From: a virus
IMG/VR virus record: IMGVR_UViG_3300020392_000005
Direction: 5' to 3' (one strand)
DNA: 64,000 nt
Part shown: one piece after another, positions 1 to 64,000 of the stretch
How the letters are laid out: each line of letters starts with the position of its first letter
How positions within the stretch are numbered: the first letter of the stretch is position 1
Program-made: the position numbers and the translations under genes
The notes under the pieces: model-generated
Database searches by the model: none
Told to the model about the DNA's origin: nothing
The model's input: the letters and a program-made list of their open reading frames with translations, nothing else

Positions 1-221
1 GGCATTGGGTCAGCCGCACCTTGATTTTTTTGTTGTGCGTCACCTGAAACTGGCTTAACTTTTTTCGTTGCGTCAGGATTACTATCTGTTGGTTTAACAA
101 CAGCAGCACCTAAATCTTCGGCGTCATTTTTTAACGGCGAAGTTTCAGCAGCTACAGCGTTCTTTTTAGGAGCGTCTGGAGCTGTCGCTTCAACAACTTT
201 ATTAGTTTCTGTCTCGGCCAT
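1..221 (-). CDS. Prohead core scaffolding protein gp22-like, N-terminal part (runs off the window)
   Basis: ATG at 221 after AAGGAG; open frame MAETETNKVVEATAPDAPKKN...; sits directly downstream of gp21 as in T4-like gene order; late promoter at 271-278. Confidence 0.65.
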   Translation of the reverse strand, partial: MAETETNKVVEATAPDAPKKNAVAAETSPLKNDAEDLGAAVVKPTDSNPDATKKVKPVSGDAQQKNQGAADPM

Positions 222-270
222 TTGAAGTTCTCCTTAATTTAAAAAAATAATTATTTTTTTCGTTATAATA

Positions 271-278
271 TATTTATA
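271..278 (-). promoter_or_regulatory. T4-type late promoter TATAAATA
   Basis: Exact TATAAATA on the minus strand in the intergenic gap upstream of the gp22-like gene. Confidence 0.75.
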
Positions 279-302
279 AAATTGCGTTCTTTTGTACGCA
301 AA

Positions 303-950
303 TTATAGTTTTTTTAAGAAATCTTTGAATACATTTGCCTTAGCTTCTGCAATTTTCAGTCGTTTTGCTTGTGCTATATACTCTTTATACTCTTCAATCT
401 CTCTTTCTTTTATAACGCCATTGTCCCAAACCCACTCTTTATTCTCCATAATACCTTCTACGAAAGCGTCTGGAGCGCTTGGGTCTGCAACTATATCAGC
501 AGCTGTTGCCAAATAGAAGTCTTTTCCGACTACTGCTTGACCACCTCTACCTCTTTCTAATGAACCCATACCACGACTTGATACGCCTAATTTAGCGCCC
601 TCATCTATAAGATTTTTTACTATCTTACCGTATGGAGTGTCCATTATCTTCGCCTCACCAATAAAATTGTTTCCATCTTCGTGTATATCTGTTATCATAT
701 GAGATACACGCTCAAGGTTTACCGTAGGTCCGTCAGGATGTCCTAACTCGCCGAACGCTCTTTTTTGGTTGACAAATTCTCTATTATATCTACTAACTTC
801 TTTTGCTAGAGTTTCTTTAGGATAAACTCGTCCATTTCTATTTTTGATTTCTGATTGTAAGAAGACACCACGGATTTTGTAATTCTTTTTTCCGCCTACA
901 TCTTCGCATATGTACTCAACATTTTCAACTTGTTCAGTAATTAGTTTCAT
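303..950 (-). CDS. Prohead protease gp21
   Basis: MKLITE start, NRNGRVYP, GELGHP, GVSSRGMGSL and DIVADPSAPDAFV motifs. Confidence 0.96.
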   Translation of the reverse strand: MKLITEQVENVEYICEDVGGKKNYKIRGVFLQSEIKNRNGRVYPKETLAKEVSRYNREFVNQKRAFGELGHPDGPTVNLERVSHMITDIHEDGNNFIGEAKIMDTPYGKIVKNLIDEGAKLGVSSRGMGSLERGRGGQAVVGKDFYLATAADIVADPSAPDAFVEGIMENKEWVWDNGVIKEREIEEYKEYIAQAKRLKIAEAKANVFKDFLKKL

Positions 951-974
951 ATGAATTATCCCTCTCTTTCCTAA

Positions 975-982
975 TATTTATA
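975..982 (-). promoter_or_regulatory. T4-type late promoter TATAAATA
   Basis: Exact motif in the gap upstream of gp21. Confidence 0.75.
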
Positions 983-989
983 ATATTTT

Positions 990-1385
990 TTATCTAAATT
1001 CAACAACTAAAGTATAGTTATCGCCTAACGCAAAGTTTTTAGTTGATAGATGTACTTTTCCGTTAGGTGTTGTTGCATTATTAGGAATATCGTTACCAGC
1101 AGTTCTAAAATCTAGGTATCCGTTACCACTTAATAAAAGTGTAGTAGTGTTCTCCGTTGCACCTCCCCAGGCTAACTCAACTGCTGATTTTGAGTTTGCA
1201 ACATTTATAGAGTACCAGACTTTTGATATTGATTTAGTACCATCAGCGGTCATAAAATTTGAAGTCGCTGGGTCTACTAATACACTATCAGTTTCGCCTG
1301 TACCATCACTATGGTTTGTTCTCTTTACAACAAATTTAACACCTGCTGTATCGGCTACTACCTGCGTTGTAATTGCGTCTGCCAT
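990..1385 (-). CDS. Hypothetical virion-region protein (beta-rich), paralog of 1385..1732
   Basis: 131-aa ORF in the head module; shares KVWYSI...L.G.G...VE pattern with its neighbour. Confidence 0.6.
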   Translation of the reverse strand: MADAITTQVVADTAGVKFVVKRTNHSDGTGETDSVLVDPATSNFMTADGTKSISKVWYSINVANSKSAVELAWGGATENTTTLLLSGNGYLDFRTAGNDIPNNATTPNGKVHLSTKNFALGDNYTLVVEFR

Positions 1386-1732
1386 TATCCTGGATACCTC
1401 TCCGTTTCTTTATGCAGTTCTACTGCCATATTAAATTTACTTACATTAGCATCCGTAGTAATTTTTAACTCGGTTGCTGTATTAAGTTCTTGTTGAGGTA
1501 CTAATCTGGCCTCGCCATTTTTTAAACCCCAATTACCAAAACCTGTAAGTTCTAATGTATCACTTCCTATTGTTAGAGTAGCAGTTCCTGTTCCTCTAAT
1601 CTCATAATATACATTAGCTAGTGAAACGCTTTTATCGGAACTATACAAAGTTCCACTTTCGTTATCAGCGCCACTAGCATTAACAATTGCTTTAGTAGCG
1701 TCATCTGTTTTAGAGACAACACTTAAAGTCAT
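1385..1732 (-). CDS. Hypothetical virion-region protein, paralog of 990..1385
   Basis: 115-aa ORF with TAATG coupling to the next gene; similar motif pattern. Confidence 0.6.
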   Translation of the reverse strand: MTLSVVSKTDDATKAIVNASGADNESGTLYSSDKSVSLANVYYEIRGTGTATLTIGSDTLELTGFGNWGLKNGEARLVPQQELNTATELKITTDANVSKFNMAVELHKETERYPG

Positions 1733-1734
1733 TT

Positions 1735-1971
1735 TTATTCCTCAAAGTATGCTTTAATGTCGTCAGCAGATATACCACTTGCAGCTGCAACTTCATCAAC
1801 TTTAGTTTCAATTATGCTTACTAAATCTTGTGGTTCTGACCAATCAATACCATCTAGTCCTTCAATCAATCCTTTGATAGCGTCTTTTGTTGCAGGCGCC
1901 AAAGCATTGTATCTGTCGTTTCCTAGAAATCCTGATACATTACCAACTATACTTGATACCGTTAATGCCAT
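1735..1971 (-). CDS. Small acidic hypothetical protein in the head module
   Basis: 78-aa ORF tightly packed, with RBS. Confidence 0.55.
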   Translation of the reverse strand: MALTVSSIVGNVSGFLGNDRYNALAPATKDAIKGLIEGLDGIDWSEPQDLVSIIETKVDEVAAASGISADDIKAYFEE

Positions 1972-1973
1972 TT

Positions 1974-2330
1974 TTATTCTCCTGTTTTAACTTCTGTTTC
2001 TGTACTTGTTTCAGGATTATGTGCAGCTTGCACTTCGTCCTGTGTAGCTTGTGCCGTAAACGGTTCCGCAACTTCTGGTTTTGGATCCGAGTGAGGTTGT
2101 GCTGTATCTACTGCTACTTCAGTTGCACCATCAGACGGAGTTCCAGTCATAACATCTCTAGCGGCATTGAAAAGATTACTTGCATATTCTTTTCTACCTG
2201 TATCTAAAGCGTCACCAACTTTATCTCTCATTGCGTCTTTAAATGCTTCACCAGCACCTGTATTATCTCCACTTGCAAGTTTATCAACAAATGTTTCTAC
2301 ATTACTTGGTTGTTTTTCATTATCAGCCAT
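1974..2330 (-). CDS. Prohead core protein (gp67-like)
   Basis: Acidic 118 aa directly after the portal; GD...A.EAFKDAM.DKV.DALD pattern typical of this position. Confidence 0.6.
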   Translation of the reverse strand: MADNEKQPSNVETFVDKLASGDNTGAGEAFKDAMRDKVGDALDTGRKEYASNLFNAARDVMTGTPSDGATEVAVDTAQPHSDPKPEVAEPFTAQATQDEVQAAHNPETSTETEVKTGE

Positions 2331-2340
2331 ATTATTTCTC

Positions 2341-3867
2341 CTATATTATTTCGTCTGGTTCATTGCCTGACACACTAGTTTGTGGACTTGCAATAATACC
2401 ATCATCAATTTCTCTTTTGATTTCGTTATCAATGTCAGATATTTCTCTTTCAGATTGTTTCAATATGTTTTTTCTAACATAGTTGACTGAAAAATATTTA
2501 CCAACATAGTCTCTTACATCATTAGCAAGAGCAATTCTTTCTCTTAATAACTCAGCGTTTTTAAGTTCGCTGAAATGACCATCGGCAAGAAAATCATATT
2601 TGATTTTCTCTTTCATATCTATCCAATCGTCATCATTGATTATTGATTTAAGAACCAATTGAGTTCTTAATAAATCATTAAACAATTCTGTAAATTTCTT
2701 TCTTAATCTTTGTACAAACTTTGTAAATTTAAGTTCGTCTCTAGTTATCTCGGTACTTCTACCTAGATTGAAACCTTGACTACTTTCTAATCTACTAATA
2801 GGTACATTTAGAGAACGATATAGTTTTCTTTGGAAGTATTCTATATCTGCAACTTCACCTAGGTTTTGACCACCAGGTAATGTAGATATATCAGTTCCTC
2901 TACCACCTTCTCTACTAGGTAACCAAAAGTCTTCAAGCATAGACATATAGTTTCTATCGTCTCTAATCTCTCCTGTACTTGCGTCATAGACAAGTTTGTT
3001 TCTGTATCTTGCCATAACATCACGGAGATATTGCTCTGCTTTTACTTTAGGTAAGTTACCTACATCAATCTTAAATATTCTTCTTTCAGGTGCTCTTGCA
3101 ATTCTGTAAATAACAACAGCGTCTTCAATCATACGCAATTGATTTACAGGTTTGATTGCCTTATGTAAATAAGACATAACCATATTTTTGTTCAAGTCTA
3201 CTAAACCACTTGGACAAAAAGATATAGCGTCTGGTGCAATCTTAATACCACCACTTGCCATACCAGGTCCTGCAACACCTTTTTCATTGTATAAAAAGTA
3301 TTCGTTATAGTCGTGTACCACTTGTATGTTTGCCATAGCAACTGGACGACCTTTTTTAATTTCTCTTAACTTCTTAATCTTTCTAGGGTCTATGTATCGT
3401 AATTCAGTAATACCCTTAACTGGACTTTCTCTATCAATAATCTTATGATAGTATATTCTTCCGTCTACATACCATCTACGAAAGATATCGTGTCCTCTTG
3501 TAGAAAAATTAAGTAGTCTTAATATTTCTTTAAATTCATCTTCAATTTTTCGTTTAATTGCACTTGAAAGTGTTGTATCAGATAAGTCAACTCTAACTGG
3601 ATCCTTATCAATTTCATTTGCCACTATGGCTTCGTTTACGATATCCTCTATGGCCATATCGCACTCTGGATGAATTGATACCTCTCTATATCTCCTAATT
3701 AAGTCTTGCTCAGTTTTCGCCGTACCTTCCATATCAAGGTACTGACCAAAATAACCTCCAGCGGCGACGGTTTGTGTACCGTCATCCGCTTTAGGTTGAG
3801 TAAAACTTTGTTTAGGGTCTACTTTAGGTTTAGTTCTAGTTATCTGAAAACCGAAAAGCTCTGCCAT
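2341..3867 (-). CDS. Portal vertex protein gp20
   Basis: MAELFGF, RRWYVDGR, YRIARAPERRIFKIDVGNLP and EDFWLPSREGGRGT motifs. Confidence 0.98.
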   Translation of the reverse strand: MAELFGFQITRTKPKVDPKQSFTQPKADDGTQTVAAGGYFGQYLDMEGTAKTEQDLIRRYREVSIHPECDMAIEDIVNEAIVANEIDKDPVRVDLSDTTLSSAIKRKIEDEFKEILRLLNFSTRGHDIFRRWYVDGRIYYHKIIDRESPVKGITELRYIDPRKIKKLREIKKGRPVAMANIQVVHDYNEYFLYNEKGVAGPGMASGGIKIAPDAISFCPSGLVDLNKNMVMSYLHKAIKPVNQLRMIEDAVVIYRIARAPERRIFKIDVGNLPKVKAEQYLRDVMARYRNKLVYDASTGEIRDDRNYMSMLEDFWLPSREGGRGTDISTLPGGQNLGEVADIEYFQRKLYRSLNVPISRLESSQGFNLGRSTEITRDELKFTKFVQRLRKKFTELFNDLLRTQLVLKSIINDDDWIDMKEKIKYDFLADGHFSELKNAELLRERIALANDVRDYVGKYFSVNYVRKNILKQSEREISDIDNEIKREIDDGIIASPQTSVSGNEPDEII

Positions 3868-3906
3868 TTTATATCCTCAAAGTTTTATTATATATTTAGT
3901 CTACTA

Positions 3907-4434
3907 TTAAGTAGTTGTTCTTGCTTCAAAGAACAAGTATCTAAACGATACTTCAAAAGTTTCAACTGCTTCTGTCGGTTCCATAGACAAGTCTATCGCA
4001 CCAATAGATACTGGAAAGCATCCTCTTAATGTGTAAGACTTAATCGTGCCACCATTTCTGTCAAGGTGGTCAATAAAAGCGTCAACTTGATAGTCTGCTG
4101 GATTTACTAATCCTTCGTTATCAGACATATTGTTGATACCATTTTGCCATCTTTCAAAAGCGTCTCTTAATTTAAAGTTTGTATCGTTAAGTACCGTTAT
4201 GTTCCAAGGTTCAAAAGTTCTATCAGCTGCAAGATATATTGGTCTACCACGGAAGTTAACCGTTGTTGTACCGATACTCATAGCAGGAATAGAAGTTGCA
4301 TTACATAAGAACGCTAACTCTTCTGTTTCTCCACCAACTTGGGCGTAACCAGGAAAAGGCATTGTAACCTTAAACTGATTGGCTCTTGCGCCGCCGCCAG
4401 TAAGTTTAGTTTTGAAGTCATTAATGTTTGCCAT
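3907..4434 (-). CDS. Tail tube protein gp19
   Basis: GGARANQF, FRGR...DRTFEPW.ITV.ND and FP.SIGAIDL motifs; lies between sheath and portal. Confidence 0.95.
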   Translation of the reverse strand: MANINDFKTKLTGGGARANQFKVTMPFPGYAQVGGETEELAFLCNATSIPAMSIGTTTVNFRGRPIYLAADRTFEPWNITVLNDTNFKLRDAFERWQNGINNMSDNEGLVNPADYQVDAFIDHLDRNGGTIKSYTLRGCFPVSIGAIDLSMEPTEAVETFEVSFRYLFFEARTTT

Positions 4435-4455
4435 TGTTTATTTTCCTCTCTACTA

Positions 4456-6390
4456 TTAACCTGCTATCTCTTCAAAAGAGACACCAGTTCTGGTTGCAAC
4501 GAAAGATAAAGTGATAAAGTTGATACTTCTTGCTGGTTTTACAAAAATCTCAGCAATAAATTCGTTTCTATCAATTACTTCGCCTGTGTTGTTTGTTTCA
4601 TCACACACTACTAAAAAGTCTGTGATACCTCGTCTACCTTGTACTTCTCTTAGGAAAGGTTCTACTAGGTTTCTAAAGTTCGCTCTTGTAAACTCGTCAT
4701 TAAATTCAAAGAGTTGGAATTTAGAAGCTGTCGCAATCGCCTTTTCTAAAACGATAAACAATCTTCTTACATTTATTCTATCAAACGCAGAAGGTTTTGC
4801 CAATCCAGTTTTGTCTCCGAAAAGAACAATACCTTGACCTGGGAATGAAACAACTGGGTTTATTCTCGCTCTGTATAGTTCGTCTCTTTGAGTTTTATTT
4901 GGATTGTAAGCAAGTTTACTAGCACCTCTAATAATACCTCTGTTTAATCCTGCAGGACTAAACCAAGCGTCATTAGTTAAATCAGTTCTAGCAGCCAAGC
5001 CAGCCATATCTCCGTTTAGCGGAACATATCTGAATACATCATTGTATCTGTCGTACATATATTTGTAACCACTATCAAATATTACATATGAAGATGATTG
5101 TATTGCATTGAAGAAAGCAAGTACATTGTTTGTTTGATTGATAGCTGATGTAATACCTACTACATCGCTTCTTTGTGGACTTGCAAATACAACAGCGTCT
5201 TTTCTTGTTTCAGCGATTGTAATTAAATCACCGATTAAAGTTGCTGAAGCGTTACCAGCCATTATCAAACTAACATCTACGGATTCACTATCTTGGAATA
5301 ATTCAAACGCAGACTTTCTAACACCGTCAGTTGCCGTACCATCATCACCACCTGCGAAAGATAATGCGATAGGAGCGGTAACATCTGTAAATGTTTTACC
5401 TGCTTTTGCGTCTCCCCAATTTGTTCCGTTAGAGTTGTGGTCTCCCCAATAAATCATACCAGATTTTCTGTATATGACTTCTGGATAGAAGTTGTTATTT
5501 CCACTTGCGTCTTTAGCGTCTTTAGCTTTTGAAACACCTTCAAAAACTTCTAACACTTCGCCTTTTGTTCCGTTTATAGTACCATCGGCGTCTACTACGA
5601 TAATGTGCATTTCGTCATTAGAACCACCAGCAGCAGATACATCTGGAGAAGTTCCTGGAGCACCAGACACTTGGTCATAGTACTTCCATCTTCTTCTTAC
5701 ATTTGCACCGTTTGTGATAACTCTACTTAATCCGCCAGTACCAACACTTTTCTTTAATGTGATATCGTTAGAAGAAACTTGCGTTACCTCGTACTCAACA
5801 CCATCATCATAGTCGTTAGTTCCTGCAGAAGTTGAAAAAGCGATAATATCGCCTACACCTATATTAGTTCCACTTGTAACCGTAATTGTAGTGTCACCCA
5901 CAGAAACAGCACTATCGTTAACGGTTGTTACCGCAACGGCTTCATATGCTGTAGCTGAAGGACAAACAGAAACTTCTAAACTATTTCCGTATGCACCAGC
6001 AAATCTTGCTACAAATTCTACGCCAGAGATACCAGTATACGCACCACTAGCTAAATAACTAGTGTTATAATCATTTGTATTTCTCACCAATAAAGCTGTA
6101 CCAGAGTTGGTAACAGCGTTCTTAATACCTGTATTTTCAGTTCGTACAACTTTTAAGGCGTTTGAGTATTGCAGAAAAGATGAAGCAGTAAAATACTCTT
6201 CAAAATTATCTGTTGTCGGTTTACCAAACAAACTTACTAGGTCTTGTTCATTAGAGATTAATGTAATCTCTCCAACTGGTCCTCTTTTAGCACTAAAAGC
6301 GTATGCGCCAATGCTAGTAGAAACAGCAGGAACTATGTTAGTAAGGTCCTTTTCTTGTACGAGAACCCCAGGTGATACTTGAAATGCCAT
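4456..6390 (-). CDS. Tail sheath protein gp18
   Basis: SPGVLVQEKDLT, WFSPAG.NRG, FDRINVRRLF and FEFNDEFTR motifs. Confidence 0.98.
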   Translation of the reverse strand: MAFQVSPGVLVQEKDLTNIVPAVSTSIGAYAFSAKRGPVGEITLISNEQDLVSLFGKPTTDNFEEYFTASSFLQYSNALKVVRTENTGIKNAVTNSGTALLVRNTNDYNTSYLASGAYTGISGVEFVARFAGAYGNSLEVSVCPSATAYEAVAVTTVNDSAVSVGDTTITVTSGTNIGVGDIIAFSTSAGTNDYDDGVEYEVTQVSSNDITLKKSVGTGGLSRVITNGANVRRRWKYYDQVSGAPGTSPDVSAAGGSNDEMHIIVVDADGTINGTKGEVLEVFEGVSKAKDAKDASGNNNFYPEVIYRKSGMIYWGDHNSNGTNWGDAKAGKTFTDVTAPIALSFAGGDDGTATDGVRKSAFELFQDSESVDVSLIMAGNASATLIGDLITIAETRKDAVVFASPQRSDVVGITSAINQTNNVLAFFNAIQSSSYVIFDSGYKYMYDRYNDVFRYVPLNGDMAGLAARTDLTNDAWFSPAGLNRGIIRGASKLAYNPNKTQRDELYRARINPVVSFPGQGIVLFGDKTGLAKPSAFDRINVRRLFIVLEKAIATASKFQLFEFNDEFTRANFRNLVEPFLREVQGRRGITDFLVVCDETNNTGEVIDRNEFIAEIFVKPARSINFITLSFVATRTGVSFEEIAG

Positions 6391-6414
6391 TAGGTTTCTC
6401 CTCTATTTGTTATT

Positions 6415-6434
6415 TGTATTTAAATTTAAATACA
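6415..6434. repeat. Perfect 20-bp palindrome TGTATTTAAATTTAAATACA in the gp18 leader
   Basis: Self-reverse-complementary sequence in the gp17-gp18 intergenic gap. Confidence 0.6.
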
Positions 6435-6525
6435 TAATGTTTCCTTTTAGTTCAAAATTCGTATTATTCATACGCCCATTGCAAATTTTCTCAATCAATA
6501 CTATTTATTATATGCCATTCCTACA

Positions 6526-8163
6526 CTAGTTACCTTTGCGTACAACAGGATGCCAGACCGTTCCATACTCATCAACGGTGGGTTTTTCCTCTTCAGGAGT
6601 GCCATCATCTACGAATCCAAAAGGTGCCATATCCTGCTCTATGAGTTTTTCCTGTTCTCTATACATTTCTGCTCGTATATTTCTATCGGTCATTTCTTTA
6701 AAGTATCTTTGATTGACTAACCAACCGAATATTACGAGACAGGTCATAAGGTCATCATTACAACCTTCTTCTGCTTGCCAAGATTGATTTTTTCTGACAA
6801 AGGTTGACATTTCTTCTATAATTTTAAAATCATTGATAACAAGTTTATCTGCTTCAATGATTGCTTTGATATTTGCAGTTCCCATTTTCTTAATCTGTTT
6901 AGTCATACGAACACCTAGTTGTGAACCTCTTTGACTAAACATTGCACCTAGTATCTGACCTGCTCTACCTTTTTGAGTAGTCATTAATATATTATCATAC
7001 TCTATCTCAAAGTGTAGACCATCAGATATCTGAGCGCCAATATCATTTACTTCAACAAGTATATGTGCCTTGTTATATTGACTACATACTTTCGCAATCA
7101 TTTCAGGAAACAATATTGGTTTTAATTCATTATCTCTAAATGTTGCAACTACTCTATAAGGTAGTTGGGTTACATCATAGATTATAAACGCTGAATAATC
7201 TTTTAATGTACCACGAGCAACATCAACACAAGCAACATAAGTGTTACCTTTTATTGGTTTCTCAAAGATACTTAATCGTCCATTTGTTTGTAATGGTGTT
7301 ATATACGGTGTCGCTTTAATCTTCGCAGGACTGATTAATGTATCTACTGAACCTAAAAACTCACACTCAAATTCACTTGCGAATTGAGTAGCACTTGTAT
7401 TTCTTATTGTTTCTTCTTTCCACTTTTCGTCTCTACCTGGTACTTCTGACCAATGTACTTCCATAGGTACATAGTCATTGTTTTTATTTTCAGCGTCTAC
7501 CCATAGTTTGTAAAACTGGTTCATACCATAAGGAGTAGAAACGATAATAACTTTTGTTTTCTGACCTGAAGTAATCGTAGGATAAACAGACGAGAAAAAC
7601 TGCTCAGCGATTGTAGTAGGTACGAAAGCAAACTCATCTAAAAATATTATGTTGTATGAACCTCCTCGTATCGCACTTGAAGAAGTTGCGGCTGCAACAA
7701 TTTTAGATTTGTTTTCTAATTCTATATTACCTTTGTTCCAGTTGATTACACCTTGTTGTAACCATTTAGGTAAGTTCTCATATGCAAGTTGTAGTCTACC
7801 TAGTATATCTCTAGCAGTTGAAGACTTGTTGGCAAGTATCGCTATGTTAGAGTTAGGATTAAATATTGCATAATGTAATAAGTAAGATATGATAGTTGTA
7901 GACTTACCACTTTGTCTAGGCAACTTGTAAATAGTAAATCTATTTTTGTGCATATTAGTAATCATCTTGTCCTGAAACTTATATGTCTTAAATGGTATAA
8001 GTCCTTCGTCAAGTGAAACTATCTGTACATAGTTCTTAATAAAATATAAAGGGTCTTCTTCACACCTTTTAAATTCTACAATCTGCTCTTCTGTAAATTC
8101 AATAGGTGTATTGACTTTCTTTAAATTAGGATTACCTAGATATGCGTCTGAAAAATTATTCAT
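6526..8163 (-). CDS. Terminase large subunit gp17
   Basis: YLGNPNLK, Walker A PRQSGKST, Walker B IFLDEFAF, VSTPYG and nuclease DDLM motifs. Confidence 0.98.
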   Translation of the reverse strand: MNNFSDAYLGNPNLKKVNTPIEFTEEQIVEFKRCEEDPLYFIKNYVQIVSLDEGLIPFKTYKFQDKMITNMHKNRFTIYKLPRQSGKSTTIISYLLHYAIFNPNSNIAILANKSSTARDILGRLQLAYENLPKWLQQGVINWNKGNIELENKSKIVAAATSSSAIRGGSYNIIFLDEFAFVPTTIAEQFFSSVYPTITSGQKTKVIIVSTPYGMNQFYKLWVDAENKNNDYVPMEVHWSEVPGRDEKWKEETIRNTSATQFASEFECEFLGSVDTLISPAKIKATPYITPLQTNGRLSIFEKPIKGNTYVACVDVARGTLKDYSAFIIYDVTQLPYRVVATFRDNELKPILFPEMIAKVCSQYNKAHILVEVNDIGAQISDGLHFEIEYDNILMTTQKGRAGQILGAMFSQRGSQLGVRMTKQIKKMGTANIKAIIEADKLVINDFKIIEEMSTFVRKNQSWQAEEGCNDDLMTCLVIFGWLVNQRYFKEMTDRNIRAEMYREQEKLIEQDMAPFGFVDDGTPEEEKPTVDEYGTVWHPVVRKGN

Positions 8164-8611
8164 CTTTTTTCTTCTCTGGTGTAATATCTTTTATATCTTT
8201 ATCTTTTATCATCTTTTGTAATTCAGTCGTACTACCTACAAATAATGCGTTCTTAATTTGAGGACTTGCACTTTTAGGTAGTTCTTTCAAGTCTTTTAAT
8301 TTCTTATTTAAATCTTGTAGTTTGTCAACGGTGTCTGCTACATTTTTGATACCTGCTAATGCAACTTCATATGCTCTAGGGTGTTGACCTTCTTTTGCAA
8401 CATCAAGTATACCTTGTATCGCCTCTTGTCCTTTTTCAATTAGATTATAATAGTATTCTCTACTATTCTTATGGTCATTATCCACATCTTGCTTTTCTTT
8501 ATCTTCTTCTCTAGCAACAGGTGGTTTAAATTCTTTTTGTTGCATAAGTTCAGCGTTAGGTTTACTTTCTACACCTAATATTTCGTTTACTCTATCTTCT
8601 AGTTTGCCCAT
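8156..8611 (-). CDS. Terminase small subunit gp16
   Basis: HPRAYEV and NALFVGSTTELQK motifs; adjacent to gp17. Confidence 0.93.
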   Translation of the reverse strand: MGKLEDRVNEILGVESKPNAELMQQKEFKPPVAREEDKEKQDVDNDHKNSREYYYNLIEKGQEAIQGILDVAKEGQHPRAYEVALAGIKNVADTVDKLQDLNKKLKDLKELPKSASPQIKNALFVGSTTELQKMIKDKDIKDITPEKKKDE

Positions 8612-8612
8612 T

Positions 8613-9230
8613 TTATCTTACCGTAAAGTTTGCGTTTAATACTATTCTCCAGTTTGAGTGAATTGGTAATGATGAAGTGTGAAATATATTACCTTTAAAC
8701 ATAACAGCAGTATTGTTTTTAGGTGCCACTTTTTCTCTTATTGTAAGTTGTCTATCTTTTACAAACTTACCATCAAACTTCTCATTAAAAAATACCGTAT
8801 CACCATCGCTATCTTCAGGATAGTAAATTAAATTCCATTGATTATCTTCTAATCCCCATTTAGTATCATCAATATGAGGTACATTATATTGACCTTCTCT
8901 AAATCTAGGATGTGGCATTAGTAAATTAAATTTTAATCTTAATACATCATCAACTTCGTAACCACATTTTTGAACCATAACTTTTAGAGACCTATATACA
9001 CTATCATATGCAGGAGACATAGGTGTTTGTTGAATTGTTTTATTTAAAATTAAATGTGTGAATTGCATAGTTCTAAAACTATTCTTATCGTCAACTACGC
9101 CAGGGTTGTCTCTAAACTGCTCATCATAAATGTCCTTCGCAATAAACCAACCACAATTAAATATATTTTGTTTATACTCTATATCTAAATCATCTGGTAA
9201 AGCATTGTCTATCTTTATTATATCGTTCAT
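8613..9230 (-). CDS. 2OG-Fe(II) oxygenase family protein
   Basis: PHID (HxD), IYY...DGDTVFF, distal His in FHTSS, RIVLN. Confidence 0.8.
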   Translation of the reverse strand: MNDIIKIDNALPDDLDIEYKQNIFNCGWFIAKDIYDEQFRDNPGVVDDKNSFRTMQFTHLILNKTIQQTPMSPAYDSVYRSLKVMVQKCGYEVDDVLRLKFNLLMPHPRFREGQYNVPHIDDTKWGLEDNQWNLIYYPEDSDGDTVFFNEKFDGKFVKDRQLTIREKVAPKNNTAVMFKGNIFHTSSLPIHSNWRIVLNANFTVR

Positions 9231-9245
9231 CTTTTCCTCTCATAA

Positions 9246-10061
9246 TTATTCATCGCTTCCTGTTGAAGGATTATATCTCTTTATATCAGTAAAGAAATCA
9301 ATAGAAGTTGTGAAACCAAAATCATCACCAGGTTTTGCACTTGCAGGATTAGGTGTGATTACTATTCTTTCATTTCTTGCTAAAGGTTCATCTGTACTAG
9401 AACCTAAATCTGTTTGTACTTTTCTTACAACACCTTGACTTGTTTGTGGACCATATAGATAAGTCTTTGCTGTAAATGACATAGTATATATAACTGCTCT
9501 TCGTGTGTTAAAATCACCATCATAATTATCTTCGTAATTTATATCACCTAATACAATAGGTACATCACGCTTGATATTCATTTTAGGTATCATATTAATT
9601 GTAACCGTATAATCAGGTTGAAAGAACGGAACAATCTGTTCAACTATTTGTAAACCATTTTCAGCAGTTGCTGTAAATATATAAAGTTGATATGTGATAT
9701 TATAAGGCACAGGATTATAACTAAAGACCATCTTATTAGTCTGGTCACTAGAAGAACCATCTGTCTTTTGTGTTCTAATTCTTTCTATCTTATTTAATTT
9801 CCTACTTGCGTCATATTCTAAATTCGTAATCTGAAAACCCATACGAGGTAATATAGTAGAAAATTGTTGGTCTTGTAAATCAGGTTGTTGTGTTAGTCTT
9901 ACAATAAACTTTTCTTTAGGTGCATATGCTAGAGGCACTTTAAATCTTTTAACAACACTATCATTTGCGTCTTTAGTCTGTACAATGATATCATTAAATA
10001 TCTGACCAAACGCAATTGTTAGTCTTCTTAAACCTTCGTTGTAAAAATGTGTACCGAACAT
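9246..10061 (-). CDS. Tail sheath stabiliser/terminator gp15
   Basis: FG..FNDI, VPLAYAPKEKF, LPRMGF and QIVEQIVPFFQP motifs. Confidence 0.95.
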   Translation of the reverse strand: MFGTHFYNEGLRRLTIAFGQIFNDIIVQTKDANDSVVKRFKVPLAYAPKEKFIVRLTQQPDLQDQQFSTILPRMGFQITNLEYDASRKLNKIERIRTQKTDGSSSDQTNKMVFSYNPVPYNITYQLYIFTATAENGLQIVEQIVPFFQPDYTVTINMIPKMNIKRDVPIVLGDINYEDNYDGDFNTRRAVIYTMSFTAKTYLYGPQTSQGVVRKVQTDLGSSTDEPLARNERIVITPNPASAKPGDDFGFTTSIDFFTDIKRYNPSTGSDE

Positions 10062-10900
10062 TATTTAACTTCTCCAAATGGGTTAGCTTCTGTAAAGTCT
10101 AATATGTCATCTGAAACCGTTGCAGTATCAAAACCTGCTTCAGTATCTAAATCTAAATTATCAGCGTATACAGATTTAGTTTGTATTGATGTGGCTGCGT
10201 CTCCGTCAGTTGTGATATCATCAAACTCTTCTTGTATTAAGTATTGTGGATTACCATACTTATCACCTTGTTCTAATATCAATCTACCTGTTGAAGATGT
10301 TAAACTAAATGTGCCATCTTCTAATAAGAATTGATATTGTAAACTTGTATCAAGTGATTTTCTATCATCTGCTGTATCAATATCAGGATGACCTGTATTA
10401 AATTCTTCACTTGAATATTCAAAAGTTTTACATCTTAATTTGTAAACTGGTAAGTTGCCTAGTTGAAAGAATGGTTCCTGGTCTTCAACAAACGCAACTT
10501 CAAAAAACTTGTTCATCAAAGGATAGTAAATTACATCACCTTCGTTAGGTCTACCATCAACCATTAGGTTTGCTGGGTCATCAACCTGTTCCATAAATCT
10601 TCTTTTCGCAACAACAAAAGTTGTATCGTCTCTAACTTCTAAACCAAACTTACTGATTATCTCTTGTTCGCCTTGGAATCCTTCAACCGTTTCAAAATAC
10701 ATTTCAATCAAATAACTATCATCAAACCTAGACGCAGAATCCTCACCTAATATAAGGTCTCTATTTACTAGAGTTCTAGGTAAATAATAAACAGCGTGAC
10801 CATAGATTTTTAAATTTTCTATAATTAAGTTTTCGTGCAATCGCTTTTCAGCGTCTGAACCTATGCCATCGCCGCCTTGAAAGTAATGATTAACGGCCAT
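10061..10900 (-). CDS. Neck protein gp14
   Basis: YYLPR, SKFGLEVRD, RPNEGDVIY and EPFFQLG motifs. Confidence 0.95.
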   Translation of the reverse strand: MAVNHYFQGGDGIGSDAEKRLHENLIIENLKIYGHAVYYLPRTLVNRDLILGEDSASRFDDSYLIEMYFETVEGFQGEQEIISKFGLEVRDDTTFVVAKRRFMEQVDDPANLMVDGRPNEGDVIYYPLMNKFFEVAFVEDQEPFFQLGNLPVYKLRCKTFEYSSEEFNTGHPDIDTADDRKSLDTSLQYQFLLEDGTFSLTSSTGRLILEQGDKYGNPQYLIQEEFDDITTDGDAATSIQTKSVYADNLDLDTEAGFDTATVSDDILDFTEANPFGEVK

Positions 10901-10907
10901 TGTTGTT

Positions 10908-11714
10908 TTATCCTATCATCATTGCTGGGTTTAACTCAAACGAATTTCTTATTTCAGTTTCTAGTTTTTCAATGTCTTGCATTGCTTCTGAATATATTTG
11001 TTGTCCGTTTAAGGTAACACCACCAATCATTGCTACTCCATTAAATTTAGAGAGATTGGCACCCCATTGTTTTTTAATTAATTGTGTTGTGTATCTCTTT
11101 AACCAGATATCGTTATAAACATCTGTATATGTGTCTGGGTCTAATTTTCTATATGCTTCTATTACTAAAAACTCACCTACTTGTAAATCGTTCTCCCAGT
11201 CCATATCAATGTACAATCTGTTATCGTGTTGATTAAATCTTAATGGCTTTTCTCCTACTAATATATGGTCTAAAAAATCTAATTGTCTTAAAACAATGTC
11301 ATAGTTTATTACACTTGTTGATGAAAAATCATACAAGTCGTTTAATCTTAATTGATATCTAACATCAAATAAGTTTAAGTTTCCTTTGTTTGAGAAAGGA
11401 AAGATATTAATTACAGATAATACACTTTCAGGAACAACTATAAATGAGTTGCCTTCTTTCCAAGTAGTGGTTACACTATTCTTGGTTACACCTTCAGAAG
11501 TATCTGTTAGTATTCTAGTTTTGTCAGCTTGAGTATACTGATATTTTAAATATGTTCGTCTGATACCATCATAGTGATATTGTTGATAATATTGTAGTGC
11601 TTCGTCAACTCTATCGTCTATCTGGTCATCATCAACATTTATTTCAATAACAGGATGCCCTAACGCTCTTTTTGCGTATGAAATTAATGTTTGTCTTGTA
11701 TTAGGAGTTGCCAT
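10908..11714 (-). CDS. Neck protein gp13
   Basis: LGHPVIEINVDDDQ, K.QWGANLSKF and GGVTLNG motifs. Confidence 0.95.
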   Translation of the reverse strand: MATPNTRQTLISYAKRALGHPVIEINVDDDQIDDRVDEALQYYQQYHYDGIRRTYLKYQYTQADKTRILTDTSEGVTKNSVTTTWKEGNSFIVVPESVLSVINIFPFSNKGNLNLFDVRYQLRLNDLYDFSSTSVINYDIVLRQLDFLDHILVGEKPLRFNQHDNRLYIDMDWENDLQVGEFLVIEAYRKLDPDTYTDVYNDIWLKRYTTQLIKKQWGANLSKFNGVAMIGGVTLNGQQIYSEAMQDIEKLETEIRNSFELNPAMMIG

Positions 11715-11737
11715 AGTTTATCCTCTTCTTTTAGCAA

Positions 11738-11745
11738 TATTTATA
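11738..11745 (-). promoter_or_regulatory. T4-type late promoter TATAAATA
   Basis: Exact motif just upstream of gp13. Confidence 0.75.
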
Positions 11746-11941
11746 ATTTCCACCAAGTACCGTCCTTAATATACTTTGAAGTTTCGTCATCTTTATCAAA
11801 ATATACGCATAGGAGGGCGATAACGAGGCCTAGAGAGACTAAACCTTGCATAAACGGACTATGTAAGAGTAAGAACCAAAGTACATCTAAACCGTTGCCA
11901 CCGTCTAAAATTATCCAATCAATTTCGTCTTGCATATTCAT
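11741..11941 (-). CDS. Small membrane protein
   Basis: 66 aa with a long hydrophobic stretch; ATGA overlap with the hemA stop. Confidence 0.5.
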   Translation of the reverse strand: MNMQDEIDWIILDGGNGLDVLWFLLLHSPFMQGLVSLGLVIALLCVYFDKDDETSKYIKDGTWWKL

Positions 11942-13131
11942 TTCTTCTTACCACACCTCTTTAATGCAGATTTCAATTTAACGACCATATCAAATATGTG
12001 TGCGTCTGTATGAAAAGGTGTAGGTGTAAATCTTAATCTTTCTGTTCCTCTAGCAACCGTAGGCCAGTTGATAGGTTGAACATAGATACCATTCTTGTAT
12101 AGTAATTCATCTGATACTGCTTTACATTTCTTTGGGTCACCTATAATAACAGGAACAATATGACTATCGTTTTTTAAAACTTCTATACCTTGTCTTTCAA
12201 TTTCTTCTTTTGTTTTCTTTGCTCGTTCCTGTAATTTTTCTCTTAATTCAGGATGGTCTTTAACATACTTAATACTAGTCAATGCACCAGCACATATCGT
12301 TGGCGATAAACTAGTTGTAAATATAAACGCACTTGCCATACTTCTTATTGCGTCTATAAACTCTCTCTTTCCTGCAATGTACCCACCTTGTACACCAAAG
12401 GCTTTTGCTAGCGTTCCGTTTATAATATCAACATCTACATTATCTCTTTCACATATACCAGCGCCTGTCTTACCATACAGACCAACAGCGTGTACTTCAT
12501 CTATAAAAGTTATTGCATTGTATTTTTTACATACATCAACAATCTCTTTTACAGGTGCTATGTCTCCGTCCATAGAATATACACTTTCAAATACTACACA
12601 TTTAGGACCAGTATTAGATTGTAAGATACTTTCTAAATCTTTTACATCATTATGTTTAAATATCTCTTTTCTATTTTTACTATGTCTGATACCTTGTATG
12701 ATTGAAGAGTGATTTTGTTCGTCTGATATAAACAACATATCAGGTATAATCTTACCCATTGTTTCTAATGTTGTTTGATTAGCGTTATATGCTGAAGTAA
12801 ATATTAAAGCACTTTCTTTATTATGTAGTATTGCAAGTTCTCTTTCTAACGCATAGTGATAATGAGTAGTGCCTGATATATTTCTCGTACCACCTGCACC
12901 TGCACCAGCAGTTTCTAGTGCTGTTTTCATACTATCAATTACATATGAGTGTTGACCCATACCTAGATAATCGTTTGAACACCAGTTAACTATATTTTTG
13001 ATTGAGTATTTTGAATACCATATGGCGTTAGGATACTCGCCACGCTTACGAATAATATCGTTAAATGTACGATATCTTCCGTCTTCTTTGTAATCTGTTA
13101 TTACTTGTTGAAATTTGTCTAAATGTTCCAT
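11938..13131 (-). CDS. hemA: 5-aminolevulinate synthase (PLP-dependent, Shemin pathway)
   Basis: WCSNDYLGM, GAGGTRNISG, NHSSIIQG, FESVYSMDGD, DEVHAVGLYG, PLP lysine in GTLAKAFG, FIFTTSL, ERLRFTP. Start placed at MEHLDKF (13131), which forms a TAATG overlap with the upstream stop. Confidence 0.95.
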   Translation of the reverse strand: MEHLDKFQQVITDYKEDGRYRTFNDIIRKRGEYPNAIWYSKYSIKNIVNWCSNDYLGMGQHSYVIDSMKTALETAGAGAGGTRNISGTTHYHYALERELAILHNKESALIFTSAYNANQTTLETMGKIIPDMLFISDEQNHSSIIQGIRHSKNRKEIFKHNDVKDLESILQSNTGPKCVVFESVYSMDGDIAPVKEIVDVCKKYNAITFIDEVHAVGLYGKTGAGICERDNVDVDIINGTLAKAFGVQGGYIAGKREFIDAIRSMASAFIFTTSLSPTICAGALTSIKYVKDHPELREKLQERAKKTKEEIERQGIEVLKNDSHIVPVIIGDPKKCKAVSDELLYKNGIYVQPINWPTVARGTERLRFTPTPFHTDAHIFDMVVKLKSALKRCGKKK

Positions 13132-13862
13132 TACTTTGCATATGGAAATAATGCGTCTGTACAAAACTCTTCAATATCTTTTTCAGGTAATCCTAATGCT
13201 TTCATTGTTCTAGGTGTATGAGGATTCTCTCTTTGAAATTTTGCGTATCTGTTTTGTGCTTCTTTTACTTCCGTCTCGCTTTTTATATTTGAATTTAAAT
13301 TAAAATCTTGTTTATATCGTCTTAACAAAGTAAAGTAAGGTCCCAAATCAGTACACGCTAAACTTAATGCGTTTGTCAGTTCTTTTTCTGTATTGATATT
13401 ACCTGCAGCTATCATACCTGGACTAAAAATTTCTAATGCCCAATCAGGTAACTCTCTTACTTTTGATGGTTCGTAAGTTTTACTTTCTTCACAAAACCAT
13501 TCTACCATCGGATGGTCTACTTCTCTCTTACCACTTAAAGGTGACCAATCGTGGAATAAACCAGTTACCTTATTAGGTCCTGCGATAACATCTAAACCCC
13601 ATATAGGTGCTGGTGTATGAAAATGAGGTATAACAACACAATGAAACATATATAGTTTTTTAGTTTCTCTAGCGTCAACAACATCTATATGACATCTTCT
13701 TGCTTCAGGTGTTTCCCAAACTCTATTAATCCAACCATCTTCTGGTCTATTAAATTTTGCCATACTTTCTTCAACAATCTCTTTGCCTTCGTCATCAAAC
13801 TTTGACATAAGATTTTTAGTTGCGTCTTCTAACATTTCCCATATTCTACTTCGTTGTGCCAT
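13131..13862 (-). CDS. pcyX: Ferredoxin-dependent bilin reductase, PcyX/PcyA-like
   Basis: W.N.VW....RRCHIDVVD, MFHCVV.P, P.WGLDVIAG..KVTG.FHDWSP, RELPDWA.EIFS and Q..Y...Q..NPHT.R motifs; flanked by heme oxygenase and hemA; start moved to MAQRS (13862). Confidence 0.85.
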   Translation of the reverse strand: MAQRSRIWEMLEDATKNLMSKFDDEGKEIVEESMAKFNRPEDGWINRVWETPEARRCHIDVVDARETKKLYMFHCVVIPHFHTPAPIWGLDVIAGPNKVTGLFHDWSPLSGKREVDHPMVEWFCEESKTYEPSKVRELPDWALEIFSPGMIAAGNINTEKELTNALSLACTDLGPYFTLLRRYKQDFNLNSNIKSETEVKEAQNRYAKFQRENPHTPRTMKALGLPEKDIEEFCTDALFPYAK

Positions 13863-14505
13863 CACCAAACCTCTTTTCGTTATTCTTAATAAATTGCAAC
13901 ATTTCTTTAAATAAGTCAGTTGCAAAACCAAAACATTGTCTTGCTTCGTAGACAACATTGTTTACATTTTTATCTATATCGCTAGCGTCATTGTAAACAT
14001 AATGACTATCTACTGCTAATCTTAATGCGTCTTTAATCTCATTTGTATCTTTGTATGTGATACCGTGTTCTGGATTCTTGTTAAATTTAAACTCATAATA
14101 TTTACCAAGACCAGGTACTTTTCTTTTTATCATTTGACCACCTGATAAATCGCCCATATGTCTAACATAAATGTGTGCCATTATCTTTTCAGGACAATCC
14201 ATCAATTCTTTATTTACATAGTCAACATATTTTCTTGTACTCTCAAACATCATAGGTTGATGAGGATAAGTCCATAGTTCATCAAAGTCTGCTTTGATAG
14301 CAGGTGCTCTTCTGATAAATGGAAAGTTATCTAATAAACCTTCTGCCATTGCAAGTGCTTCAAGTATATTATAACATTGATGTTGATTGTATAGATAGTT
14401 TGCGTATACTTCAGGATTTATTTTACCTGACATTAATATCTTAACGAAACCTTGTCTCTCAGCTTCTTTATGATGTTCCCAAGTGAGTTCTTTAAGAGTT
14501 TTCAT
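13846..14505 (-). CDS. hemO: Heme oxygenase
   Basis: LKELT.EHHKEAE (proximal His) and AHIYVRHMGDLSGGQMIK signature. Confidence 0.93.
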   Translation of the reverse strand: MKTLKELTWEHHKEAERQGFVKILMSGKINPEVYANYLYNQHQCYNILEALAMAEGLLDNFPFIRRAPAIKADFDELWTYPHQPMMFESTRKYVDYVNKELMDCPEKIMAHIYVRHMGDLSGGQMIKRKVPGLGKYYEFKFNKNPEHGITYKDTNEIKDALRLAVDSHYVYNDASDIDKNVNNVVYEARQCFGFATDLFKEMLQFIKNNEKRFGDGTTK

Positions 14506-15301
14506 TAATAGGTAATCCTTGTTCTTCTTTCTTTTTCTTTTCGTCTAAATCATCTTGTACATATTTTTTTAAATCTTCAGGCACATCTTCAAAATTCATA
14601 GTCTTAATATGTACAGCGTTTGCCATAAGACCTGCTCTCACCATTTGGTCTTCTGTCTCATCTTTATTACCGTCTGATACATTATTTTCACCAGATTTAT
14701 CTTTTGACATTTCTTTTACAGCGATTGAGAACATATCTACTTTTGGTTTTATTTCTTGCCAATATTCTTCGTGTGCTGCTAAATCACCTAATAGTTCGTG
14801 TCTATATTGCCAAGATAATTTAACTTCTTCAAGTACTTCTTCTCTTCTTTCACTATCATATGCTTTTTTAAATTCTTTTTCTATTTCTTCTACTAATACA
14901 GAAGACTTTAGATTTCTATGTATCTCACTCATCAATGCCCATAAGTGTGCAAGTATCTTTTCTCTATCATCTTTGATAGTATGTAAATGTTCTATGTAAG
15001 ATTGACAAGCAAACATTACAGCAGGTTGAACATACTTGCCTTTTTCTTCTATACCATTTAAAGGCCAATTTTTCTGATACTCTTCTCTAATAAGAGTGCC
15101 AACATATATTGGGTCTTTGTCTTTTGTGAGTTTAAGATTGTGTGCGTGAAATTCAGTAGAGGTTATGATATTTGCCTGATTAAACAGGAAAGTACCTACA
15201 ACCTCTATGTAATCTAATTTCTTTTCTTTATATCTTTCGTAGAAAGGATGATTTTCGTATCTGGTTCTTGCTTTGTCAACAAATTCAATAACTTGTTCCA
15301 T
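14492..15301 (-). CDS. Heme-oxygenase-like paralog lacking the catalytic motifs
   Basis: Aligns by eye to the adjacent HemO (FLFNQ vs YLYNQ; QPAVMF..QSYIEH vs QPMMF..RKYVDY; EKILAHLW vs EKIMAHIY) but has no GDLSGG; GGAG RBS before ATG 15301. Confidence 0.6.
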   Translation of the reverse strand: MEQVIEFVDKARTRYENHPFYERYKEKKLDYIEVVGTFLFNQANIITSTEFHAHNLKLTKDKDPIYVGTLIREEYQKNWPLNGIEEKGKYVQPAVMFACQSYIEHLHTIKDDREKILAHLWALMSEIHRNLKSSVLVEEIEKEFKKAYDSERREEVLEEVKLSWQYRHELLGDLAAHEEYWQEIKPKVDMFSIAVKEMSKDKSGENNVSDGNKDETEDQMVRAGLMANAVHIKTMNFEDVPEDLKKYVQDDLDEKKKKEEQGLPINENS

Positions 15302-15371
15302 TTTCACTCCAATTGTTAATATAACGACCTATCAGATATACAGCCCAACGGTCTATAATGTAATTATTTAT

Positions 15372-17576
15372 CTAGTCTCTAGGACCCAAGTGGAAGAAGT
15401 TGGACTCTTGGTTAGAGTTCGCACCTTCTCCATAATAATCGTGTTGGTATGTAGCAGAAGAACCACCATCATATCCAGTCCAATATAACTGACCTCTCTG
15501 GTTCAATGCAGCTGGCATTGAAGAGTTTCCAGATTGACCACCTATAAACAAGTCTGTCCATCTATGACCACCAGCAGGTTGGAATACAATTCTTTTTCTA
15601 ACTCTAAAGTTCTCGTTGTCTTCCATAGCACCAGAGAAAGAGTTTCTTCCACCGTTTGTCCATTGGTCATCATTTTGAGAAGTTCCACCAAGACCTTGGT
15701 CATCATTATTACCACCTCCCCAAATCTTGCCGTTGTCGTCAAGTATCATAGGTGAGTGATATTGATAATAAGGTGATGAACCTTGCATCCTATCTTGTCC
15801 TATATCACATACATTAACAGGCCATTTAGGTCCTTTAATGTGTATAAATGTTCCTGGCATTCCACCAGAGTGATAGTAGTAAGAGTTGGATTCAACTGAT
15901 TGACCTCGGTTACCATATGTATGATGGTTACCATCGTGGTTCCATAACATACCTGTTGATTTCTGTCTAAACATAAACCATTTTTGTTCGTCACCACCAC
16001 ACCAGAAGTAGTCTACATCACCATTGTGAGCAAAACTCATCCGTCTCCAAGAACCTAAATATTGAGTTCCTGTATAACCTGGTGACCCGAAAGGTACTGA
16101 ACCTGAAGTCGTGTAACCTGTGAACCACATATATCCTTCACCGTCTAGTATGAAAGAAGCGTGGTGACCACCATTGTTCCAAGTGTGTTTTAATAATTTG
16201 ATTCCACCGTATCTGTTAAAGTCAATACCTACTTTTGTTGGTTTCGTATAGTAGTAAGTTCCATTATAGTTACCTACACCAAGTTCACCGTGTTGGTTAT
16301 GACCCCAAGCCCATAAGTGACCTGCTTCGTCTAATGCGTGAGTCCAAGCCTCTTCTGAACCTGACCAGTAAACATCAACAATCATACGACCATCAAAGTA
16401 AGATTGTGGTAATCTTACAGGTCTGGTTACATTACCAGAATAGAAGGCAGTATTTGTTGGTCCACCAGAAGTGTCCGTTGAGTTGTTAATTGATGGGTTA
16501 CCTAAACCAAGTTGACCGTTGTTATTGTAACCCCATACCCATACTGAACCGTCATCACCTAACGCCCACACCGAAGATGTACCGTTATTTTTGTGCATAT
16601 CAGACATACCAATTTTTATAATTTTAGTCTGATTGAAAGTTTTAGTTATGTTGTTACCTTGCCAGTCAGTAGTGTCATTTGCAGTTACCCTAACCGTGTA
16701 TTGTCTATCAGTAGTTTCTGAATTTCCTAATCCGTAGTTACCATTTTCACCAGAAGCATATACTTCACCATTATCCATTAACCAATATGTTCTATTGTAA
16801 GTACCAACTACTTGTATAATTCTAGGTGCTCTACCGTGATGAGTAGTCATACGACCTGTACCAGATAAGTTCCAAGTTCTATTATCAGTAGATTGCATCC
16901 AGTTTGTAAATGTGAAACCTGTTGACATAAATTTCGCAGTTTCAATATTACCTGCAACACCATCACCTAAACCTGAACAAGATGTACTATCACCAGCACC
17001 GTACCACATATCAGAACCGTCTGAACATAATACGCAAGTTCTATAATTCATAGAAGCGTCATCGCCGTGGTTACTTCCTAAGTTGTATCTCCAGCCTAAC
17101 GGAGCTCTGTTTACGAAAGATACTACTTCGTTTCTAGTACACCATTTGTTTTCGTTTATGTAAATTAGTTCCCAATACTTTGATGGTTGTCCATCGTGTT
17201 CTTCTACCCAAGTGTTTTGATATCTAGTTCTTTTTAGACATAGATAAATTTTGTCAGCAACTTTAACCATTTCGCCTCTTTCATATTGTCTCCAATATTG
17301 CCAAGTTTCAATGTTATCGTTACCTGCAAGTAATAGTGTCCAGTATCTTTGATTATCTGGTCTATAACTTCTTTTAACAATTGTAGGTGCGTAATGCGTA
17401 TAAGAAGATGTATTGGTCATTGATTCCGAAGATATAGTAAAGCTGTTTTCAGGTGTATCTTCAATACATCTGTACGACTTACCTCTCCAGTAAACTACAT
17501 CATTTCTTTTGTAGCTTGTCATATCTTTCCAATTACCTCTCCAGGTAACTTTGAAATTTTTAATATCTAATGCCAT
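15372..17576 (-). CDS. RCC1/BLIP-II repeat beta-propeller protein, putative tail/receptor-binding protein
   Basis: N-terminal WRGNW...Y.RNDVV module; repeated GEVYASGEN.NYGLG / VWVWGYNNNGQLG / WAWGHNQHGELG. Confidence 0.75.
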   Translation of the reverse strand: MALDIKNFKVTWRGNWKDMTSYKRNDVVYWRGKSYRCIEDTPENSFTISSESMTNTSSYTHYAPTIVKRSYRPDNQRYWTLLLAGNDNIETWQYWRQYERGEMVKVADKIYLCLKRTRYQNTWVEEHDGQPSKYWELIYINENKWCTRNEVVSFVNRAPLGWRYNLGSNHGDDASMNYRTCVLCSDGSDMWYGAGDSTSCSGLGDGVAGNIETAKFMSTGFTFTNWMQSTDNRTWNLSGTGRMTTHHGRAPRIIQVVGTYNRTYWLMDNGEVYASGENGNYGLGNSETTDRQYTVRVTANDTTDWQGNNITKTFNQTKIIKIGMSDMHKNNGTSSVWALGDDGSVWVWGYNNNGQLGLGNPSINNSTDTSGGPTNTAFYSGNVTRPVRLPQSYFDGRMIVDVYWSGSEEAWTHALDEAGHLWAWGHNQHGELGVGNYNGTYYYTKPTKVGIDFNRYGGIKLLKHTWNNGGHHASFILDGEGYMWFTGYTTSGSVPFGSPGYTGTQYLGSWRRMSFAHNGDVDYFWCGGDEQKWFMFRQKSTGMLWNHDGNHHTYGNRGQSVESNSYYYHSGGMPGTFIHIKGPKWPVNVCDIGQDRMQGSSPYYQYHSPMILDDNGKIWGGGNNDDQGLGGTSQNDDQWTNGGRNSFSGAMEDNENFRVRKRIVFQPAGGHRWTDLFIGGQSGNSSMPAALNQRGQLYWTGYDGGSSATYQHDYYGEGANSNQESNFFHLGPRD

Positions 17577-17598
17577 ATCTTTTTCCTACTTTGTTAAA

Positions 17599-17988
17599 TT
17601 AGAATCCAAGATTACTTAAAAATGTAGCCTTGGCAGCCTTATGGTCAGCGATTGCTGTTTTTGTTGCAGAAGTGTCATCTGCTACATCAGCAAGTAAGTC
17701 AACCATTGACTTGTCTTCCATAAATTTTCTGTCTAAATCTTCTAAGCCTTGTTTTACATAGCTAGAAGAAGCTTTTAATGACGCTTTTTCGTCAGCGTCT
17801 GAAACAACTGAAACACCGTAAACGCTATCGTTTTCGCCATCAGTCTTAATAGTTGTATTGCCGTCATCAATTGAGAAGTAAGCTTTACCTTCTAGTTCTC
17901 CTAAACTGATTGGCGTATCACCTGTTGGCTGCACATAGTCGTCACCGTGAGGTACTCCAGCAGTCATTGAAAATATTACTTTTGCCAT
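17599..17988 (-). CDS. Hypothetical protein (possible tail fibre chaperone)
   Basis: 129-aa ORF between fibre-like genes, with its own late promoter. Confidence 0.5.
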   Translation of the reverse strand: MAKVIFSMTAGVPHGDDYVQPTGDTPISLGELEGKAYFSIDDGNTTIKTDGENDSVYGVSVVSDADEKASLKASSSYVKQGLEDLDRKFMEDKSMVDLLADVADDTSATKTAIADHKAAKATFLSNLGF

Positions 17989-18027
17989 TGTTTTTTTCTC
18001 CGTTAGTTTATTAAATTACTTTCCTTA

Positions 18028-18035
18028 TATTTATA
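18028..18035 (-). promoter_or_regulatory. T4-type late promoter TATAAATA
   Basis: Exact motif in the intergenic gap. Confidence 0.7.
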
Positions 18036-21000
18036 TTATCTACCGATTCCGGCATTCCACATCATACTTCTTCCTGTACTTGAATAGGTCGCAGTAGCGT
18101 GGTGTCCCAAGTTATTATTATTTGAGTAACCCCAAAGTAATACTTGTCCGTCATCTGTTCCCACCATCATTTGCGGTGAGTAATAGTTTGATGAATTATC
18201 AGTACCTTTAGCGTACATAGTTCTAATTCTAGTTCCTGCAGGAATGTAAGTATGGAACGGTTTATAAGTTCCATCTTCACCAGTCCAGTTAGTTCCAGCA
18301 ATCGGATTTGCAAGACCTCCGTAACCACTATAACCTTGACTAAAAAACTCTCCGTTATCTTGTAGCATATAAAGTCTTCCAACATCTCCAGAAGAACATA
18401 CGATTGATACTTCTTTCAAATTGTTAATCTTGTCAACTTGTACAGGTGCTTGGTTTGTTCCAGTACCACCATCTCCTGATAGGTAATAACTTCCAGAATA
18501 ACCAGCAGTCCAAGTTTGTCCATTTTTCAATCTCATAAATGTTGTGTGATAACCATTCCAGTATAATGTCCAGAAGTCTACGATATCTTCGTTAGGCGTA
18601 GCAGTTGATTGTGTTAACTGATTTCTGTTTGTTGTAGAGTTATCTACAAAGTTACCATATCCGTTGTAACCAGTTGCCCAAATATATCCGTTACCATCTA
18701 ATATTGAGAAGTTTGAGTTTGATGAGTGAGAATTACATTGCCATACAGCGATACCACCGTTATCAGCAGCTGCAAATCCAGACATCTTAACAGGTCTGTA
18801 TTTGTCAGTTGTAGTTGTATCACCTAATTGACCAACATTGTTTCTACCCCAACCGTAAATATTATCTTCACTTGTTCTTACATAGAAACTTGTACTATCA
18901 CCACCTGAGCAAGTGATATCTACAATCTTCTCGTCATTAAACCATTCTCTAGGTATTCTCTTCGGACCGTATACATTTTGCGTTCTACCATCTCCAACTT
19001 CACCGTATCCGTTGTAACCCCATACCCATACATCACCATTGTCATCTAATATAGCAGGTGTGTGAGTACTATCTTCGTTACCGTGTTTCTGTGCTAGTTT
19101 AACAGCAAATACATCTTCAAGTCCAGCAGGCGATATTGCCATACCAGGTGAACCATCATAACCAGTTCCTTGTTGACCGTGTGAACCGTATCCTGTGTGG
19201 AATACTTGTCCGTTATCAAATAAAATTAGTTTGAAAGAGTAACCTTCTTCAATCTGTATACATCTAGGTGTTCTTTGTCTGTCGTATCTAGTCCACTTAC
19301 CACTTCTTCTTTCTTCATAACCACCTTCGTTTCTGTTTTCAGAATTGTAGAAGTCTCTCCATCTAAATGTCATTTCTCTAAAGTAAGAAGATGAACGACC
19401 TTGTTCACCGTTTGATGAATCCGAACCGTGACCTAATGTCCATATTGAACCATTTTTATCAATATAGCAGTTGTTTCTGTATACACAACCAAATTCAGAA
19501 TTACCGTGTTTGTATGGCCAGTTCATTGGTCCTCTATTCGGGAACCAAACACCAGCACCTTGTTCTTGCGAGTTCATACCTGCAAACGATTCCCAGCAGT
19601 TGTGATACGATTGAATATGAGCAGGATAGTTCTTACCTGTTTCATTGTTTTGTTCGTGTTCACTTCTACCAGTTAATCTTCCAGAAGTAACCGTTGATTT
19701 CGTCATCATCGGTGACCTTGTTGGTTCTTGGAAACCGTATTGAGGTGGTCTACCTTTGTTATCTCTTAAACATCTGTATAAACCAGTACCCATAAAGTAA
19801 TGTTTTTCACCAGTTGATATTCGTTTAAATTCTTTGTATGATACAATATCATTGTAGTTGTAGTGTGTATTTGGAGAATACTCACCTCTAAATCTCATAG
19901 ATGATTGTACTTTATCCCAATGTTTATGACCTCTCCAAGTTTTCTCAATTGTCCAACCTAATGAGTTATACATTCCTGTAGTTGCTCTATTAGATGTTGT
20001 AGGTTCTAAACAGAAAGGATAGATGATTGTATTTGTACTTCTCTCATAATCGTTTTGAGCATAAGGTATTTCAATCTCAACCGTTCTACTTTCTTTGTTT
20101 GTAAAATTGTATCCACTTTCAAATCCAAGTGTTTTGCCATTAGGCATTTTCTTAGGAAAGTTTCTATTGTAATCTCTATCAGCATTGAAGAAACAATCAA
20201 CATATGTGTTCTCATCTACTTGTCTATTATTTAAGTAGTATTTAACCCAACCGTTCTTGCCGTAACCTCTCCACTTTTTGATATTTGTAGGTGCAAAAGT
20301 TCTTGCTTGATTGTTTGCCATATCATATGTTTCAACTGATTTAGAGTTGTACATACCAGCGTGATTTTTACAATAGATGTAAAGTTTAGCAGTTGCTTTT
20401 CTAACATTGATTTTAGTATGAGCACCAGGATTACCAGGAGTACCTACATAAGTTACCCCAGCAGTTAGTTCACTACCACCGCCGTGTGTACCATCAGCAG
20501 TTGTTGAAAATGCTAAATTATGTGTTGCGTTAGTTGAGTGTGATTGGTCAAATAAGTAAGTTTTACCTTCTTCAAATTTAACTAGATTATCAGCAGCTTC
20601 AACACCGTCAACATAGTATTTGTTTCCACTACCTGGGTTTGCAACCGTAATTTGGAAAGTTCTTTCTCTATTAGCAGTTTCGTCTGTCGTATCAGGTAGA
20701 TATAAGTCTATTAATCCTTCGTTAGAAGTTGGATTAGCGCCAAGTGCTGTATTTGATGAAGCACCTGTTTTGTCAACAGCAGTAAAGTTACCTGTGATAC
20801 CATCAACACTTGTTGTTGTGGATTCAGCAACTAATTGATAAACTGGTTTACCATTTACTAATAAGATTTTCTTACCAGCAGCTGCGTGTTCAGATGGAGC
20901 AGGAGTTCCTGCAGCCACGAAATTATCTCTTCCTTGCGTTATTACAGCAGATATATTTGATGAAACTTTTAATGCACCTTGAATATAAACTGGTGCAACA

Positions 21001-22160
21001 TTAGAAGTTTCTGTTGGATATTCAGCACTATCAGCAGAAGATATATAAATTGTTCTTCTTGTATTTACTGAAGCACCTCCGCCAGCAGTACCTGCCCAAG
21101 CATTTGTAACCTGTAAGTATGTGTTATTACTATCGTCTGTTAGTAATGAAACAACGGTATCTTTTAATTGATTACCAGATGAATCCAACATACCTTTTAA
21201 TGATGGACTTGCGTCTGTTTCAAATCCTGGTACATCGCCTTGATTGAAAGTAATCTTTCTACTAGAACCAGCACCGCCTCTTCTTGTATCTTCAGCATTT
21301 GCAGCTGTTTCAGTTTTGTACATTGGGAAGAAGAAACCGTTATCGCCGTTTGACGCAGTTCCTTTAACATAGTAAGGACCAACTGGATCCTCTCCTAATG
21401 ACTTACCTGTGTTATTCGTATTATGAATACCATCAGCAGTATAAGAGAAACCTAGTGGGTAATACTTGTTGGAATCATTGTGTTGATGAAATCTGTATGT
21501 ATGACCTTCTTTGAAAAACTCCCAGTTCTTGTAACCAGCAAATTGTCTACCTTTCGTATTGTGTCCCATACGATTGTCAATTTTGAAATCTGGCACACCA
21601 CCTGAAACTTGTACACTAACTACAAAGTTATTGTCAGTTGGTACATAGTGGTATCTGAAATAGTTTTGTTCAAAACCATTGAAGTTGTCCAATTCAGAAT
21701 AGTCGTCTTCTGTTTGTTGGAACATTTCGTCATATTCTTCAAATAGGTGTCTTTGATGGCGAACAATTGAACCCATTGAAGCGTCTATTGTAGAGTGGTG
21801 AGCGTGTATTGCTTCGTGCTCTTGCGAGAAGTTAGTAGAGTGTCTAGTAATAGGGTTACCATCGGCGTCTGTTCTTTGCTTCTCATCACCTCTTTCATTT
21901 TCAGTCCAGTATTGTGTGTAACCGAAAAAGTCTGTATTTGTGAAATTCGGGTCGTTCATCCAACCGTTCATTTCTTTAGGATTATATCCAAATATTTTTG
22001 TTCCTGGAGCAAACGCATTTGTACCATCAGGCATATATTCATTTGTAAGAATCCACATAGCATTATTATGATAAACTATGTCGTCTCTTCTATATGACTG
22101 GTTCTTGTCGTATTCTCCTTGGAATTGTAATTTAATTCTTCCAAGATTTATTTTTGCCAT
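18036..22160 (-). CDS. Large tail/receptor-binding-like protein with cupredoxin-like module and C-terminal RCC1 repeats
   Basis: N-terminal LGRIKLQFQGEY...Y.RDDIV; EEGKTYLFDQ...HNL...YCKNHAGM; VWVWGYNGYGEVG and YGWGRNNVGQLG repeats. Confidence 0.75.
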   Translation of the reverse strand: MAKINLGRIKLQFQGEYDKNQSYRRDDIVYHNNAMWILTNEYMPDGTNAFAPGTKIFGYNPKEMNGWMNDPNFTNTDFFGYTQYWTENERGDEKQRTDADGNPITRHSTNFSQEHEAIHAHHSTIDASMGSIVRHQRHLFEEYDEMFQQTEDDYSELDNFNGFEQNYFRYHYVPTDNNFVVSVQVSGGVPDFKIDNRMGHNTKGRQFAGYKNWEFFKEGHTYRFHQHNDSNKYYPLGFSYTADGIHNTNNTGKSLGEDPVGPYYVKGTASNGDNGFFFPMYKTETAANAEDTRRGGAGSSRKITFNQGDVPGFETDASPSLKGMLDSSGNQLKDTVVSLLTDDSNNTYLQVTNAWAGTAGGGASVNTRRTIYISSADSAEYPTETSNVAPVYIQGALKVSSNISAVITQGRDNFVAAGTPAPSEHAAAGKKILLVNGKPVYQLVAESTTTSVDGITGNFTAVDKTGASSNTALGANPTSNEGLIDLYLPDTTDETANRERTFQITVANPGSGNKYYVDGVEAADNLVKFEEGKTYLFDQSHSTNATHNLAFSTTADGTHGGGSELTAGVTYVGTPGNPGAHTKINVRKATAKLYIYCKNHAGMYNSKSVETYDMANNQARTFAPTNIKKWRGYGKNGWVKYYLNNRQVDENTYVDCFFNADRDYNRNFPKKMPNGKTLGFESGYNFTNKESRTVEIEIPYAQNDYERSTNTIIYPFCLEPTTSNRATTGMYNSLGWTIEKTWRGHKHWDKVQSSMRFRGEYSPNTHYNYNDIVSYKEFKRISTGEKHYFMGTGLYRCLRDNKGRPPQYGFQEPTRSPMMTKSTVTSGRLTGRSEHEQNNETGKNYPAHIQSYHNCWESFAGMNSQEQGAGVWFPNRGPMNWPYKHGNSEFGCVYRNNCYIDKNGSIWTLGHGSDSSNGEQGRSSSYFREMTFRWRDFYNSENRNEGGYEERRSGKWTRYDRQRTPRCIQIEEGYSFKLILFDNGQVFHTGYGSHGQQGTGYDGSPGMAISPAGLEDVFAVKLAQKHGNEDSTHTPAILDDNGDVWVWGYNGYGEVGDGRTQNVYGPKRIPREWFNDEKIVDITCSGGDSTSFYVRTSEDNIYGWGRNNVGQLGDTTTTDKYRPVKMSGFAAADNGGIAVWQCNSHSSNSNFSILDGNGYIWATGYNGYGNFVDNSTTNRNQLTQSTATPNEDIVDFWTLYWNGYHTTFMRLKNGQTWTAGYSGSYYLSGDGGTGTNQAPVQVDKINNLKEVSIVCSSGDVGRLYMLQDNGEFFSQGYSGYGGLANPIAGTNWTGEDGTYKPFHTYIPAGTRIRTMYAKGTDNSSNYYSPQMMVGTDDGQVLLWGYSNNNNLGHHATATYSSTGRSMMWNAGIGR

Positions 22161-22194
22161 TTTAGTTCCCTATCTTTGTTTAACTATTTATTAA

Positions 22195-25100
22195 TTATCC
22201 TAATACCGCAGGTTGGAATAATGATGAATAATCACTATCATTTTGTTGCTGTATGTAGCTTCCACCATATCCAACGATTAAGTATCTATTATCAAAAGTT
22301 TTTATTTCTCTAAAGTGATATCTGTTACCATCTTGCGAATAATAACCTCTACCTCTTATATCTTCTACTCTTCCGTGTGCAAAGTTCGGCATACGAACCA
22401 TTTGGAAGTAGTAATCATCTGTCTCTTCAATACCGTTGGAAGCGTTTCTATCTCCAACATATTGAGTAGAATATCCTACTGAACAAGTTCCGTAGTTATT
22501 TCTACCTGCCATAAACACGAATCCGTCATATGTTAATAAGTGTACTGAACAATGCCATTGGTTACCATATGCAGATTGACATCCAATATCTTTAATGTTC
22601 ATAACATCTTGCGTTGTAGTTGATGTTGTACCTGTATTAACTTGCCATTTAGGCGATACAGCAGAAGATTGATTAGTTGTGTTACCAAGTCCTAATTCAT
22701 ATGCACCATTGTAACCAGCACATTTGATTTTACCTTCTTGGTCTTTAGTCCAGAAACTTGCGTATCTGCCGTTTCCAGTAAACCACATATTAGTTGCGTG
22801 TGAGTGAGTTCCACTTCCAGGTCCGTTACCTACCTGTGTAAATGTGTTAACATCTGAAGTATTACCCATCATCGCCCAACCGTATTCGTTTCTTCCAGAC
22901 CAGAATATCTTACCTTTTTCAGTTAAGATTGCAACTCTTTGATATGATTCCTGACTATCTACTAGTAATTTTTTAATCTTACCAGGATTAGAAGCACCAT
23001 TGTCAAAGGTTACACCAGTTATTTCAGTTGGTACTGATAAGTTAGTTGTATTACCTTGTGCTAAAACTCCGTATCCATTGTAACCCCAACTATAAAGTTT
23101 TCCGGTTACATCTAAAGCGAAACAGAAACCGTAGCTTCCGCCAGCAGTCCAGAAAGCGTCAATCTTATTACCATTGAAATATGAAGTCTTATTAATTTTT
23201 GTTGGTCTACTTAAATCAGAAGTGTTGTTTTGTCCTAATTGACCATAACCATTGTAACCCCAAGCCCATAGTTCGCCATCTGTATCTAAACCATAGACGC
23301 TATGAGTATTAGTTCCGTTACCATTACCACCCCAATTAGTAATATAAATTCTTTTCATCCTTGTATCTTTTAATGTGTGTGTTGAAGTATTACTTGCTTG
23401 ATATACTTCTTGGTATGTACCACCACATCTTACTGGATATCCTCTGTTTGAAGTAGCAGCGTCACCATTTTGTCCGTGACCTCCGTAACCCCAATGGTAT
23501 ATTTCACCATTATTAAATAGTGCCATACCTGTTTCATATCCAGATAATAGTTGAATTGCTTTTGGTGGTTCTCCGTCAGGAGTTGTATGAATACCAGAAC
23601 CACCGTTATCTGTACTTCTATACCAATCGTTGAATGGGAATGTCATTCCTACTCCAGTTAGTACAGAACCTTGGTTAATTCCGTTTTGACCATTTGAGTT
23701 TGAACCCCAACTTGTAATACCACCACGACCATTAATGAAACACGGCCAGTCAACACATTGACCTTGTTGGAATTGTCCAGGCAATCTGTATAGTGGGTGG
23801 TCATCTCCGATAGGACCACTTGTATTACATAGAGACATACACTCTAAACGGTTACCAGAAAATCTGTTTTGATAACCTCTAACTTTTTTAGCAGTTGAAG
23901 CAACATCAAAGGTTACATTAGCAGAAGAGTAGAATACTTGACCATCTATTCTTAATTGGTCATTAACAGCATTGTTCTCACCACCAAGTTTAGGACCTTC
24001 TTCGTGTCCTTCCCATCTGTTTGAATTTTCTCTATCTATTCCGTCTGTCATTGAAGCTTTTTGGTCAGTCGCTAATTCTATTTGTAATGCACCCCAAGTA
24101 CCGATACTATTAACTCTAAATGTAAAGTTAGGAGCACCACCGCCACCTAAATCAGCGTCAGCGATTGTAATAACTTCGTTTTGTGCATATCCAAGACCAC
24201 CCATTTGACCACCAAGATTTTTCTTGGTTACGGTTACAGAAGATACTGAACCGTCTTCTTCTACGATTAAGTCAAAGGTTGCGTTTGAACCAGCACCTGA
24301 AGTTGCAGTTTGGGTTACATTTCTGTAAATACCAGGTTTTCTTAAATAGTGTGCGTTGCTAAAATTGTCAACCGTTTTAACTGATTGGTAACCTTCAACG
24401 GTTACATTGAACATAGGTGTATTGAATCCACCAGTTCTACCAGCATTTGAGTTCTCAGCAGCTGCGGTAACATTTGTACAATTTACATAAGGATAGAATC
24501 CTTGTTGTCTTGCAGGAGAAGCAGCAGAAATATTTGTGATTGTTTCAACAGCACCATTGTCTACAACTATCTCATCATCAAATTGCATTTCTTCTGATAC
24601 TCTTTCCCAATACTTGTTTCCGTCTGTATCAGCTTCTTGGTCCCAAGGTAAGTATTTACTAGTACCGTCTGTCGTATGTTCTAGTATACAAATATAAGTT
24701 GCTCTTACTTTGTTGATTTGGTTTCCAGAATACTGATTGTTTGTTGAGAAGTCATTATCTAATTCTACATTTACTTTGACAATATCATTAGGATAGTATG
24801 TTAAGTATGAACCACTTTCATTTGTATTGTCGTGTAAACCTCTATACTTAAATGAGCTTCTTACTAGTTTCCAAACTGGTTGGTCGGCAACAACAATTTT
24901 AGGACCCCAATTTGCAGTAGGATTATCATATGAGAAGAGATATAATTCTTTAGGTGTTTCGTTAGTAATTTCTATTCTGATTTCTCTTTTAGTAGCGTTA
25001 TTGTAAGTAGATGTATTAAAGTAATCACCACTTGCAGTACCACCACCAACAGCCTTACCATCTAAAAAGTAGGTTACATCTTGGTGGTAAAGGTTAGTAT

Positions 25101-25455
25101 TTTTGTTAGAGGCACTATTAGCGAAAGCAGGTTTGTTATCATCAAAATCGTTTCCGTCGTGTGATAAGATTAGTGTATCACCAATCATTACTTGCTCTTC
25201 TGCTAATGGCCAAGTTGCTTGACCGTCCCATTTGTAAGCGTCTGAACCTGTACTTGCAGATACAGCTTTCGTCAACCTTACATATCTTCTTTTGTTCTCT
25301 TTAGGAACATCATTTGTGGAATCTGTATTCTTAACGCAGATATAATCAGAATTATTGTACATAACCACATCATCACGGATATAAGTTTCTGTACTCTTCC
25401 AATCACCTCTAAAATTAAAGAACAGATTTCCTATTTTAGTTTTAGTTGTTGCCAT
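22195..25455 (-). CDS. Large tail/receptor-binding-like protein with C-terminal RCC1 repeats
   Basis: N-terminal IGNLFFNFRGDW...Y.RDDVV; WAWGYNGYGQLG and YSWGYNGYGVLA repeats. Confidence 0.75.
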   Translation of the reverse strand: MATTKTKIGNLFFNFRGDWKSTETYIRDDVVMYNNSDYICVKNTDSTNDVPKENKRRYVRLTKAVSASTGSDAYKWDGQATWPLAEEQVMIGDTLILSHDGNDFDDNKPAFANSASNKNTNLYHQDVTYFLDGKAVGGGTASGDYFNTSTYNNATKREIRIEITNETPKELYLFSYDNPTANWGPKIVVADQPVWKLVRSSFKYRGLHDNTNESGSYLTYYPNDIVKVNVELDNDFSTNNQYSGNQINKVRATYICILEHTTDGTSKYLPWDQEADTDGNKYWERVSEEMQFDDEIVVDNGAVETITNISAASPARQQGFYPYVNCTNVTAAAENSNAGRTGGFNTPMFNVTVEGYQSVKTVDNFSNAHYLRKPGIYRNVTQTATSGAGSNATFDLIVEEDGSVSSVTVTKKNLGGQMGGLGYAQNEVITIADADLGGGGAPNFTFRVNSIGTWGALQIELATDQKASMTDGIDRENSNRWEGHEEGPKLGGENNAVNDQLRIDGQVFYSSANVTFDVASTAKKVRGYQNRFSGNRLECMSLCNTSGPIGDDHPLYRLPGQFQQGQCVDWPCFINGRGGITSWGSNSNGQNGINQGSVLTGVGMTFPFNDWYRSTDNGGSGIHTTPDGEPPKAIQLLSGYETGMALFNNGEIYHWGYGGHGQNGDAATSNRGYPVRCGGTYQEVYQASNTSTHTLKDTRMKRIYITNWGGNGNGTNTHSVYGLDTDGELWAWGYNGYGQLGQNNTSDLSRPTKINKTSYFNGNKIDAFWTAGGSYGFCFALDVTGKLYSWGYNGYGVLAQGNTTNLSVPTEITGVTFDNGASNPGKIKKLLVDSQESYQRVAILTEKGKIFWSGRNEYGWAMMGNTSDVNTFTQVGNGPGSGTHSHATNMWFTGNGRYASFWTKDQEGKIKCAGYNGAYELGLGNTTNQSSAVSPKWQVNTGTTSTTTQDVMNIKDIGCQSAYGNQWHCSVHLLTYDGFVFMAGRNNYGTCSVGYSTQYVGDRNASNGIEETDDYYFQMVRMPNFAHGRVEDIRGRGYYSQDGNRYHFREIKTFDNRYLIVGYGGSYIQQQNDSDYSSLFQPAVLG

Positions 25456-25481
25456 TGTTTTCTCTTCCTAATTTATACTAT

Positions 25482-28400
25482 TTATGTTGTTTCTATTACT
25501 AGGTCACCAGCCTTGTCTAAATTAATTTGCATAGTTCCGCTGATAACTTCAAATCCTTCGGCAGCATCCGTTCCGTCAAAGAAAGCACTTTCCTTCTGTA
25601 TTAATTCATTAGCATTAGTGATAATTCTTCTCTTCAATGCTAAGTCATCATCATCAATTGAAAGTGTTTGTAATGTCGGTGTACCTTGGTCATCTACATA
25701 TTTTTTAGTTGCAAGGTCTTGAGCCGCTGTTGGTGAAATACTTGACGACATTTGAGTTTGTGCAGTCAAAGTAATAATACCATTATTTTGTGTTCCTATA
25801 TTCAAGTTAACATCTGTACCACTTACACCTGTTGTAGATATAGTTTGTGCAGTTGCCGTAATTGAACCTGCTGTCAATGAGTTAACTGAAAGGTCGTTTT
25901 GACCTCCACCAAGTTGACTATCAACATAAGTCTTAATAGCTCTTTCGGTTACAAGAGCAGTATCAGAATTATCTGCTAATGTTCCGTCAGTACTAAATTC
26001 ATTAATTGTAGCACCAAAGTTACCTTGAGCATTAGAACCTAACGAGATTTCTTGTAATCCAGAAAGGTCAAACGCTTCGGCGTTCAATGTTGCTTTACCA
26101 GTAGCCTGTTCAACTTTAAATAAGTTACCTACTCTAAAGTTACCATCTTGGTCAGTTGAAGAGTAGAATACTCTACCTCTATCAGTTTCTAATACTTCGT
26201 CATTAGGGTCTGGTAATTGTGATGGAGTGTTAGGATAATTAGTAGTTGAGAAACCACCAGTACCTACATCCAAGAAGTCGTGTCCAGTTAATCTGATATT
26301 TGAGTAATTACTTCTTAATGTTGCAGTCTCGCCGTGTGTAGGTGCATTTGAAGTAGTAAACACAGGATTTACTCTAACTAATCCTGCACCACTTGAATAA
26401 CCTGATACTGATACAACATAGTAAGCTTGTCCAGATATACCAGCAAACTCTACAATGTCACCACCAGTTGGCGATTTACTTAATCCTGTTAATCTTACAA
26501 ACGCTGTTCCAGCAGCTGAGATTTCAGCGTAACCATCTCCAGTAATAGTAGCAGTAGTTGTTTCTGTTTTATATCCAGAACCAGCAGTTGTTACCGTTGT
26601 TTGAGATATTACACCATTACCTATAGCAGAAGTTGCTGTTGCAACACTAGAAGCATTAGGGTCTGTAATTGTAACCGTTGGTGCAGAAGAATAACCAGCA
26701 CCACCGTCTAATATTAAAATTTTTGAAACTTGTTGATTTTCTACAACTGCTCTTGCGAGTGCGTTTCTACTAGGAGAACCACCACCAGTTATAGCAACTC
26801 TAGGTTCAATTTCATAACCTGAAGATGTATCAAAAGATGTTGCAGGTGATAATCCAGAGTTTACAAATACATCAAATCCAGCAGTACCATTTTCTTTTTG
26901 TACCGTTGCAGTTTTTGTAGAAGCAACATAGTCAGCGATAATACCTGTATTACCGTAACCTTGTCCTGTGTAAATTGTAATTCTCATTCCGTTATAGAAA
27001 TCATCTGGTTGACTATCAGAAGCAGCAAGTTTAATTGTACTTGAAGTTCCTGATTGTGCGAATCCAGAAGTTGTAAAGTGAGTTGAACCGTTATTGGTTA
27101 CTTCAATATATTTAACGGCACCGTTTGCAAAAGAGGCAGAAGCAGCACCAGAGGCACCAGAACCTGCAATTGATATACTTGCATTAGTGTATGCTTCCCC
27201 AGCGTATTCAAATTCAAGTCTTGCGATTCCTGAACCAGATACTAATACTCTTCCTACTCTAGCTTCGTTGTTTTGTAAATCTACCGTTCCAGTATAAGGC
27301 GTTTCGTTTGCGTCAATACCGTTTGCAGTAGAACCATATTCACCATAAGAGTTGTTTGAGTTTAGTGAACGAATAACAGCACCACTATCACATAGATAAC
27401 CGTGGTGTGCGTAATAAGTGAATACAGATACTAATTCTGATTTTGCATTTGCAAGTGCCCAAACACCGACACCACCGTCAGATATTTGAGTAAAGTCGTT
27501 TGCAAGAATTGAACGGTTACCAGCATTGTGCAATGAACCGTCAATCTTAATACCAACTGAACCACTTCCAAAGTGTGAGCAGTTTTGTATAAATGGTGAT
27601 TTACTTGTAATGTGAACAGAAGTGTCACCAACACCAGTTCCTGGGTCAAGTGCGAATACTACGCCTGAACGAGTTGCACCGTCAGCAGTATTTGGTCTTT
27701 GAACACCATAAGTGTCAGCACTTCCCATAGTACCTTGCATACCAGAGAAAGTGAAACCAGAGAAGGTTACACCGTTTCTAACTCTAAACATATCTGCTCT
27801 TGCGTTAGGTGTGTTTGTTAATCCAGTTGCTAATGAGTTTCCTGAAGCAGGTTTAACTACAGCACTTCTTAAACCATCACCAATAACTTGCGTGTTTGCA
27901 CCAACAACTATCGGTAATGCTTCTTCGTATTCACCAGTTTTTACATATAAAGTTTTTTGTAGATTAGCGGCAACATTTGTATTCATCCAATTTAATGCGT
28001 ATGCAATTGTTAACCAAGGTTTGTCTAGTGAAGTTCCTCTTCCTGTATCAGAAGCTGGGTCGTTATCAGCACCGTGTTTAGCAACGAAATAAGTATTTTG
28101 CGTTACCCCAGCGATACCCCAACTTACATCTGTACCATCTGATTGTAAAACTGAACCAGAAGTACCGATACCTAATCTAATATTTTGTGTAGCGTTTCTT
28201 GTTAATAGGTCACCTCTTGTAGTGGTTACGAAATTGGAATCACCTTCGGCAATCAAATCCCAGTAAACACCGCCTGTATCATAGTCAGGTCTTTTTGCGT
28301 CACCTTGTACGGCAGAAGAAGTGTGAGCAAGTTTACATCTATAAGAAGATGAACCATAACCTATTGCGTCTCCTGGAGCATATTCAGTTGCGTCTGCCCA

Positions 28401-29204
28401 ACTATCTCTCCAGTTAAATCCTTCGTTTAGTTTATCCCAACTTGCAGTTGTTGTTGGAACAACTCCTGTTGCGTCTTGTTTTGCAACATATGTGTGACCA
28501 CCATATCTAACAACATCTCCAGTTTTGTATGCAGTAGAACCGGCATATGTTCCTACCATTTTGAAACCAGTAGTTAATACTTCCCAGTATGTTGCGTTGT
28601 TGTAAGGTGTTTGTCCTGTTGATTGTTGAACAGCGACATAGTTATAACCTCCGTAGGTTACAACATCACCTGCTTGATAAGCAGTAGCACTATTATAACT
28701 ATCTTCAAATTCTAATCCAGAAACGAATACATTAAATTTAGCAGTATCTATTGTAGAAGCGGCAGTATGTTCTACGGTACAGATATAAACATTTGCACCA
28801 TATTTTGCTAAATCGTTAACTTTGTATGCTGTTCCTGAAGAATAAGTTCCTGTCCAGTTAAATCCTGGAACGAAACTAGTCCATTTTGAAGTGTCGTCAT
28901 ATAAATCTGATTGTGAAGTGTGGGCAGTATTACAAACAAAAGTTGAACCTCCCCATTGTACAACATCATCTACTTTGTAGTATGTTGTTGTTTGCCAAGC
29001 GCCTTTCCATTCTTGTCCGGCACTCATCTTTTTCCATTTTGTTGTTGAAAGGTCAGCTTCAAAAGTTGCTGAACCTGTATGGTTTGCCATTGCGACAAAC
29101 GAATTACCACCATATCTTACGACATCATCTTTGATATAAGCGGTACCTGTAACCCAATCCCCTTTAAAGTGAAATTTAAGTCTACCTAAAATAAAATCTG
29201 CCAT
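25482..29204 (-). CDS. Virion structural/tail protein with tandem W...TAY..GDVV.YGG repeats and a beta-helix-like region
   Basis: About seven CBM5/12-like repeats, then YFVAKHG.D...G.SLDKPW.TI and LYVKTGEYEE (pectin-lyase-like start), then GxGYSSAPTVTI repeats. Confidence 0.75.
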   Translation of the reverse strand: MADFILGRLKFHFKGDWVTGTAYIKDDVVRYGGNSFVAMANHTGSATFEADLSTTKWKKMSAGQEWKGAWQTTTYYKVDDVVQWGGSTFVCNTAHTSQSDLYDDTSKWTSFVPGFNWTGTYSSGTAYKVNDLAKYGANVYICTVEHTAASTIDTAKFNVFVSGLEFEDSYNSATAYQAGDVVTYGGYNYVAVQQSTGQTPYNNATYWEVLTTGFKMVGTYAGSTAYKTGDVVRYGGHTYVAKQDATGVVPTTTASWDKLNEGFNWRDSWADATEYAPGDAIGYGSSSYRCKLAHTSSAVQGDAKRPDYDTGGVYWDLIAEGDSNFVTTTRGDLLTRNATQNIRLGIGTSGSVLQSDGTDVSWGIAGVTQNTYFVAKHGADNDPASDTGRGTSLDKPWLTIAYALNWMNTNVAANLQKTLYVKTGEYEEALPIVVGANTQVIGDGLRSAVVKPASGNSLATGLTNTPNARADMFRVRNGVTFSGFTFSGMQGTMGSADTYGVQRPNTADGATRSGVVFALDPGTGVGDTSVHITSKSPFIQNCSHFGSGSVGIKIDGSLHNAGNRSILANDFTQISDGGVGVWALANAKSELVSVFTYYAHHGYLCDSGAVIRSLNSNNSYGEYGSTANGIDANETPYTGTVDLQNNEARVGRVLVSGSGIARLEFEYAGEAYTNASISIAGSGASGAASASFANGAVKYIEVTNNGSTHFTTSGFAQSGTSSTIKLAASDSQPDDFYNGMRITIYTGQGYGNTGIIADYVASTKTATVQKENGTAGFDVFVNSGLSPATSFDTSSGYEIEPRVAITGGGSPSRNALARAVVENQQVSKILILDGGAGYSSAPTVTITDPNASSVATATSAIGNGVISQTTVTTAGSGYKTETTTATITGDGYAEISAAGTAFVRLTGLSKSPTGGDIVEFAGISGQAYYVVSVSGYSSGAGLVRVNPVFTTSNAPTHGETATLRSNYSNIRLTGHDFLDVGTGGFSTTNYPNTPSQLPDPNDEVLETDRGRVFYSSTDQDGNFRVGNLFKVEQATGKATLNAEAFDLSGLQEISLGSNAQGNFGATINEFSTDGTLADNSDTALVTERAIKTYVDSQLGGGQNDLSVNSLTAGSITATAQTISTTGVSGTDVNLNIGTQNNGIITLTAQTQMSSSISPTAAQDLATKKYVDDQGTPTLQTLSIDDDDLALKRRIITNANELIQKESAFFDGTDAAEGFEVISGTMQINLDKAGDLVIETT

Positions 29205-29226
29205 TTTTATTCTCTCTCTTGTTTAA

Positions 29227-29724
29227 TTACAAATATCTACTGACATTTGATTGTGTGTAATAATTTCCACCAGTAGGAATCCAGTTGGTTCCAGTAGTGC
29301 TTGTTGCCGTCTCACTAGCCGCATAAGTATAATCGTGTTGATATCTAGCGACTAACATTCCTTCATCATTAATAAAGTAAAAAAGTTTCAACGGGTCAAA
29401 TCTAACTTGTTGATACTTTCTAAATTTTGCATTTGTTTGAAAGTGTGCATCCGTTGTTTCGTCAAAATCACTTTGTAGTGTATTCTGAACGGTAGTACCA
29501 TCACTTGCTTTTCCTATTGCAAGTCCTTCAAATCCATTGTACCCAAAACCTTCTCCATTGTTAACTTCAATAGTATCTGTACTATCAAGTTTAGTCTTCG
29601 TGTAAATTAGAAGACCATTTACATCACGGTTAAGGGCGTGCATAGCGTATTCATTTGAAATCTGAAATCCAGCAGCGTCTACTCCGACGGCGGTTGAAGC
29701 TCCTGTTGCTAATGCTAATGCCAT
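29227..29724 (-). CDS. Hypothetical virion-associated protein
   Basis: 165-aa ORF behind tandem late promoters. Confidence 0.55.
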   Translation of the reverse strand: MALALATGASTAVGVDAAGFQISNEYAMHALNRDVNGLLIYTKTKLDSTDTIEVNNGEGFGYNGFEGLAIGKASDGTTVQNTLQSDFDETTDAHFQTNAKFRKYQQVRFDPLKLFYFINDEGMLVARYQHDYTYAASETATSTTGTNWIPTGGNYYTQSNVSRYL

Positions 29725-29746
29725 TTAATTCTTCCTCTTTTTCTTA

Positions 29747-29763
29747 TATTTATACTATTTATA
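29747..29763 (-). promoter_or_regulatory. Two tandem T4-type late promoters (TATAAATA at 29747-29754 and 29756-29763)
   Basis: Two exact copies one base apart, upstream of the giant tail-protein genes. Confidence 0.7.
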
Positions 29764-29768
29764 ATCTA

Positions 29769-30098
29769 TTAAGTATTCTCTAGTACTGAAATAAAAGTAT
29801 CAGTTCCTGTGATATTACTTACTACTCTTATTATATCATTGGCCTCTAAATTTACAGGTTTATCTAAAATAAATGTGTTATTTTGAGGTATGATACAATT
29901 CTTTATTATATGTCTAAAAGTTGTACCACCATCTATGGTCACTTTTACATCTACATTTGCTTGTGTACTTTGTGAAGTATTAGAGATATAAACAGCGTGT
30001 AGCACAGCAGTTCCGTTAGAAGGCGCTGTATATACATTTGCTGTTGCGTCATCAGCCGTAGGGTTCGCTTGTCCTGCATTTTTAAAAGCACTTGCCAT
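29769..30098 (-). CDS. Small tail-associated structural protein
   Basis: MASAFKNAG...VYTAP...L.KP.NLEANDIIRV...SVLE pattern seen in marine phage tail regions. Confidence 0.55.
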   Translation of the reverse strand: MASAFKNAGQANPTADDATANVYTAPSNGTAVLHAVYISNTSQSTQANVDVKVTIDGGTTFRHIIKNCIIPQNNTFILDKPVNLEANDIIRVVSNITGTDTFISVLENT

Positions 30099-30101
30099 TT
30101 A

Positions 30102-30482
30102 TTATCCTCCAAAGACAACAGCAAAGGCAAGAATATCTCCTGTCAATGCAAGTGTCCCACTTGAATTAGGTAGTTTAACCGTTCTATCAGCAGTCGGGTC
30201 TTCTACCGTTAATGTTGTTTCGTATGCGTCAGGTGTAATACCTTCAAAAGTGATATTAGCATTATTCAATACTATATCTGTCGTTGAAGTGTTACCTGCT
30301 TGTAATACTGATTGAATATTAACAGCAGACGCACCACCAATTTCTTTAACCGTATTCGCATTTGCCTTGGTATAAAACTTACCATCAGCAATGTTCATTG
30401 CGATTTCACCGATTTCTAAATCACTTAATTGTGGTACAGAACCGGTTGTAAAACTTCGTTTTGGTTTTATGACCGTGGACAT
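30102..30482 (-). CDS. Short tail-fibre-like protein
   Basis: IKPKRS...P...L..GEIA.N.ADGK N-terminus; FEG.T.D.YETTL.V.DPTADRT module shared with 43607..44905. Confidence 0.6.
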   Translation of the reverse strand: MSTVIKPKRSFTTGSVPQLSDLEIGEIAMNIADGKFYTKANANTVKEIGGASAVNIQSVLQAGNTSTTDIVLNNANITFEGITPDAYETTLTVEDPTADRTVKLPNSSGTLALTGDILAFAVVFGG

Positions 30483-32224
30483 TAGAACGACCCACCATCA
30501 ATTGTAGTTACCGCAACGGCACCAGAAGTAACCGTGAAGTTTGCAGTATCAAAAGACGCAACTCCTTTATTTGTTGTTGAAGCATCCTCACCAGCAATAG
30601 TGATTGTTGAACCACTAGCAGAAGTATCAATTCCTTCGCCACCTGCAACGGTCAAAGAACCTTCAAGTGCGAAACTTGGTGTTCCTGTATCGTTGTCTGA
30701 AGCTAATGTAATATTCGGATTGTTAAGTTTTGCAGCTGTAATACTTCCTGCTAACATAGCATTTGTAATACCACCTGCTTTAACTTGTAATGCGTCTGAT
30801 ACAACAGCGATTGAAGAGTTATCTACATTTACATCTAAAGTATTTCCTGCTTTGACAAGAGCTGCACCTGCAACTACTTGACCAGCACCAGAGAATTGTG
30901 ATACAGGTAATTCTGTATTATTAGATAATGTATTGTCTGTTAATGTTGGTGTTCCGTTATGTGTAAATACATAACCGTTATCACTATTAGCAGTTCCTTC
31001 TTCAACGAAAGTAAATGTACCGCCAGTAATTTCACTACCTGCGTCAGCGTCAGAAGCTCTAGTTAATCTCCAGTTTGAAGAGTTAGAACCTATATCTGAT
31101 ACAACATATAATCCGTTTTGTCTTGCTTCAGTTTGGTCTTTTACTAACACTCTATCGTTTACTGATAAGGTTACGCCGTCTATAACAAGAGCAGCTTGTG
31201 TACCTGCGTTGTCTAATCTTCCGTTAGATTGGTCATAAGTAACCGTTAAAGCAGAAGCTGTGGCAACTCTACAACTATCTTTAACATCTAATCCTGAAGA
31301 AGCACTATCAACATATTCTTTTGTTGCTAAACTATCAGCAGCAAAACCACTTCTGTCTTTATATCCACTAGGTACGGTAACCGTTCCTGTTCCGTGTGGT
31401 GTTAGTGTAATGTTCTTATTACTTGATGTTGTTGAAATATCTTGTCCGTTTAAAGTCAAGTCATCAACTACAGCACTTGTTAATCCTGATAGGTCAGTAA
31501 TAGAGTTTCCTAAAGAAACTGCTGTACCACCTATTGTAATACTATCGTTTGCTAACTTAGCGCTGGTTACACTAGAGTTTGCAAGTTGAGTTGTTCCGAT
31601 ACCACCATCTTGTACTTTAATTGTAATTGTATTTGCAGTAGCAGTTGTATCAATTGTACCATCACCTGTTAACAATAAAGTGTTTGCAGTTGAATAGTCA
31701 ATTGTAGAACCAGCACTATCTTCTAAAGTAAGTGTAGTATCAACAGCGTCAAATCCTAAAGTCGCTTCTCCAGCATTTGCAGATATAACTTTAAGGAATT
31801 GTCCTTGAGAACCTGCACCATCAGGCAATACTATTGTTGATGAGTTTGCTAATGAAGTAGGCGCTTTTAATACAATGTTATTTGAACCATTGTTTAACGC
31901 CTCGTTGAAAGTAATTTGACCTGCGTTAGTGTTTGAGTTACCAAACACCATTGTGTCAATTCTGTTATTTGAATCCGTTGTGATTAATTTTTCTGAAGTA
32001 ACCGTACCGTTTGAAGTAGGAAATAATTCTGTGAAATACTTACCACCTACAACATCAATACTATTTGCGTTACCAGAACCGTCTGTACCACCAGTACCAA
32101 TATAAAGTCTATCACCACCGTTGGCAGCTGTACCAGTACCATACGCATACGCCATTTCACCAAGTTTTAATGTTGAAGGTGCTGTAGCGTTAGCACTTCG
32201 TTTAATTCGTATTATAGTTGCCAT
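30482..32224 (-). CDS. Tail fibre protein
   Basis: IRIKRS...L.LGEMAY...DRLYIG N-terminus; ATKEYVD..GLDVKDSCRVAT; DRVLVKDQT...NGLY; ends IDGGSF. Confidence 0.8.
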   Translation of the reverse strand: MATIIRIKRSANATAPSTLKLGEMAYAYGTGTAANGGDRLYIGTGGTDGSGNANSIDVVGGKYFTELFPTSNGTVTSEKLITTDSNNRIDTMVFGNSNTNAGQITFNEALNNGSNNIVLKAPTSLANSSTIVLPDGAGSQGQFLKVISANAGEATLGFDAVDTTLTLEDSAGSTIDYSTANTLLLTGDGTIDTTATANTITIKVQDGGIGTTQLANSSVTSAKLANDSITIGGTAVSLGNSITDLSGLTSAVVDDLTLNGQDISTTSSNKNITLTPHGTGTVTVPSGYKDRSGFAADSLATKEYVDSASSGLDVKDSCRVATASALTVTYDQSNGRLDNAGTQAALVIDGVTLSVNDRVLVKDQTEARQNGLYVVSDIGSNSSNWRLTRASDADAGSEITGGTFTFVEEGTANSDNGYVFTHNGTPTLTDNTLSNNTELPVSQFSGAGQVVAGAALVKAGNTLDVNVDNSSIAVVSDALQVKAGGITNAMLAGSITAAKLNNPNITLASDNDTGTPSFALEGSLTVAGGEGIDTSASGSTITIAGEDASTTNKGVASFDTANFTVTSGAVAVTTIDGGSF

Positions 32225-32234
32225 TTTTTATTCC

Positions 32235-32492
32235 TTAAAAGTTTCCGCCGTTTAATGTGATTGAACCAGTAGTTGTTGTTATTTCGTCTCTAACAACAAA
32301 CTTATCACTTGAACTAGAGTATTGTATCATTGAACCATCTTTTAATGAACTAGCGTCAACATCTTGTAATAGTCTCAACTTTAATGTTGAGTTAGTAACC
32401 GCTGTCTGACTTTGAGCACCAGCAGGCATTGTGACCGACACTTGTTGCGGTCTTGTAATCGTACTATCTATTCTTGCTTTTATCTGAGCCAC
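32235..32492 (-). CDS. Small tail-associated protein
   Basis: GTG start after RBS; L..L.DVD...DG..IQY; ends LNGGNF. Confidence 0.6.
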   Translation of the reverse strand: MAQIKARIDSTITRPQQVSVTMPAGAQSQTAVTNSTLKLRLLQDVDASSLKDGSMIQYSSSSDKFVVRDEITTTTGSITLNGGNF

Positions 32493-32517
32493 TTTACAAT
32501 CTCCCTCTAATTGTTAA

Positions 32518-32525
32518 TATTTATA
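32518..32525 (-). promoter_or_regulatory. T4-type late promoter TATAAATA
   Basis: Exact motif in the intergenic gap. Confidence 0.7.
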
Positions 32526-32558
32526 ACCAAAGGGTACTCAAACTTAATAGTATTTAGT

Positions 32559-32900
32559 TTATGTGGTTACATTAGGGCGAACGGTTATTATTCCTTCTAT
32601 AACTCGGGTAACCGTATTTGAGGTGCTGTTCGTAACCTCTACATCATAGACATATCTACTAGGTGCGTCTAGGGCAGAAGTTTGAGCAGCCGTTAAAGAT
32701 AGTGTGATAATCCCTGTTGTAGGGTTCGCTACTGCTGTTGTCATAGTGATACGAGTTTTAGTACTCTCATATCCTTTTGCCATCTTAGCCTCAACCGTAT
32801 GACCTGTGAGGTCAAAGGCTGCGCCATCATTACCTGCAAGGGTGACATTTGAACTAAATGTGGTGCCTTGGTCTATCCTTAAATTTGCTATTGCCGCCAT
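32559..32900 (-). CDS. Baseplate/tail adaptor-like structural protein
   Basis: NL.IDQGTTF...DLTG...G.ITLSLTA.QT..L...RYVYDVE...RV.EG.I.V.P.VT pattern of marine T4-like virion proteins. Confidence 0.7.
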   Translation of the reverse strand: MAAIANLRIDQGTTFSSNVTLAGNDGAAFDLTGHTVEAKMAKGYESTKTRITMTTAVANPTTGIITLSLTAAQTSALDAPSRYVYDVEVTNSTSNTVTRVIEGIITVRPNVTT

Positions 32901-32906
32901 TGTTTA

Positions 32907-33134
32907 CTATTCTTTTGGTGTATCTTTGGTATCTTCTTTAGGAGCGTTTGGGTCTATTCCCAAGAACTCACAGATTTTCGCATTGTAATATCTGATAAGC
33001 ACTTGAACTTTTTCCATTTCAATCTCCAATCTCGCCTGATTTTGAACAAGTTCCTGTCTTGCGATAACATAGTTTTTAGTCTTGTCATCAAACTTATTCT
33101 CATCATACTCTTTACCATTAATCTTAATTGCCAT
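32907..33134 (-). CDS. Small coiled-coil hypothetical protein
   Basis: IKINGKEYD start followed by a heptad-like helix. Confidence 0.55.
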   Translation of the reverse strand: MAIKINGKEYDENKFDDKTKNYVIARQELVQNQARLEIEMEKVQVLIRYYNAKICEFLGIDPNAPKEDTKDTPKE

Positions 33135-33573
33135 AATTTTCTCCTGTTATAGTATTATTTATATTAATTCCAGTATCGTACTTTATTTCTTTTTCATAAT
33201 ATCCACGAATATCTGGTATCATACCACTATTCTCATCTTTAGGGTATGCTGATATTATCTTGTTATATATGTGTGGTGTTTTATCATACACCTCAAAGTA
33301 ATCGTCATTGCCATATAATAACATTGGGTCATTTAACAACTCATAAAAGTTGTCACCATAATCTCTCTCAATCCACTTCGCATAGCATATCGCTACACAA
33401 TAACTCTTTGCTGGGTATACGAACCTGTCAACTTTTTCGTTCCAATGTCGTATTGCCCAATCTACAATATCGTCTTCTTTCCATATCAAAGATATCTCTT
33501 TGTCTGCTAGAGTATCTTTATGAGTAGTGTTTAGTCTATGGTAGACTTCTTGTTTGAGTTTCCATTCCTTCAT
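33124..33573 (-). CDS. Hypothetical protein, distal end of the radical SAM cluster
   Basis: 149-aa ORF overlapping both neighbours; YPAKSY.VA..YA...NDP.LL.GND.YF. Confidence 0.55.
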   Translation of the reverse strand: MKEWKLKQEVYHRLNTTHKDTLADKEISLIWKEDDIVDWAIRHWNEKVDRFVYPAKSYCVAICYAKWIERDYGDNFYELLNDPMLLYGNDDYFEVYDKTPHIYNKIISAYPKDENSGMIPDIRGYYEKEIKYDTGININNTITGENYGN

Positions 33574-34330
33574 AACTTATATACTCCACATTTTTGCAAT
33601 CGTCCCAAGCGTTGATTTTTAAATTTAAATAATTCTCTCTATTGACTTTGTAAAACTTAATCCAGTTATACCACTTAAATAGTCTTCGCCACTCATATAT
33701 CCACTTATTGATATTATAGTCTGAAATATGAGTATCACTTTTATAGAATTTTTGACCTCTATAAATGTTGTTAAATTGTTTGTCAATACTAAAGAAGTCG
33801 TGTCCTATGAGATAGACTTCTTTTAATTCTGATACTTCTTTACACGCAACATAACCACTTGTCGTTCCTGTACCCCACTCAACTTGTTCGTGTTCTCTAT
33901 AAATGTCTGTCAAGTTTTTTACTTTGTCTTCTGTACACCAACTTAATGATACTTCTGTTTGATTAGTTTCTTTGTCTTTATATCCGTGTACAACAAATTC
34001 TTTAGAACCTTGTCTTTGATTTTCTATTAATAGTCCGTCTCGTCTTATAGTTTTTATATCTCTATGTTCAGGAAACATACCTTGTATCATCATATCAAAA
34101 TTCTGTACAGGTATCGTAACCCAATCTCTAAAATAACAATTTGCAGTATAACAATAACCACTTCTGTATATTTCGTGCATAATAGGATGGTCAGTTGCAA
34201 CTAATATGTCAGGTGCAAAATCTTTATAGAGATTATTACAACCTATTATAACGCCTCTACCTTTGAGAGACTTTAGATTGAAACCTCTTCTACTTCTACC
34301 ATTACCTATACAAAATGCTCTATTAGACAT
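33536..34330 (-). CDS. Glycosyltransferase-like protein (Maf/DUF115 or sialyltransferase-type Rossmann motifs)
   Basis: AFCIGNGRS, IIGCN, PDILVATD, TTSG and VYLIGHD motifs. Confidence 0.55.
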   Translation of the reverse strand: MSNRAFCIGNGRSRRGFNLKSLKGRGVIIGCNNLYKDFAPDILVATDHPIMHEIYRSGYCYTANCYFRDWVTIPVQNFDMMIQGMFPEHRDIKTIRRDGLLIENQRQGSKEFVVHGYKDKETNQTEVSLSWCTEDKVKNLTDIYREHEQVEWGTGTTSGYVACKEVSELKEVYLIGHDFFSIDKQFNNIYRGQKFYKSDTHISDYNINKWIYEWRRLFKWYNWIKFYKVNRENYLNLKINAWDDCKNVEYISYEGMETQTRSLP

Positions 34331-35339
34331 TAATCAATCTCTCTTTACCATATCTAAACTTGTAAGTATCTAATAGATACTTGTAACCATTACAACCATT
34401 TTCTAAATTTTCAACAAATCTATAATGTTCAGTTAAACAGAAACCTTTGTATTCACACTTATTACATATAGGCGATTTATCTATCTTTTGTTTTTCTTCT
34501 TCTGTCCACTTTATATAATCTTCAAAGTTATCTACTTTTCTAAAATACTCTTTATCATCTTTGTCAAAGTCTAATACTGCTAACTCTCCTGAAGGTGTAA
34601 TATATAAGTGGTCATCTGAATATGCGTTATAAGATTTATCTAAACTATCTAATATATTTAATTCATTAACAAAAGTAAAATCTTCTATTCTTTCGTCTGT
34701 ATCATACTTTGTCATAAAGGCAGGATATTGAGCACATAACTCTAAAATATAATCTTCAAATTGTGCGTCTGTTACCGTATAATTGTTTGCCTGATTTTTA
34801 CTATAAGGTTTTACTTCAACACTTTTAAATCTTTTATTTCTATGTTTTAGTTTTCTGAAATTTTCCCAGAAGTGAGCACTACCTACTTCTTTTAATACTT
34901 GTTCATTTGCTAATACAAGAACAGAAAAATCAACAGGCAACTTTGTCATATTCTCAAATACTTTCATATGGTCTTGTCTTGCAGTAAAATCATAACTAAC
35001 ACTTAAATAATAATCAGGATTAAAAAATATAGGATTCATTGTAGACAAGTTAGTATTAATATTAATCTTATCTTTGTAATAAAATCTAATAGTATTAGTA
35101 ATCGCTTCTAATTTATCTTTCTTAATTATACCTATCTCGCCACCATATAAGTCAATATGGTTTATATCTCTATAAGTTTGTATATGTGCAAGTATATCAT
35201 TTAACTTGAAATGGTCTATTGTCTTCGTATCACCTAATTGTTTAGGTGTAAGATAACACCAAGGACATCTAAAATTACAATGATAACTAGGATTGATAGA
35301 TAAATTAATCTTCGGCAATGTCATATTCAAGTTCCTCAA
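34323..35339 (-). CDS. Radical SAM protein with partial SPASM-type C-terminus
   Basis: CNFRCPWC (CX3CX2C), LYGGE, NTNL; C-terminal CNKCEYKGFCLTEH...C. Confidence 0.9.
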   Translation of the reverse strand: MRNLNMTLPKINLSINPSYHCNFRCPWCYLTPKQLGDTKTIDHFKLNDILAHIQTYRDINHIDLYGGEIGIIKKDKLEAITNTIRFYYKDKININTNLSTMNPIFFNPDYYLSVSYDFTARQDHMKVFENMTKLPVDFSVLVLANEQVLKEVGSAHFWENFRKLKHRNKRFKSVEVKPYSKNQANNYTVTDAQFEDYILELCAQYPAFMTKYDTDERIEDFTFVNELNILDSLDKSYNAYSDDHLYITPSGELAVLDFDKDDKEYFRKVDNFEDYIKWTEEEKQKIDKSPICNKCEYKGFCLTEHYRFVENLENGCNGYKYLLDTYKFRYGKERLINV

Positions 35340-35877
35340 TTATATTTAAAATCTTTCTTTTACTATATCTGAATAAAATTAATCTTTTAATATGTGACCA
35401 TATATTATTATCTTTAAATAAACCGAAATATAAAAAACTATACGCAGTATGATTTCTCATAAACAATCTATTCAATTCATTATATTCTGCTTCTCTCTCC
35501 ATAGGTTGTTCAACTCTAACACCTATTTGACCATTAACATTTGCCACTTGTTCTTTTACTTTAAAAAATATACCAGGTACATCTTTTAGTTTTTGTATTA
35601 CATCAAAAATTCTTTCTATTCTATTCTTGCCTGGTACAGCAATCATAACATACCAGTTTAGATAGTGTTTGTTTCCGTAATGACCTTCACAACTTGATAG
35701 AGGTAGATAACCTTTTCTAACAAGTGCTTTACAATGTTGTAATACACCAGGTTCTACTTCGTTATCATACTCTTTGTCAAACGGACTTACTGATAAGGCA
35801 TAGTAACCATTTGAGTAATCTAAATCTTGTTTTTCTGAGGCGTGTATTCTGCCATTAGGAAATAATTTATTCTTCAT
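35305..35877 (-). CDS. Hypothetical protein with an SSCEGH motif (reminiscent of the TYW3 N-terminus)
   Basis: EVEPGV...ALVRKGYLPLSSCEGH. Confidence 0.45.
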   Translation of the reverse strand: MKNKLFPNGRIHASEKQDLDYSNGYYALSVSPFDKEYDNEVEPGVLQHCKALVRKGYLPLSSCEGHYGNKHYLNWYVMIAVPGKNRIERIFDVIQKLKDVPGIFFKVKEQVANVNGQIGVRVEQPMEREAEYNELNRLFMRNHTAYSFLYFGLFKDNNIWSHIKRLILFRYSKRKILNIIEELEYDIAED

Positions 35878-36392
35878 ATATTAAAATCAAAACACCCGAC
35901 TATTCTATCTTCTTTACCAGGTACACTTTTCCAATCACTTACTTTGTGTTGCCAAGTCTCTTTGTGATTTAAGATAATCATATCACCTTTACCTGGGTGC
36001 AACATACAAGACAATTCGTTAGTCTCTTTATTTCTAACTGATATTGAACCGCCTTGTTCTCTATTACTAGAATTTGTAAAGTACATTAATATAGCAAGGT
36101 TCGCTCCTTCTTTCAAATCATTGTGCCAATTAGTTGATGGATTATCAACACCATTGACTATTTCAGGTTGACCGTATAGATTATACTTACCTGATATTAG
36201 TTTAATATATTTATCACCCAAATAATTATGGGTTATTTTAAGTGCGTTGTCTACTTCTTTCGTGTGAATACAAACTTTATATTCTCCTTGTTGTTTAAAA
36301 GGTATCTCAACACCTTCAAAAAATCTAAATGCAACAGGATCCTTAAAAGGATATACACCATTAATTAATACATTTTCTATACCTTGTATCAT
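35874..36392 (-). CDS. 2OG-Fe(II) oxygenase
   Basis: WHND (HxD), ILMYF, GGSI, PGKGDMIIL, WQHKV, RIVG. Confidence 0.85.
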   Translation of the reverse strand: MIQGIENVLINGVYPFKDPVAFRFFEGVEIPFKQQGEYKVCIHTKEVDNALKITHNYLGDKYIKLISGKYNLYGQPEIVNGVDNPSTNWHNDLKEGANLAILMYFTNSSNREQGGSISVRNKETNELSCMLHPGKGDMIILNHKETWQHKVSDWKSVPGKEDRIVGCFDFNI

Positions 36393-36835
36393 CTTCTAAC
36401 AAACCTCCACTTAATTGCAAGTCTAGTCTCATCACCATAATAAGGATTTGCTCTATGCCTTAAATGTGATGGCATTATAAACAATGCGTTCTTCTCAAAT
36501 CTATGTTTCTTCTTACCTTCTATCTGTAATTCTCCACCTTTTGTACTATCACCTTTTAAATATAGTATTGCAGTAATCTCATTATTCTTATCGCTATCTG
36601 TATGATAACCTATTATATTCTTATTCTCGTCTTTAGTGTTTGTAGAGATAATATATCTGACAATCAAAGGACCTAAATCAGGATAATTTAAACGACATAT
36701 TGTATCTGTCCATTCAAAATTATCATCTAACTTCGTGTGTATATTCTTTTCATATAACGGCAGGTCTAACTTATTAATTGCGTTTAATAAAGTATTACCT
36801 TCTGTCATAGTTAAGACATTACGCTTGATTAACAT
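36389..36835 (-). CDS. 2OG-Fe(II) oxygenase (prolyl-hydroxylase-like)
   Basis: YHTD, ITAILYL, GGELQI, PSHLRHRA, RLAI. Confidence 0.85.
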   Translation of the reverse strand: MLIKRNVLTMTEGNTLLNAINKLDLPLYEKNIHTKLDDNFEWTDTICRLNYPDLGPLIVRYIISTNTKDENKNIIGYHTDSDKNNEITAILYLKGDSTKGGELQIEGKKKHRFEKNALFIMPSHLRHRANPYYGDETRLAIKWRFVRR

Positions 36836-37925
36836 TTTTTATCTCATTTTCATAAGGCGTCATTTTGATATAATGCAAACCATTTGCATTTAATATATCT
36901 TCACCATTTCTTTTCATCTTTTGACAATGTGCCTCTACAACTCCTTTTTCTTTGTAATCTTTTATTGTTTTTCTACACCCATTACAAATACTAAACATAG
37001 GACAACCATAACAACTCTTTTTCATAGTTGTTAATTTTAAATCATCTTGCAAAGGTGTAAAAAACTCACCTTGCATTTCTCTTTCAAAATCTATCTCTTT
37101 ATCTTTATCATCACCGAAAGCACCACAACTATAATAGTCGCCATCTGGTTGTAAACATCTTATACCCTCATCACACTTTCTACTTAACGGACAACTCGTA
37201 TGTTCAGTCTTAATTGTTGTCATCATTTGTTTTGTATTGAACTCCCAAGGTGAAAGTCCCATACGCCAGATATCAACATATATCTTATATATGTCTGATA
37301 ATAAAAATGGATTTTTCTGTTCACCACTTGCCATTGCATAGTTTAGTTTACACTCAACACCTGTTTTCTCATAACGCCAGAAGTTATGTAAAGTGCCTTC
37401 AGGTTCATTATTGTTTGACATCTGTTTTGCAAGTCTAACATTTTTGATTGCGTTGTGTACATTTTCTTCTGTAATAACTGATATAAAGTCAGGTCTATAA
37501 CCACAATATTCTAACATTGCGTCTGAACACTTCCAAAAGTCTTCTTCTGTAAATTCTGTAAAGTCACCTTTCAATCTACCACCACCATATTGAAAAGAAG
37601 TTGTGATACCTACTCTATCATTATTAAATAAGTCAACCCAACGACCTGGTTTCTTATAGAAAGGCCATAAGTTTGTTGTAAGTGCAAGTGAAGTATCGTA
37701 ACCTTTATTATCTAACCATTCAATAATCTTCCAGTAGTAATCAGGTGCCATCATCAATGGGTCACCACCATTTACGATAATAGTTTTTGTTTCAGGAAAC
37801 CTTTCTAAAAAACGAAATATCTGGTCGTGTTTTAACCAGTTTTTCTTTTCATTAGTCAATTGTGTACTTGAACAAAAAGTACATTTGAAATTACACAATT
37901 CAGTAGGTTTTATTATTAGGTCCAT
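36819..37925 (-). CDS. Radical SAM/SPASM protein
   Basis: IIKPTELCNFKCTFC, NGGDPL, TTNL; C..C...GDYYSC and CYGCPMFSICNGC...C. Confidence 0.93.
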   Translation of the reverse strand: MDLIIKPTELCNFKCTFCSSTQLTNEKKNWLKHDQIFRFLERFPETKTIIVNGGDPLMMAPDYYWKIIEWLDNKGYDTSLALTTNLWPFYKKPGRWVDLFNNDRVGITTSFQYGGGRLKGDFTEFTEEDFWKCSDAMLEYCGYRPDFISVITEENVHNAIKNVRLAKQMSNNNEPEGTLHNFWRYEKTGVECKLNYAMASGEQKNPFLLSDIYKIYVDIWRMGLSPWEFNTKQMMTTIKTEHTSCPLSRKCDEGIRCLQPDGDYYSCGAFGDDKDKEIDFEREMQGEFFTPLQDDLKLTTMKKSCYGCPMFSICNGCRKTIKDYKEKGVVEAHCQKMKRNGEDILNANGLHYIKMTPYENEIKNVNQA

Positions 37926-38536
37926 AATCCTATCCAGTTTAATCCTGTTTGACTTTCTTTGTTTCTAATCCAGTAATCACCACTATCATCTTTCTTAAAA
38001 CCAAATTGTGTCATAATTTGATAGTGATATGGTTCTTTTTGTGCAGACATCTGGTTCATTGTTAGATGTACATAATCAAAATATGTTCCACTAGGACATA
38101 TAATATCTTTATCTTTAAATAAGTTTATTGTTTCACACCACATTGTTCTTAATAATCTTCTTCTATATGTTGCGTCTTTTCTTTTCATATATCCTGCATA
38201 CTTCATAGACCCACATATGATATGGTCTTTGTAAATATGAAACATACCTACACCTTTAATAAATGTATTAGGCGTTTTAGGTTGTACCCATTGTTTCTCG
38301 CCTATTGTTTGTTGTGCAACATTATATAATTCTATGTCTTCTTCTTTCGTACCTAACCACAAAAGAAAGTGTGCTTGTCTTTCACACAATCTAGGCATAT
38401 AAGGTTTCTGTACAGGAAATCTATCTAGTTGTACTTCTATATTCTCTGGTAAATTGAGATTATTAGGTTGCAACAAGATTTCGTTGTACTCGTACATCTT
38501 CAATATATCTGTGCGTAAGTTTGTATACACACTCAT
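37916..38536 (-). CDS. Hypothetical protein in the radical SAM cluster
   Basis: ORF filling the gap between two rSAM genes; true start may be the internal Met (MYEYNE). Confidence 0.55.
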   Translation of the reverse strand: MSVYTNLRTDILKMYEYNEILLQPNNLNLPENIEVQLDRFPVQKPYMPRLCERQAHFLLWLGTKEEDIELYNVAQQTIGEKQWVQPKTPNTFIKGVGMFHIYKDHIICGSMKYAGYMKRKDATYRRRLLRTMWCETINLFKDKDIICPSGTYFDYVHLTMNQMSAQKEPYHYQIMTQFGFKKDDSGDYWIRNKESQTGLNWIGLWT

Positions 38537-39515
38537 TGAGTTCCTCCTTATATCTGTAATCGTGGTTCATAAAACAACCTAGTGTACATCTATCTAAAAA
38601 TTCACAACTAGCACAATTATATTTTTCTAAAAAACTATTTTCTATTCTACTATTATCTTTTCTTTTTATTGGCGACTTATATTGACTTAATGATTTTTCA
38701 TCTTGTACTAGATTACCACATTGACATAAAGTACCATCTGCTAATATAAGTTTTGATACTCTACAACTTGCAAAGTTTTTCTTATTGAAAATCCAATCTC
38801 TAACAGGATGTACATTAGGATATTTGTCTATACAATGTTTGAAAAATTTTAATAGTAATTCATCGCTAGGCATATTGTATTTTGCGTGTTCATCTGGCAT
38901 ATAATAATCAAAGTAGATATACTTACCACTCTTATAGAGATAGTCAAAGTATTCATCGCCTTGTTCTAAATAATATGTGATATTAGGTTTTGTAAGTAGA
39001 CAAGAAAAACAGGTTACTTCATCACCCCAATATTCTACATTTGATTTAAATATCTCAAAATCTTTTTTATTAAATCTACCTCGTGGGTCATAACTAGTTG
39101 TTAATCTAGTTTCAATACCTTCTTGCCTAGACCAAGTTATTAAATCTAGTATCTGTTCATTACCTTGAGGTGTGGTTACTAAATTAGATACCCAATTAAT
39201 TACACATTTCTTATTGTAATGGTCACATATCTTTTGTATACCTTTTACAAAAAGTTTATAACCTTCATTTAATTTCTTTGTGTAGATTGCAGGTGCAAAG
39301 ACTTCGCCACCCATAACATTAAAGGTAACTTTTTGCATTAACTCTTTTGATATAAACTTCTCTACTGACGGAAGTTTATCTAATACATTTTCAGTACCGA
39401 TAGTGTCTTCGTGGTTTTGCCAACAGAAAGCACAACGCAAATTACAAAATTCAAATAAATGAATAGTGTACTCTTGCTCTGGGTCTCTTTTTGGGTCTAA
39501 TAAAAACTCTCGCAT
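38463..39515 (-). CDS. Radical SAM/SPASM protein
   Basis: CNLRCAFC, MGGE, VSNL, SYDP.GRF; C...DGTLCQC and CASCEFLDRCTLGC...C. Confidence 0.93.
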   Translation of the reverse strand: MREFLLDPKRDPEQEYTIHLFEFCNLRCAFCWQNHEDTIGTENVLDKLPSVEKFISKELMQKVTFNVMGGEVFAPAIYTKKLNEGYKLFVKGIQKICDHYNKKCVINWVSNLVTTPQGNEQILDLITWSRQEGIETRLTTSYDPRGRFNKKDFEIFKSNVEYWGDEVTCFSCLLTKPNITYYLEQGDEYFDYLYKSGKYIYFDYYMPDEHAKYNMPSDELLLKFFKHCIDKYPNVHPVRDWIFNKKNFASCRVSKLILADGTLCQCGNLVQDEKSLSQYKSPIKRKDNSRIENSFLEKYNCASCEFLDRCTLGCFMNHDYRYKEELNECVYKLTHRYIEDVRVQRNLVAT

Positions 39516-39523
39516 TTAAACTC

Positions 39524-40636
39524 CTACGAGTTTGCGAATAGTCTATACTTTCCTAAAGTGTCTGTATCGTCTGATTTTTTTAATGAGAATAGATATTGTA
39601 AAAAAGAATAGTTAATATTACCTATATCAAATCTCGGTATGTACGATAGACTAGATGGACTATTCACCGTCTCGGTTATGATTGTGTCAAAATCTGATTT
39701 AGAAAGAGTTGACTTAACTGCCTTGTCTAAATGGTTCATAAAGTAATCAGGACTAGGTGAATTTTGAAAGTCGTATAGGTCTTTGACTAATTCTTTTAGT
39801 GCAGTTTGTTTTTCACTTGACAAATTATCAATATTCATTATGTTGACAGCACCATTGTTTGCAGTAGGTTTCTCTACAAATACTTCACTATCAGCGAAAG
39901 GTGCTAAAGGTGTAATGCCTTCAAAGACATTATCAGCATTTAAGTTGACATCATCAGCAGTATAACCTAATGCTTCTTGTTGATTAGTATTTAACAGATT
40001 GAGAGCTGCACCCTCTCTAGCGTCTGTAAATACTTCTTTGTAAAATCTTTTTAAGAATTTTAAATATGTGTCTAATAATTTATCTTCGTGTGTATCGGCA
40101 CCTGCAAAGTATTCGCCTAATAATAATTCTATTGATAAATTTAAATCCCACTCTTTGATAGTATCTAAATCTAAAGCACCTTGTACTCTAAAGTAACCTT
40201 TAACATCTCCTAGACCAGAATTTAATTGTGTCAAATCTAAAGTATGTGTAGGTTGCAATTGTGTATTTGCAATAATCTTTTCGTGGTGTAAATAGATATC
40301 TACATATTTTTGTATTGCGTCTTCGTCAGCGAAAGGCAACATAGTCTTTAACCATATAGTTACCAACTCTAAAAATGCCTGACTATCACAATATATAATA
40401 ATCTTACCTAGAGAATTACTTTTTAATCTTACATCATTAAAGAAACCTATCATACCATTAAACTTCGTTTTCATTTCGTTAACGCTATGAGTATGATTAA
40501 TTAATGTACCACGATAAGTTGTTTGTAGCTCTTGGTGCATTGCATTGCCTTTATCAGCAGATATAACATATCTGTTAGTATGACAATCAATACTATCGTC
40601 AAAAGTCATATAAACTTTATTAAACAGGTGTAGCAT
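39524..40636 (-). CDS. Hypothetical protein (370 aa) in the radical SAM cluster
   Basis: Long ORF overlapping its upstream neighbour; no motif recognised. Confidence 0.6.
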   Translation of the reverse strand: MLHLFNKVYMTFDDSIDCHTNRYVISADKGNAMHQELQTTYRGTLINHTHSVNEMKTKFNGMIGFFNDVRLKSNSLGKIIIYCDSQAFLELVTIWLKTMLPFADEDAIQKYVDIYLHHEKIIANTQLQPTHTLDLTQLNSGLGDVKGYFRVQGALDLDTIKEWDLNLSIELLLGEYFAGADTHEDKLLDTYLKFLKRFYKEVFTDAREGAALNLLNTNQQEALGYTADDVNLNADNVFEGITPLAPFADSEVFVEKPTANNGAVNIMNIDNLSSEKQTALKELVKDLYDFQNSPSPDYFMNHLDKAVKSTLSKSDFDTIITETVNSPSSLSYIPRFDIGNINYSFLQYLFSLKKSDDTDTLGKYRLFANS

Positions 40637-41312
40637 TTAGTACCTCTAAATCTTTTGTTCTTGCTTCTTTGTATTTCTTACTATCAAATTTACCTTCGGC
40701 AATCGCCCAAGTCATTAGAAACATAGGGTTTTCTTTAACACCCCAAAAGTCTAATAGACATTTGCCTTTAAACATATATTCTTTAAAGTATTTAGTATAG
40801 TTTTTAACAATTTTTTCTTCTGGTTTATTATAGTAGAAATAAAAATCTTTGTGTTTTAATAGACTAACAAAGTTGATACCTTTAGTATCTTCTGTTTCGT
40901 CTTTAGGATATAGGTCAACATATTCTTTAAATGCACCTTCTCCTACGATAGACATATTGTATAGTGGTAAACTTTCTAATTTACTTGCCCACTTATCAAT
41001 AGTCTCTAAATTTTCTGATATAAATTTTGCGTTCTTAATTTCTTTTACTAGACCTTTATGTTCAAATAGAACAATCATAGCAGCCTTTTCTAGTAATGGT
41101 ATGTTTACTAACATAGAACTCTCAAAATATTCTTTTAGTAATTCATCATCATAATTAGATAGGTCGCAAGGTATATCTAAATTACTTAAATATGTTAAGA
41201 ACTGAGCACCTTTTAATGTACTCTTTTCGTAATCAATCATATAACTTTGTGTTTTATCTTCAAAGTATTTTTTTAAATCTTTCAATTCAATAGGTACAAT
41301 AGTTTCAATCAT
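40620..41312 (-). CDS. Hypothetical protein (about 230 aa), translationally coupled to the CHxS-tail protein
   Basis: ATG at 41312 (MIETIVPIEL) overlaps the upstream TAA (TAATG); FLTYLSNLDIPC. Confidence 0.6.
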   Translation of the reverse strand: MIETIVPIELKDLKKYFEDKTQSYMIDYEKSTLKGAQFLTYLSNLDIPCDLSNYDDELLKEYFESSMLVNIPLLEKAAMIVLFEHKGLVKEIKNAKFISENLETIDKWASKLESLPLYNMSIVGEGAFKEYVDLYPKDETEDTKGINFVSLLKHKDFYFYYNKPEEKIVKNYTKYFKEYMFKGKCLLDFWGVKENPMFLMTWAIAEGKFDSKKYKEARTKDLEVLNATPV

Positions 41313-42085
41313 TATCTTCTTCCTCTGGATCCGTGGCACGAACCGTGGCACGAACTATGACAAATTGTTTTTGATAGTGTGTAAGTATTTCCTCTTTCAA
41401 CACCATAAGCACTTGCAAGAGAACTTAAAAAGTTTTCTAAATTACTATCGTCAATTACTTGACCTGCTTGTAAATTACTAGGTTGTGATGGGTTTAAGGT
41501 TACTCTTTGACTAGTTGTTAAGTGTGCGATTTCTGTTTGATTATATTGAGTACCTGCACCTGTCATTGATACAAACGCATTAGTACTCTTAATATTAGTA
41601 TAGTTGTTCATTTCAGCTTTTAAAACACTATAAATTGTATTCGCTTGAATTAATTGTGCTGAACTACCTAGATTATTACCATTAATAGAAATAGTAACCG
41701 CTGATACTTCTGTCATTGTAGATACTGAACCAGTCGCACCTGAATTACTACCTGTTAATATATCGTTTTGAACAAAGTTAGTTTGTCCTGAACCTGGTAC
41801 TACATTTCTTACTTTTAATACATTGTTTGAATAACTAACAACGGTACCTACGGTTCCTGAAATAGAACCTGTAACCGTTTCGTTAACACTAAAATTACCT
41901 GTTGCATTTACTAGGTTCAATTGCATACCATCAACTACTCCTCCGAAGTCAGACGCAGAAAAAGCACTATGTCCAGGTAAGTTATCTGTACCCCAAACAA
42001 TATCTTTATCAGCCACATCTGTTACCACTTCTTTAAATCTATCTACAATGTTTTGAGCAGTAATCGGATTCGTTAAATTTACCAT
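41312..42085 (-). CDS. Virion-like protein with C-terminal (Cys-His-Xaa-Ser)3-RGRR tail; candidate substrate of the radical SAM cluster
   Basis: Ends TICHSSCHGSCHGSRGRR; contains two F...E/D.(V/L)TG..SG..G.V modules also found in baseplate proteins of this window. Confidence 0.7.
   Translation of the reverse strand: MVNLTNPITAQNIVDRFKEVVTDVADKDIVWGTDNLPGHSAFSASDFGGVVDGMQLNLVNATGNFSVNETVTGSISGTVGTVVSYSNNVLKVRNVVPGSGQTNFVQNDILTGSNSGATGSVSTMTEVSAVTISINGNNLGSSAQLIQANTIYSVLKAEMNNYTNIKSTNAFVSMTGAGTQYNQTEIAHLTTSQRVTLNPSQPSNLQAGQVIDDSNLENFLSSLASAYGVERGNTYTLSKTICHSSCHGSCHGSRGRR
41331..41354 (+). repeat. 12-bp direct tandem repeat (CCGTGGCACGAA x2) encoding the SCHG repeats
   Basis: Directly visible; GC-rich relative to its surroundings. 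Confidence 0.85.
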
Positions 42086-43113
42086 ATCGCCTCACTTTTC
42101 TTTTGTGCCAGTTGTTTCATTAGAGATTTAGGGGCACCACATACATCGCCTTGCCATCCTAGTTGGTGACAATCGCCACCACAATATTTAAATACATCAC
42201 ATTCCCAACATTTTGGGTTTCTTGCTACTTCGCAAGCAATATTATTCAATCTCTTTGGATTATTTATAAGGTCTATCATAGGGTCATCCAGAGAACCGAA
42301 GTTAAACTCGGGACTTGCGTTAGGACAACCGCCTATTGTGCCTGTTGCGTTGAGTGTAAATAGTTTTTGTTCGCAATCACGGCAGAAAGTACCTTGTTTT
42401 GTGTTACCTGACTTAAATTTTGAGTAAATAGTTTCTAAAAATTCATTTTCAAACCAATCTCTTGCATTATATTGCTCTGATTGTTCGTGCATTTTCAAAA
42501 ACCACTTGTCTTGTTCAATATTTGTTGGGAAAATTTCAGGATGTAAGTTAGCATTGCCGTTTCCAGTCAATCTTTCTAGTGCCATTTCAGAAACACCCAA
42601 GTCTTTTACCCATTGTAGTAGTTGTATGGGTTCAATATTGACCGTATCTTTGGTTACTGATATAAAAAGTTTGATTGTTATGCCTTCAGACAATAAAGTT
42701 TCAACATTTTTACGCCATAAGTTAGATTGTTTCTCATTTGCGAAACGAATATTAGGATCCCAACTAGTTCCACATCTATTTCCTAGTGGACCTTTCATAA
42801 AATCTATATGTTCTTGTTTTAATTTGAATACGAGATTAGAAGTAACCCCATAAGATTGATGTTCCCATAGACCTTTTGTTCTATCGTACACATATTGCAT
42901 TTCAGATACAGGAACTAAAAAAGGTTCGCCGCCGTGAAACTCTAAATGTGCGATATCGTGTTTATGATAATTGAATTTTCTGAAATTGTGAAACCAATTT
43001 ATGATTTTATTTGTATCCCAATATACTTTAGGACCGTTCTTACCTGAAGTGAAACAATGTTTACAATTTAGATTGCAGGTTTCGGTTGTTTTAAGATAAA
43101 ACATCCAATTCAT
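42079..43113 (-). CDS. Radical SAM/SPASM peptide-maturase-like protein
   Basis: LKTTETCNLNCKHC, FHGGEP, TSNL, SWDP.IRF; CRDC...GTIGGC and CWECDVFKYCGGDC...C; start at MNWMFY (TAATG overlap). Confidence 0.93.
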   Translation of the reverse strand: MNWMFYLKTTETCNLNCKHCFTSGKNGPKVYWDTNKIINWFHNFRKFNYHKHDIAHLEFHGGEPFLVPVSEMQYVYDRTKGLWEHQSYGVTSNLVFKLKQEHIDFMKGPLGNRCGTSWDPNIRFANEKQSNLWRKNVETLLSEGITIKLFISVTKDTVNIEPIQLLQWVKDLGVSEMALERLTGNGNANLHPEIFPTNIEQDKWFLKMHEQSEQYNARDWFENEFLETIYSKFKSGNTKQGTFCRDCEQKLFTLNATGTIGGCPNASPEFNFGSLDDPMIDLINNPKRLNNIACEVARNPKCWECDVFKYCGGDCHQLGWQGDVCGAPKSLMKQLAQKKSEAIW

Positions 43114-43595
43114 TAGACAACTCCGATACTTAACCCCCAAGTATCTGCTTCGTTATCTACATAATGATATTGACCTTCCTTGATATACACACCTTCATCA
43201 GCGTATGCTATCTTATTCTCTCCTTCAACATTTACTTTCTTCTTGCCTTTAACAACATACAAGTAAACATCTAGGTCGTCTTTATGTGATTTAAAACTAA
43301 CACCTGGTTTTTGATTTACAAATAAATGTATATTACTTCTTTTCTTTCCAGTAATATTATGTACAACTTCGTCAACACACTCCGTTATCCATTTAGTTTC
43401 TTCTAAACCTTCCACCTTAATGGTTTTAAATCTCTCATACTCTCTCAACCATTCACCATAGGTCATATGTTCTTTGACCTCTCTATCTCTACCTTCTTCG
43501 TCAATGTAGAAAATCTGTCTTGCGTTATATCTATCGTGGGATTGAATTTCCTCTTTCAATCGGGAAACCCATAATTGCGTTTGTTCATCTGCCAT
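43113..43595 (-). CDS. Cupin/JmjC-like oxygenase
   Basis: SFKSHKD (HxD), V...VKGKK, YIKEGQYHYV, LSIG. Confidence 0.75.
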   Translation of the reverse strand: MADEQTQLWVSRLKEEIQSHDRYNARQIFYIDEEGRDREVKEHMTYGEWLREYERFKTIKVEGLEETKWITECVDEVVHNITGKKRSNIHLFVNQKPGVSFKSHKDDLDVYLYVVKGKKKVNVEGENKIAYADEGVYIKEGQYHYVDNEADTWGLSIGVV

Positions 43596-43606
43596 AATAT
43601 AATCTC

Positions 43607-44905
43607 CTATCTACCAACTAAGCACTCAACAAGTCTTTCCTCTTCTCTATCATCATTGATAAGAACTTTACCGACTAAAGCACCTACTCTAGGTTCTGCT
43701 TCTCTTCTACCACAACCTGGTTTAGCGCAACTTACAATTAAGTCACCTTTTCTAACTGGACCACATACTCTTACTGGCACTCTTCCTGTTAATGCAATAT
43801 TAACACTTGTACCTTCTAAATTATGGTTCATTAAATAAGCAGGCATATCTGATACGACACCTGCAACTTTTTGACAATGGTCTTCAACACATTGAGTTGT
43901 TTCAGCGTGTCCGCCTATACACATAATAGTACCTTCTTCGTACTCTTTATCTGAACTATATTTTTCTGCCAAGTCAGCGTATTGTGCTTGTGTAGCAGTT
44001 GTAGTTAATACATTTGAAGCAGGGTTATAAAATAAACCTGTATCTGTTTTTAGTCCTTGATTACCTGTAGGACTATCTGAAAAAGTTATATACTTCGTTG
44101 CGTTAGATGAGTTATCAGAAGTTAAAGCAACTTGATTAGCAACATCAGCAGTACCTGTGATAGTGTTTGCAACTAAAGTATCAACCGTTAAAGTTGATGA
44201 AGCAACATTTAATTTATCTATGGTTACTGAACTATTTGCAATTTGTGAAGTACCTACGGCATTGTTTGCTAACATTGTAGAAGTTACCGTACCTGTATCT
44301 CCAGTTGTGATTAATGAACCTGTAATATCAGGTATTGTAATTACTCTATCAGCAGTAGGATTAGAAACTTGTAATCTAGTTTCATTGTCGTCAGCAGTAG
44401 AACCTTCAAATAACATTGAAGAACCATTAATAGTTAATCCTGCACCGACTAGTGTACCACCTGAAGTAATACCACCTGTTGTATTTAATTGTTCATTACC
44501 AAAGTCAATTGTTCCACTTGCAGAAATAATTGAACCACTTGAAATCGTTATGTTTGATATCTCGGCAGATTGACCTACATCTATTGTAGATATACCAGAT
44601 AAGTTTGTATTTAAAGAAATGTTTAATGTATCTGGTGCTGATACCGTTGCAGTTAAACCAGTACCTGTTGAAACTAACATTGTGTTACCAGAAGCAACCG
44701 CCTGTGTGTTTGAGCCATCTGATAATATGAAACCAGCAGCCGCAATTGCGATTGAGTTAATTTCGTTTACAGCACCGATAACGGTAGTTGCAGATAAAGT
44801 TGGTGATAAGTTTGCAATATCACCAAAGTCATTAGCCGCAAGAGCATTAAATTCTACTCTTAACTTATCTAAACTATCTGTTTCTGATACTTGTCTTACT
44901 GCCAT
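43607..44905 (-). CDS. Tail fibre/fibritin-like protein with C-terminal peptidase G2-like intramolecular chaperone domain
   Basis: D.L..LRVEFN N-terminus; AQYADLAEKY, AGVVS..PAYLMN, IALTGRVPVRV.GPV.KGDLIVS. Confidence 0.7.
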   Translation of the reverse strand: MAVRQVSETDSLDKLRVEFNALAANDFGDIANLSPTLSATTVIGAVNEINSIAIAAAGFILSDGSNTQAVASGNTMLVSTGTGLTATVSAPDTLNISLNTNLSGISTIDVGQSAEISNITISSGSIISASGTIDFGNEQLNTTGGITSGGTLVGAGLTINGSSMLFEGSTADDNETRLQVSNPTADRVITIPDITGSLITTGDTGTVTSTMLANNAVGTSQIANSSVTIDKLNVASSTLTVDTLVANTITGTADVANQVALTSDNSSNATKYITFSDSPTGNQGLKTDTGLFYNPASNVLTTTATQAQYADLAEKYSSDKEYEEGTIMCIGGHAETTQCVEDHCQKVAGVVSDMPAYLMNHNLEGTSVNIALTGRVPVRVCGPVRKGDLIVSCAKPGCGRREAEPRVGALVGKVLINDDREEERLVECLVGR

Positions 44906-45159
44906 TATTTGTTTCCTTTATCGCATAATGTTTTTAATATATCTTTTATCTCAAACAATTCTGCCTTTAAATTATTTATCTCTCTACACATATCCTTCAT
45001 TGCGTTAGTTGAGTTTTCTCTATTCTTTACTCTTTGCATATACATTTGATATTCAGTTTGATTATTGTTAACGATAGCACCACTTCTGTTATCTCTAACT
45101 AAAAAATCATTATGTTGTACTTTAATAAATCTACTCATAATACTATATCGCCAATGCAA
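44905..45159 (-). CDS. Small conserved hypothetical protein
   Basis: LVRD..SGAIVN...Y..Y and C-terminal coiled coil; probable start MSRFIK. Confidence 0.6.
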   Translation of the reverse strand: MHWRYSIMSRFIKVQHNDFLVRDNRSGAIVNNNQTEYQMYMQRVKNRENSTNAMKDMCREINNLKAELFEIKDILKTLCDKGNK

Positions 45160-48100
45160 TACCTCTCATATCTCGTAAGATTGGTGGATAAGAAGAGTTT
45201 GTTCCTTTCAACACAATCTTAATTTGAAATGCAGAAAAAGCATTTAATCCTGCAACACTATATTTGTATTCTCTAAAGTCTTCGTCTGTTTCAGAAGCAG
45301 GTACCGTTGCGTCAGGTCTACCATCTGTATTGAACGGCACAAAATCTAATTCGTGTATATCTCTAACTTCGTCAGCGCTTGTTGTTCTAAAATAAACTTC
45401 TACTTCACTTGAACTTCTAACTACCTGTGTCAATCTAATATCTAACGCTGTTGAGTTGTTTGTCAATACAACAGGTTTAGTAATATAGTTTGAAGCAGTT
45501 GAGTTATCAGCAGGTGCTGTATCAGCAACAAAGTCTGGTGTGTTACCACTATCAGGACTATTCAATCTGTTTGCGATACAGAATACACTATTTCTTGCTA
45601 AGTCAATAACAGGAGATAGTTTTGTATTTGTACTTGATAATTCAAATATCGTAAAGAAAGACTTTTGACCATTCATACGAGTTGTTTCATTAGGTTGAGA
45701 CATAACTGCCTGTGGCGCTGTAAAGTAAATATCATCTTGTAATGATACAGGTATTTTATTTGAATTAGTTGTTAATGAATATGGTGTTTGCGTTCCGTGA
45801 ACTGACTTACTTGTTGTCGTTCTTACAAACGCATTTATATTACAACCAGGAACAGCAAGAGTTTGAATACCTGCAATGTTCAATACATCTATTTGTCTGT
45901 TTTGAGTTGAAGTAATTGCAGTACCTCCTATATCACCAGTCGTGTTTGCATTAGTTGAACTAGGTGAAGTAATATCAAAACTATCTAGTGTAATATTTGA
46001 AATTTGCGTATATGTTCCATTAATATCTGTATGTGCAAGACCATTATGAGTACCATTAGGAACTCCTGCAATCGTAACCACAGAATTTGTATCGTGTAAA
46101 TTGTGATTAGGATGGAATACTCTAATTACTTTAGAGTTGTTAGTTGTTCTCAATGGGTTTTGTTTTAATGTTCTTGCTGGTAATTCTTTGTTTGCTAAAT
46201 GAACGGTACCAGTAACCGCTTCAAACTCAGCTCTCTTAATTGTAAATTTAATATCTTCGTTTTGTTCAGTTGTCCAAGTAGAACCGTTTTGAGATTTAAA
46301 CATAACACCAGCATATGGTTGTTGTGATATTGTTCTATTAGAACCTATGTTTGTTTCTCCTAATCTACCTACATAACAATTGTATTCGTTTGAGTTTGAT
46401 AGAATTACAAAACAATATTCTGTTTTATCTTGTATGTACACAGGCGCAGGAAAAGTAAATGTAGTTTTTACTGAAGCGTCTGAACTTGTATTTACTGAAC
46501 TAGGGTTTAATGATACTTCACCGAAAGGTAAGATTTTACTTCCAGGATAACCATTAACCGTATTTCTTAATTGAACCGTTATAGGTATGTTTGCGTCTTT
46601 TGTTGAGAAGTACAAATCAATAGAAGTTAAGAATACACCACCTTCGTCATCAACCATTATAGTTTGTGCTAATGGGTCTGCCCAACCCACAACTCTACTA
46701 CCTGCTCTTGTTGAAGTTTCAAGTGTTTGTCTTGTTTCTGTAACCGTGTTTTGTACACCTCTAAATTCTCTAGTTGAAACGATTGTATCTCTAACCGTGT
46801 TTAATAATCCTCTTGCAACATATTCAGCGTTTGCAGCTGTTTCAACAGCGGCAGCGTCTTGCGAGTTAGTTGAAGATGAAGTTAATCTAAATGTTCTCTC
46901 ACCTGTTCTCCATCTAGGATTACTATTTACTTTCGGGTCAGGTATTGCAAAAGTACCAGATACAGCACCGTTTGCGTCTGTAACCAAATTACCACCAAGA
47001 GAACCACCACTTGGCGTTATGTATGCAGTAATATCAACATTGTCAAAGAATGGATAAACTCTTGTATTAGGTTTTAATCTTGTTGCAACAAAGTCAACAT
47101 TTCTACTTCTGATAAATGGAACAAAGGCAGTATCAACTACTCTATCTCCCATACTTGTTCTAATAGTTTGAGGTACGGCAGTTGTTGTAATTCCTGTTCT
47201 ACTTTGGTTAACTTGGTTGATAGAAGTAATAGTCGTTCTTTGCATAATTGCACGACCTCTCATAAATCTACCACCTGTAGCAGTAACCGCTGAAGTTAAC
47301 GGAGCACCTGTCCAGTTTGTTTGCCAATCATTCCATACGGTACCTAGTGCAATCTCATTTTGATTAGGTACTCTACCTTCTCTTAATAATTGGTCCCAAG
47401 CACCTGTATCAGAATTTACAACTAAATCTGGTGCTCTTTCTGTTTCTCTCCACTCATCACTTGAAGGAGTTAATTCTATTGTACCTACCCAACTGAATAT
47501 AGCAAATGGGTTTACATTGATTGCTTTTGAAGCAAAAGGTTGATTAATTAAATCAACATTAGTGTAAGGTAAAGTTAATACTTCACCTGTTCTTTGATAG
47601 TTTGCAGCTGTTCTATCAGCGGCAAGAAGTGTTGTACCATCTTCGTCTATCTCTTCTAATTCAACAGCGTCTTGTTTAAATAGAGGTCTCATTATTTTCT
47701 TTCTATAATCAATAGAACATCTATGAGAACCATTTGTAACCTCACCGATACCGTGACCGTCAAAGTTATCTACAATAAATCCGTTTTTAAATCTGTCAAA
47801 ACCATTACTATCTTGTATCTGTAATGCTTGAGCAGCAGTTTCTAATAATGATAATTGAGTATAGTATTCTACTCTATCAATCTTTTTGTTAATCTCTCCG
47901 ATATCTCTCATTGTATATCTTCTATTATCAACCGTTTCAAAATTTACATCTTCAGGATTTAGAACATATGCAGGAAAATTAATTGTGTATAAGTGCATTG
48001 CATTTTCTAATTGACCAGGTTCTTGTGGTCTTGTATCTGGCGCACCTTGTAGTGTTTTAAATTCACCTTCTTTTGTAATGTAAAGTTTGTCTATTCTACC

Positions 48101-51100
48101 TAGATAATATTCGTGGTCTGTAAGTACATTTGTACCAAACTTGACAACATCAACAGCAGAAGCACCAGTACCATCATAACTTCTGTTTTGTTGACCAGCG
48201 TTAATCGTACTTGCGTCATCTACTCTAGGTCTAAAGTCTAAAGTATCTCTTAACTCAAAAGTATCTCCTGAAGTATCAGAAGTATAAGTTGGAATATCTT
48301 CGTAATTGATTGAGACATAACTATCTACACTAAAGAAGTCACCATTACCGTGTGTGAAATAATTAAATGTAATTAGTAATTGTCCTGTAGGTGCTAACTC
48401 ACCTTGTTTTCTTACAAGTCTACCTATGTCATAGAAGTTATCTCTTTGACCTGTATCTAAATTAAATCTTTCTGTAATGTCTGTATCACCAGAAGTAGGT
48501 GCTGTACTGAAATCAGCAGACATCTTAACTGAAACTAATTGGTATACATCTGCTTTACCTAAACCAATAACTTTACTCTCGGCGTCTGATTGTGTAGCAA
48601 TAGTAACCGTTTCGTTAGATTGTAATGTTTTTGATTTTTCGTTTTGTGCAGATTTAGTTAAAGTTGCAATAATCTTTACTTCGTGTCCTTGATGATTAGC
48701 ACCAAAGTCTAAAGTTAGTGAACGACCTACTGGCGAACCACCTAGAGTGAAACAAGCGTCACCTTCGTGTTGATTACCTGTCGTTGATAATTTATTACCA
48801 ACGGCACCTGAACTAGAAGCACCACCTGCTGTCATAATAGTTACCGAGTAATCTCTTTCTGATTGTGCAACAAAAGTCTCACCTGTGTTTGCAGTAATTG
48901 TAATGTCTCCAGTTGAAGATAGAGTACCAACAAAAGTTTTTCTAACCGTATAAGAAGTATCACTTATACCAGAGTTTGCATTTGTCTTTAATGTTTTAAT
49001 TGTATCATAAGGCAAACTGAATATAGAAATATTTTTGTTTGGCTCTTGTAGTTTTGCTCTTCTTCTGATTATGATTGAGTTTGAAACAGCAGTTGCACCG
49101 ATAGCACTATCAAGTGTTATTGATGAACTTGTATGTATTTGAAGAACCGTTTTAGTGATAATTGTACCACCTGTATCAGCAAATTCAACACTATCACCAA
49201 TTTTTAATTCTTCATTGAATTTAGTATTGAAACCGACAACTAATGCTGAACCACCTGATATTGAAATATTACCAGAGAGTTGTACATTTTCACCGAAAGA
49301 ACTTGTTAAATCTGTTTGGGCAGTATAAGTAGGTGAACCTGCCATTGTAATTTCTTTAGTATCATTGATTGAGTGAGAAGTAAATCCTTTATTACCAAAT
49401 ACATTTGCTTTAATAGTTGCAGTATTTGATGAACTAGAACCTGTGATTGTTTCTCCTGCTTGAAACTCTCCGTTAACAGAAGATACTACGACTTTACCCA
49501 TAGATAAAGCACCACCAGAACCAGCACCTGTGTGTGCAGAACCATCAACTTCTGTTCCGTCAGCATTTACTAATATGAAATCTCTTTTTGCAGTACCACT
49601 AGTATCTGCTTTTACATAGAATACATTATCATTTAATTCTGTTTGAGTTGCGACACCTGTTATCTTAATTGCGTCACCATCTTTTATATCTGTATCAGCA
49701 GCAGTTGTGATAACAACAGGATTTGCAGCTGTAGATGAAGTGATTGCATAAGAAGATGTTGATGATGAAATACTTTCTACGATACCAGTTGCACCTGAAG
49801 TTGAACCTGTAATTGTCTCACCTGTCGTAAATGATACAGCGTCTGTAATACCGATATGACTAAACATTTCAACATCAAATAAAAAGTGTTTCATTACCTG
49901 ACTAGCACTAGGCGCTATGTGACCAGCACTTGTAATTGGTATACCGATTGTATTGTTAAATTCAAAACCTTTTGTTTTTGCTCTACCTATTTCGTAAATG
50001 CAGTTTTGAACATTTGCATTTATATTTCCTGGAACATATGAAGGACTTGCAATTCTTAATTCTACTTTTTTAAATGTTTCTACTTTACCGGTTACAAAGT
50101 TTACATCTGGCGAACCGTAAACATTTGATACATTGACAAAGTTACCTACATCAAATAAAGTATTGAAACCGTTTTCTGTTCCAAATGTTCTAGGTTTATC
50201 AACAGCAACAAATTCTGTTCCTATCTTATCTACTTCATAACCTCTAACATATGCTTTACCAGGAGATAGTCCTAATGCAAGTTTACTTTCTAAACCACCT
50301 TCGGCAGCAGTAAAGATACCTCTATTATCTCCGTTAATTAAATGTTCTCTAACATCTAAATCAAATTGTCTGATTGCATAGTTACCACTTTCGTCAAAGG
50401 TTCTACGAGCAAGTGTATCTTCTAATATTGCGTATTCAGTTGTTCTAACTCTACTTTGTAGATTACCTTTACTCAATCTTAATAATTCAATAAAGTTATC
50501 ATCTTCAACTGAAGTCAAAGCAAGTTTAGTTAAAGTTAAATCTATTTTAAATCTATGAGCACCAGGAGCATTTGCGTTTGATGAACCAGCCGCATTGTCA
50601 ACTAGCGATGGGTCTTGGTTAGGGGTTACAAAACTTTCAGTAACCAATAAACCTACTCTATAAGAAGGTGTGTTTTCGTACTTATCTAATACGATTGATT
50701 GTTCAGCAACATTAACAGCGAAACCATTTATGTAATATGTACCAGCAACGATACTTGCAGCCGAACCTGTAAATGAGTTTTCACAAACAGCAGTTATAAT
50801 TCCTAAAGTTGGGTGTGTTGCAGCTAAAGTTTCAGTAGCAACAAAGTCAGTTGTTGCGTTACCTACACCAGTCTTTGTATACTTAACATATAAAGTATTT
50901 GGGTCAGTTGAAGTTGCGACATCTACTTTAATTACTTTTGCGACAACCTGTGAAGTTTGTCCTGTTAACTCTAATCCTATGAAATCTGATAAGTTAGTTG
51001 TGCCGGCAAAAGAAGTTAACTTAATTGAGTAGTATCTCAAATCATAAGTTACCTCACCAGGTATCATTTGAGCACCATCTTCAAATATATGGTTACCCAT

Positions 51101-51253
51101 TTTCTCTACTTGGTTTTGTAGAATAGATTGTGATTGTGTTAATTCTCTCGCTTGAACAGCAAATGCTGGTCTAAAAAGTATTCTATGAAACTTCTTACTT
51201 TCTGAAAAATCATCAAAGTAAGGCGAGAGGTTAAAGTCAGTTTTTGCTGGCAT
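45143..51253 (-). CDS. Large baseplate-associated structural protein (DUF4815/VrlC-like)
   Basis: PYFDDF...FHRILFRP..AVQARELTQ.QSILQNQ, APGAHR.KI, ARRT.DESG.Y, RRYTMRDIG, DPLAQT. Confidence 0.88.
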   Translation of the reverse strand: MPAKTDFNLSPYFDDFSESKKFHRILFRPAFAVQARELTQSQSILQNQVEKMGNHIFEDGAQMIPGEVTYDLRYYSIKLTSFAGTTNLSDFIGLELTGQTSQVVAKVIKVDVATSTDPNTLYVKYTKTGVGNATTDFVATETLAATHPTLGIITAVCENSFTGSAASIVAGTYYINGFAVNVAEQSIVLDKYENTPSYRVGLLVTESFVTPNQDPSLVDNAAGSSNANAPGAHRFKIDLTLTKLALTSVEDDNFIELLRLSKGNLQSRVRTTEYAILEDTLARRTFDESGNYAIRQFDLDVREHLINGDNRGIFTAAEGGLESKLALGLSPGKAYVRGYEVDKIGTEFVAVDKPRTFGTENGFNTLFDVGNFVNVSNVYGSPDVNFVTGKVETFKKVELRIASPSYVPGNINANVQNCIYEIGRAKTKGFEFNNTIGIPITSAGHIAPSASQVMKHFLFDVEMFSHIGITDAVSFTTGETITGSTSGATGIVESISSSTSSYAITSSTAANPVVITTAADTDIKDGDAIKITGVATQTELNDNVFYVKADTSGTAKRDFILVNADGTEVDGSAHTGAGSGGALSMGKVVVSSVNGEFQAGETITGSSSSNTATIKANVFGNKGFTSHSINDTKEITMAGSPTYTAQTDLTSSFGENVQLSGNISISGGSALVVGFNTKFNEELKIGDSVEFADTGGTIITKTVLQIHTSSSITLDSAIGATAVSNSIIIRRRAKLQEPNKNISIFSLPYDTIKTLKTNANSGISDTSYTVRKTFVGTLSSTGDITITANTGETFVAQSERDYSVTIMTAGGASSSGAVGNKLSTTGNQHEGDACFTLGGSPVGRSLTLDFGANHQGHEVKIIATLTKSAQNEKSKTLQSNETVTIATQSDAESKVIGLGKADVYQLVSVKMSADFSTAPTSGDTDITERFNLDTGQRDNFYDIGRLVRKQGELAPTGQLLITFNYFTHGNGDFFSVDSYVSINYEDIPTYTSDTSGDTFELRDTLDFRPRVDDASTINAGQQNRSYDGTGASAVDVVKFGTNVLTDHEYYLGRIDKLYITKEGEFKTLQGAPDTRPQEPGQLENAMHLYTINFPAYVLNPEDVNFETVDNRRYTMRDIGEINKKIDRVEYYTQLSLLETAAQALQIQDSNGFDRFKNGFIVDNFDGHGIGEVTNGSHRCSIDYRKKIMRPLFKQDAVELEEIDEDGTTLLAADRTAANYQRTGEVLTLPYTNVDLINQPFASKAINVNPFAIFSWVGTIELTPSSDEWRETERAPDLVVNSDTGAWDQLLREGRVPNQNEIALGTVWNDWQTNWTGAPLTSAVTATGGRFMRGRAIMQRTTITSINQVNQSRTGITTTAVPQTIRTSMGDRVVDTAFVPFIRSRNVDFVATRLKPNTRVYPFFDNVDITAYITPSGGSLGGNLVTDANGAVSGTFAIPDPKVNSNPRWRTGERTFRLTSSSTNSQDAAAVETAANAEYVARGLLNTVRDTIVSTREFRGVQNTVTETRQTLETSTRAGSRVVGWADPLAQTIMVDDEGGVFLTSIDLYFSTKDANIPITVQLRNTVNGYPGSKILPFGEVSLNPSSVNTSSDASVKTTFTFPAPVYIQDKTEYCFVILSNSNEYNCYVGRLGETNIGSNRTISQQPYAGVMFKSQNGSTWTTEQNEDIKFTIKRAEFEAVTGTVHLANKELPARTLKQNPLRTTNNSKVIRVFHPNHNLHDTNSVVTIAGVPNGTHNGLAHTDINGTYTQISNITLDSFDITSPSSTNANTTGDIGGTAITSTQNRQIDVLNIAGIQTLAVPGCNINAFVRTTTSKSVHGTQTPYSLTTNSNKIPVSLQDDIYFTAPQAVMSQPNETTRMNGQKSFFTIFELSSTNTKLSPVIDLARNSVFCIANRLNSPDSGNTPDFVADTAPADNSTASNYITKPVVLTNNSTALDIRLTQVVRSSSEVEVYFRTTSADEVRDIHELDFVPFNTDGRPDATVPASETDEDFREYKYSVAGLNAFSAFQIKIVLKGTNSSYPPILRDMRGIALAI

Positions 51254-51264
51254 TTATTTTCCTC

Positions 51265-52725
51265 TTAAAATTCAATAATCAATTTAACATTTTCAGTCTG
51301 GTCAGCACTTCTTGCGACAGGCGCTCTGTTTTCAATGTACATTACATCTCCACTATCTTCGTCTATCTCTGGTAGTGAGTGACCACTAATTAATGAAACA
51401 TTACCTATTGTTTCGGTTACTCCTGTTGGTGTTCCTGTTGCAGAAGAAGTAGCACCTGTTATTACATCTGTGCCACTAAACAATATTCTGTTTCCGTTTG
51501 CGTCAACACCTTCATCACTATATCTCGTTTGCGTGTAAAATAAAATTTTATTAGCACTATCAAATTGTACTACTTTACCTACAGCACCTGTATTTGTTTG
51601 TGTAATCTTTTCGTCTACTTGGAATGAACCAGGTGTACCTGAAAATCTAACTGCTCTTGTTGCTCTTAATGTTGTAACCGTAGCAGCAGAACCACTTGAT
51701 TTCGGGTCTCTAATTAATGCAACTCTTCTAAAGTCGTTTGCAGTTGTAAAGTCACCAGAGTTTGCAGTTTCAGCACCTTCAAAAGAAGTATTAAGAATTA
51801 CAAAGAAAGCACCTAATTCTTCAAATGGGTCAAAACCGTGACCACCTTTTGGTTCAATTATACAATCTAATTCAGCACCTGTTAGTGAACCACCACCAGC
51901 AGTATTAATATCTGATACTCTAATATTTGCATAAGAATATCCTGAACCTTTATTTGTAACCGATACAGCAGTTACCGAACCACTTGTAATAGTGATTGAT
52001 ACTTCACCACCAGAACCATCACCTCTCATAGGAATGTTTGTGTATGTTCCAGCAGTACCACCTGTACCAGCAGTTTTAATTTTTACTATGTTTACAGCAC
52101 CATCAACAGCACCATTGGTTACATTTGAGTTTGATGAAACTCCCATAAAGTCAGTTGATAAAAAGTTTGCTTGTGCAGACGCAGATAGAGTGAACATATA
52201 CTTCCATTTGTAATCATCTGAAGTTTGTAAGATAAGTGTTGCGTTCTCACCAGTAGGTTCTACCGTTGAAGGACTATCGTTATTATTATCTAAACATTTG
52301 TATACTTGAAAGTTGCTGTTCATTACATAGAAGTTTGCGTCAAATAGATTAGTAGCGCCAGAATTAGCAGATTGGATAGAGGTACCACCTGTAATTCTAT
52401 TACCATAATCGTGTCTGTAATAGTCATATGTTGTTCCACTAGTCCAGTTAATTCTAGGAGCTGCGAAACTTACATCTGAGCTGTTTATTCTTTTTACAGC
52501 CAATAAATCATCAAAAGTATCATACTCTTGTTGTACACTATCGGCAGGTGTAATTGGGGTACTATCAGTACCTAAATTTTCTGTTCTTCCGTCTGGTCTA
52601 GTTTTAGTACCAAACGCAGAAGGTTTTCCGATTCCTAGATAATATACATTACCTGAAGCACCGAAAGAAGTTTGAAATGCTTGTGCATTGTTCCTTCTGA
52701 ATTTACTTGTTATAATTGCTGGCAT
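51265..52725 (-). CDS. Baseplate wedge subunit gp8
   Basis: YLGIGKP, PR.NW..G..YD.Y, FYVMN...VYKCLDN, D.YKWKYMF, SGD.MYIENR. Confidence 0.9.
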   Translation of the reverse strand: MPAIITSKFRRNNAQAFQTSFGASGNVYYLGIGKPSAFGTKTRPDGRTENLGTDSTPITPADSVQQEYDTFDDLLAVKRINSSDVSFAAPRINWTSGTTYDYYRHDYGNRITGGTSIQSANSGATNLFDANFYVMNSNFQVYKCLDNNNDSPSTVEPTGENATLILQTSDDYKWKYMFTLSASAQANFLSTDFMGVSSNSNVTNGAVDGAVNIVKIKTAGTGGTAGTYTNIPMRGDGSGGEVSITITSGSVTAVSVTNKGSGYSYANIRVSDINTAGGGSLTGAELDCIIEPKGGHGFDPFEELGAFFVILNTSFEGAETANSGDFTTANDFRRVALIRDPKSSGSAATVTTLRATRAVRFSGTPGSFQVDEKITQTNTGAVGKVVQFDSANKILFYTQTRYSDEGVDANGNRILFSGTDVITGATSSATGTPTGVTETIGNVSLISGHSLPEIDEDSGDVMYIENRAPVARSADQTENVKLIIEF

Positions 52726-52741
52726 TGTTTTCCTCTATCTT

Positions 52742-54379
52742 TTACGCTATATTTATAACATTACCCATACCGCTATGCGAGGTACATTGGTAATATAAAG
52801 TTGTTGGTGCGTTCATAGGAACATTAAAGATTAATGAACCTGAACTACCACCATTGTTTGTAATTCCAAAGTTATATGCAGAACCACCATTAGATACTCT
52901 TATCTGGAATGGATGTGAACCACCTTGGTTCAAAACGAACTCATAAGTATGTCCTCTCTTCAAATATAAGATTGGGTCGTTTTGTGGATTTGCAGCTCCA
53001 TTAGCACCTATGAAACCATCTCCGTTAAATACGAAATCACTTGAACCATTATTTGTAACCGTGAATTGTGCTGATATTCTACTTGCAGGAGTATAATCAT
53101 TAGGTCTCCAACGACCAATACCTCCTACATTTTCATAAACTAATACTTGTCCATAAGACGGAGGATTAGTTGTTGTATCAACATCTGATAAAACATTGAT
53201 ACCATCGTTTTCTGTTAATAAAGTAATCCAACCTGAACTCGTTGCAAAAAACAAATTGTTAGTGTTTTCTGCCATTGCGATAGCACCAGAGTAAGTTGTT
53301 GAATTAGGAAAGGCACCTGAAGTACTAAAGTTAAATTTAAGTTTACTTCCACTACCTTGTAAATCTATATTACCAGCACCTGATATATTATTAGAACCAG
53401 TTGCTAGATTACCACCTAAACTAGGTGTAGTATCATCTGATAGATTATTTAAAATCGTTGTTGGTCTAAATGCAGAAGCACCAGCATTCCATACAAGTGC
53501 TTGTCCACTTGAAGGTGCTTGAGTAGTTGTGTCTACATCTGATAATGCGTCAATAGATGAAGTACCTGATAGCATTTCATTCCATTGTCCGTTGGCAGCA
53601 TAATAAGCTTTGTATGCGTTTGTATCAACAGCAAAGGCACCGTCCATCTGTGAAGCACTAGAGAAACCTGCTAATTGACCACCACCTTGTCTTATATAAC
53701 TATTACCTGTAAGAACTAAAGCACCAGTACCTGTACCGTTACCTGTAATGATTGGGTCATTGTAAGTTTTATTATTAAAAGTTTGTGTATCAGAAAGAGT
53801 AGCGACAACCGTATTATCAATACCATATCTAACGGTATCATCTAAAATAGTTGAAGTTAATCCTGCTGTTGCAGAAAACAATAATGTATTACCTACGGTA
53901 TAACTATCAGTTGTTGTACCATCAGATAAAGTTATATTAGAACCTACTTGTTTCCAATACATCTGACTTGCGCCATCAGTTGCAAGTACATAAGTTGAAG
54001 TACCTACCGTATCAGGAAAGAATAACTGGTCTAGTTTTACTTTACCAGAACCATTAGGAAGAATTTCAATATCACCATTTGCGACAGAAACTATCTTATT
54101 TCCGTTAACATCTAAATCGCCACCTAGTTGAGGTGTTAAGTCAACGGATATATCTCCTGCGGCCGCAGACGCAGTTGGTTCAAATCTATTATTAGAAGTG
54201 TTCCATTGTAATACTTGGTTTGATGAAGCACCAGCAGTTGTTATCTGTAAATCATTACCATCGCCTAGTGCTGTGTAGATTTCGTTGAAGTTGTCATTGA
54301 CCTTATCACCACCGACACGCAGGTTATCACCTGTTCCGTCATTGGGAGAACTTCCTAATCCTATACTTTGTTTTGCCAT
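52742..54379 (-). CDS. Baseplate wedge/tail-fibre connector (gp9/gp10-like N-terminus) with C-terminal cupredoxin-like module
   Basis: MAKQ.I.LG..PNDGTGD.LR.GG.K.N.NF.EIY; L.DVDT...P..GQ.L.W repeats; RGHTYEF...HPF...LYYQCTSHSGM. Confidence 0.8.
   Translation of the reverse strand: MAKQSIGLGSSPNDGTGDNLRVGGDKVNDNFNEIYTALGDGNDLQITTAGASSNQVLQWNTSNNRFEPTASAAAGDISVDLTPQLGGDLDVNGNKIVSVANGDIEILPNGSGKVKLDQLFFPDTVGTSTYVLATDGASQMYWKQVGSNITLSDGTTTDSYTVGNTLLFSATAGLTSTILDDTVRYGIDNTVVATLSDTQTFNNKTYNDPIITGNGTGTGALVLTGNSYIRQGGGQLAGFSSASQMDGAFAVDTNAYKAYYAANGQWNEMLSGTSSIDALSDVDTTTQAPSSGQALVWNAGASAFRPTTILNNLSDDTTPSLGGNLATGSNNISGAGNIDLQGSGSKLKFNFSTSGAFPNSTTYSGAIAMAENTNNLFFATSSGWITLLTENDGINVLSDVDTTTNPPSYGQVLVYENVGGIGRWRPNDYTPASRISAQFTVTNNGSSDFVFNGDGFIGANGAANPQNDPILYLKRGHTYEFVLNQGGSHPFQIRVSNGGSAYNFGITNNGGSSGSLIFNVPMNAPTTLYYQCTSHSGMGNVINIA
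52750..52757 (-). promoter_or_regulatory. T4-type late promoter TATAAATA upstream of gp8
   Basis: Exact motif within the last codons of the upstream gene, 25 nt before the gp8 start. Confidence 0.6.
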
Positions 54380-54398
54380 ATTTTTCTTCCTGTCCTAA

Positions 54399-54406
54399 TA
54401 TTTATA
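54399..54406 (-). promoter_or_regulatory. T4-type late promoter TATAAATA
   Basis: Exact motif in the intergenic gap. Confidence 0.72.
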
Positions 54407-54413
54407 ACCGATT

Positions 54414-56975
54414 TTAAACGGTACTATCAAAAGTTGCTGTACCACTACTAAATTTCTTTTGTGTATTACTAAATCTACCTTGAGGCACTAATACCTCAGC
54501 AGGATATGTAATAAATGTCTTCGCAATTGTTGATAAATCGCCATATTGTAATAGTGAACCATCAGCGTTAGTATTCGTACCTATCGCTCTTAATTCTGCT
54601 ACTCTACCCCATACCATACTTGAAGCAGACATTGACCTTTGAAAGTACTTGTCAAAACTTCTTAATCTAGGTCCTGCATATACAGAACCGAAGTTTGTAT
54701 TAAATGTTCTAAAGTTGTAAAAAGGTTTGAACTGAAAACTAAATGCTATGTTTGTTCTTCTCAAAGTCAAGTCTCTAGTATTACTAGCAAAAGGCGAACC
54801 ACCTTGACCTGCTTGTGAACCTTCAGTTATTCCTAATCCTGCGTTTGGTCTTAATGAAGTACCATCATCTATCGTACCTAGTCTTCTACCAAACACCGTA
54901 GCGAATAGTGTATTTAAGATAGAGATAAATGGACTTGCCTCAATACCAGTAACCCTACCAACAACAGGTACTTTAATTCTATTATCTAATCTACTTTCAA
55001 TATTAACTTGTCCTGTAAAGTAGAAACCAGCAGGGTGCATAGTCTTTTTAAAACTATCTCTCCACTCATCAATTGTACGACCTACTTTAATTACATAAGA
55101 AAAGTCCTGATAGTATAAACTATCTTGTATCTTCATTGTTGTTTCTGATAAATGTCCGTCTTCTGAAATATATCTACCTTCAGACGCAGAAACAGCAACA
55201 ACATCAACCGTTGAAACTGATTTATTTGTTTTTGCCATAAGACCAGTTGTTGATGATAAATTACCTGACATTACTTCGTGTCCTATAAAATCACCGGTTA
55301 CATCTTTTAATCTTAATATACCTCTAGCACTATCCCAACTTAAAACAACACCTGAATTACCTGAAGTACCACCAGTAACCGTTTCGCCTGTTGCATAGTT
55401 ACCATTCGCAAGTAATATTATTATTGATTGTGGTATTGAAACCGTAGGAGGTGATGGTGCTTGTTCGTGTTTAGAACCTGCCTCAATTACTTTTATACCG
55501 AGTAGTTTTCCTATCTCATCTCCGTATGCAAATATCTCAGCGTTAACACCAGTTGAACTTGTAACCGTTACCGTAGGTGTTGTACTATAACCAGAACCAC
55601 CATTAATTAATCTGATATCAGTTATATCTCCGATACCATCTTCTAAAACTATTTTATCGCCTGGGTTAATATCATTTTTACTTGTTGCAGTTTCATAAAC
55701 AATATGGTCATAACCACTTCCTGTTTCTCCTGCAATCGCACCATTAACAACAGCAACTTCTGCTATCGCACCAGCGCCATCTGTATTATCATTTGTAAAT
55801 TTTAATTGGTCACCTATTTGATAATTGTTACCAGCCGCATTGATAAAGAAACTATTTACAGGACCTTGTCCTATATCTGATACTTGACATTGTGAACCAC
55901 CACCGCCACCAACTAGAGAAACATTGTCTCCGTTTTTCATTAGTGAACCAGGATTAGATATTGTAAATGAACCAGGTATACCTGTGATAGTTGATTTAAT
56001 AAACAAGTCATCTGTATCTGTAGCAGTACCTTGTATAGTTTCACCTACAGCAAAAGTACCTGTGATACTTTCTTCGTTCAATAAAAATTCAGAAATAAAA
56101 TCAGCACCTATTTGAAAACGAGATATGTTTTCTACAATTGCAGTCGCACCTGAAGTAGTACCTGTAATTTTTCTACCAATTAATAAACCAGTATTACCTA
56201 CAGGATTGATACATCTTAATACTCTATTAAATGTAAACTCTCCATCTGATACTCTTAACATTTGTTCTCTAGGATAAAATGTTTCTGATTTTATACCGAA
56301 CAATAATCTAAAAAATATTTCGTGTCCTTTTGCAGTACCTTTTGTTCTATAAAGTGATTTGATATTTTTAATTAAATTTCTTTTATTAACATCTTCGTGT
56401 AAGTCTTCAGGTATAGTTTTCATAAACTCATTTCTAAATTGATTTAAGAAATGCTGAATAACTTTGTCTGGGTCTCTAAAGTTTAATAAGTCTTGTATGT
56501 TTTGAACTGGATTAGGTTTGTAATTACCTATGACACCTGACGCTTTAGAAGTTTGACCTACGATAGTCTCACCTCTAATAAATTTATCTTGCGAGGTTAT
56601 AATAAAACAACCATCGCCATCTGTCTCTTCTTGTAGTATTACTGCTTCAGCGTTTGATGTTTGACCTTTGATTACTTCGTTTTGAGTAAACGCACCGAAA
56701 GATGAAGTCTCTTGTAGTATCTTACCACCTGCGTCTATTTGAGTTGCTTCTGAACCTAAACGACTTGCGTTTAGAATTAGATTATTAGTTTGACCTGTTT
56801 CTGTTTCAAGTAATATACCTTCTGTACTTTGTGAGTTAATAATCTTTAACTCGGCACTTTCCATAAATGTAAAATATGTTCTAACAAATTCTACAAATTT
56901 AGGATGCTGTTCAAGTACAAATTCAGGTACCTGACTACCTAAAAGGTTAGTAATCTTCTTACTGAACTTTGCCAT
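54414..56975 (-). CDS. Baseplate wedge initiator gp7-like
   Basis: Q.PEFV...P.FV.F...YF.F.E, IK.LYR.KGT, IQDS.YYQDFSYVIK, HPAGF; follows gp6. Confidence 0.85.
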   Translation of the reverse strand: MAKFSKKITNLLGSQVPEFVLEQHPKFVEFVRTYFTFMESAELKIINSQSTEGILLETETGQTNNLILNASRLGSEATQIDAGGKILQETSSFGAFTQNEVIKGQTSNAEAVILQEETDGDGCFIITSQDKFIRGETIVGQTSKASGVIGNYKPNPVQNIQDLLNFRDPDKVIQHFLNQFRNEFMKTIPEDLHEDVNKRNLIKNIKSLYRTKGTAKGHEIFFRLLFGIKSETFYPREQMLRVSDGEFTFNRVLRCINPVGNTGLLIGRKITGTTSGATAIVENISRFQIGADFISEFLLNEESITGTFAVGETIQGTATDTDDLFIKSTITGIPGSFTISNPGSLMKNGDNVSLVGGGGGSQCQVSDIGQGPVNSFFINAAGNNYQIGDQLKFTNDNTDGAGAIAEVAVVNGAIAGETGSGYDHIVYETATSKNDINPGDKIVLEDGIGDITDIRLINGGSGYSTTPTVTVTSSTGVNAEIFAYGDEIGKLLGIKVIEAGSKHEQAPSPPTVSIPQSIIILLANGNYATGETVTGGTSGNSGVVLSWDSARGILRLKDVTGDFIGHEVMSGNLSSTTGLMAKTNKSVSTVDVVAVSASEGRYISEDGHLSETTMKIQDSLYYQDFSYVIKVGRTIDEWRDSFKKTMHPAGFYFTGQVNIESRLDNRIKVPVVGRVTGIEASPFISILNTLFATVFGRRLGTIDDGTSLRPNAGLGITEGSQAGQGGSPFASNTRDLTLRRTNIAFSFQFKPFYNFRTFNTNFGSVYAGPRLRSFDKYFQRSMSASSMVWGRVAELRAIGTNTNADGSLLQYGDLSTIAKTFITYPAEVLVPQGRFSNTQKKFSSGTATFDSTV

Positions 56976-56978
56976 TTA

Positions 56979-58832
56979 TTAATATGCGGATGTAGTAGTG
57001 TAACCAACTCCAGCGTCTGAAGCACCACCTACAAAAGTATCTTTGACAACATTGATTGTAGAGTTTGTAATATCTATTTCTAATATCTGGTCTCTAACTG
57101 GAACAATGTCGTTTGATGATGGTTGAACGGTTAACTCTATTACACTTGAAGCACTCCCTCTAATATTTGATATACTTGTTACCTGTAATGAATTGATTGT
57201 AATGGCACCACTAGAATAATCAATAGTACCTTGCGTTGTATTTGTATAAACTCTAGTTGCACCTGATAGATAATATCTTCTTACATTTCCTTGTCCATCA
57301 TCATCTAAAAATTGTTCAAAGTCAGAACCATTAACTTTAAATCCTGTTGATGTTAAGATACCACCCATAGTAGAGTTGTGTCCCATATGAGGATTGTAAA
57401 GTGCGTTTCTGAAATAGACATTATATTTTAAAGAACTATTTAATGTAGGTGTAAAAGACTTTCTAATTTTTAAAGTAGTTATATTAGATAATAAACTTGT
57501 ATCGCTATCATCTATCAGTTTTACTACTTTTGAATATCTGAATACACTATCAAATTTTTGTAGTGTGTTTGAATTGTATGTGTTTAACGCTGTTATAATA
57601 TCTGATTTCAAAGTCTCACTATCTTTTGTAGTAGCGGCAGCGTCATACTTTGCATTTGTTGTTAATAGAATAGATGTTATTTCTGGGTCTACTATTTGAG
57701 GTGTAACCGAACCAACATTATATTCTTTTAGTTTATCAACTATGTCTGATTTTGTTTGTGTAGTTAATGTAGAACCACTAGTCGCCTTGATTGCGATTTT
57801 GACAACACCATATACAGGTGTCTCATCATCTTCACCGCCCCAAGCGCTAACTGATTGTGCATTAGGATAAACAGACCTTACTTTTGTTTCATAATCAGAA
57901 GTGGTTACTGCTCTGTCCTGTGCTGTATATTGTAGTGGCGCATTAAATCTTATACTCTCTTTACTTTCAGGTTCACTACCACCTTGCGATACACTTTTCG
58001 TTGTTACCGTAATGTTTGAGAAACCTCCGATAGAACCTGCAGGAGTAAAAGAACTTGCACCGTTTGATTGAGATTTATTTGAAACGACATATTCTAATAT
58101 TACAATATTACCTTGTTTAGGTTTTCTACCTAGTATACCATCACCAAAGGTTACTTGAAACTTACCTGTATCTGTTTCATTTAAGAAATAGATATTACTT
58201 TCAGCAGATAGTTTTGTTAAACCTGTAACCTGTGAATAGACACTTGAAGAAGTATCTTGTAAACTTGTTTGTACTTTTACTTTTAATGTAGCAGTATCAG
58301 CGTTTACACTAGGTATAATAAATTTTTGGTCTGGGTCTTGTTCGTCAACCGTATATCTAAAAGTTGTAGGTGTTCCTTCAAATAAAGAAACATTTGAGAA
58401 CTTGTAAACACCATCAACAGGTGATGTTGTTATATCTTCGTTTGTGATATAGTTATAAGTTGTGCCATCAACCGATGTTGTAAAAGTTGTATTCTTATCC
58501 ATCGTCAATGTTGTTCCTGTTGCGTCATTAACATTAATGTCAACTGAAGCAACTGGTGATTTTGCTGATGAAGGTGTATAACCTAACATCTTAGCAAGTG
58601 AAACTACATTTGCTCTTATGTCTGCTGAGTCCAGATACATTTCATTTGCTAACATATTAGCATTGAAACCAAGATAGTGTGTATTGTATGCTAATAAATC
58701 TATTAGAATTGCAAAACCACTACCTTCAAAGTTATAGTCTGAAAATTCTGCTTGTTGCGAAAGAAAGTTTTTTAAATTTACTTTTATTGCGTCAAAATCT
58801 AATTCTGAAATCTCTAATTTTGTGCTTGCCAT
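56979..58832 (-). CDS. Baseplate wedge subunit gp6
   Basis: LDFD.IK.NLK, DYNFEGS, LAYNTHY, FGDG.LG and QDRAVT..DY motifs. Confidence 0.95.
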   Translation of the reverse strand: MASTKLEISELDFDAIKVNLKNFLSQQAEFSDYNFEGSGFAILIDLLAYNTHYLGFNANMLANEMYLDSADIRANVVSLAKMLGYTPSSAKSPVASVDINVNDATGTTLTMDKNTTFTTSVDGTTYNYITNEDITTSPVDGVYKFSNVSLFEGTPTTFRYTVDEQDPDQKFIIPSVNADTATLKVKVQTSLQDTSSSVYSQVTGLTKLSAESNIYFLNETDTGKFQVTFGDGILGRKPKQGNIVILEYVVSNKSQSNGASSFTPAGSIGGFSNITVTTKSVSQGGSEPESKESIRFNAPLQYTAQDRAVTTSDYETKVRSVYPNAQSVSAWGGEDDETPVYGVVKIAIKATSGSTLTTQTKSDIVDKLKEYNVGSVTPQIVDPEITSILLTTNAKYDAAATTKDSETLKSDIITALNTYNSNTLQKFDSVFRYSKVVKLIDDSDTSLLSNITTLKIRKSFTPTLNSSLKYNVYFRNALYNPHMGHNSTMGGILTSTGFKVNGSDFEQFLDDDGQGNVRRYYLSGATRVYTNTTQGTIDYSSGAITINSLQVTSISNIRGSASSVIELTVQPSSNDIVPVRDQILEIDITNSTINVVKDTFVGGASDAGVGYTTTSAY

Positions 58833-58833
58833 A

Positions 58834-59259
58834 TTATCTTAACCTTTGTAAAAATGTCTCTACGACAACTGGTGTTTGTATACCTACAACATAGAAAGAA
58901 ACCTGTAAATGATAGGCATTTCTATCTTCTAAAGGTTCTGCTACAACTGAACTAATCTTTGCTCTAGGTTCAAAGTTAATTAAAACTTCTTGTACCTTTC
59001 TTTCTAAATTCAATGCTGTAAGAGGTGTCATATTTTCAAATAACAATGCTCTTACATCACTACCTATTTCAGGATGAAAAGGTCTCTCATAATGATTTGT
59101 TTGTATTAAATTCTTTACACTTCTTTTGACAGCTTCAACATCTTCTAATTTTGTAATATCACTTGTTGTTTGATTACGCAAAAAGTCAAGGTCTAAATCA
59201 GAATATATCCTGTTTACCCTATCTTTACTTGTTGAAGATTTACTATCATAGTTTGCCAT
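58834..59259 (-). CDS. Baseplate wedge subunit gp25
   Basis: YSDLDL.F, AVKRSVKNL..T..YERPF.P.IG and FEPR motifs. Confidence 0.93.
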   Translation of the reverse strand: MANYDSKSSTSKDRVNRIYSDLDLDFLRNQTTSDITKLEDVEAVKRSVKNLIQTNHYERPFHPEIGSDVRALLFENMTPLTALNLERKVQEVLINFEPRAKISSVVAEPLEDRNAYHLQVSFYVVGIQTPVVVETFLQRLR

Positions 59260-59267
59260 AACACTAA

Positions 59268-59275
59268 TATTTATA
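59268..59275 (-). promoter_or_regulatory. T4-type late promoter TATAAATA
   Basis: Exact motif just upstream of gp25. Confidence 0.75.
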
Positions 59276-59277
59276 CA

Positions 59278-59565
59278 CTAACCAGCAAAGACATTAGGCG
59301 AACCTTCAGCAACACTAGTACAACCCGATATTGCGTCACCAACACGACCACAACCTTTACCATTTATAAAGACCGTTGTACTACCTTGAGCAATCGGAGC
59401 TGCGTGTGCAGGACAAGGTAGACCTGGCAATAGATGTGTAGTATTGTTATCACCTTGTCTACTGATAGCAATACCATTGCAAAATACATCTGGCGAACCT
59501 ACTGCTCTTGCAGGTGTGCTACAATGGGTAACATCTTTATCGCCTATTCTCGTAACCGCCGGCAT
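59278..59565 (-). CDS. PAAR-repeat spike tip protein (gp5.4-like)
   Basis: PAVTRIGD, GSPDVF.NG..I.RQGD, GSTTVFING..GRVGD, GSPNVFAG. Confidence 0.92.
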   Translation of the reverse strand: MPAVTRIGDKDVTHCSTPARAVGSPDVFCNGIAISRQGDNNTTHLLPGLPCPAHAAPIAQGSTTVFINGKGCGRVGDAISGCTSVAEGSPNVFAG

Positions 59566-59753
59566 TCCCTTTTCATTAACTCCTGTAATTTGTCGTTAAA
59601 GGTTTCTATTAACTTATGTTCTTCTTCTGTATGAGGTTCTTCGGGATATTTAGGATTAAATGAAATAACAGCACCTATCTCTTGTGGTATTTCATCAAAG
59701 TTAGTGTAAGTGTAGATACTTCGTCCTACTTTTATCTTAAATACACCTTCCAT
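59544..59753 (-). CDS. Conserved small hypothetical protein next to PAAR
   Basis: Y..F.EIP.....VISF.P..PE.PHTEEEH. Confidence 0.6.
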   Translation of the reverse strand: MEGVFKIKVGRSIYTYTNFDEIPQEIGAVISFNPKYPEEPHTEEEHKLIETFNDKLQELMKRECRRLRE

Positions 59754-59903
59754 TTAACCTTGTCCCCTATAAGCCTTCCAACTTCTCTTCTTTGACTTGT
59801 TCATACTACTAAATTTAACCATTCTCTTCTTTTTTCCCTGACTTGTCTTCTTTGGTTTGCCTCTAGTATATAAATTTACGCCAAATAATCCTTTTCGTGC
59901 CAT
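59754..59903 (-). CDS. 49-aa very basic peptide (not in ORF track)
   Basis: GGAGG RBS; MARKGLFGVNLYTRGKPKKTSQGKKKRMVKFSSMNKSKKRSWKAYRGQG; stop abuts the next ATG. Confidence 0.7.
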   Translation of the reverse strand: MARKGLFGVNLYTRGKPKKTSQGKKKRMVKFSSMNKSKKRSWKAYRGQG

Positions 59904-59938
59904 AAACCTCCATTTGTTATGGATATTTATGAAACTTT

Positions 59939-60139
59939 TTAGAAATTACACTTAAATTGTGTGTAAACACCGCCGTGTTTTAAAGTTTTTTTAATACTTT
60001 CTCTTTGAAACTTGTTGTCAATGGGATTATCTTCCATATTTGGGAAAATTTTGCAATCTGTAAACTTAAAAGAACATCCAGAGAACAAAAATAGTACAAA
60101 TAACCCAAAAAATATTGATTTTTTTGAAAAAATGCTCAT
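59939..60139 (-). CDS. Putative lipoprotein
   Basis: Basic N-terminus, hydrophobic stretch, lipobox-like FSGC. Confidence 0.5.
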   Translation of the reverse strand: MSIFSKKSIFFGLFVLFLFSGCSFKFTDCKIFPNMEDNPIDNKFQRESIKKTLKHGGVYTQFKCNF

Positions 60140-60146
60140 TTTTTGC

Positions 60147-60175
60147 TTGACACCTTTCGTTAATTGTTCTATTAT
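60147..60175 (+). promoter_or_regulatory. Sigma70-type (early) promoter TTGACA-17-TATTAT
   Basis: Exact -35 at 60147-60152, 17-nt spacer, -10 at 60170-60175. Confidence 0.75.
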
Positions 60176-60203
60176 GTATGTATAAACTATGAAAGGACTA
60201 AAA

Positions 60204-60386
60204 ATGAGTACATTTTTTGCGTTTACAACTATTATGAGTGCAATAATGGCAGTAGGTTCTATTGAAGATTGCGGTGGTCATTGTCTAGGACAAGAAAACT
60301 GGACAATGTTTTTCGTAATGTTCGTTATAACTATAATTTCTGCTGTTTTGTGTTTCTATTTTCAAGGAAAAGAAGATAGTCAGTAA
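60204..60386 (+). CDS. Small two-helix membrane protein
   Basis: GAAAGGA RBS then ATG 60204 (MSTFF...); two hydrophobic segments; downstream of the sigma70 promoter. Confidence 0.65.
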   Translation: MSTFFAFTTIMSAIMAVGSIEDCGGHCLGQENWTMFFVMFVITIISAVLCFYFQGKEDSQ

Positions 60387-60570
60387 ATATATTGCTATAA
60401 TCTGGTTATCAGGTTATAACTATTTTGATTTTCAATCAAAAGATATGGTTCTGCTAGGTCAGTTTGACAATTGTAAGGAACCACATCAAATCGCTAAACA
60501 AGAATATCCACAACACAAAGCCTTTTACTGCGTAAGTGAAAGCCATTATGAAAGGTACAATAAGAAATGA
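60376..60570 (+). CDS. Small hypothetical protein (possible ATA start, or ATG at 60445)
   Basis: Open frame IVSKYIAIIWLSG...QFDNCKE...FYCVSE...KK filling the gap; ATGA overlap with the next ORF. Confidence 0.4.
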   Translation: MVSKYIAIIWLSGYNYFDFQSKDMVLLGQFDNCKEPHQIAKQEYPQHKAFYCVSESHYERYNKK

Positions 60571-60656
60571 TTACTTTTTTAATTGTTTACCACGCTGTCG
60601 CTGTAGTCGGTTGTATGGTGTCAGAAAGTCTAGTCTGTTTTCCTGGATTCTTTTGA
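60567..60656 (+). CDS. 29-aa hydrophobic peptide
   Basis: MITFLIVYHAVAVVGCMVSESLVCFPGFF; ATGA coupling. Confidence 0.35.
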   Translation: MITFLIVYHAVAVVGCMVSESLVCFPGFF

Positions 60657-60938
60657 TTTAATATTCATCCACTTTTCTTGTTTTTCTACTTTAACCTCAT
60701 TGAAATCTGGAAAGATTAGGGTGTGTTGTTCATTTTCAGCACGCCCAAACTTAATCTTATCCCAACCTCTTTCGTGCATATAGTATAGAAACATTTTTGT
60801 AATAACTTCTATACCTGCTATCGCACCTGCGAAGTCAAATCTTCCTGTAATTAACCAAGATATTAGAAATGTATCACTAGTGGCAAGAATACGCCAAGTC
60901 AATGTCTTTAACAGACTTCTCTTCTTTTGTGATTGCAT
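60630..60938 (-). CDS. DUF2061-like membrane protein
   Basis: RSLLKTLTWRI.AT..T..I..L.TG....A..I...E...K..LYY.HER.W. Confidence 0.8.
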   Translation of the reverse strand: MQSQKKRSLLKTLTWRILATSDTFLISWLITGRFDFAGAIAGIEVITKMFLYYMHERGWDKIKFGRAENEQHTLIFPDFNEVKVEKQEKWMNIKSKESRKTD

Positions 60939-60941
60939 TGA

Positions 60942-61214
60942 TTATGCCCAAGGTGTATAACCTTGTTCCTTCGCTGTTGGGTCGTCTTCTGAAATAATCT
61001 CATTGACTTCAGGTACATAGTGTTTCATCATACTCTCAACACCTTGTTTCAAAGTCATTTGAGACATTGCACACCCAGCACAACTACCTGCCATAACTAG
61101 ATGTAGTTTGCCGTCTTCAAAAGATTTAAATTCTATCTTACCACCGTGCATTGCAACTGATGGTGCTATCTTATCTTTTAAAACAAATTTTATCTTTTCT
61201 ATTATTTCTTCCAT
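60942..61214 (-). CDS. NifU C-terminal/Nfu-type Fe-S carrier
   Basis: I.P.VA.HGG.I, M.GSCAGC.MS..TLK.GVE......VPEV. Confidence 0.92.
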   Translation of the reverse strand: MEEIIEKIKFVLKDKIAPSVAMHGGKIEFKSFEDGKLHLVMAGSCAGCAMSQMTLKQGVESMMKHYVPEVNEIISEDDPTAKEQGYTPWA

Positions 61215-61996
61215 TACACTAAATTTAGTTTTGCCTCTTGTTCTTTAGTCATAGGTTGTATACCTGGACCTGGTTGTTGTAAAACATAGTTACCACTAAT
61301 ACTTATTCTTTCATAGTCAGCATAGAAAGGTGCTACATAGTGTTGAAGTGTTGCAGGAAAAACATACATCAAACCTCTATAAGGTTCTACCGTAAAGTTA
61401 TTTGCTTGTAAATTTGAAATCTTTTCGCCATATTGAAAACATAATTTACCTGATACCTTTGCATTAGTAGGTGGTACATTTTCAGTAAATATCTTTTCGT
61501 CTATATCACCAAACATTACAAAACTAAAAACACCACTATGGTCGTGTGGTGGATTGAAATCGTATTTGTGTTGAAAGTTAATCCATAACTGGTCTAATCT
61601 TAACACATTAGGTTTATTATCAGGCGATAATGTTCTATTGATATTAGGCCAACCTGAACCATAGTTACCTGAAAGTATATCAAAGAACTCAAATACCTTT
61701 TGAACAATCGCCATATCTGCACGATTACGAACTTCGCCTTTATCATATTTAACAGAAGTGCTTTGTTCAGTAGAACCCATAACACCTGCTAGATTATTTC
61801 TATGGTCGTTGTCTTTAGGTTTTTCTTTTCGTATTCGTTTACCCTCATCAATTAACATCTGTAAAATGTTATCGTCTATTTCTGTTCTATAAACAGGTGG
61901 ACCAAAAGGATATAATACTTCGCCGTTGATTTCTTTGCCGTCTCTATTTCTACCAATCATTTGAGGTAAGACGGTCTTATCTCTCATTTTTGTCAT
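61214..61996 (-). CDS. Putative 2OG-Fe(II) oxygenase
   Basis: W.NFQ...FNPPHDH, FPA.L.H.V.PF, ERISISGN. Confidence 0.82.
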   Translation of the reverse strand: MTKMRDKTVLPQMIGRNRDGKEINGEVLYPFGPPVYRTEIDDNILQMLIDEGKRIRKEKPKDNDHRNNLAGVMGSTEQSTSVKYDKGEVRNRADMAIVQKVFEFFDILSGNYGSGWPNINRTLSPDNKPNVLRLDQLWINFQHKYDFNPPHDHSGVFSFVMFGDIDEKIFTENVPPTNAKVSGKLCFQYGEKISNLQANNFTVEPYRGLMYVFPATLQHYVAPFYADYERISISGNYVLQQPGPGIQPMTKEQEAKLNLV

Positions 61997-62011
61997 AACT
62001 ATTATCTTATA

Positions 62012-62326
62012 CTATTCTATCTCACTTGTCAATATGCCGTATTCTTTTAAAGTCTGAATAAGGAACTTCTTCTCTTCTGTAAGTATCCTATTTTGAGTTT
62101 CTAATATACTAATCTTCTTATCTAAATCACTAGGTCCTCTTTCATCATCAAGTACCATCTGTAATTGTTTCTTCAGTATATCCATCTGAAACTTAAAATC
62201 TTTCTCTAAAGGAACAGGACAACCAGGTGCCATACGCAAATCTATGACATCTTTATTGTACAATTCTTCTTCTTGTCTTTTTCTATCGTAATTCATTATA
62301 CTCCAAAACTTTCTCCACAACCACAA
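62012..62326 (-). CDS. Hypothetical coiled-coil protein
   Basis: ORF downstream of IscA; true start probably MNYDRK. Confidence 0.5.
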   Translation of the reverse strand: MWLWRKFWSIMNYDRKRQEEELYNKDVIDLRMAPGCPVPLEKDFKFQMDILKKQLQMVLDDERGPSDLDKKISILETQNRILTEEKKFLIQTLKEYGILTSEIE

Positions 62327-62619
62327 CTACTTGTTGCGTTAGGATTCTTTAATTCAAGGAAACTACCAAATATCTCTTTCTTATATTCTATCGTCATACC
62401 TGATAGCATTAATAAACTATTCTTATCCACTAATAGACTGAAAGTATCGTAATCTAACTTCTCATCTTCCTCGCCTTGTTTATCATCAAAAGACCAGTCG
62501 TATTTAAAACCTGCACAACCACCACCTTTAACCTCTAGTCTTACAAACTTCTTATTATGTTCCTTTGCAAGATTGATTAAATGTTCCTTCGCTGTATCTG
62601 TAAGATTAATTAAACTCAT
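62296..62619 (-). CDS. iscA: A-type Fe-S cluster carrier (IscA/HesB family)
   Basis: I.LTD.A, RL.VKGGGCAGF.Y, NPNATSSCGCGESF. Confidence 0.95.
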   Translation of the reverse strand: MSLINLTDTAKEHLINLAKEHNKKFVRLEVKGGGCAGFKYDWSFDDKQGEEDEKLDYDTFSLLVDKNSLLMLSGMTIEYKKEIFGSFLELKNPNATSSCGCGESFGV

Positions 62620-62789
62620 ATATCTTTTGTCTCCATACGACCCATTAAAATGTCTATTAATAATTTCTCAAAGTCCTGAAACATATCCCACATATGACTT
62701 TGTTCGTTCATCTGAAAGAATATGGCGATACACAATGCTATTATCGCAAGTGTATTGACCAGGCATAGAATTAGAATTAATTTATTCAT
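62616..62789 (-). CDS. Small membrane protein
   Basis: MNKLILILCLVNTLAIIALCIAIFF; start moved to the ATG after the hairpin. Confidence 0.5.
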   Translation of the reverse strand: MNKLILILCLVNTLAIIALCIAIFFQMNEQSHMWDMFQDFEKLLIDILMGRMETKDI

Positions 62790-62800
62790 ATGATTATTTA

Positions 62801-62818
62801 GGGGAGATTTAACTCCCC
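62801..62818 (-). terminator. GC-rich hairpin GGGGAG-6nt-CTCCCC, possible terminator or processing stem
   Basis: 6-bp perfect stem just after the stop of 62825..63019; no clear U-tract. Confidence 0.4.
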
Positions 62819-62824
62819 CAAATA

Positions 62825-63019
62825 TTACCAATTATCGGTTGACTTGACAACTCTATGACCTAGTACCAATCCTTTATTCTCACCTTCTTTTAAGGTATAA
62901 CCAGATGTACCATTGCCATTTATATCCACTTCTGTACGAGAGGAAGCGAGAGCCTTTTCTTTTCGCTCAATCATCTTCTTCTTTCTATAAGTGGAGAGTA
63001 AATAAGTATGTCTATTCAT
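62825..63019 (-). CDS. 64-aa basic protein downstream of the glutamine riboswitch
   Basis: AGGAGG RBS; MNRHTYLLSTYRKKKMIERKEKALASSRTEVD... Confidence 0.7.
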   Translation of the reverse strand: MNRHTYLLSTYRKKKMIERKEKALASSRTEVDINGNGTSGYTLKEGENKGLVLGHRVVKSTDNW

Positions 63020-63043
63020 AACACCCTCCTATGTTTCAAGTTA

Positions 63044-63096
63044 GGTGCGTTCCTTCAGGCGAGTGCCCTACTTCCGACCATAAATGGTTGAACGAA
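63044..63096 (-). ncRNA. Glutamine riboswitch (glnA RNA motif)
   Basis: CGUUC-A-ACCAU UU AUGGU-C-GGAAGUA-G-GGC ACUC GCC-U-GAAG-GAACGC: P1 CGUUC/GAACG, P2 and P3 hairpins, and the conserved GGAAGUA...GAA E-loop. Confidence 0.85.
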
Positions 63097-63352
63097 TAAA
63101 ACTATTTATAACTTTACGGTTGAATAAGATAAGAACTATTATGGAGAAAGGTATAGCGTACAGGAACTCGTCTATTATATTGTTGCCTATAATTCGTTGT
63201 TGTTCAGAATACTCGGTGATGGTACCGATAATCGCAACATACATAAACGCAAAGAGATAAGATAACCCTACGAGTTTCGCCCCGATTTTTATTAGAGAAT
63301 AAACTCCGAGAAAAAGACGCCCTATACCCCGCCGAAGCCAGTCCAATTCCAT
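63068..63352 (-). CDS. Hypothetical membrane protein
   Basis: 94 aa with two hydrophobic segments; its 3' end overlaps the late promoter and aptamer. Confidence 0.45.
   Translation of the reverse strand: MELDWLRRGIGRLFLGVYSLIKIGAKLVGLSYLFAFMYVAIIGTITEYSEQQRIIGNNIIDEFLYAIPFSIIVLILFNRKVINSFIRSTIYGRK
63103..63110 (-). promoter_or_regulatory. T4-type late promoter TATAAATA directly upstream of the riboswitch
   Basis: Exact motif ending 8 nt before the CGUUC of P1. Confidence 0.7.
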
Positions 63353-63450
63353 TTATCCTTAAATCGTTCCTCCTCATCCTTATATGGTGGCGCAAACACA
63401 CACCTTATAATGAAGACGACCGAGAATCCTAATATGAAGAAAGTTATCAT
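63322..63450 (-). CDS. 42-aa membrane peptide (not in ORF track)
   Basis: MITFFILGFSVVFIIRCVFAPPYKDEEERFKDKWNWTGFGGV. Confidence 0.4.
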   Translation of the reverse strand: MITFFILGFSVVFIIRCVFAPPYKDEEERFKDKWNWTGFGGV

Positions 63451-63543
63451 TGTTTGTTGCGTCCGTCTCTATGCTGTACTCTATGGTATCTCTGGAGGAC
63501 TCTACACATCTATGTATAAGAAATGAGAACTCCAGAGGTACGA

Positions 63544-63606
63544 TTAATTGATAACACTTGTAATTAATTGTAATGCAAGTGCTAATATTGTAAGTGCTGT
63601 CAACAT
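63544..63606 (-). CDS. 20-aa hydrophobic peptide coupled to pqqA
   Basis: TAATG overlap; MLTALTILALALQLITSVIN. Confidence 0.35.
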   Translation of the reverse strand: MLTALTILALALQLITSVIN

Positions 63607-63683
63607 TATCTTAACGCCGTTGAGTATGAGTTAATCTCTAAACCAACACACACAATATCAATAACAGGTACTGACCATTGCAT
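63606..63683 (-). CDS. pqqA: Pyrroloquinoline quinone precursor peptide PqqA (not in ORF track)
   Basis: AGGAG RBS; MQWSVPVIDIVCVGLEINSYSTALR has M-x-W-x-x-P, CVGxE and the invariant E-x-x-x-Y core of alphaproteobacterial-type PqqA. Confidence 0.85.
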   Translation of the reverse strand: MQWSVPVIDIVCVGLEINSYSTALR

Positions 63684-63749
63684 AATGAACTCCTATGTAA
63701 AGGTTAATATTACTTGTTATACTATTATTTATTAATACAGAAAAATCGC

Positions 63750-63778
63750 TTGACAAGGTAGCGACTATGTGTTAGTAT
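63750..63778 (+). promoter_or_regulatory. Sigma70-type (early) promoter TTGACA-17-TAGTAT
   Basis: Exact -35, 17-nt spacer, -10-like hexamer, A-rich upstream tract. Confidence 0.7.
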
Positions 63779-63815
63779 GAAGTATGATAAAAATTAAACA
63801 AGAAAGGACTATACT

Positions 63816-63935
63816 ATGAGTTGTGAACATACACAAAGATTCCTAGAGGATAAGTATGAAGAAGGCTTAGAGCAAGGTATGTCAGAAGCTGAGGCTGAGG
63901 CATATGCTCATAAGTGTTTAGAAGAGTGCCCTTAA
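63816..63935 (+). CDS. 39-aa acidic peptide (not in ORF track)
   Basis: GAAAGGACTA RBS; MSCEHTQRFLEDKYEEGLEQGMSEAEAEAYAHKCLEECP. Confidence 0.6.
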   Translation: MSCEHTQRFLEDKYEEGLEQGMSEAEAEAYAHKCLEECP

Positions 63936-64000
63936 TAGGAACATAAAAAATATCCCAAAAAATTTTCGTGCCCTAAAAGTTATGGCTTGCGCCAGTCTCC

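Follow-up and report, generated by a model that had tools for sequence, protein, structure and literature searches.

The closest described counterpart of the gene cassette analysed here is the HXS antiphage system (HxsA/B/C/D), in which a bacterial protein with HxS repeats is matured by radical-SAM (rSAM) enzymes (Li et al., Nat Commun 2026, PMC13128918). A +8 Da covalent change maps to one SHRSS motif, and the product acts at the cell envelope (PMC13128918). As is proposed for the cassette, several rSAM enzymes and small helpers mature a folded protein with repeated His-Xaa-Ser triads (PMC13128918). However, HXS serves bacterial defence, and HxsA has a peptidoglycan-binding domain and undergoes N-terminal cleavage and export; it contains five HxS repeats and no Cys (PMC13128918), whereas the cassette protein carries C-H-x-S three times at its extreme C-terminus, followed by R-x-R-R. 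The cassette also differs in that its protein is taken to be a virion component and in that it encodes four rSAM enzymes together with oxygenases. Against the HxsB and HxsC models of NCBIfam, the cassette rSAM enzymes score about 30 bits (cut-offs, 370 and 268), and neither the HxsA nor the HxsD model of NCBIfam has a match in the cassette. An earlier note on this DNA held that no characterised system of this kind was known; a literature search indeed found no publication describing the cassette, which is widespread yet unstudied, but HXS, published in 2026 (PMC13128918), is a precedent.

By profile, the closest solved relative is the anaerobic sulfatase-maturating enzyme anSME (PDB 4K36-4K39), which resembles rSAM-A and rSAM-C of the cassette in its length of 350-370 aa, its two auxiliary clusters and its lack of an N-terminal recognition domain. 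The substrate of anSME is a Cys or Ser within a full protein. The sulfatase motif that is recognised reads C/S-x-P/A-x-R; the last repeat of the cassette tail plus the first Arg gives C-H-[GST]-S-R, and only 5 of 181 tails have Ala where the sulfatase motif has P/A. No sulfatase is involved in the cassette, which reaches 33 bits against the anSME family TIGR03942 (cut-off, 349).

Triceptide synthases (the rSAM/SPASM enzymes HaaB, HtkB, YhhB and ChlB) join His-C2 to the C-beta two residues further on, in HAA, HTK and HNR; a triad of this type occurs within every C-H-x-S unit. Short leader-core peptides serve as triceptide precursors, whereas the presumed cassette substrate is a folded protein of 125-360 aa with an invariant Cys before each triad; the YhhB, XyeB, GrrM/OscB and AmcB models score 17-29 bits against cut-offs of 310-450 (NCBIfam). 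Sactipeptide and ranthipeptide maturases (PapB, acting on CX3D repeats, and CteB, acting on SCIFF) are likewise rSAM/SPASM enzymes and form thioethers from regularly spaced Cys. PapB is the top NCBIfam match of rSAM-A (39 bits; cut-off, 340) and CteB is a profile match, but the cassette tail has no acidic acceptor, no leader-recognition (RRE) domain is present, and the product would remain in a virion protein. Finally, the JmjC ribosomal protein hydroxylases (MINA53, NO66 and YcfD) act on folded proteins, in which they hydroxylate His or Arg, both plentiful in the cassette tail; the cassette cupin keeps the HxD...H triad, but comprises only 160 aa, and generic cupin_2 proteins outscore MINA53.

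Gene order and radical-SAM enzymes

The window, namely the whole 64,000-nt stretch of DNA that was analysed, derives from an uncultured T4-like phage. All 14 ORFs of the cassette are present on the minus strand at 33124-43595 as first read; 12 of the 13 gene junctions overlap, the sole gap being 8 nt (39515/39524), and tail genes assigned by PHROG (baseplate wedge, fibre and fibre-assembly proteins) lie on both flanks. The description of 14 consecutive, mostly overlapping minus-strand genes between two blocks of tail genes thus agrees with ORF coordinates, overlaps and flanks alike. Pfam places Radical_SAM four times, Cupin_2 once and 2OG-FeII_Oxy_3 twice over the cassette, in line with the four rSAM enzymes and three oxygenases originally counted, one 2OG oxygenase scoring 26.8 bits (cut-off, 27). 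The GC content is approximately 0.29-0.32 inside 34-42 kb versus 0.35-0.39 in the flanks. Elsewhere in the window, a PqqA-like 25-aa ORF with an E-x-x-x-Y motif lies at 63606-63683. The claim that the cluster has no internal promoter is not safe, because a T4 late-promoter-like octamer, TATAAATA, is located at 42261-42268 (minus strand) within rSAM-A, 176 nt 5′ of the tail-protein start, although its function has not been shown. The window contains 13 copies of TATAAATA, all on the coding strand and mostly intergenic, where approximately 10 copies would be expected by chance on both strands combined.

rSAM-A (radical SAM/SPASM, 353 aa; 42079-43140, minus strand), which is coupled to the tail-protein gene, has CX3CX2C at C22/C26/C29 and eight conserved C-terminal Cys, including CX2CX5CX3C; its SPASM domain (TIGR04085) scores 28.9 bits, over the 27-bit cut-off. 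rSAM-B (radical SAM/SPASM, 350 aa; 38463-39515, minus strand; PHROG 1802) has C24/C28/C31 and seven conserved C-terminal Cys, and rSAM-C (radical SAM/SPASM, 368 aa; 36819-37925, minus strand) has C11/C15/C18 and eight. rSAM-D (radical SAM, 338 aa; 34323-35339, minus strand) has C21/C25/C28 and, as its only conserved C-terminal Cys, a single 4-Cys motif (C292/C295/C301/C316). The most conserved component of the cassette is rSAM-C, with 53-62% identity to its jumbo-phage homologues, compared with 40-50% for rSAM-A, 38-43% for rSAM-D and 31-35% for rSAM-B. Among 91-121 relatives of each enzyme, CX3CX2C is kept in all four and the 7-8 Cys SPASM set in rSAM-A, -B and -C. Two auxiliary Fe-S clusters would be held by each of three of the enzymes and a single one by the fourth.

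The best full-length match among solved structures is anSME (E 4e-9 for rSAM-A and 1e-7 for rSAM-C), followed by ChlB and CteB, with MoaA weaker and partial, and the top NCBIfam matches are peptide maturases, all far under cut-off. By their sequence profiles, the enzymes group with protein and peptide maturases and not with nucleotide or cofactor enzymes, as the earlier note had expected. Membership in any named maturase family was rejected, since the NCBIfam scores fall far below the cut-offs. Phages are known to employ rSAM enzymes for base modification, and weak partial matches of the rSAM N-terminal core to MoaA, viperin and TYW1 models could be taken to mean that nucleic acid, nucleotides or lipids are the targets of the cassette enzymes, their proximity to the tail-protein gene being an accident of the late region. 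Those matches are limited to the common SAM-binding core, whereas the full-length ones are to protein maturases, and the two-way co-occurrence with the tail gene, described below, extends to unrelated phage lineages and to bacterial chromosomes without a phage late region, leaving this explanation very improbable. No RRE, PqqD or protease domain was recognised in the cassette by Pfam or NCBIfam, and no rSAM enzyme has an N-terminal RRE; the mode of substrate recognition is therefore unexplained, a point against the maturation proposed below.

The Cys-His tail protein and its distribution

The proposed substrate, W03, is a 257-aa protein (41312-42085, minus strand) with a folded body and the C-terminal tail ICHSSCHGSCHGSRGRR, the ending that was originally read. 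Its start, with the ribosome-binding site GAGG, is overlapped by the rSAM-A stop, and its own stop overlaps the ATG of the following gene as TAATG, the coupling already described. The 16 tail codons, CHSSCHGSCHGSRGRR (41315-41362, minus strand), contain a 12-bp tandem duplication; TICHSSCHGSCHGSR is the tryptic peptide that covers the tail. The ending (CHxx)3-R-x-R-R is found in all 181 distinct proteins, with C, H and R-x-R-R invariant; at repeat position 4, which tolerates Ser, Asn or Ala, 147-161 of them have Ser. Conservation of the tail in homologues, without which the first interpretation would have failed, is thus observed, and it persists while the bodies drop to 20-40% identity. The codons for the tail Cys, His and Ser vary synonymously, including TCN versus AGY for Ser, which shows selection at the protein level. 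In the AF2 model, the body has a pLDDT of 91 and the tail one of approximately 60, forming an exposed short helix. An inserted beta-barrel (residues 52-126) resembles phage baseplate modules (Z 7.5), and the remainder of the body has no clear match among solved structures.

When a DNA pattern describing only the tail was searched, at least 119 viral contigs and approximately 39 genome contigs matched; chance is excluded, as we estimate that the pattern should arise about 1e-13 times per position. At these 119 viral loci, rSAM-A lies directly upstream in 87 and p20767 directly downstream in 96, and loci without those neighbours are mostly truncated. In the reverse search, loci were located through rSAM-C alone, and the tail motif was present in 53 of the 55 with sufficient upstream DNA. 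All four rSAM enzymes and p20767 occur in each of the 39 fully covered cassettes, the cupin and p149 in 38 each and the tail gene in 37. The co-occurrence and synteny of such tail proteins with the rSAM enzymes therefore hold in both directions. On contig L189, however, rSAM-A is directly followed by p20767 and the tail gene is absent over 21 kb, which counts against the tail as substrate. The cassette is also found in the cultured jumbo phages RSL2, RSF1, SURPRISE13, Atu_ph07, Phosso and DT01, and Bdellovibrio-like predators (Bdellovibrionota) carry it on their chromosomes. rSAM-C accompanies rSAM-A in 15/15 cultured-phage records, and the tail protein is present in the four cultured-phage cassettes examined (SURPRISE13, Atu_ph07, Phosso and DT01). 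The recurring order is cupin, rSAM-A, tail protein, p20767, W05, rSAM-B, rSAM-C, rSAM-D and p149, and the fixed rSAM order around the tail gene spans T4-like phages, phiKZ-like phages and Bdellovibrionota.

Proposed maturation of a virion protein

The virion-type nature of the proposed substrate is directly supported by Atu_ph07 gp170 (31.89 kDa), a W03 homologue with the same tail, which was identified in purified virions by 8 peptides with 35% coverage (PMC6102473). By contrast, gp165, gp168, gp169, gp171 and gp172 are not listed among the virion proteins, nor is any other cassette protein of this phage, including the p20767 homologue (PMC6102473). Despite its 32 kDa, gp170 reached its highest abundance in the uppermost gel slice, and the loading buffer contained no reductant (PMC6102473); this position may therefore reflect disulfides only.

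Since Cys and His typically serve as metal ligands too, metal binding alone could account for the conservation of the tail, which would speak against maturation. It is conceivable, if unlikely, that in a baseplate or fibre protein the tail merely binds metal or Fe-S as a structural motif, the enzymes having other targets, such as a component of the host envelope or further fibre proteins. Trimeric phage spikes and fibres, for example T4 gp37 and P2 gpV, bind iron via repeated His motifs; three Cys and three His at four-residue spacing are good ligands, the modelled helix would align like residues on one face, and the migration of gp170 far above its mass on a non-reducing gel fits Cys-held oligomers. 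This leaves unexplained, however, both the fixed order of four distinct rSAM/SPASM enzymes across distant lineages and the translational coupling of rSAM-A to the tail gene; moreover, metal binding and modification can coexist. An improbable alternative makes the tail protein a sacrificial precursor, whose cross-linked end is excised as a small cofactor or metallophore, as PqqA is for PQQ and MftA for mycofactocin. The core does lie at the extreme C-terminus, like that of MftA, the enzymes are rSAM/SPASM proteins, like PqqE and MftC, and the window holds the PqqA-like 25-aa ORF at 63606-63683; but no peptidase was recognised among the conserved core genes of the cassette (Pfam, NCBIfam), the body is conserved, confidently folded and equipped with a virion-type module, and gp170, with its 35% coverage, is a virion component. 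Furthermore, mycofactocin scores 20 bits, PqqE is unlisted, and neither PqqE nor MftC is among the better NCBIfam matches.

It is probable that the cassette is a dedicated post-translational maturation system for a virion protein. The most likely arrangement is that a virion-type protein with a Cys-His tail is chemically modified by the cassette enzymes, although there are no mass data for any tail, and the role of the tail as their substrate is inferred. The earlier note had proposed such multi-enzyme maturation and named three refuting results, none of which occurred: the enzymes do not group with nucleotide or cofactor families, they co-occur with the tail protein, and the tail is conserved. 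The proposal is supported, although a mass change on the tail has not been shown. A feasible model may be that W03 folds with its last 16 residues left exposed, as the structure model suggests, and that the four compact rSAM enzymes act on the tail inside the infected cell, probably joined by the HxD...H cupin oxygenase and the variable 2OG oxygenases. The matured protein would then be incorporated into the particle, in its tail or baseplate region, leaving the enzymes behind. It is tempting to speculate that triceptide-like cyclophanes linking His-C2 to Ser-C-beta form in each of the three H-x-S triads, and the tolerance of Ser, Asn and Ala at position 4 fits this preferred chemistry, as would be expected if only the C-beta matters. 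Thioethers from the three tail Cys, anSME-like oxidation of Cys to formylglycine, and hydroxylation of His or Arg by the cupin may also be considered, in decreasing order of preference. The product might be a rigid, protease-resistant tip at the host envelope, possibly metal-binding or reactive, with receptor binding, metal capture or stability as conceivable purposes.

Oxygenases and accessory proteins

The first gene of the cassette, W01, encodes a cupin-fold iron oxygenase (160 aa; 43113-43595, minus strand; Pfam Cupin_2, 30.3 bits), whose HxD...H triad (H104, D106 and H144) is invariant in 96 relatives. Its family profile matches generic cupins and, over approximately 100 positions, the JmjC-type protein His-hydroxylase MINA53 (E 7e-6); no JmjC match is listed in Pfam. 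The two 2OG-Fe(II) oxygenases comprise a variable one (148 aa; 36389-36835, minus strand; 2OG-FeII_Oxy_3, 30 bits), present in 10 of the 39 full cassettes, and a frequent one (172 aa; 35874-36392, minus strand; 26.8 bits, cut-off 27), present in 30.

Several accessory proteins are less constant. W07 (206 aa; 37916-38536, minus strand) occurs in 17/39 full cassettes and has no family match in Pfam or NCBIfam. The SSCEGH-containing W11 (190 aa; 35305-35877, minus strand), for which no family match was found, had been listed as a cluster member; the ORF is real, but it is found in only 12/39. W13 (264 aa; 33536-34330, minus strand) is lineage-specific (7/39), and the GT-like label given to it is unsupported, as neither Pfam nor NCBIfam yields a match.

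p20767, W05 and p149 may be non-virion helpers, possibly for recognition, scaffolding or chaperoning. W05 (370 aa; 39524-40636, minus strand) is frequent (33/39) and has no match in Pfam, NCBIfam or PHROG. The core protein p149 (W14, 149 aa; 33124-33573, minus strand), encoded last in the cassette and present in 38/39, shows 32-39% identity to its Phosso, SURPRISE13 and DT01 homologues; a PDB profile search gave no match. p20767 (W04; 40620-41351, minus strand; PHROG 20767, E 5e-57) has a confident AF2 model (pLDDT 93) that resembles no solved fold over Z 4.3. It comprises 243 aa when read from a GTG, and the TAATG-coupled ATG at 41312 is an alternative start that would give 230 aa.

Organization and conservation of the cassette

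The window is read entirely on the minus strand and derives from a T4-like myovirus, in which the cassette (33124-43595, minus strand) is flanked on either side by genes that PHROG profiles assign to the baseplate wedge, to fibres and to fibre assembly. The cassette comprises 14 ORFs, of whose 13 junctions 12 overlap and the remaining one is an 8-nt gap, and its GC content is approximately 0.29-0.32, as against 0.35-0.39 outside the block. ORFs and flanking profiles thus agree with the description in the earlier note of 14 consecutive, coupled minus-strand genes between blocks of tail genes. In order of transcription, these genes encode a cupin (160 aa), the radical-SAM enzyme rSAM-A, the tail protein (W03; 257 aa, C-terminus ICHSSCHGSCHGSRGRR) that is the proposed substrate, p20767 (PHROG 20767), W05 (370 aa), rSAM-B, W07 (206 aa), rSAM-C, two 2OG-Fe(II) oxygenases, W11 (190 aa), rSAM-D, W13 (264 aa) and p149 (149 aa); W05, W07, W11, W13 and p149 are unknowns. 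The start of the tail-protein gene is overlapped by the rSAM-A stop and has a GAGG ribosome-binding site, and at its other end its stop codon and an ATG of p20767 overlap in the sequence TAATG.

The cassette had been thought to lack an internal promoter. This is no longer a safe conclusion, because a T4-type TATAAATA lies within rSAM-A (42261-42268, minus strand), 176 nt 5' of the tail-protein start, although its promoter activity is unproven. The octamer occurs 13 times in the window, always on the coding (minus) strand and mostly just 5' of genes (e.g., 29747-29763, 32518-32525, 54399-54406 and 59268-59275), and two copies are located inside cassette genes (42261-42268 and 33156-33163). This strand bias and placement are compatible with T4-type late promoters. 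With none of the 13 copies on the opposite strand, the tail-protein gene may have an additional late start, which remains to be proven.

The C-terminal 16 residues of the tail protein, (CHxx)3-R-x-R-R, were used to search for relatives, as the earlier note had proposed. When IMG/VR contigs were scanned with a degenerate DNA pattern encoding (C-H-x-x)3-R-x-R-R-stop, at least 119 of them matched, and at least 142 ORFs terminate in the motif. Synteny was examined with profiles derived from the window and from four cultured phages, and one arrangement recurs: cupin, rSAM-A, tail protein, p20767, W05, rSAM-B, (W07), rSAM-C, (2OG), rSAM-D and p149. In the reverse direction, loci were retrieved through rSAM-C alone, and the tail motif was found in 53 of the 55 that have enough upstream DNA; the co-occurrence and synteny suggested earlier are therefore borne out. 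Of the 39 fully covered loci, all have the four rSAM genes and p20767, 38 have the cupin, 38 have p149, 37 the tail gene, 33 W05 and 30 a 2OG oxygenase; W07, W09 (one of the two 2OG oxygenases), W11 and W13 are variable members. One of the two exceptions to the rSAM-C search is a 149-kb viral contig in which rSAM-A leads directly into p20767 (L189:2269-4132) and no tail-protein gene occurs within the 21 kb examined; the proposed substrate has been either lost or relocated there.

The putative helper and accessory proteins gave few leads. The p20767 model has no fold match above Z 4.3, its likeness to partial rSAM barrels or TIM barrels is short and within noise, and the protein atlas offered no lead. 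A protein-atlas lead for p149 as an Arr-type ADP-ribosyltransferase was rejected, because the p149 profile reaches no such PDB entry at E 10. W13 (33536-34330, minus strand), present in only 7 of the 39 cassettes, had been called glycosyltransferase-like. By eye, its N-terminus (IGNGRS...GCNNLY) resembles the way in which GT42 and Maf-type sugar transferases begin; no Pfam or NCBIfam model supports this.

The tail protein and a homologue found in virions

With a relaxed pattern, the terminus is exactly (CHxx)3-R-x-R-R in 181/181 distinct complete proteins among the matches listed. Position 4 of each repeat unit is Ser in 147-161 of these 181 and otherwise mostly Asn or Ala. Three H-x-S triads stand in invariant register, each inside a C-H-x-S unit; taken together with the Arg that follows it, the last repeat is C-H-[G88 S44 T24 N9 A5]-S-R, again among the matches listed. 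The tail codons for Cys, His and Ser differ synonymously, including TCN versus AGY for Ser, which shows that selection is at the protein level. The bodies that carry the tail are diverse: among the matches listed, a main family has 117 members (140-295 aa), a second of ~127 aa has 40 members in tandem pairs, a Bdellovibrionota type has 10, and a few are singletons. The ~127-aa proteins are encoded by tandem gene pairs followed by p20767 (L007, L032, L041, L060, L082 and other loci), and the rSAM genes in such loci are rearranged or lie on the other side. Some homologues have four C-H-x-x units rather than three (L039:8105-8878, L235:864-1433 and L243:156-764); the number of repeats thus varies, whereas the R-x-R-R end does not.

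In an AlphaFold2 model based on 102 homologues, the body is predicted with a pLDDT of 91, and the last 16 residues (~60) form a short protruding helix. A core of ~190 aa is interrupted by residues 52-126, which are modelled as a small beta-barrel, and fold searches match this barrel to modules of phage baseplates and cyanophage structural proteins, with Z 7.5 for the Klebsiella phage KP1 baseplate and many BFVD matches besides; the body outside the barrel found no clear solved match in these searches.

Neither megablast of the whole cassette nor tblastn of the 257-aa protein matched cultured phages. What the tail proteins have in common is limited to the short tail and a body that has diverged; homologues were instead located via rSAM-A, by reading the next gene. 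The same 15 cultured-phage records are matched by rSAM-A and by rSAM-C, namely the Ralstonia phages RSL2, RSF1, RsoM3USA and the FLC4 phages, the Burkholderia phages SURPRISE13, FLC6 and FLC8, Agrobacterium phage Atu_ph07, Sinorhizobium phage Phosso and Pseudomonas phage pPa_SNUABM_DT01. In all four that were read (SURPRISE13, Atu_ph07, Phosso and DT01), the tail recurs at the end of the gene that follows rSAM-A, and baseplate, spike or virion-protein genes adjoin the cassette; published descriptions of these four phages mention the cassette genes only as accessory or unknown. In SURPRISE13, two further genes within the cassette (gp77 and gp78; L001:15421-16598) are annotated as dihydrofolate reductases, with no BLAST counterpart in the cassette of the window.

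The earlier inference that a virion-type protein stands at the centre of the cassette gains direct support from Atu_ph07. Its gp170 is listed in Supplementary Table S5 as a virion protein of 31.89 kDa, exactly the mass computed for the tail-protein homologue, and was identified by 8 unique peptides covering 35% of its sequence (PMC6102473). By contrast with gp170, the cupin (gp172), the annotated rSAMs (gp171, gp168 and gp165) and p20767 (gp169) are absent from the virion table (PMC6102473). That the tail protein is a sacrificial precursor is an unlikely alternative, against which the recovery of the homologue in virions speaks. gp170 was found in gel slices 1-9, with its peak abundance in slice 1 at the gel top, and the loading buffer contained no reductant (PMC6102473); its anomalous migration may thus reflect disulfides rather than enzymatic cross-links.

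Radical-SAM enzymes and candidate chemistry

Alignment of 91-121 relatives per paralogue showed that a CX3CX2C motif near the N-terminus is kept at 98-100% in all four rSAMs, and Pfam Radical_SAM matches support their membership of the superfamily. With this motif beginning as early as residues 11-24, none of them can accommodate an RRE domain at the N-terminus. rSAM-A, -B and -C have 7-8 further conserved Cys in a SPASM arrangement, including CX2CX5CX2-3C, although only rSAM-A (28.9 bits) passes the 27-bit cut-off of the SPASM model TIGR04085, rSAM-B and -C scoring 21-23 bits; rSAM-D keeps only 4 C-terminal Cys, which suggests a single auxiliary cluster.

By score, the placement against HxsB/HxsC, SCIFF and triceptide families that had been proposed gave membership in none of them. 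Many NCBIfam peptide-maturase models are hit at only 17-39 bits, against cut-offs of 300-650 bits. The scores are 30.4 bits for HxsB (TIGR03978; cut-off 370), 30.5 for HxsC (TIGR03977; 267.9), 33.4 for the anSME equivalog TIGR03942 (349.45), 29 for YhhB (445), 24.9 for AmcB (425), 21 for GrrM/OscB (310), 17.3 for XyeB (450), 39.1 for PapB (340) and 23.6 for the SCIFF maturase (425), and PqqE is absent from the listed NCBIfam matches of all four rSAMs. As regards HxsA-type effector and HxsD models, no NCBIfam family was found for W03, W04 (p20767), W05, W07, W11 or W13 (p149 and the cupin were outside the scan). Judged by profile scores, the cassette is below the threshold of every named family tested (HxsB/C, anSME, PapB, SCIFF, triceptide synthases and PqqE). 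Single-sequence phmmer searches of rSAM-A and rSAM-C against the PDB returned nothing; family profiles, unlike single sequences, reach the PDB, and for both enzymes the best full-length solved match is anSME, followed in the ranking by ChlB, CteB, MoaA (N-terminal part only), YydG, SkfB and SuiB. A non-protein substrate for the enzymes is an unlikely alternative, against which the full-length match to anSME speaks. The cupin has an HxD...H triad that is invariant across its aligned relatives; its profile matches the protein His-hydroxylase MINA53 (E 7e-6) and, more weakly, NO66 and JMJD5, but generic cupin_2 proteins better, and Pfam assigns Cupin_2 only.

An ORF of 25 aa, MQWSVPVIDIVCVGLEINSYSTALR (63606-63683, minus strand), resembles PqqA precursors in having E-x-x-x-Y as well as a conserved W..P; it lies 20 kb from the cassette, none of whose four rSAMs scores as PqqE.

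Several chemistries can be envisaged for the tail. Cyclophanes joining His-C2 to C-beta are formed on H-x-x triads, the known His triads being HAA, HTK and HNR, and the three H-x-S triads are of the aromatic-X-X type on which triceptides are built; that position 4 accepts Ser, Asn or Ala would be compatible with chemistry at C-beta. anSME oxidises Cys within a C/S-x-P/A-x-R motif, and PapB and CteB form thioethers. The tail end C-H-[GST]-S-R may loosely recall this sulfatase motif, its spacing and Arg matching but the Pro being absent. The choice among cyclophane, Cys oxidation and thioether is undecidable from sequence. Radical-SAM peptide chemistry is mostly known from secreted natural products, and to our knowledge folded proteins were recognized as substrates in only a few cases until 2026. 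A precedent is the bacterial antiphage system HXS, in which a folded HxS-repeat protein is matured by radical-SAM enzymes with +8 Da on SHRSS (Li et al., Nat Commun 2026, PMC13128918), whereas the H-x-S triads of the cassette sit inside C-H-x-S.

Metal binding alone is a less likely alternative that would make use of the Cys and His of the tail as they stand; it has to be reconciled with the fixed eight-gene core that surrounds the invariant 16 residues. This core, together with the presence of the tail protein but not the enzymes in virions, makes enzymatic maturation the simplest reading. Most likely, the enzymes would mature the tail covalently before particle assembly, and the cassette would work like a radical-SAM protein-maturation system, yet one outside any described; a full-text literature search found no paper describing it. 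If this is true, viruses use a four-enzyme radical pathway to complete one of the structural proteins of their particles. Virions would then carry modifications of a new class, liable to be misread by proteomics and cryo-EM, and new enzyme chemistry would be accessible on a substrate of only 16 residues that is invariant and easy to assay. The maturation idea is directly testable because the cultured phages Atu_ph07, RSL2, RSF1, SURPRISE13, FLC6, DT01 and Phosso carry the cassette.

Copies in predatory bacteria

The same kit also occurs in the chromosomes of predatory bacteria. The tail pattern, run over one genome per prokaryote species, found 47 contigs, of which ~39 are genuine and 27 of the genuine ones are labelled Bdellovibrionota. 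Most of the cassette is present on three Mb-scale contigs, where Pfam identifies SMC, a DinG-like helicase, serine dehydratase, YchF and an Mrp/NUBPL Fe-S carrier among the neighbours. A prophage origin was rejected for these three contigs on account of the housekeeping genes among the neighbours scanned, and nothing obvious thus marks the copies there as prophages. No obvious signal peptide could be seen by eye at the start of the predator proteins. A fibre-like protein with a Peptidase_S74 intramolecular chaperone domain is encoded near a predator cassette.

It is tempting to speculate, on what we regard as slender grounds, that a chemical "warhead" built by radical-SAM enzymes is common to two kinds of attacker that have to breach a Gram-negative envelope, large phages and Bdellovibrio-like predators. 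Such a cross-linked tip on a protein of the attack apparatus, possibly metal-binding or aldehyde-bearing, would be joined covalently or very tightly to other parts of the particle and would be required for penetrating the envelope, for delivering DNA or for escaping defences at the envelope such as HXS; we consider this improbable.

Two further observations concern the surroundings of the cassettes. A 1086-aa protein with RCC1-type repeats is encoded among the fibre genes of the window (22195-25455, minus strand), and inside the Bacteriovoracaceae cassette (G001 contig 2, L253:11866-18933) lies the gene for a fibre-like protein of 2355 aa that has RCC1 and Big_2 domains; the parallel may reflect a shared type of adhesin. 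Two genes from the Halobacteriovoraceae cassette is an Mrp/NUBPL-type Fe-S cluster carrier ATPase (G002, L256:7646-8800), which may supply the many Fe-S clusters or may be there by coincidence.

Follow-up and report, generated by a model that had tools for sequence, protein, structure and literature searches.

A phage protein with a nearly invariant Cys-His C-terminal tail, encoded beside radical SAM enzymes and probably modified by them

Why would a T4-like marine phage encode, among its fiber genes, a small protein that ends in three Cys-His repeats and sits next to a set of radical SAM (rSAM) enzymes? We examined this question in a 64,000-nt stretch of viral DNA (IMG/VR record IMGVR_UViG_3300020392_000005; hereafter "the window"). 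The gene, at 41312..42085 on the minus strand, encodes 257 aa and terminates in T-I-C-H-S-S-C-H-G-S-C-H-G-S-R-G-R-R-stop; the three cysteines of this tail are the only ones in the protein. A first-pass annotation had described this arrangement, and its observation proves correct. Its interpretation, namely that a body of baseplate-type repeats stands in for a leader and that the protein displays a modified tip on the virion, is supported only in part. We refer to the protein as the CHxS protein.

A protein family defined by its C-terminal tail

The tail (residues 242-257; 41315..41362, minus strand) is encoded by three 12-nt units, TGTCATAGTTCG, TGCCACGGTTCG and TGCCACGGATCC, of which the second and third match at 10 of 12 positions. 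The tail DNA is 54% GC, against 35% for the gene. The first-pass annotation attributed part of the tail to a GC-rich tandem duplication of 12 bp. However, a recent duplication is rejected as an explanation of the repeat, because three units are ancestral to the whole family. Further, the codons vary synonymously among homologs (TGT/TGC, CAT/CAC, Ser from both AGY and TCN, Arg from AGA and CGN), and thus the constraint is on the protein and not on the DNA.

Neither a megablast search with positions 36000-46000 nor a tblastn search with the 257-aa protein matched any of 50,697 phage records; the family was reached only through a shorter homolog and the gene of a 230-aa partner. An initial set of 71 homologs grew to a family of 824 clusters at 50% identity, found in hundreds of phages and in some predatory bacteria. 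In 50 homologs whose bodies average 40% column identity, the tail residues C, H, C, H, C, H, S, R, R and R are invariant, a conservation far beyond chance. Of 143 new cluster representatives, 136 carry exactly three C-H-x-x units followed by R-x-R-R at the very C-terminus, while their bodies fall to about 30% identity. Loss of the tail by homologs that keep the enzymes had been named beforehand as an outcome that would count against the proposal; homologs do not lose it. The Ser of each unit is sometimes Asn or Ala, and hence the His-Xaa-Ser chemistry on every unit that the first-pass annotation offered, beside thioether formation, is not required.

The description of the protein as a chimera is half right. 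Residues 52-129 (41699..41932, minus strand) form a small, EF-Tu-domain-2-like predicted β-barrel of about 80 residues that carries two E-T-V-T-G-S-x-S-G-type modules and the signature G-E-T-[IV]-T-G-x-x-S-G-x-x-G-x-[IV] of a decoration module found in baseplate and fiber proteins of T4-like (cyano/pelagi)myophages. Both body motifs named in the first-pass annotation are present. BLASTP of residues 56-140 against the large structural proteins of the window recovered the module in the gp7-like 853-aa protein (residues 523-578, E 7e-6), in the Gp8-like 486-aa protein (residues 366-438, E 2e-4) and at two sites in a 2036-aa protein, although the small database makes these E-values generous. The protein that the first-pass annotation called gp8 is ORF 51265-52725. 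Fold comparisons support this assignment: BFVD searches matched many cyanophage structural proteins (E 1e-5 to 1e-6 over 77-86 columns), and a VIA search matched the baseplate chain 9f4a_AY of Klebsiella phage KP1 (Z 7.4, rmsd 2.4 over 71 residues). This module is nevertheless an insertion found only in the clade of 255-260-aa proteins. It is absent from the 177-195-aa homologs, and about 155 of 202 family members are 160-220 aa long and lack it.

The conserved part of the body is a different, α/β core of about 180 aa. An AF2 model of the full protein is confident (pLDDT 88.8, pTM 0.81); the whole body is thus a confidently folded domain rather than a leader-like peptide. The tail has low pLDDT and is predicted to be flexible, with a short helix at residues 244-247. 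The core found no relative among solved structures: the best hit of the family profile by sequence had an E-value of 0.74, and with a model of the core (P0050) the best Foldseek E-value was 0.58, the best Z in a wide VIA search was 4.0, and a search of the ESM Atlas by shape gave only TM < 0.5. These results do not show that the fold is new.

The radical SAM cassette and its distribution

The genes around the CHxS gene, all on the minus strand, form a cassette in the tail-fiber/host-recognition island. Its first gene encodes a cupin (JmjC-like; 43113..43595; PF07883, E 3.5e-7) that is syntenic in Atu_ph07, RSL2, pPa_SNUABM_DT01 (DT01) and the metagenome loci. Next is rSAM-A (42079..43140), whose stop overlaps the CHxS start by 7 nt. 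The CHxS stop in turn shares the sequence TAATG with the start of the 230-aa partner (40620..41312; phrog_20767), which belongs to no known family. A 370-aa protein of unknown family follows (39524..40636; no Pfam, NCBIfam or PHROG hit), and then rSAM-B (38463..39515), rSAM-C (36819..37925), two 2OG-Fe(II) oxygenases of 148 and 172 aa (35874..36835; PF13640) and rSAM-D (34323..35339). Directly upstream of the cassette lies a gene for a 432-aa fiber-like protein (43607..44905) with PHROG tail-fiber hits.

All four rSAM proteins carry the CX3CX2C cluster motif (rSAM-A, CNLNCKHC at residue 22; rSAM-B, CNLRCAFC; rSAM-C, CNFKCTFC; rSAM-D, CNFRCPWC) and hit PF04055, although only rSAM-C (31.0 bits) passes the gathering score of 29.5 bits. 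In addition, rSAM-A, -B and -C carry a CX2CX5CX2-3C motif of the SPASM type. In rSAM-A this motif (CX2CX5CX3C) begins at residue 311 and the SPASM model TIGR04085 scores 28.9 bits, above its cut-off of 27, whereas rSAM-B (21.4 bits) and rSAM-C (22.6 bits) fall below it; rSAM-D has no such motif. The best NCBIfam neighbors of rSAM-A, -B and -C are peptide and protein maturases such as PapB, DynA, anSME and HxsB/C, all far below cut-off. Against solved structures, rSAM-A and rSAM-C gave no hit at E <= 0.001, and PADLOC returned only generic viperin-like hits to the rSAM cores.

The association of the CHxS gene with this cassette is widespread. By tblastn, rSAM-A and the 230-aa partner each hit 15 phage records of the same taxa and accessions, and 14 records carry a CHxS-like tail. 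In 93 further loci, rSAM-A is present in 89, the partner in 88, rSAM-B in 78, rSAM-C in 74 and rSAM-D in 64, all of which are lower bounds because of contig ends; the 370-aa protein is weakly detectable in 67. The C-terminal domain of the 432-aa protein (about residues 300-400) is found upstream of the cassette in 62 of the 93 loci. In a comparison of six loci, each rSAM forms its own orthologous group across pelagimyophage-like, phiKZ-like and Rak2-like phages, with rSAM-B orthologs in all six; rSAM-C is the most conserved enzyme, at 53-62% identity to its Atu_ph07, RSL2 and DT01 orthologs. By contrast, the rSAM cluster of PhiRP12/RP31 looked like a different cassette with no evident CHxS gene, and the RP31 virion proteome was consequently uninformative. 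A complex prediction for the 230-aa partner and the CHxS protein gave no answer (score 0.00, mark 0.32), which is not evidence either way, and ESM Atlas features for the partner, all scoring under 0.8, were likewise uninformative.

The system is not virion-only, which corrects the virion-centered reading of the first-pass annotation. Copies lie among housekeeping genes in chromosomes of Bdellovibrionota. We rejected mis-binned jumbo phages as the source of two of these loci (L014 and L018), since their contigs carry housekeeping genes on the sides examined and gave no gp23 hit.

A late-promoter motif and a virion proteome

Two observations suggest that the CHxS protein is a late protein of the particle. 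First, the T4-type late-promoter consensus TATAAATA occurs inside rSAM-A (42261..42268, minus strand), 183 nt upstream of the CHxS ATG. All 13 copies of this motif in the window are on the coding strand. The motif is conserved in loci L010, L097 and L099-L101 of our set despite synonymous changes around it, and 55 of 77 IMG/VR loci have it within 400 nt upstream of the gene, against 2.8% of background windows.

Second, the Atu_ph07 homolog (AUZ94952, 31.89 kDa) equals gp170 in Table S5 of a published virion proteome (PMC6102473), where it was detected with 8 unique peptides and 35% coverage. It was most abundant in gel band 1, at the top of the gel, where proteins of 87-139 kDa run. The products gp165-169, gp171 and gp172 of the cassette, including gp169, the homolog of the 230-aa partner, are absent from the list. 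That preparation was only PEG-purified and contains evident non-structural proteins; virion membership thus rests on one imperfect data set from a distant homolog (about 35% identity over the last 52 residues). The C-terminus of another Atu_ph07 virion protein, gp176, matches the C-terminal domain of the 432-aa fiber-like protein. The genomic location is also consistent with a role in the particle, as the gene lies in the VrlC-to-gp14 host-recognition island in which rSAM cassettes have been noted (PMC7029224).

Possible fates of the tail

We consider it more likely than not that the CHxS protein is a folded, late-expressed component built into or attached to the particle, probably in the fiber/baseplate region, and that its flexible tail is the substrate of the surrounding cassette: the cupin, rSAM-A, -B, -C and -D, the oxygenases and the 230-aa protein as a helper. 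Our analysis demonstrates the family, the near-invariance of its tail, the conserved synteny, the conserved late-promoter motif and the detection of one homolog in a virion preparation. That the tail is modified at all, that the enzymes act on it in the cytoplasm before assembly, and that the chemistry is Cys-centered are inferences; the link between enzymes and tail rests on gene neighborhood and conservation only, and no RRE/PqqD-like recognition domain was detected in the cassette. By analogy with SPASM maturases, the product might be thioether cross-links or oxidized Cys, which would explain why the homolog runs far above its monomer mass on SDS-PAGE. The chromosomal copies show that the protein does not need a virion. 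In this view, the β-barrel insertion is a lineage-specific decoration borrowed from baseplate proteins and not part of the conserved mechanism.

Known maturation systems offer only partial parallels. The anaerobic sulfatase-maturating enzyme (anSME/AtsB), a SPASM enzyme, modifies a Cys or Ser of a folded protein within a short motif ending in Arg (C/S-x-P/A-x-R), and the last unit of our tail reads C-H-G-S-R. However, TIGR03942 scores 33.4 bits against a cut-off of 349, the last unit in the family (C-H-[GSN]-S-R) has Gly, Ser or Asn in place of Pro or Ala, only the third unit is followed by Arg, the body is not a sulfatase, and several different rSAMs would be required. Thioether-forming SPASM maturases cross-link evenly spaced Cys in short repeats (Cys-X3-Asp in PapA, the substrate of the ranthipeptide enzyme PapB), and QhpD acts on a protein subunit, QhpC of quinohemoprotein amine dehydrogenase, rather than on a released peptide. 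PapB is the best full-length NCBIfam neighbor of rSAM-A (residues 16-326, E 5e-10), but the score of 39.1 bits is far below the cut-off of 340 (NF047865), the tail has no Asp or Glu as acceptor, and the substrate is a folded, apparently virion-associated protein of about 180-260 aa.

The rival that survives best, though we think it unlikely, is that the tail is an unmodified metal-binding motif, an alternative also raised by the first-pass annotation. Three Cys and three His at i/i+4 spacing could hold Zn, Fe, Cu or Ni as a structural or sensing site in the fiber/baseplate, with the enzymes acting on another target such as the fiber-like protein upstream. His-x-His motifs hold iron in T4 gp37 and at the P2 gpV and phi92 gp138 spike apices, and PAAR proteins have zinc sites; these too are short, regularly spaced ligands at the end of a host-attack protein of contractile-tail phages. 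In support, C and H are the invariant positions while the fourth tolerates S, N or A, the predicted helix at residues 244-247 would align the Cys on one face, and a fiber-like gene often accompanies the cassette. On the other hand, metal-binding tails are usually variable in length and order, whereas repeat number, spacing and the terminal RxRR are nearly fixed here across a family of 824 clusters. The fiber and spike sites lie inside trimeric β-helices and need no dedicated enzymes, while this tail is predicted to be flexible on a globular monomer model. Further, rSAM-A is translationally coupled to this gene specifically, and three to six rSAM orthologs almost always accompany it, even in bacterial chromosomes with no recognizable p432-type fiber gene (that is, related to the 432-aa protein) in the locus.

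It is less likely still that the protein is a scaffold on which the rSAM enzymes assemble or deliver a metallocluster or cofactor, as HydF or NifEN-type scaffolds do, or an Fe-S carrier serving the SPASM enzymes. Cys/His ligands on a flexible tail, and several rSAM enzymes each conserved separately, would suit such a role, and the first-pass annotation credits the phage with IscA/Nfu-type carriers. Yet the homolog, and not the enzymes, was found in the virion preparation, the gene has its own late-promoter motif, typical of stoichiometric structural proteins, and no similarity to known scaffolds was found in our profile and fold searches.

An improbable alternative is a phage-borne analog of the HXS antiphage effector HxsA (Li et al., Nat Commun 2026, PMC13128918), used for superinfection exclusion. 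HxsA is a folded protein that blocks DNA entry; it has an N-terminal export signal and a peptidoglycan-binding domain, carries five His-x-Ser repeats rich in basic residues, is encoded with the rSAM enzymes HxsB and HxsC and the small HxsC-binding partner HxsD, and undergoes a site-specific +8 Da change in its last unit. The CHxS protein instead has exactly three units, each beginning with Cys, at the extreme C-terminus before RxRR; its N-terminus is a conserved amphipathic helix rather than a signal peptide, and it has no peptidoglycan-binding domain and no NCBIfam or Pfam hit at E <= 0.01. The enzymes are not HxsB or HxsC equivalogs: rSAM-A scores 30.4 bits against the HxsB model (TIGR03978, cut-off 370; residues 10-116 only) and rSAM-C 30.5 bits against the HxsC model (TIGR03977, cut-off 267.9; residues 8-85 only). 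None of the ten cassette proteins scanned with NCBIfam hit any other Hxs family; four further ORFs were scanned with Pfam only. The cassette, with 3-6 rSAMs, a cupin and 2OG oxygenases, lies in a context of late and fiber genes, which together with the virion detection points to a particle component. Finally, a classical RiPP, in which the tail is cut off after modification and released as a small bioactive peptide, with the body acting as a leader, is very unlikely: although a repeat core lies at the extreme C-terminus next to SPASM enzymes and the conserved N-terminal helix (Q11, D15, F17, V21) could serve in recognition, we detected no protease or exporter in the cassette, the "leader" is a confidently folded domain of 170-240 residues, and the homolog is recovered as a protein in virion preparations.

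Radical SAM maturation is known for small peptides, for a few enzymes (sulfatases, QHNDH) and, since 2026, for the HXS effector. We found no description of such a system for a phage particle protein; a comparative review of jumbo phages (PMC7824862) does not mention radical SAM, SPASM or JmjC, and every record of a cultured phage that we opened annotates the protein as "hypothetical protein". A bolder possibility, which we hold only tentatively, is that contractile-tail phages of three unrelated lineages and predatory Bdellovibrionota share a dedicated multi-rSAM pathway that installs an undescribed covalent structure on the tail of a host- or prey-attack protein, be it cross-links to itself or to a fiber/baseplate partner, or an enzyme-built metal site. 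This would be a new class of post-translational modification that chemically finishes a virion and is needed for recognizing or penetrating Gram-negative envelopes.

The family is large and spans marine pelagimyophage-like phages, phiKZ-like and Rak2-like jumbo phages of plant and human pathogens, and predatory bacteria. If the tail is modified, this would be a new chemistry for building or arming virions, and a tractable one, because Atu_ph07, RSL2 and pPa_SNUABM_DT01 can be grown. It might also explain why the host-recognition islands of marine myophages carry rSAM and oxygenase genes that are usually filed as "auxiliary metabolic genes".

Organization of the locus and architecture of the CHxS protein

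The ORF at 41312-42085 on the minus strand encodes a protein of 257 aa that ends in T-I-C-H-S-S-C-H-G-S-C-H-G-S-R-G-R-R; the three Cys residues of this tail are the only ones in the protein. The three 12-nt units that encode the repeats are TGTCATAGTTCG, TGCCACGGTTCG and TGCCACGGATCC, of which units 2 and 3 match at 10 of 12 positions, and the tail is 54% GC in a gene that is 35% GC. The tail described in the first-pass annotation is thus present as described. The gene is tightly packed with its neighbors. The stop codon of the upstream radical SAM gene (rSAM-A, 42079-43140) overlaps the ATG by 7 nt, and the TAA stop shares TAATG with the start of an ORF encoding 230 aa (40620-41312; hereafter, p230). 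The start of rSAM-A is itself uncertain: the predicted start is a TTG that overlaps the cupin gene (43113-43595, minus strand) by 28 nt, but an in-frame ATG nine codons downstream (M-N-W-M-F-Y...) would remove this overlap. All large ORFs of the window are on the minus strand, and the window belongs to a T4-like myophage whose gp6 is 65% identical to that of Pelagibacter phage Mosig and 54% identical to that of HTVC008M.

The first-pass annotation viewed the protein as a chimera in which a baseplate-type repeat body is fused to the Cys-His tail. In an alignment with homologs, residues of about 59-135 form an insertion that is absent from the family members of 177-195 aa. The AlphaFold model (50-sequence alignment, pLDDT 88.8, pTM 0.81) features a compact α/β core, with helices at residues 10-26, 148-160 and 213-232 and strands at 165-189 and 235-241. 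In this model, a separate β-barrel occupies residues 52-129, whereas the tail is of low confidence and flexible. The predicted barrel matches a domain of a baseplate protein from Klebsiella phage KP1 (VIA Z 7.4, rmsd 2.4 over 71 residues) and an 80-residue module found in many cyanophage “structural”, “fiber” and “baseplate” proteins. Further, BLASTP against a small database matched it to this phage's own gp7-like protein (E 7e-6), Gp8-like protein (E 2e-4) and 2036-aa VrlC-like protein. The earlier observation of shared motifs is therefore right. The chimera interpretation, however, is only partly supported, as the module is confined to the clade of 255-260 aa, and about 155 of 202 family members are 160-220 aa in length and lack it. 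We also modeled the conserved core alone from a 190-aa homolog (pLDDT 87.6). It found nothing convincing among solved structures (best Foldseek E, 0.58; best VIA Z, 4.0), although this result is not proof of a new fold.

The tail is the conserved element of the family. A word-indexed search gave 71 homologs, and an exhaustive HMMER search gave 824 clusters at 50% identity with E <= 1e-3, of which 530 had E <= 1e-10. The bodies of these proteins diverge to roughly 30% identity, yet C, H, C, H, C, H, S, R, R and R are invariant in a 50-sequence alignment. Of 143 new representatives, 136 have exactly three C-H-x-x units followed by R-x-R-R at the C-terminus, two have two units, one has four, and four have variant forms, for example with the middle Cys missing. 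Position 4 of the unit is mostly Ser, but is sometimes Asn or Ala. Among the rare variants, the representative proteins P0234 and P0260 lack the middle Cys (C-H-S-N-H-x-N-T-C-H-x-S-[K]-R-S-R-R), and P0070 and P0071 have four units. Across 78 distinct DNA versions, the codons vary freely (TGT/TGC, CAT/CAC, Ser from both the AGY and TCN families, and Arg from AGA and CGN). Selection therefore acts on the peptide and not on a nucleic-acid element or a recent duplication.

A conserved enzyme cassette in phages and in Bdellovibrionota

In this window, the gene order is: a fiber-like protein of 432 aa, the cupin, rSAM-A, the CHxS protein, p230 (phrog_20767), an unknown protein of 370 aa (p370), rSAM-B, an unknown of 206 aa, rSAM-C, two 2OG-Fe(II) oxygenases, an unknown of 190 aa, rSAM-D and two more unknowns. 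rSAM-A, -B and -C have a CX3CX2C motif plus a SPASM-type CX2CX5CX2-3C motif, whereas rSAM-D lacks the latter. rSAM-A passes the cut-off for the SPASM domain, but every specific maturase model (PapB, DynA, anSME, HxsB, HxsC and others) scores only 20-40 bits against cut-offs of 170-650.

Among 50,697 phage records, rSAM-A and p230 each match 15 records of the same accessions, namely Ralstonia phages RSL2, RSF1, FLC4 and RsoM3USA, Burkholderia phages FLC6, FLC8 and SURPRISE13, Agrobacterium phage Atu_ph07, Sinorhizobium phage Phosso and Pseudomonas phage pPa_SNUABM_DT01. Fourteen records match the tail of a CHxS homolog; thirteen of them are among those phages, and one is a weak hit (E 0.7) in an unannotated record of an uncultured phage. 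In the three records that we inspected (Atu_ph07, RSL2 and DT01), the CHxS gene is annotated as hypothetical. A tblastn search with the window's proteins shows separate orthologs of the cupin, rSAM-A, p230, rSAM-B and rSAM-C in all six loci first examined, and of rSAM-D in four of them. In 93 further loci (80 from IMG/VR and 13 from prokaryote genome bins), a match was found to rSAM-A in 89, p230 in 88, rSAM-B in 78, rSAM-C in 74, p370 in 67, rSAM-D in 64 and the C-terminal domain of the 432-aa fiber-like protein in 62; because of contig ends, these counts are lower bounds. This last domain, from the protein encoded at 43607-44905 (minus strand), lies just upstream of the cassette and has a conserved Y-A-D-L-A-E-x-Y ... 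G-V-x-S ... P-A-x-L-M-N ... G-R-V-P-V signature. It matches the C-terminus of Atu_ph07 gp176, a virion protein, and may be the structural partner of the CHxS protein. Its Cys residues are not conserved.

The cultured pelagiphages Mosig, HTVC008M and Melnitz lack the cassette. At the equivalent position, after its VrlC-like gene, Mosig (MT647606.1, 52000-90000) carries a different island of about 20 kb that holds MoaA-like rSAMs, Asp/Arg hydroxylases, aminotransferases, a carbamoyltransferase, methyltransferases and nitroreductases. The island is thus a swap site for sets of modification enzymes.

The system is not limited to phages. Several MAG contigs of 178-299 kb from Bdellovibrionota/Bacteriovoracaceae encode family members of 202-214 aa with the canonical tail, together with rSAM-A, -B, -C and -D and p230. 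In L014, a Bacteriovoracaceae MAG contig of 247 kb, the island is flanked upstream by transketolase-like, NusB and YceI genes and downstream by those for SHMT, FabF, FabD, alanine racemase and MlaD. In the Pseudobdellovibrio contig, CarB and LepA lie nearby. No T4-type capsid gene was found in these genomes, and these copies are therefore chromosomal. The chromosomal version of the cassette (L014 5372-16073 and L107 6756-7799) has six rSAM genes and extra unknown ORFs between rSAM-A and the CHxS gene, and a Peptidase_S74 (endosialidase-chaperone, fiber-like) protein lies about 15 kb downstream among housekeeping genes. In addition, a Methylococcales MAG contig (L022, 5091-5468) encodes a 125-aa protein with a signal-peptide-like N-terminus that ends in C-Y-S-N-C-H-G-N-C-H-G-N-C-H-G-S-R-G-W-R, with only distant rSAM-A/C-like genes (22-28% identity) nearby. 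This protein may represent a separate, secreted branch of the tail motif.

Probable virion association and predicted late expression

The Atu_ph07 homolog, AUZ94952 (296 aa), has a calculated mass of 31.89 kDa, and its neighbors AUZ94958 and AUZ94959 have masses of 66.07 and 21.66 kDa. These values equal those of gp170, gp176 and gp177 in Table S5 of Attai et al. 2018 (PMC6102473); the CHxS homolog is thus gp170. It was detected with 8 unique peptides and 35% coverage in gel bands 1-9, and was most abundant in band 1. The cassette enzymes gp165-169, 171 and 172 are not listed. Because the preparation was PEG-purified and contains some evident contaminants, we regard this evidence as good but not conclusive. 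Band 1 is the top slice, where proteins of 87-139 kDa peak, whereas other proteins of about 30 kDa peak in bands 7-8. We infer that this anomalous migration would fit an SDS-stable oligomer or a covalent cross-link.

All 13 TATAAATA motifs (the T4-type late-promoter consensus) in the window, at 271, 975, 11738, 18028, 29747, 29756, 32518, 33156, 42261, 52750, 54399, 59268 and 63103, lie on the minus (coding) strand. The total count is not above chance, but the strand bias is complete, and most of the motifs lie 15-35 nt upstream of a gene start, which gives a ready map of T4-type late promoters for this phage. One of them, at 42261-42268, lies inside rSAM-A, 183 nt before the CHxS ATG, and is conserved in five related loci despite synonymous changes around it. 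Further, 55 of 77 IMG/VR loci have the motif within 400 nt upstream of the CHxS start, clustered at -180 to -200 and at -40 to -60, whereas only 2.8% of other 400-nt windows of the same loci have it. The gene thus appears to have its own late promoter, as expected for a protein needed in structural rather than catalytic amounts.

Possible roles of the Cys-His tail

Of the alternatives to enzymatic maturation of the tail that we considered, an unmodified metal site is the least unlikely. A scaffold for a cofactor or cluster is doubtful, as is, to a slightly greater degree, an HXS-like protein that blocks DNA entry. The closest described system in logic is the bacterial HXS defense system, in which HxsB and HxsC mature a His-x-Ser repeat protein with a +8 Da change in its last unit (PMC13128918), but membership in that system fails on every testable feature. 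A released RiPP is the least probable of these alternatives.

What the analysis demonstrates directly is a divergent body that is predicted to fold, an invariant C-terminal motif that is predicted to be flexible, a gene overlap consistent with translational coupling to a SPASM enzyme, three to six separately conserved rSAM orthologs plus oxygenases, a late-promoter motif that points to late expression, and recovery of the protein, but not the enzymes, from a particle preparation of one phage. That the enzymes act on the tail is inferred from this pattern, and the candidate chemistries, Cys-centered thioether formation or Cys oxidation, are proposed only by analogy. With moderate confidence, we conclude that the pattern is best explained by enzymatic maturation of the tail of a particle-associated protein.

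Follow-up and report, generated by a model that had tools for sequence, protein, structure and literature searches.

PQQ is made from the peptide PqqA, which is bound by PqqD, cross-linked from its Glu to its Tyr by PqqE and converted to the finished cofactor with the help of PqqB and PqqC, at the cost of one peptide per PQQ. A viral PqqA was first reported in 2020, in Lake Baikal methylotroph phages of the population VP_266 (Coutinho et al. 2020, bioRxiv 10.1101/2020.04.02.019802, PMC7678222), as a proposed auxiliary metabolic gene for the PQQ-dependent oxidation of methanol by the host. The locus described here, which lies in a DNA stretch of 64,000 nucleotides (IMG/VR record IMGVR_UViG_3300020392_000005; hereafter the window), resembles that of VP_266 in being a PqqA gene on a viral contig. 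The two differ in that the Lake Baikal phages are freshwater viruses assigned to Methylophilaceae hosts, and representatives of VP_139 and VP_266 also carry a methanol dehydrogenase, whereas the window belongs to a marine T4-like myophage, encodes an alphaproteobacterial-type peptide and was seen to contain neither a dehydrogenase nor another pqq gene. The novelty of a viral PqqA, which was implied by an earlier note made from this sequence, has thus to be given up: the principle was published in 2020, and the value of the present locus lies in annotation, host linkage and ecology, not in a new mechanism.

Another system is the Methylophilales (OM43) phage Melnitz EXVC044M, of the same T4-like marine lineage, where we found an unannotated 24-codon pqqA (MZ577097.1, positions 76134-76208, plus strand, corresponding to 3135-3209, plus strand, of our locus L004) with its own AAGGAGG motif and a score of 31.6-34 bits. 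The GenBank record places over it a hypothetical protein on the wrong strand (MelnitzEXVC044M_152), and pqqA is mentioned neither in the Melnitz paper (PMC9004378) nor in the pelagimyophage paper. As in the window, the Melnitz gene stands alone, led by a Shine-Dalgarno motif and ahead of baseplate genes, without pqqB-E in the complete genome. The two peptides differ in their core, which reads F-G-F-E-V-T-M-Y in Melnitz and V-G-L-E-I-N-S-Y in the window, so that they are not orthologs by descent of the same allele. Our literature search returned no marine report of a viral pqqA. A further parallel is offered by the psbA gene of T4-like cyanophages, in which the phage carries the fastest-consumed component, the stable machinery being that of the host. 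Phage pqqA may obey the same logic, with the difference that psbA encodes a protein subunit and pqqA a peptide that is sacrificed as the substrate in making a cofactor.

The minus strand of the window carries nearly all of its long ORFs, among them those for the portal, tail sheath, large terminase and baseplate wedge of T4 type. The portal shares 78% identity with its counterpart in Pelagibacter phage Mosig and 63% with the one in Melnitz. Judged from these genes, the window (G+C about 35%) is a marine T4-like myophage, as the earlier note had it. Mosig, the closest cultured relative, is a phage of a SAR11 strain and is devoid of pqqA; a blastn search of positions 62000-64000 against GenBank phages gave no match. 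The DNA of the window also occurs, at 99% identity, in two short metagenome contigs, and in 17 marine DNA runs, which belong to several studies, over half of the words sampled from it were found, indicating that the phage is widespread.

The pqqA gene heads a minus-strand block that continues downstream with small ORFs, a glutamine riboswitch, an IscA-like gene, a 2OG-Fe(II) oxygenase, a DUF2061 gene and a gp25-type baseplate gene. The riboswitch (RF01739, positions 63044-63096, minus strand; 55.1 bits for a gathering score of 35) is just upstream of a 64-aa ORF (62825-63019), and such riboswitches are described as common in Melnitz-like marine phages (PMC9004378). The IscA/ErpA-type Fe-S cluster protein (62296-62619, minus strand; PF01521, 74.5 bits) is encoded about 1 kb downstream of pqqA. 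As a side observation, PqqE is a multi-cluster Fe-S enzyme, and a functional link between it and the nearby IscA-like gene is conceivable. A tRNA search found none.

The pqqA gene itself, a member of the list of ORFs, occupies positions 63606-63683 on the minus strand and comprises 25 codons. Its AGGAG Shine-Dalgarno motif (63690-63694, minus strand) was read 6 nt before the ATG (63683-63681). These elements, the translation and the promoter-like AATAAATA discussed below are all present exactly as given in the earlier note. The peptide of 25 residues has Trp3, Pro6, Gly14, Glu16 and Tyr20; it thus keeps both the W-x-x-P motif and the Glu-x3-Tyr pair, and its V-G-L-E-I-N-x-Y core is whole, the cross-linked Glu and Tyr included. 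A loose PqqA pattern (M, W-x-x-P, G-x-E-x3-Y and a stop within 15 residues) matched once in the window and not at all in 100 Markov-1 random sequences of 64 kb, which excludes chance. No Rfam family was found over pqqA, and no intrinsic terminator at the locus.

The comparison with family models, which had been suggested as a check, gave a divided answer. With the NCBIfam equivalog model of PqqA (TIGR02107), the peptide passed the cut-off of 20 with 21.3 bits (E 1.9e-4), its residues 3-21 being aligned with positions 1-19 of the 21 of the model, whereas with Pfam PF08042 it remained, with 13.2 bits, below the gathering score of 21.1, and residues 11-20 only were aligned. On these two models the family match of the peptide appears borderline but positive, and we file the ORF as PqqA because of the NCBIfam result and of its orthology to higher-scoring phage copies. 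Among nine peptides scored with TIGR02107, that of the window was the lowest, the scores of its relatives being 29.9-41.5 bits. A tblastn search of GenBank phages with the 25-residue peptide found none, a query that short reaching significance only with a nearly identical subject. We conclude that the window ORF is a genuine, 25-codon, stand-alone copy of pqqA.

With regard to transcription, a T4-type late-promoter-like AATAAATA of putative function (63726-63733, minus strand) is located 42 nt upstream of the pqqA ATG. All 16 WATAAATA motifs of the window are on the minus (gene) strand, and most of them stand 8-49 nt ahead of gene starts, for example those of structural genes (59268-59275, 54399-54406 and 22185-22192 are among these sites). 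Two other AATAAATA variants belong to the 16, one of them 24 nt before the gene start at 22160; the third variant (6502-6509) is 111 nt ahead of the start of the sheath gene. Though their number is not above chance (16 observed versus 22 expected), the strand and spacing of these motifs look like a clean T4-type late-promoter pattern, which makes the late-promoter idea of the earlier note a reasonable one. The support is particular to the T4-like motif pattern of the window. Upstream of viral pqqA genes generally, the motif was found in 5 of 121 cases among the matches listed, and is thus not conserved across viral copies. A similar AATAAATA-GT-TGTAT element occurs at the same site in two related loci that both lack pqqA (L006 and L007). 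On the opposite strand, the best hit of a consensus scan (10/12) is a sigma-70-like promoter (63750-63778, plus strand; TTGACA, 17 nt, TAGTAT, with a TG) facing a divergent 39-aa ORF; it is a candidate by consensus match only. In two metatranscriptome runs of one study, two error-free contigs cover positions 63472-63676; these contigs are unstranded and may stem from DNA carry-over, and they give a weak hint that pqqA is transcribed.

We gathered relatives of the locus from IMG/VR in two ways, with the IscA-like neighbour as an anchor and with degenerate DNA patterns. A PqqA-like ORF was present in the flank of 16 of the 41 IscA-anchored loci, and the pattern scans yielded 9 contigs, then at least 120 contigs. 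The viral set comprises at least 149 pqqA ORFs, with about 95 peptide variants among the matches listed and a G+C of 0.29-0.53, nearly all values being 0.30-0.42. The same layout, a Trp-x-x-Pro leader in a peptide of about 22-30 residues, was seen again in bacteria (about 120 ORFs) and in viruses (about 150 ORFs) among the matches listed, and an SD-like motif occurs at -16 to -4 of 119 of the 121 distinct viral pqqA ORFs (matches listed). The syntenic ortholog of the window locus is L014, which shares about 67% nucleotide identity across the region and has the same succession of a divergent ORF of about 40 aa, pqqA, a 20-codon mini-ORF, a membrane ORF and the IscA-like gene. Its pqqA (5470-5547, plus strand) scores 29.9 bits, and other viral copies 33-41.5 bits.

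The viral pqqA family is under purifying selection: 112 distinct viral cores, among the matches listed, gave a pS of 0.67, a pN of 0.17, a pN/pS of 0.25 and a median dN/dS of 0.14. It is worth noting that, as W, P, V-G, E-I-N and Y were set in our search patterns, invariance at these positions (Glu and Tyr in 112/112) holds by construction; columns free of the pattern are also conserved among the matches listed, namely Glu at W+7 (108/112; numbered from the Trp), Cys at W+19 (109/112) and Ala at W+20 (109/112). The W, P, G, E and Y residues by which the peptide had been assigned to the PqqA family are kept in its phage homologs. One further viral-type pqqA lies on a 13.8-kb contig of G+C 0.36, labelled as a Maricaulis sp. 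MAG (L116, NZMJ01000006.1). Maricaulis is a high-GC genus, in which such a composition seems foreign, and the contig may be a mis-binned phage fragment.

Using tblastn with host operon proteins, we found no pqqB, C, D or E in the 64-kb window and, at E <= 1e-3, no PqqB-E in 172 viral loci, save one generic radical-SAM match of 22% identity. These 172 loci without PqqB-E rule out that the IMG/VR pqqA matches are pieces of host pqq operons. The NCBIfam models of PqqB, C, D and E gave no match in Melnitz, whose genome is complete, nor in four IMG/VR contigs that carry pqqA and of which one is rated 99% complete, and no dehydrogenase was seen in the phage DNA examined. The precursor without its enzymes, which the earlier note had observed in the window, was thus met again in all these phages, and the reading of pqqA as a precursor-only auxiliary gene is supported.

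Where, then, is the rest of the pathway? A pqqA pattern scan of bacteria (one genome per species), in which alphaproteobacterial PqqAs proved to read as previously described, with their Trp-x-x-Pro leader, Glu and Tyr, matched mostly high-GC soil alphaproteobacteria, plus low-GC (0.27-0.32) marine genomes of 1.3-2.0 Mb. The latter are the single-cell genomes (SAGs) AG-404-M02, AG-337-E20 and AG-915-O07, and MAGs, MED657 among the set, labelled Rickettsiales, Pelagibacterales or Alphaproteobacteria. When such candidate hosts were inspected for pqqBCDE, PqqC and PqqE were above the cut-off in all five marine genomes examined. Direct reading showed the genes in the order pqqA-B-C-D-E in four genomes (G001, G002, G004 and G005), and in the fifth, with PqqC and PqqE also over the cut-off, pqqA lies just outside the ORF list. 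An XoxF-type PQQ dehydrogenase (about 666 bits) is encoded 2-3 kb from the pqq operon in four of the five, and PqqC is above the cut-off in 20 of 41 relatives of one marine genome.

The PqqA of the marine operon is identical, over its last 16 residues, to the L009-type viral peptides, the commonest viral type among the matches listed. The bacterial peptides of AG-404-M02, AG-337-E20, AG-915-O07 and MED657 resemble that of the window in their V-G-L-E-I-N-S-Y core, their size and the existence of orphan copies off pqqBCDE; the bacteria differ from the phage in also having pqqB-E and the XoxF-type dehydrogenase. An orphan second pqqA was found away from the operon in the two marine genomes checked; the orphan copies in L117 and L146 are far from it. 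The pqqA of the window is not linked to pqqBCDE, and these bacterial orphans mean that linkage to the operon is usual, not required. As a separate observation, marine alphaproteobacteria can have multiple pqqA copies, two inverted ones in L130 (312-383, plus strand, and 453-524, minus strand) and three in tandem in L171. From the peptide and genome comparisons, low-GC small-genome marine alphaproteobacteria are likely the host type, with the reservation that the window peptide shares 13 of its 25 residues with the four bacteria above, and just 13-14 with its best bacterial match, while for many other viral copies the agreement is almost full. It has been reported that the most highly expressed xoxF5 of the surface ocean are in MAGs "previously classified as Rickettsiales" and named Clade X (2025, PMC11996626). 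A literature search on AEGEAN-169 together with PQQ returned nothing.

From these data, we consider it likely that the locus is best explained as a genuine stand-alone phage pqqA that supplies the precursor for the PQQ of the host. During infection, the phage transcript would provide PqqA; the host PqqD would bind its N-terminal W-x-x-P part and hand it to the radical-SAM enzyme PqqE, which would cross-link Glu16 to Tyr20, and host peptidases, PqqB and PqqC would then complete PQQ. The precursor would be the component in need of continuous remaking, one peptide being destroyed per PQQ, and a phage copy would thereby sustain the supply of the cofactor. In turn, the oxidation of alcohol or methanol in the periplasm, and the energy gained from it, could be kept up along with the PQQ supply after host expression declines. 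As for the features of an auxiliary metabolic gene, the near-identical host peptides of many viral copies point to a host origin, a dN/dS of about 0.14 to selection, and pqqABCDE to partners in the host. A boost of host PQQ by the phage substrate, as had been proposed, would fit with them. Points against the substrate reading include the lack of pqqA in Mosig, the absence of the cassette described below from L006 and L007, and the timing, a late promoter being an odd choice for a slow cofactor pathway.

More tentatively, we put forward as one possibility that a precursor-only pqqA is an accessory acquired repeatedly and independently by the phages of the main ocean PQQ/XoxF methanol oxidisers, that is a small-genome alphaproteobacterial lineage, which may be Clade X (PMC11996626), and OM43, and that within one T4-like lineage, which also includes the phage of a SAR11 strain, each phage carries the PqqA type of its present host.

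That pqqA is dispensable to the phage can be seen from its surroundings, since it lies in an optional cassette of about 420 bp (63521-63940) with which the related L006 and L007 dispense. Besides pqqA and a mini-ORF, the cassette comprises the divergent 39-aa ORF and the two promoter-like sites. It is missing in L006 and L007, where the flanks are about 58 nt apart, and L005 has an unrelated 122-aa ORF at this site, while L014 has the same three ORFs as the window. The nearest relatives by IscA (L005-L008) had been expected to carry pqqA; L006 and L007 turned out to be without the cassette and L005 to have other DNA there. At the lower edge of the cassette, before the next gene (a 42-aa ORF starting at 63450), a block of about 46 nt (63475-63520, minus strand) is near-invariant in the window, L014, L005, L006 and L007, phages that are otherwise diverged, and may act in all of them as a leader or promoter element at the edge of the insertion site. 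More broadly, pqqA is patchy, one of the five related long contigs (IscA-anchored and pattern scans together) having one.

This optional cassette, the patchy occurrence in one of five related contigs and the lowest score of the window copy among those scored would also be expected if pqqA were a passenger that a mobile cassette had brought in from a host, or from another phage, and that is now neutral or decaying in this lineage, with no part in infection. We regard such drift as unlikely on the following lines of evidence. First, the identical pqqA ORF is present in the metagenome contigs L186 and L187 (99.2-99.3% overall identity), and is therefore intact, SD motif and stop included, in three independent assemblies. 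Second, both ORF and motif persist in L014, where nucleotide identity across the region is only about 67%. Third, the low dN/dS is a family-wide property.

The peculiarities of the window peptide bear on another explanation, in which it would be a decoy or inhibitor that binds PqqD or PqqE, is poorly processed, and throttles host PQQ or redirects the radical-SAM machinery. The peptide is off consensus at conserved positions, with Ile in place of the usual Glu at W+7 (four positions before Gly), and with an unusual C-terminus (Ser, Thr and Leu at W+18, +19 and +21); this Ile and the odd tail, to which the lowest model score among the nine peptides can be added, could make it a poor substrate. 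Against this, the V-G-L-E-I-N-x-Y core and the Glu and Tyr to be cross-linked are intact, and most viral copies are near-identical to host peptides, which fits a substrate better than an inhibitor. A non-Glu residue at W+7 is also encountered elsewhere, as Met or Val in bacterial PqqAs (L172 and L136) and as Met, Val or Ile among members that include two other viral types; such rare bacterial and viral members without an acidic residue mean that the Ile excludes neither membership nor function. As, in addition, a lytic phage would have no apparent benefit from lowering the energy of its host, we hold a decoy to be improbable.

The two companions of pqqA in the cassette are small ORFs, both from the ORF list. 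The 20-codon hydrophobic mini-ORF (63544-63606, minus strand) has an ATG that overlaps the pqqA stop (TAATG), and from this arrangement it is likely to be translationally coupled to pqqA. It is conserved in L014 (5552-5614, plus strand) and L290, and looks coding because its codon changes relative to the window are 7 synonymous and 4 conservative. The divergent 39-aa acidic ORF (63816-63935, plus strand), which stands beside pqqA in this sub-lineage, has homologs only in L014, L290, L186 and L187, each time beside pqqA. No known family was found for either (the 39-aa ORF being compared with Pfam). The idea that pqqA and the mini-ORF, perhaps with the 39-aa ORF, form a unit with an end product other than PQQ, such as a membrane-active or regulatory peptide pair, could appeal to these coding-like substitutions, to the stop-start overlap and to the co-occurrence of the three ORFs only in the window, L014, L290, L186 and L187, but it is very improbable, since about 140 other viral pqqA ORFs (matches listed) are without these partners, which pqqA consequently does not need, and no known family is linked to the mini-ORFs.

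Coming back to the phage pqqA as a supplier of precursor, the window is a divergent, marine, alphaproteobacterial-type example of a class of helper genes routinely overlooked by gene callers and in GenBank records. Particular to it are the lowest score of the nine peptides, with Ile for the usual Glu, the optional cassette and the two other conserved mini-ORFs. The spread of such genes in ocean viral contigs, together with their match to bacteria having pqqABCDE and XoxF, suggests that, in abundant bacterioplankton with small genomes, the PQQ-dependent oxidation of alcohol or methanol is commonly propped up by phages, and the PqqA type may help to assign hosts to uncultured T4-like marine phages. 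If each phage does carry the type of its own host, its type could be used to tell the hosts of uncultured pelagimyophage-like viruses; a further implication would be that the supply of the peptide, not of the enzymes, limits PQQ in infection, which would tie viruses to marine methanol and lanthanide-dependent carbon turnover. Finally, pqqA and an IscA-like gene were also observed together in a much smaller phage (L027/G048, IMGVR_UViG_3300046466_000088; 57 kb, rated 99% complete), and their pairing is thus not confined to T4-like myophages.
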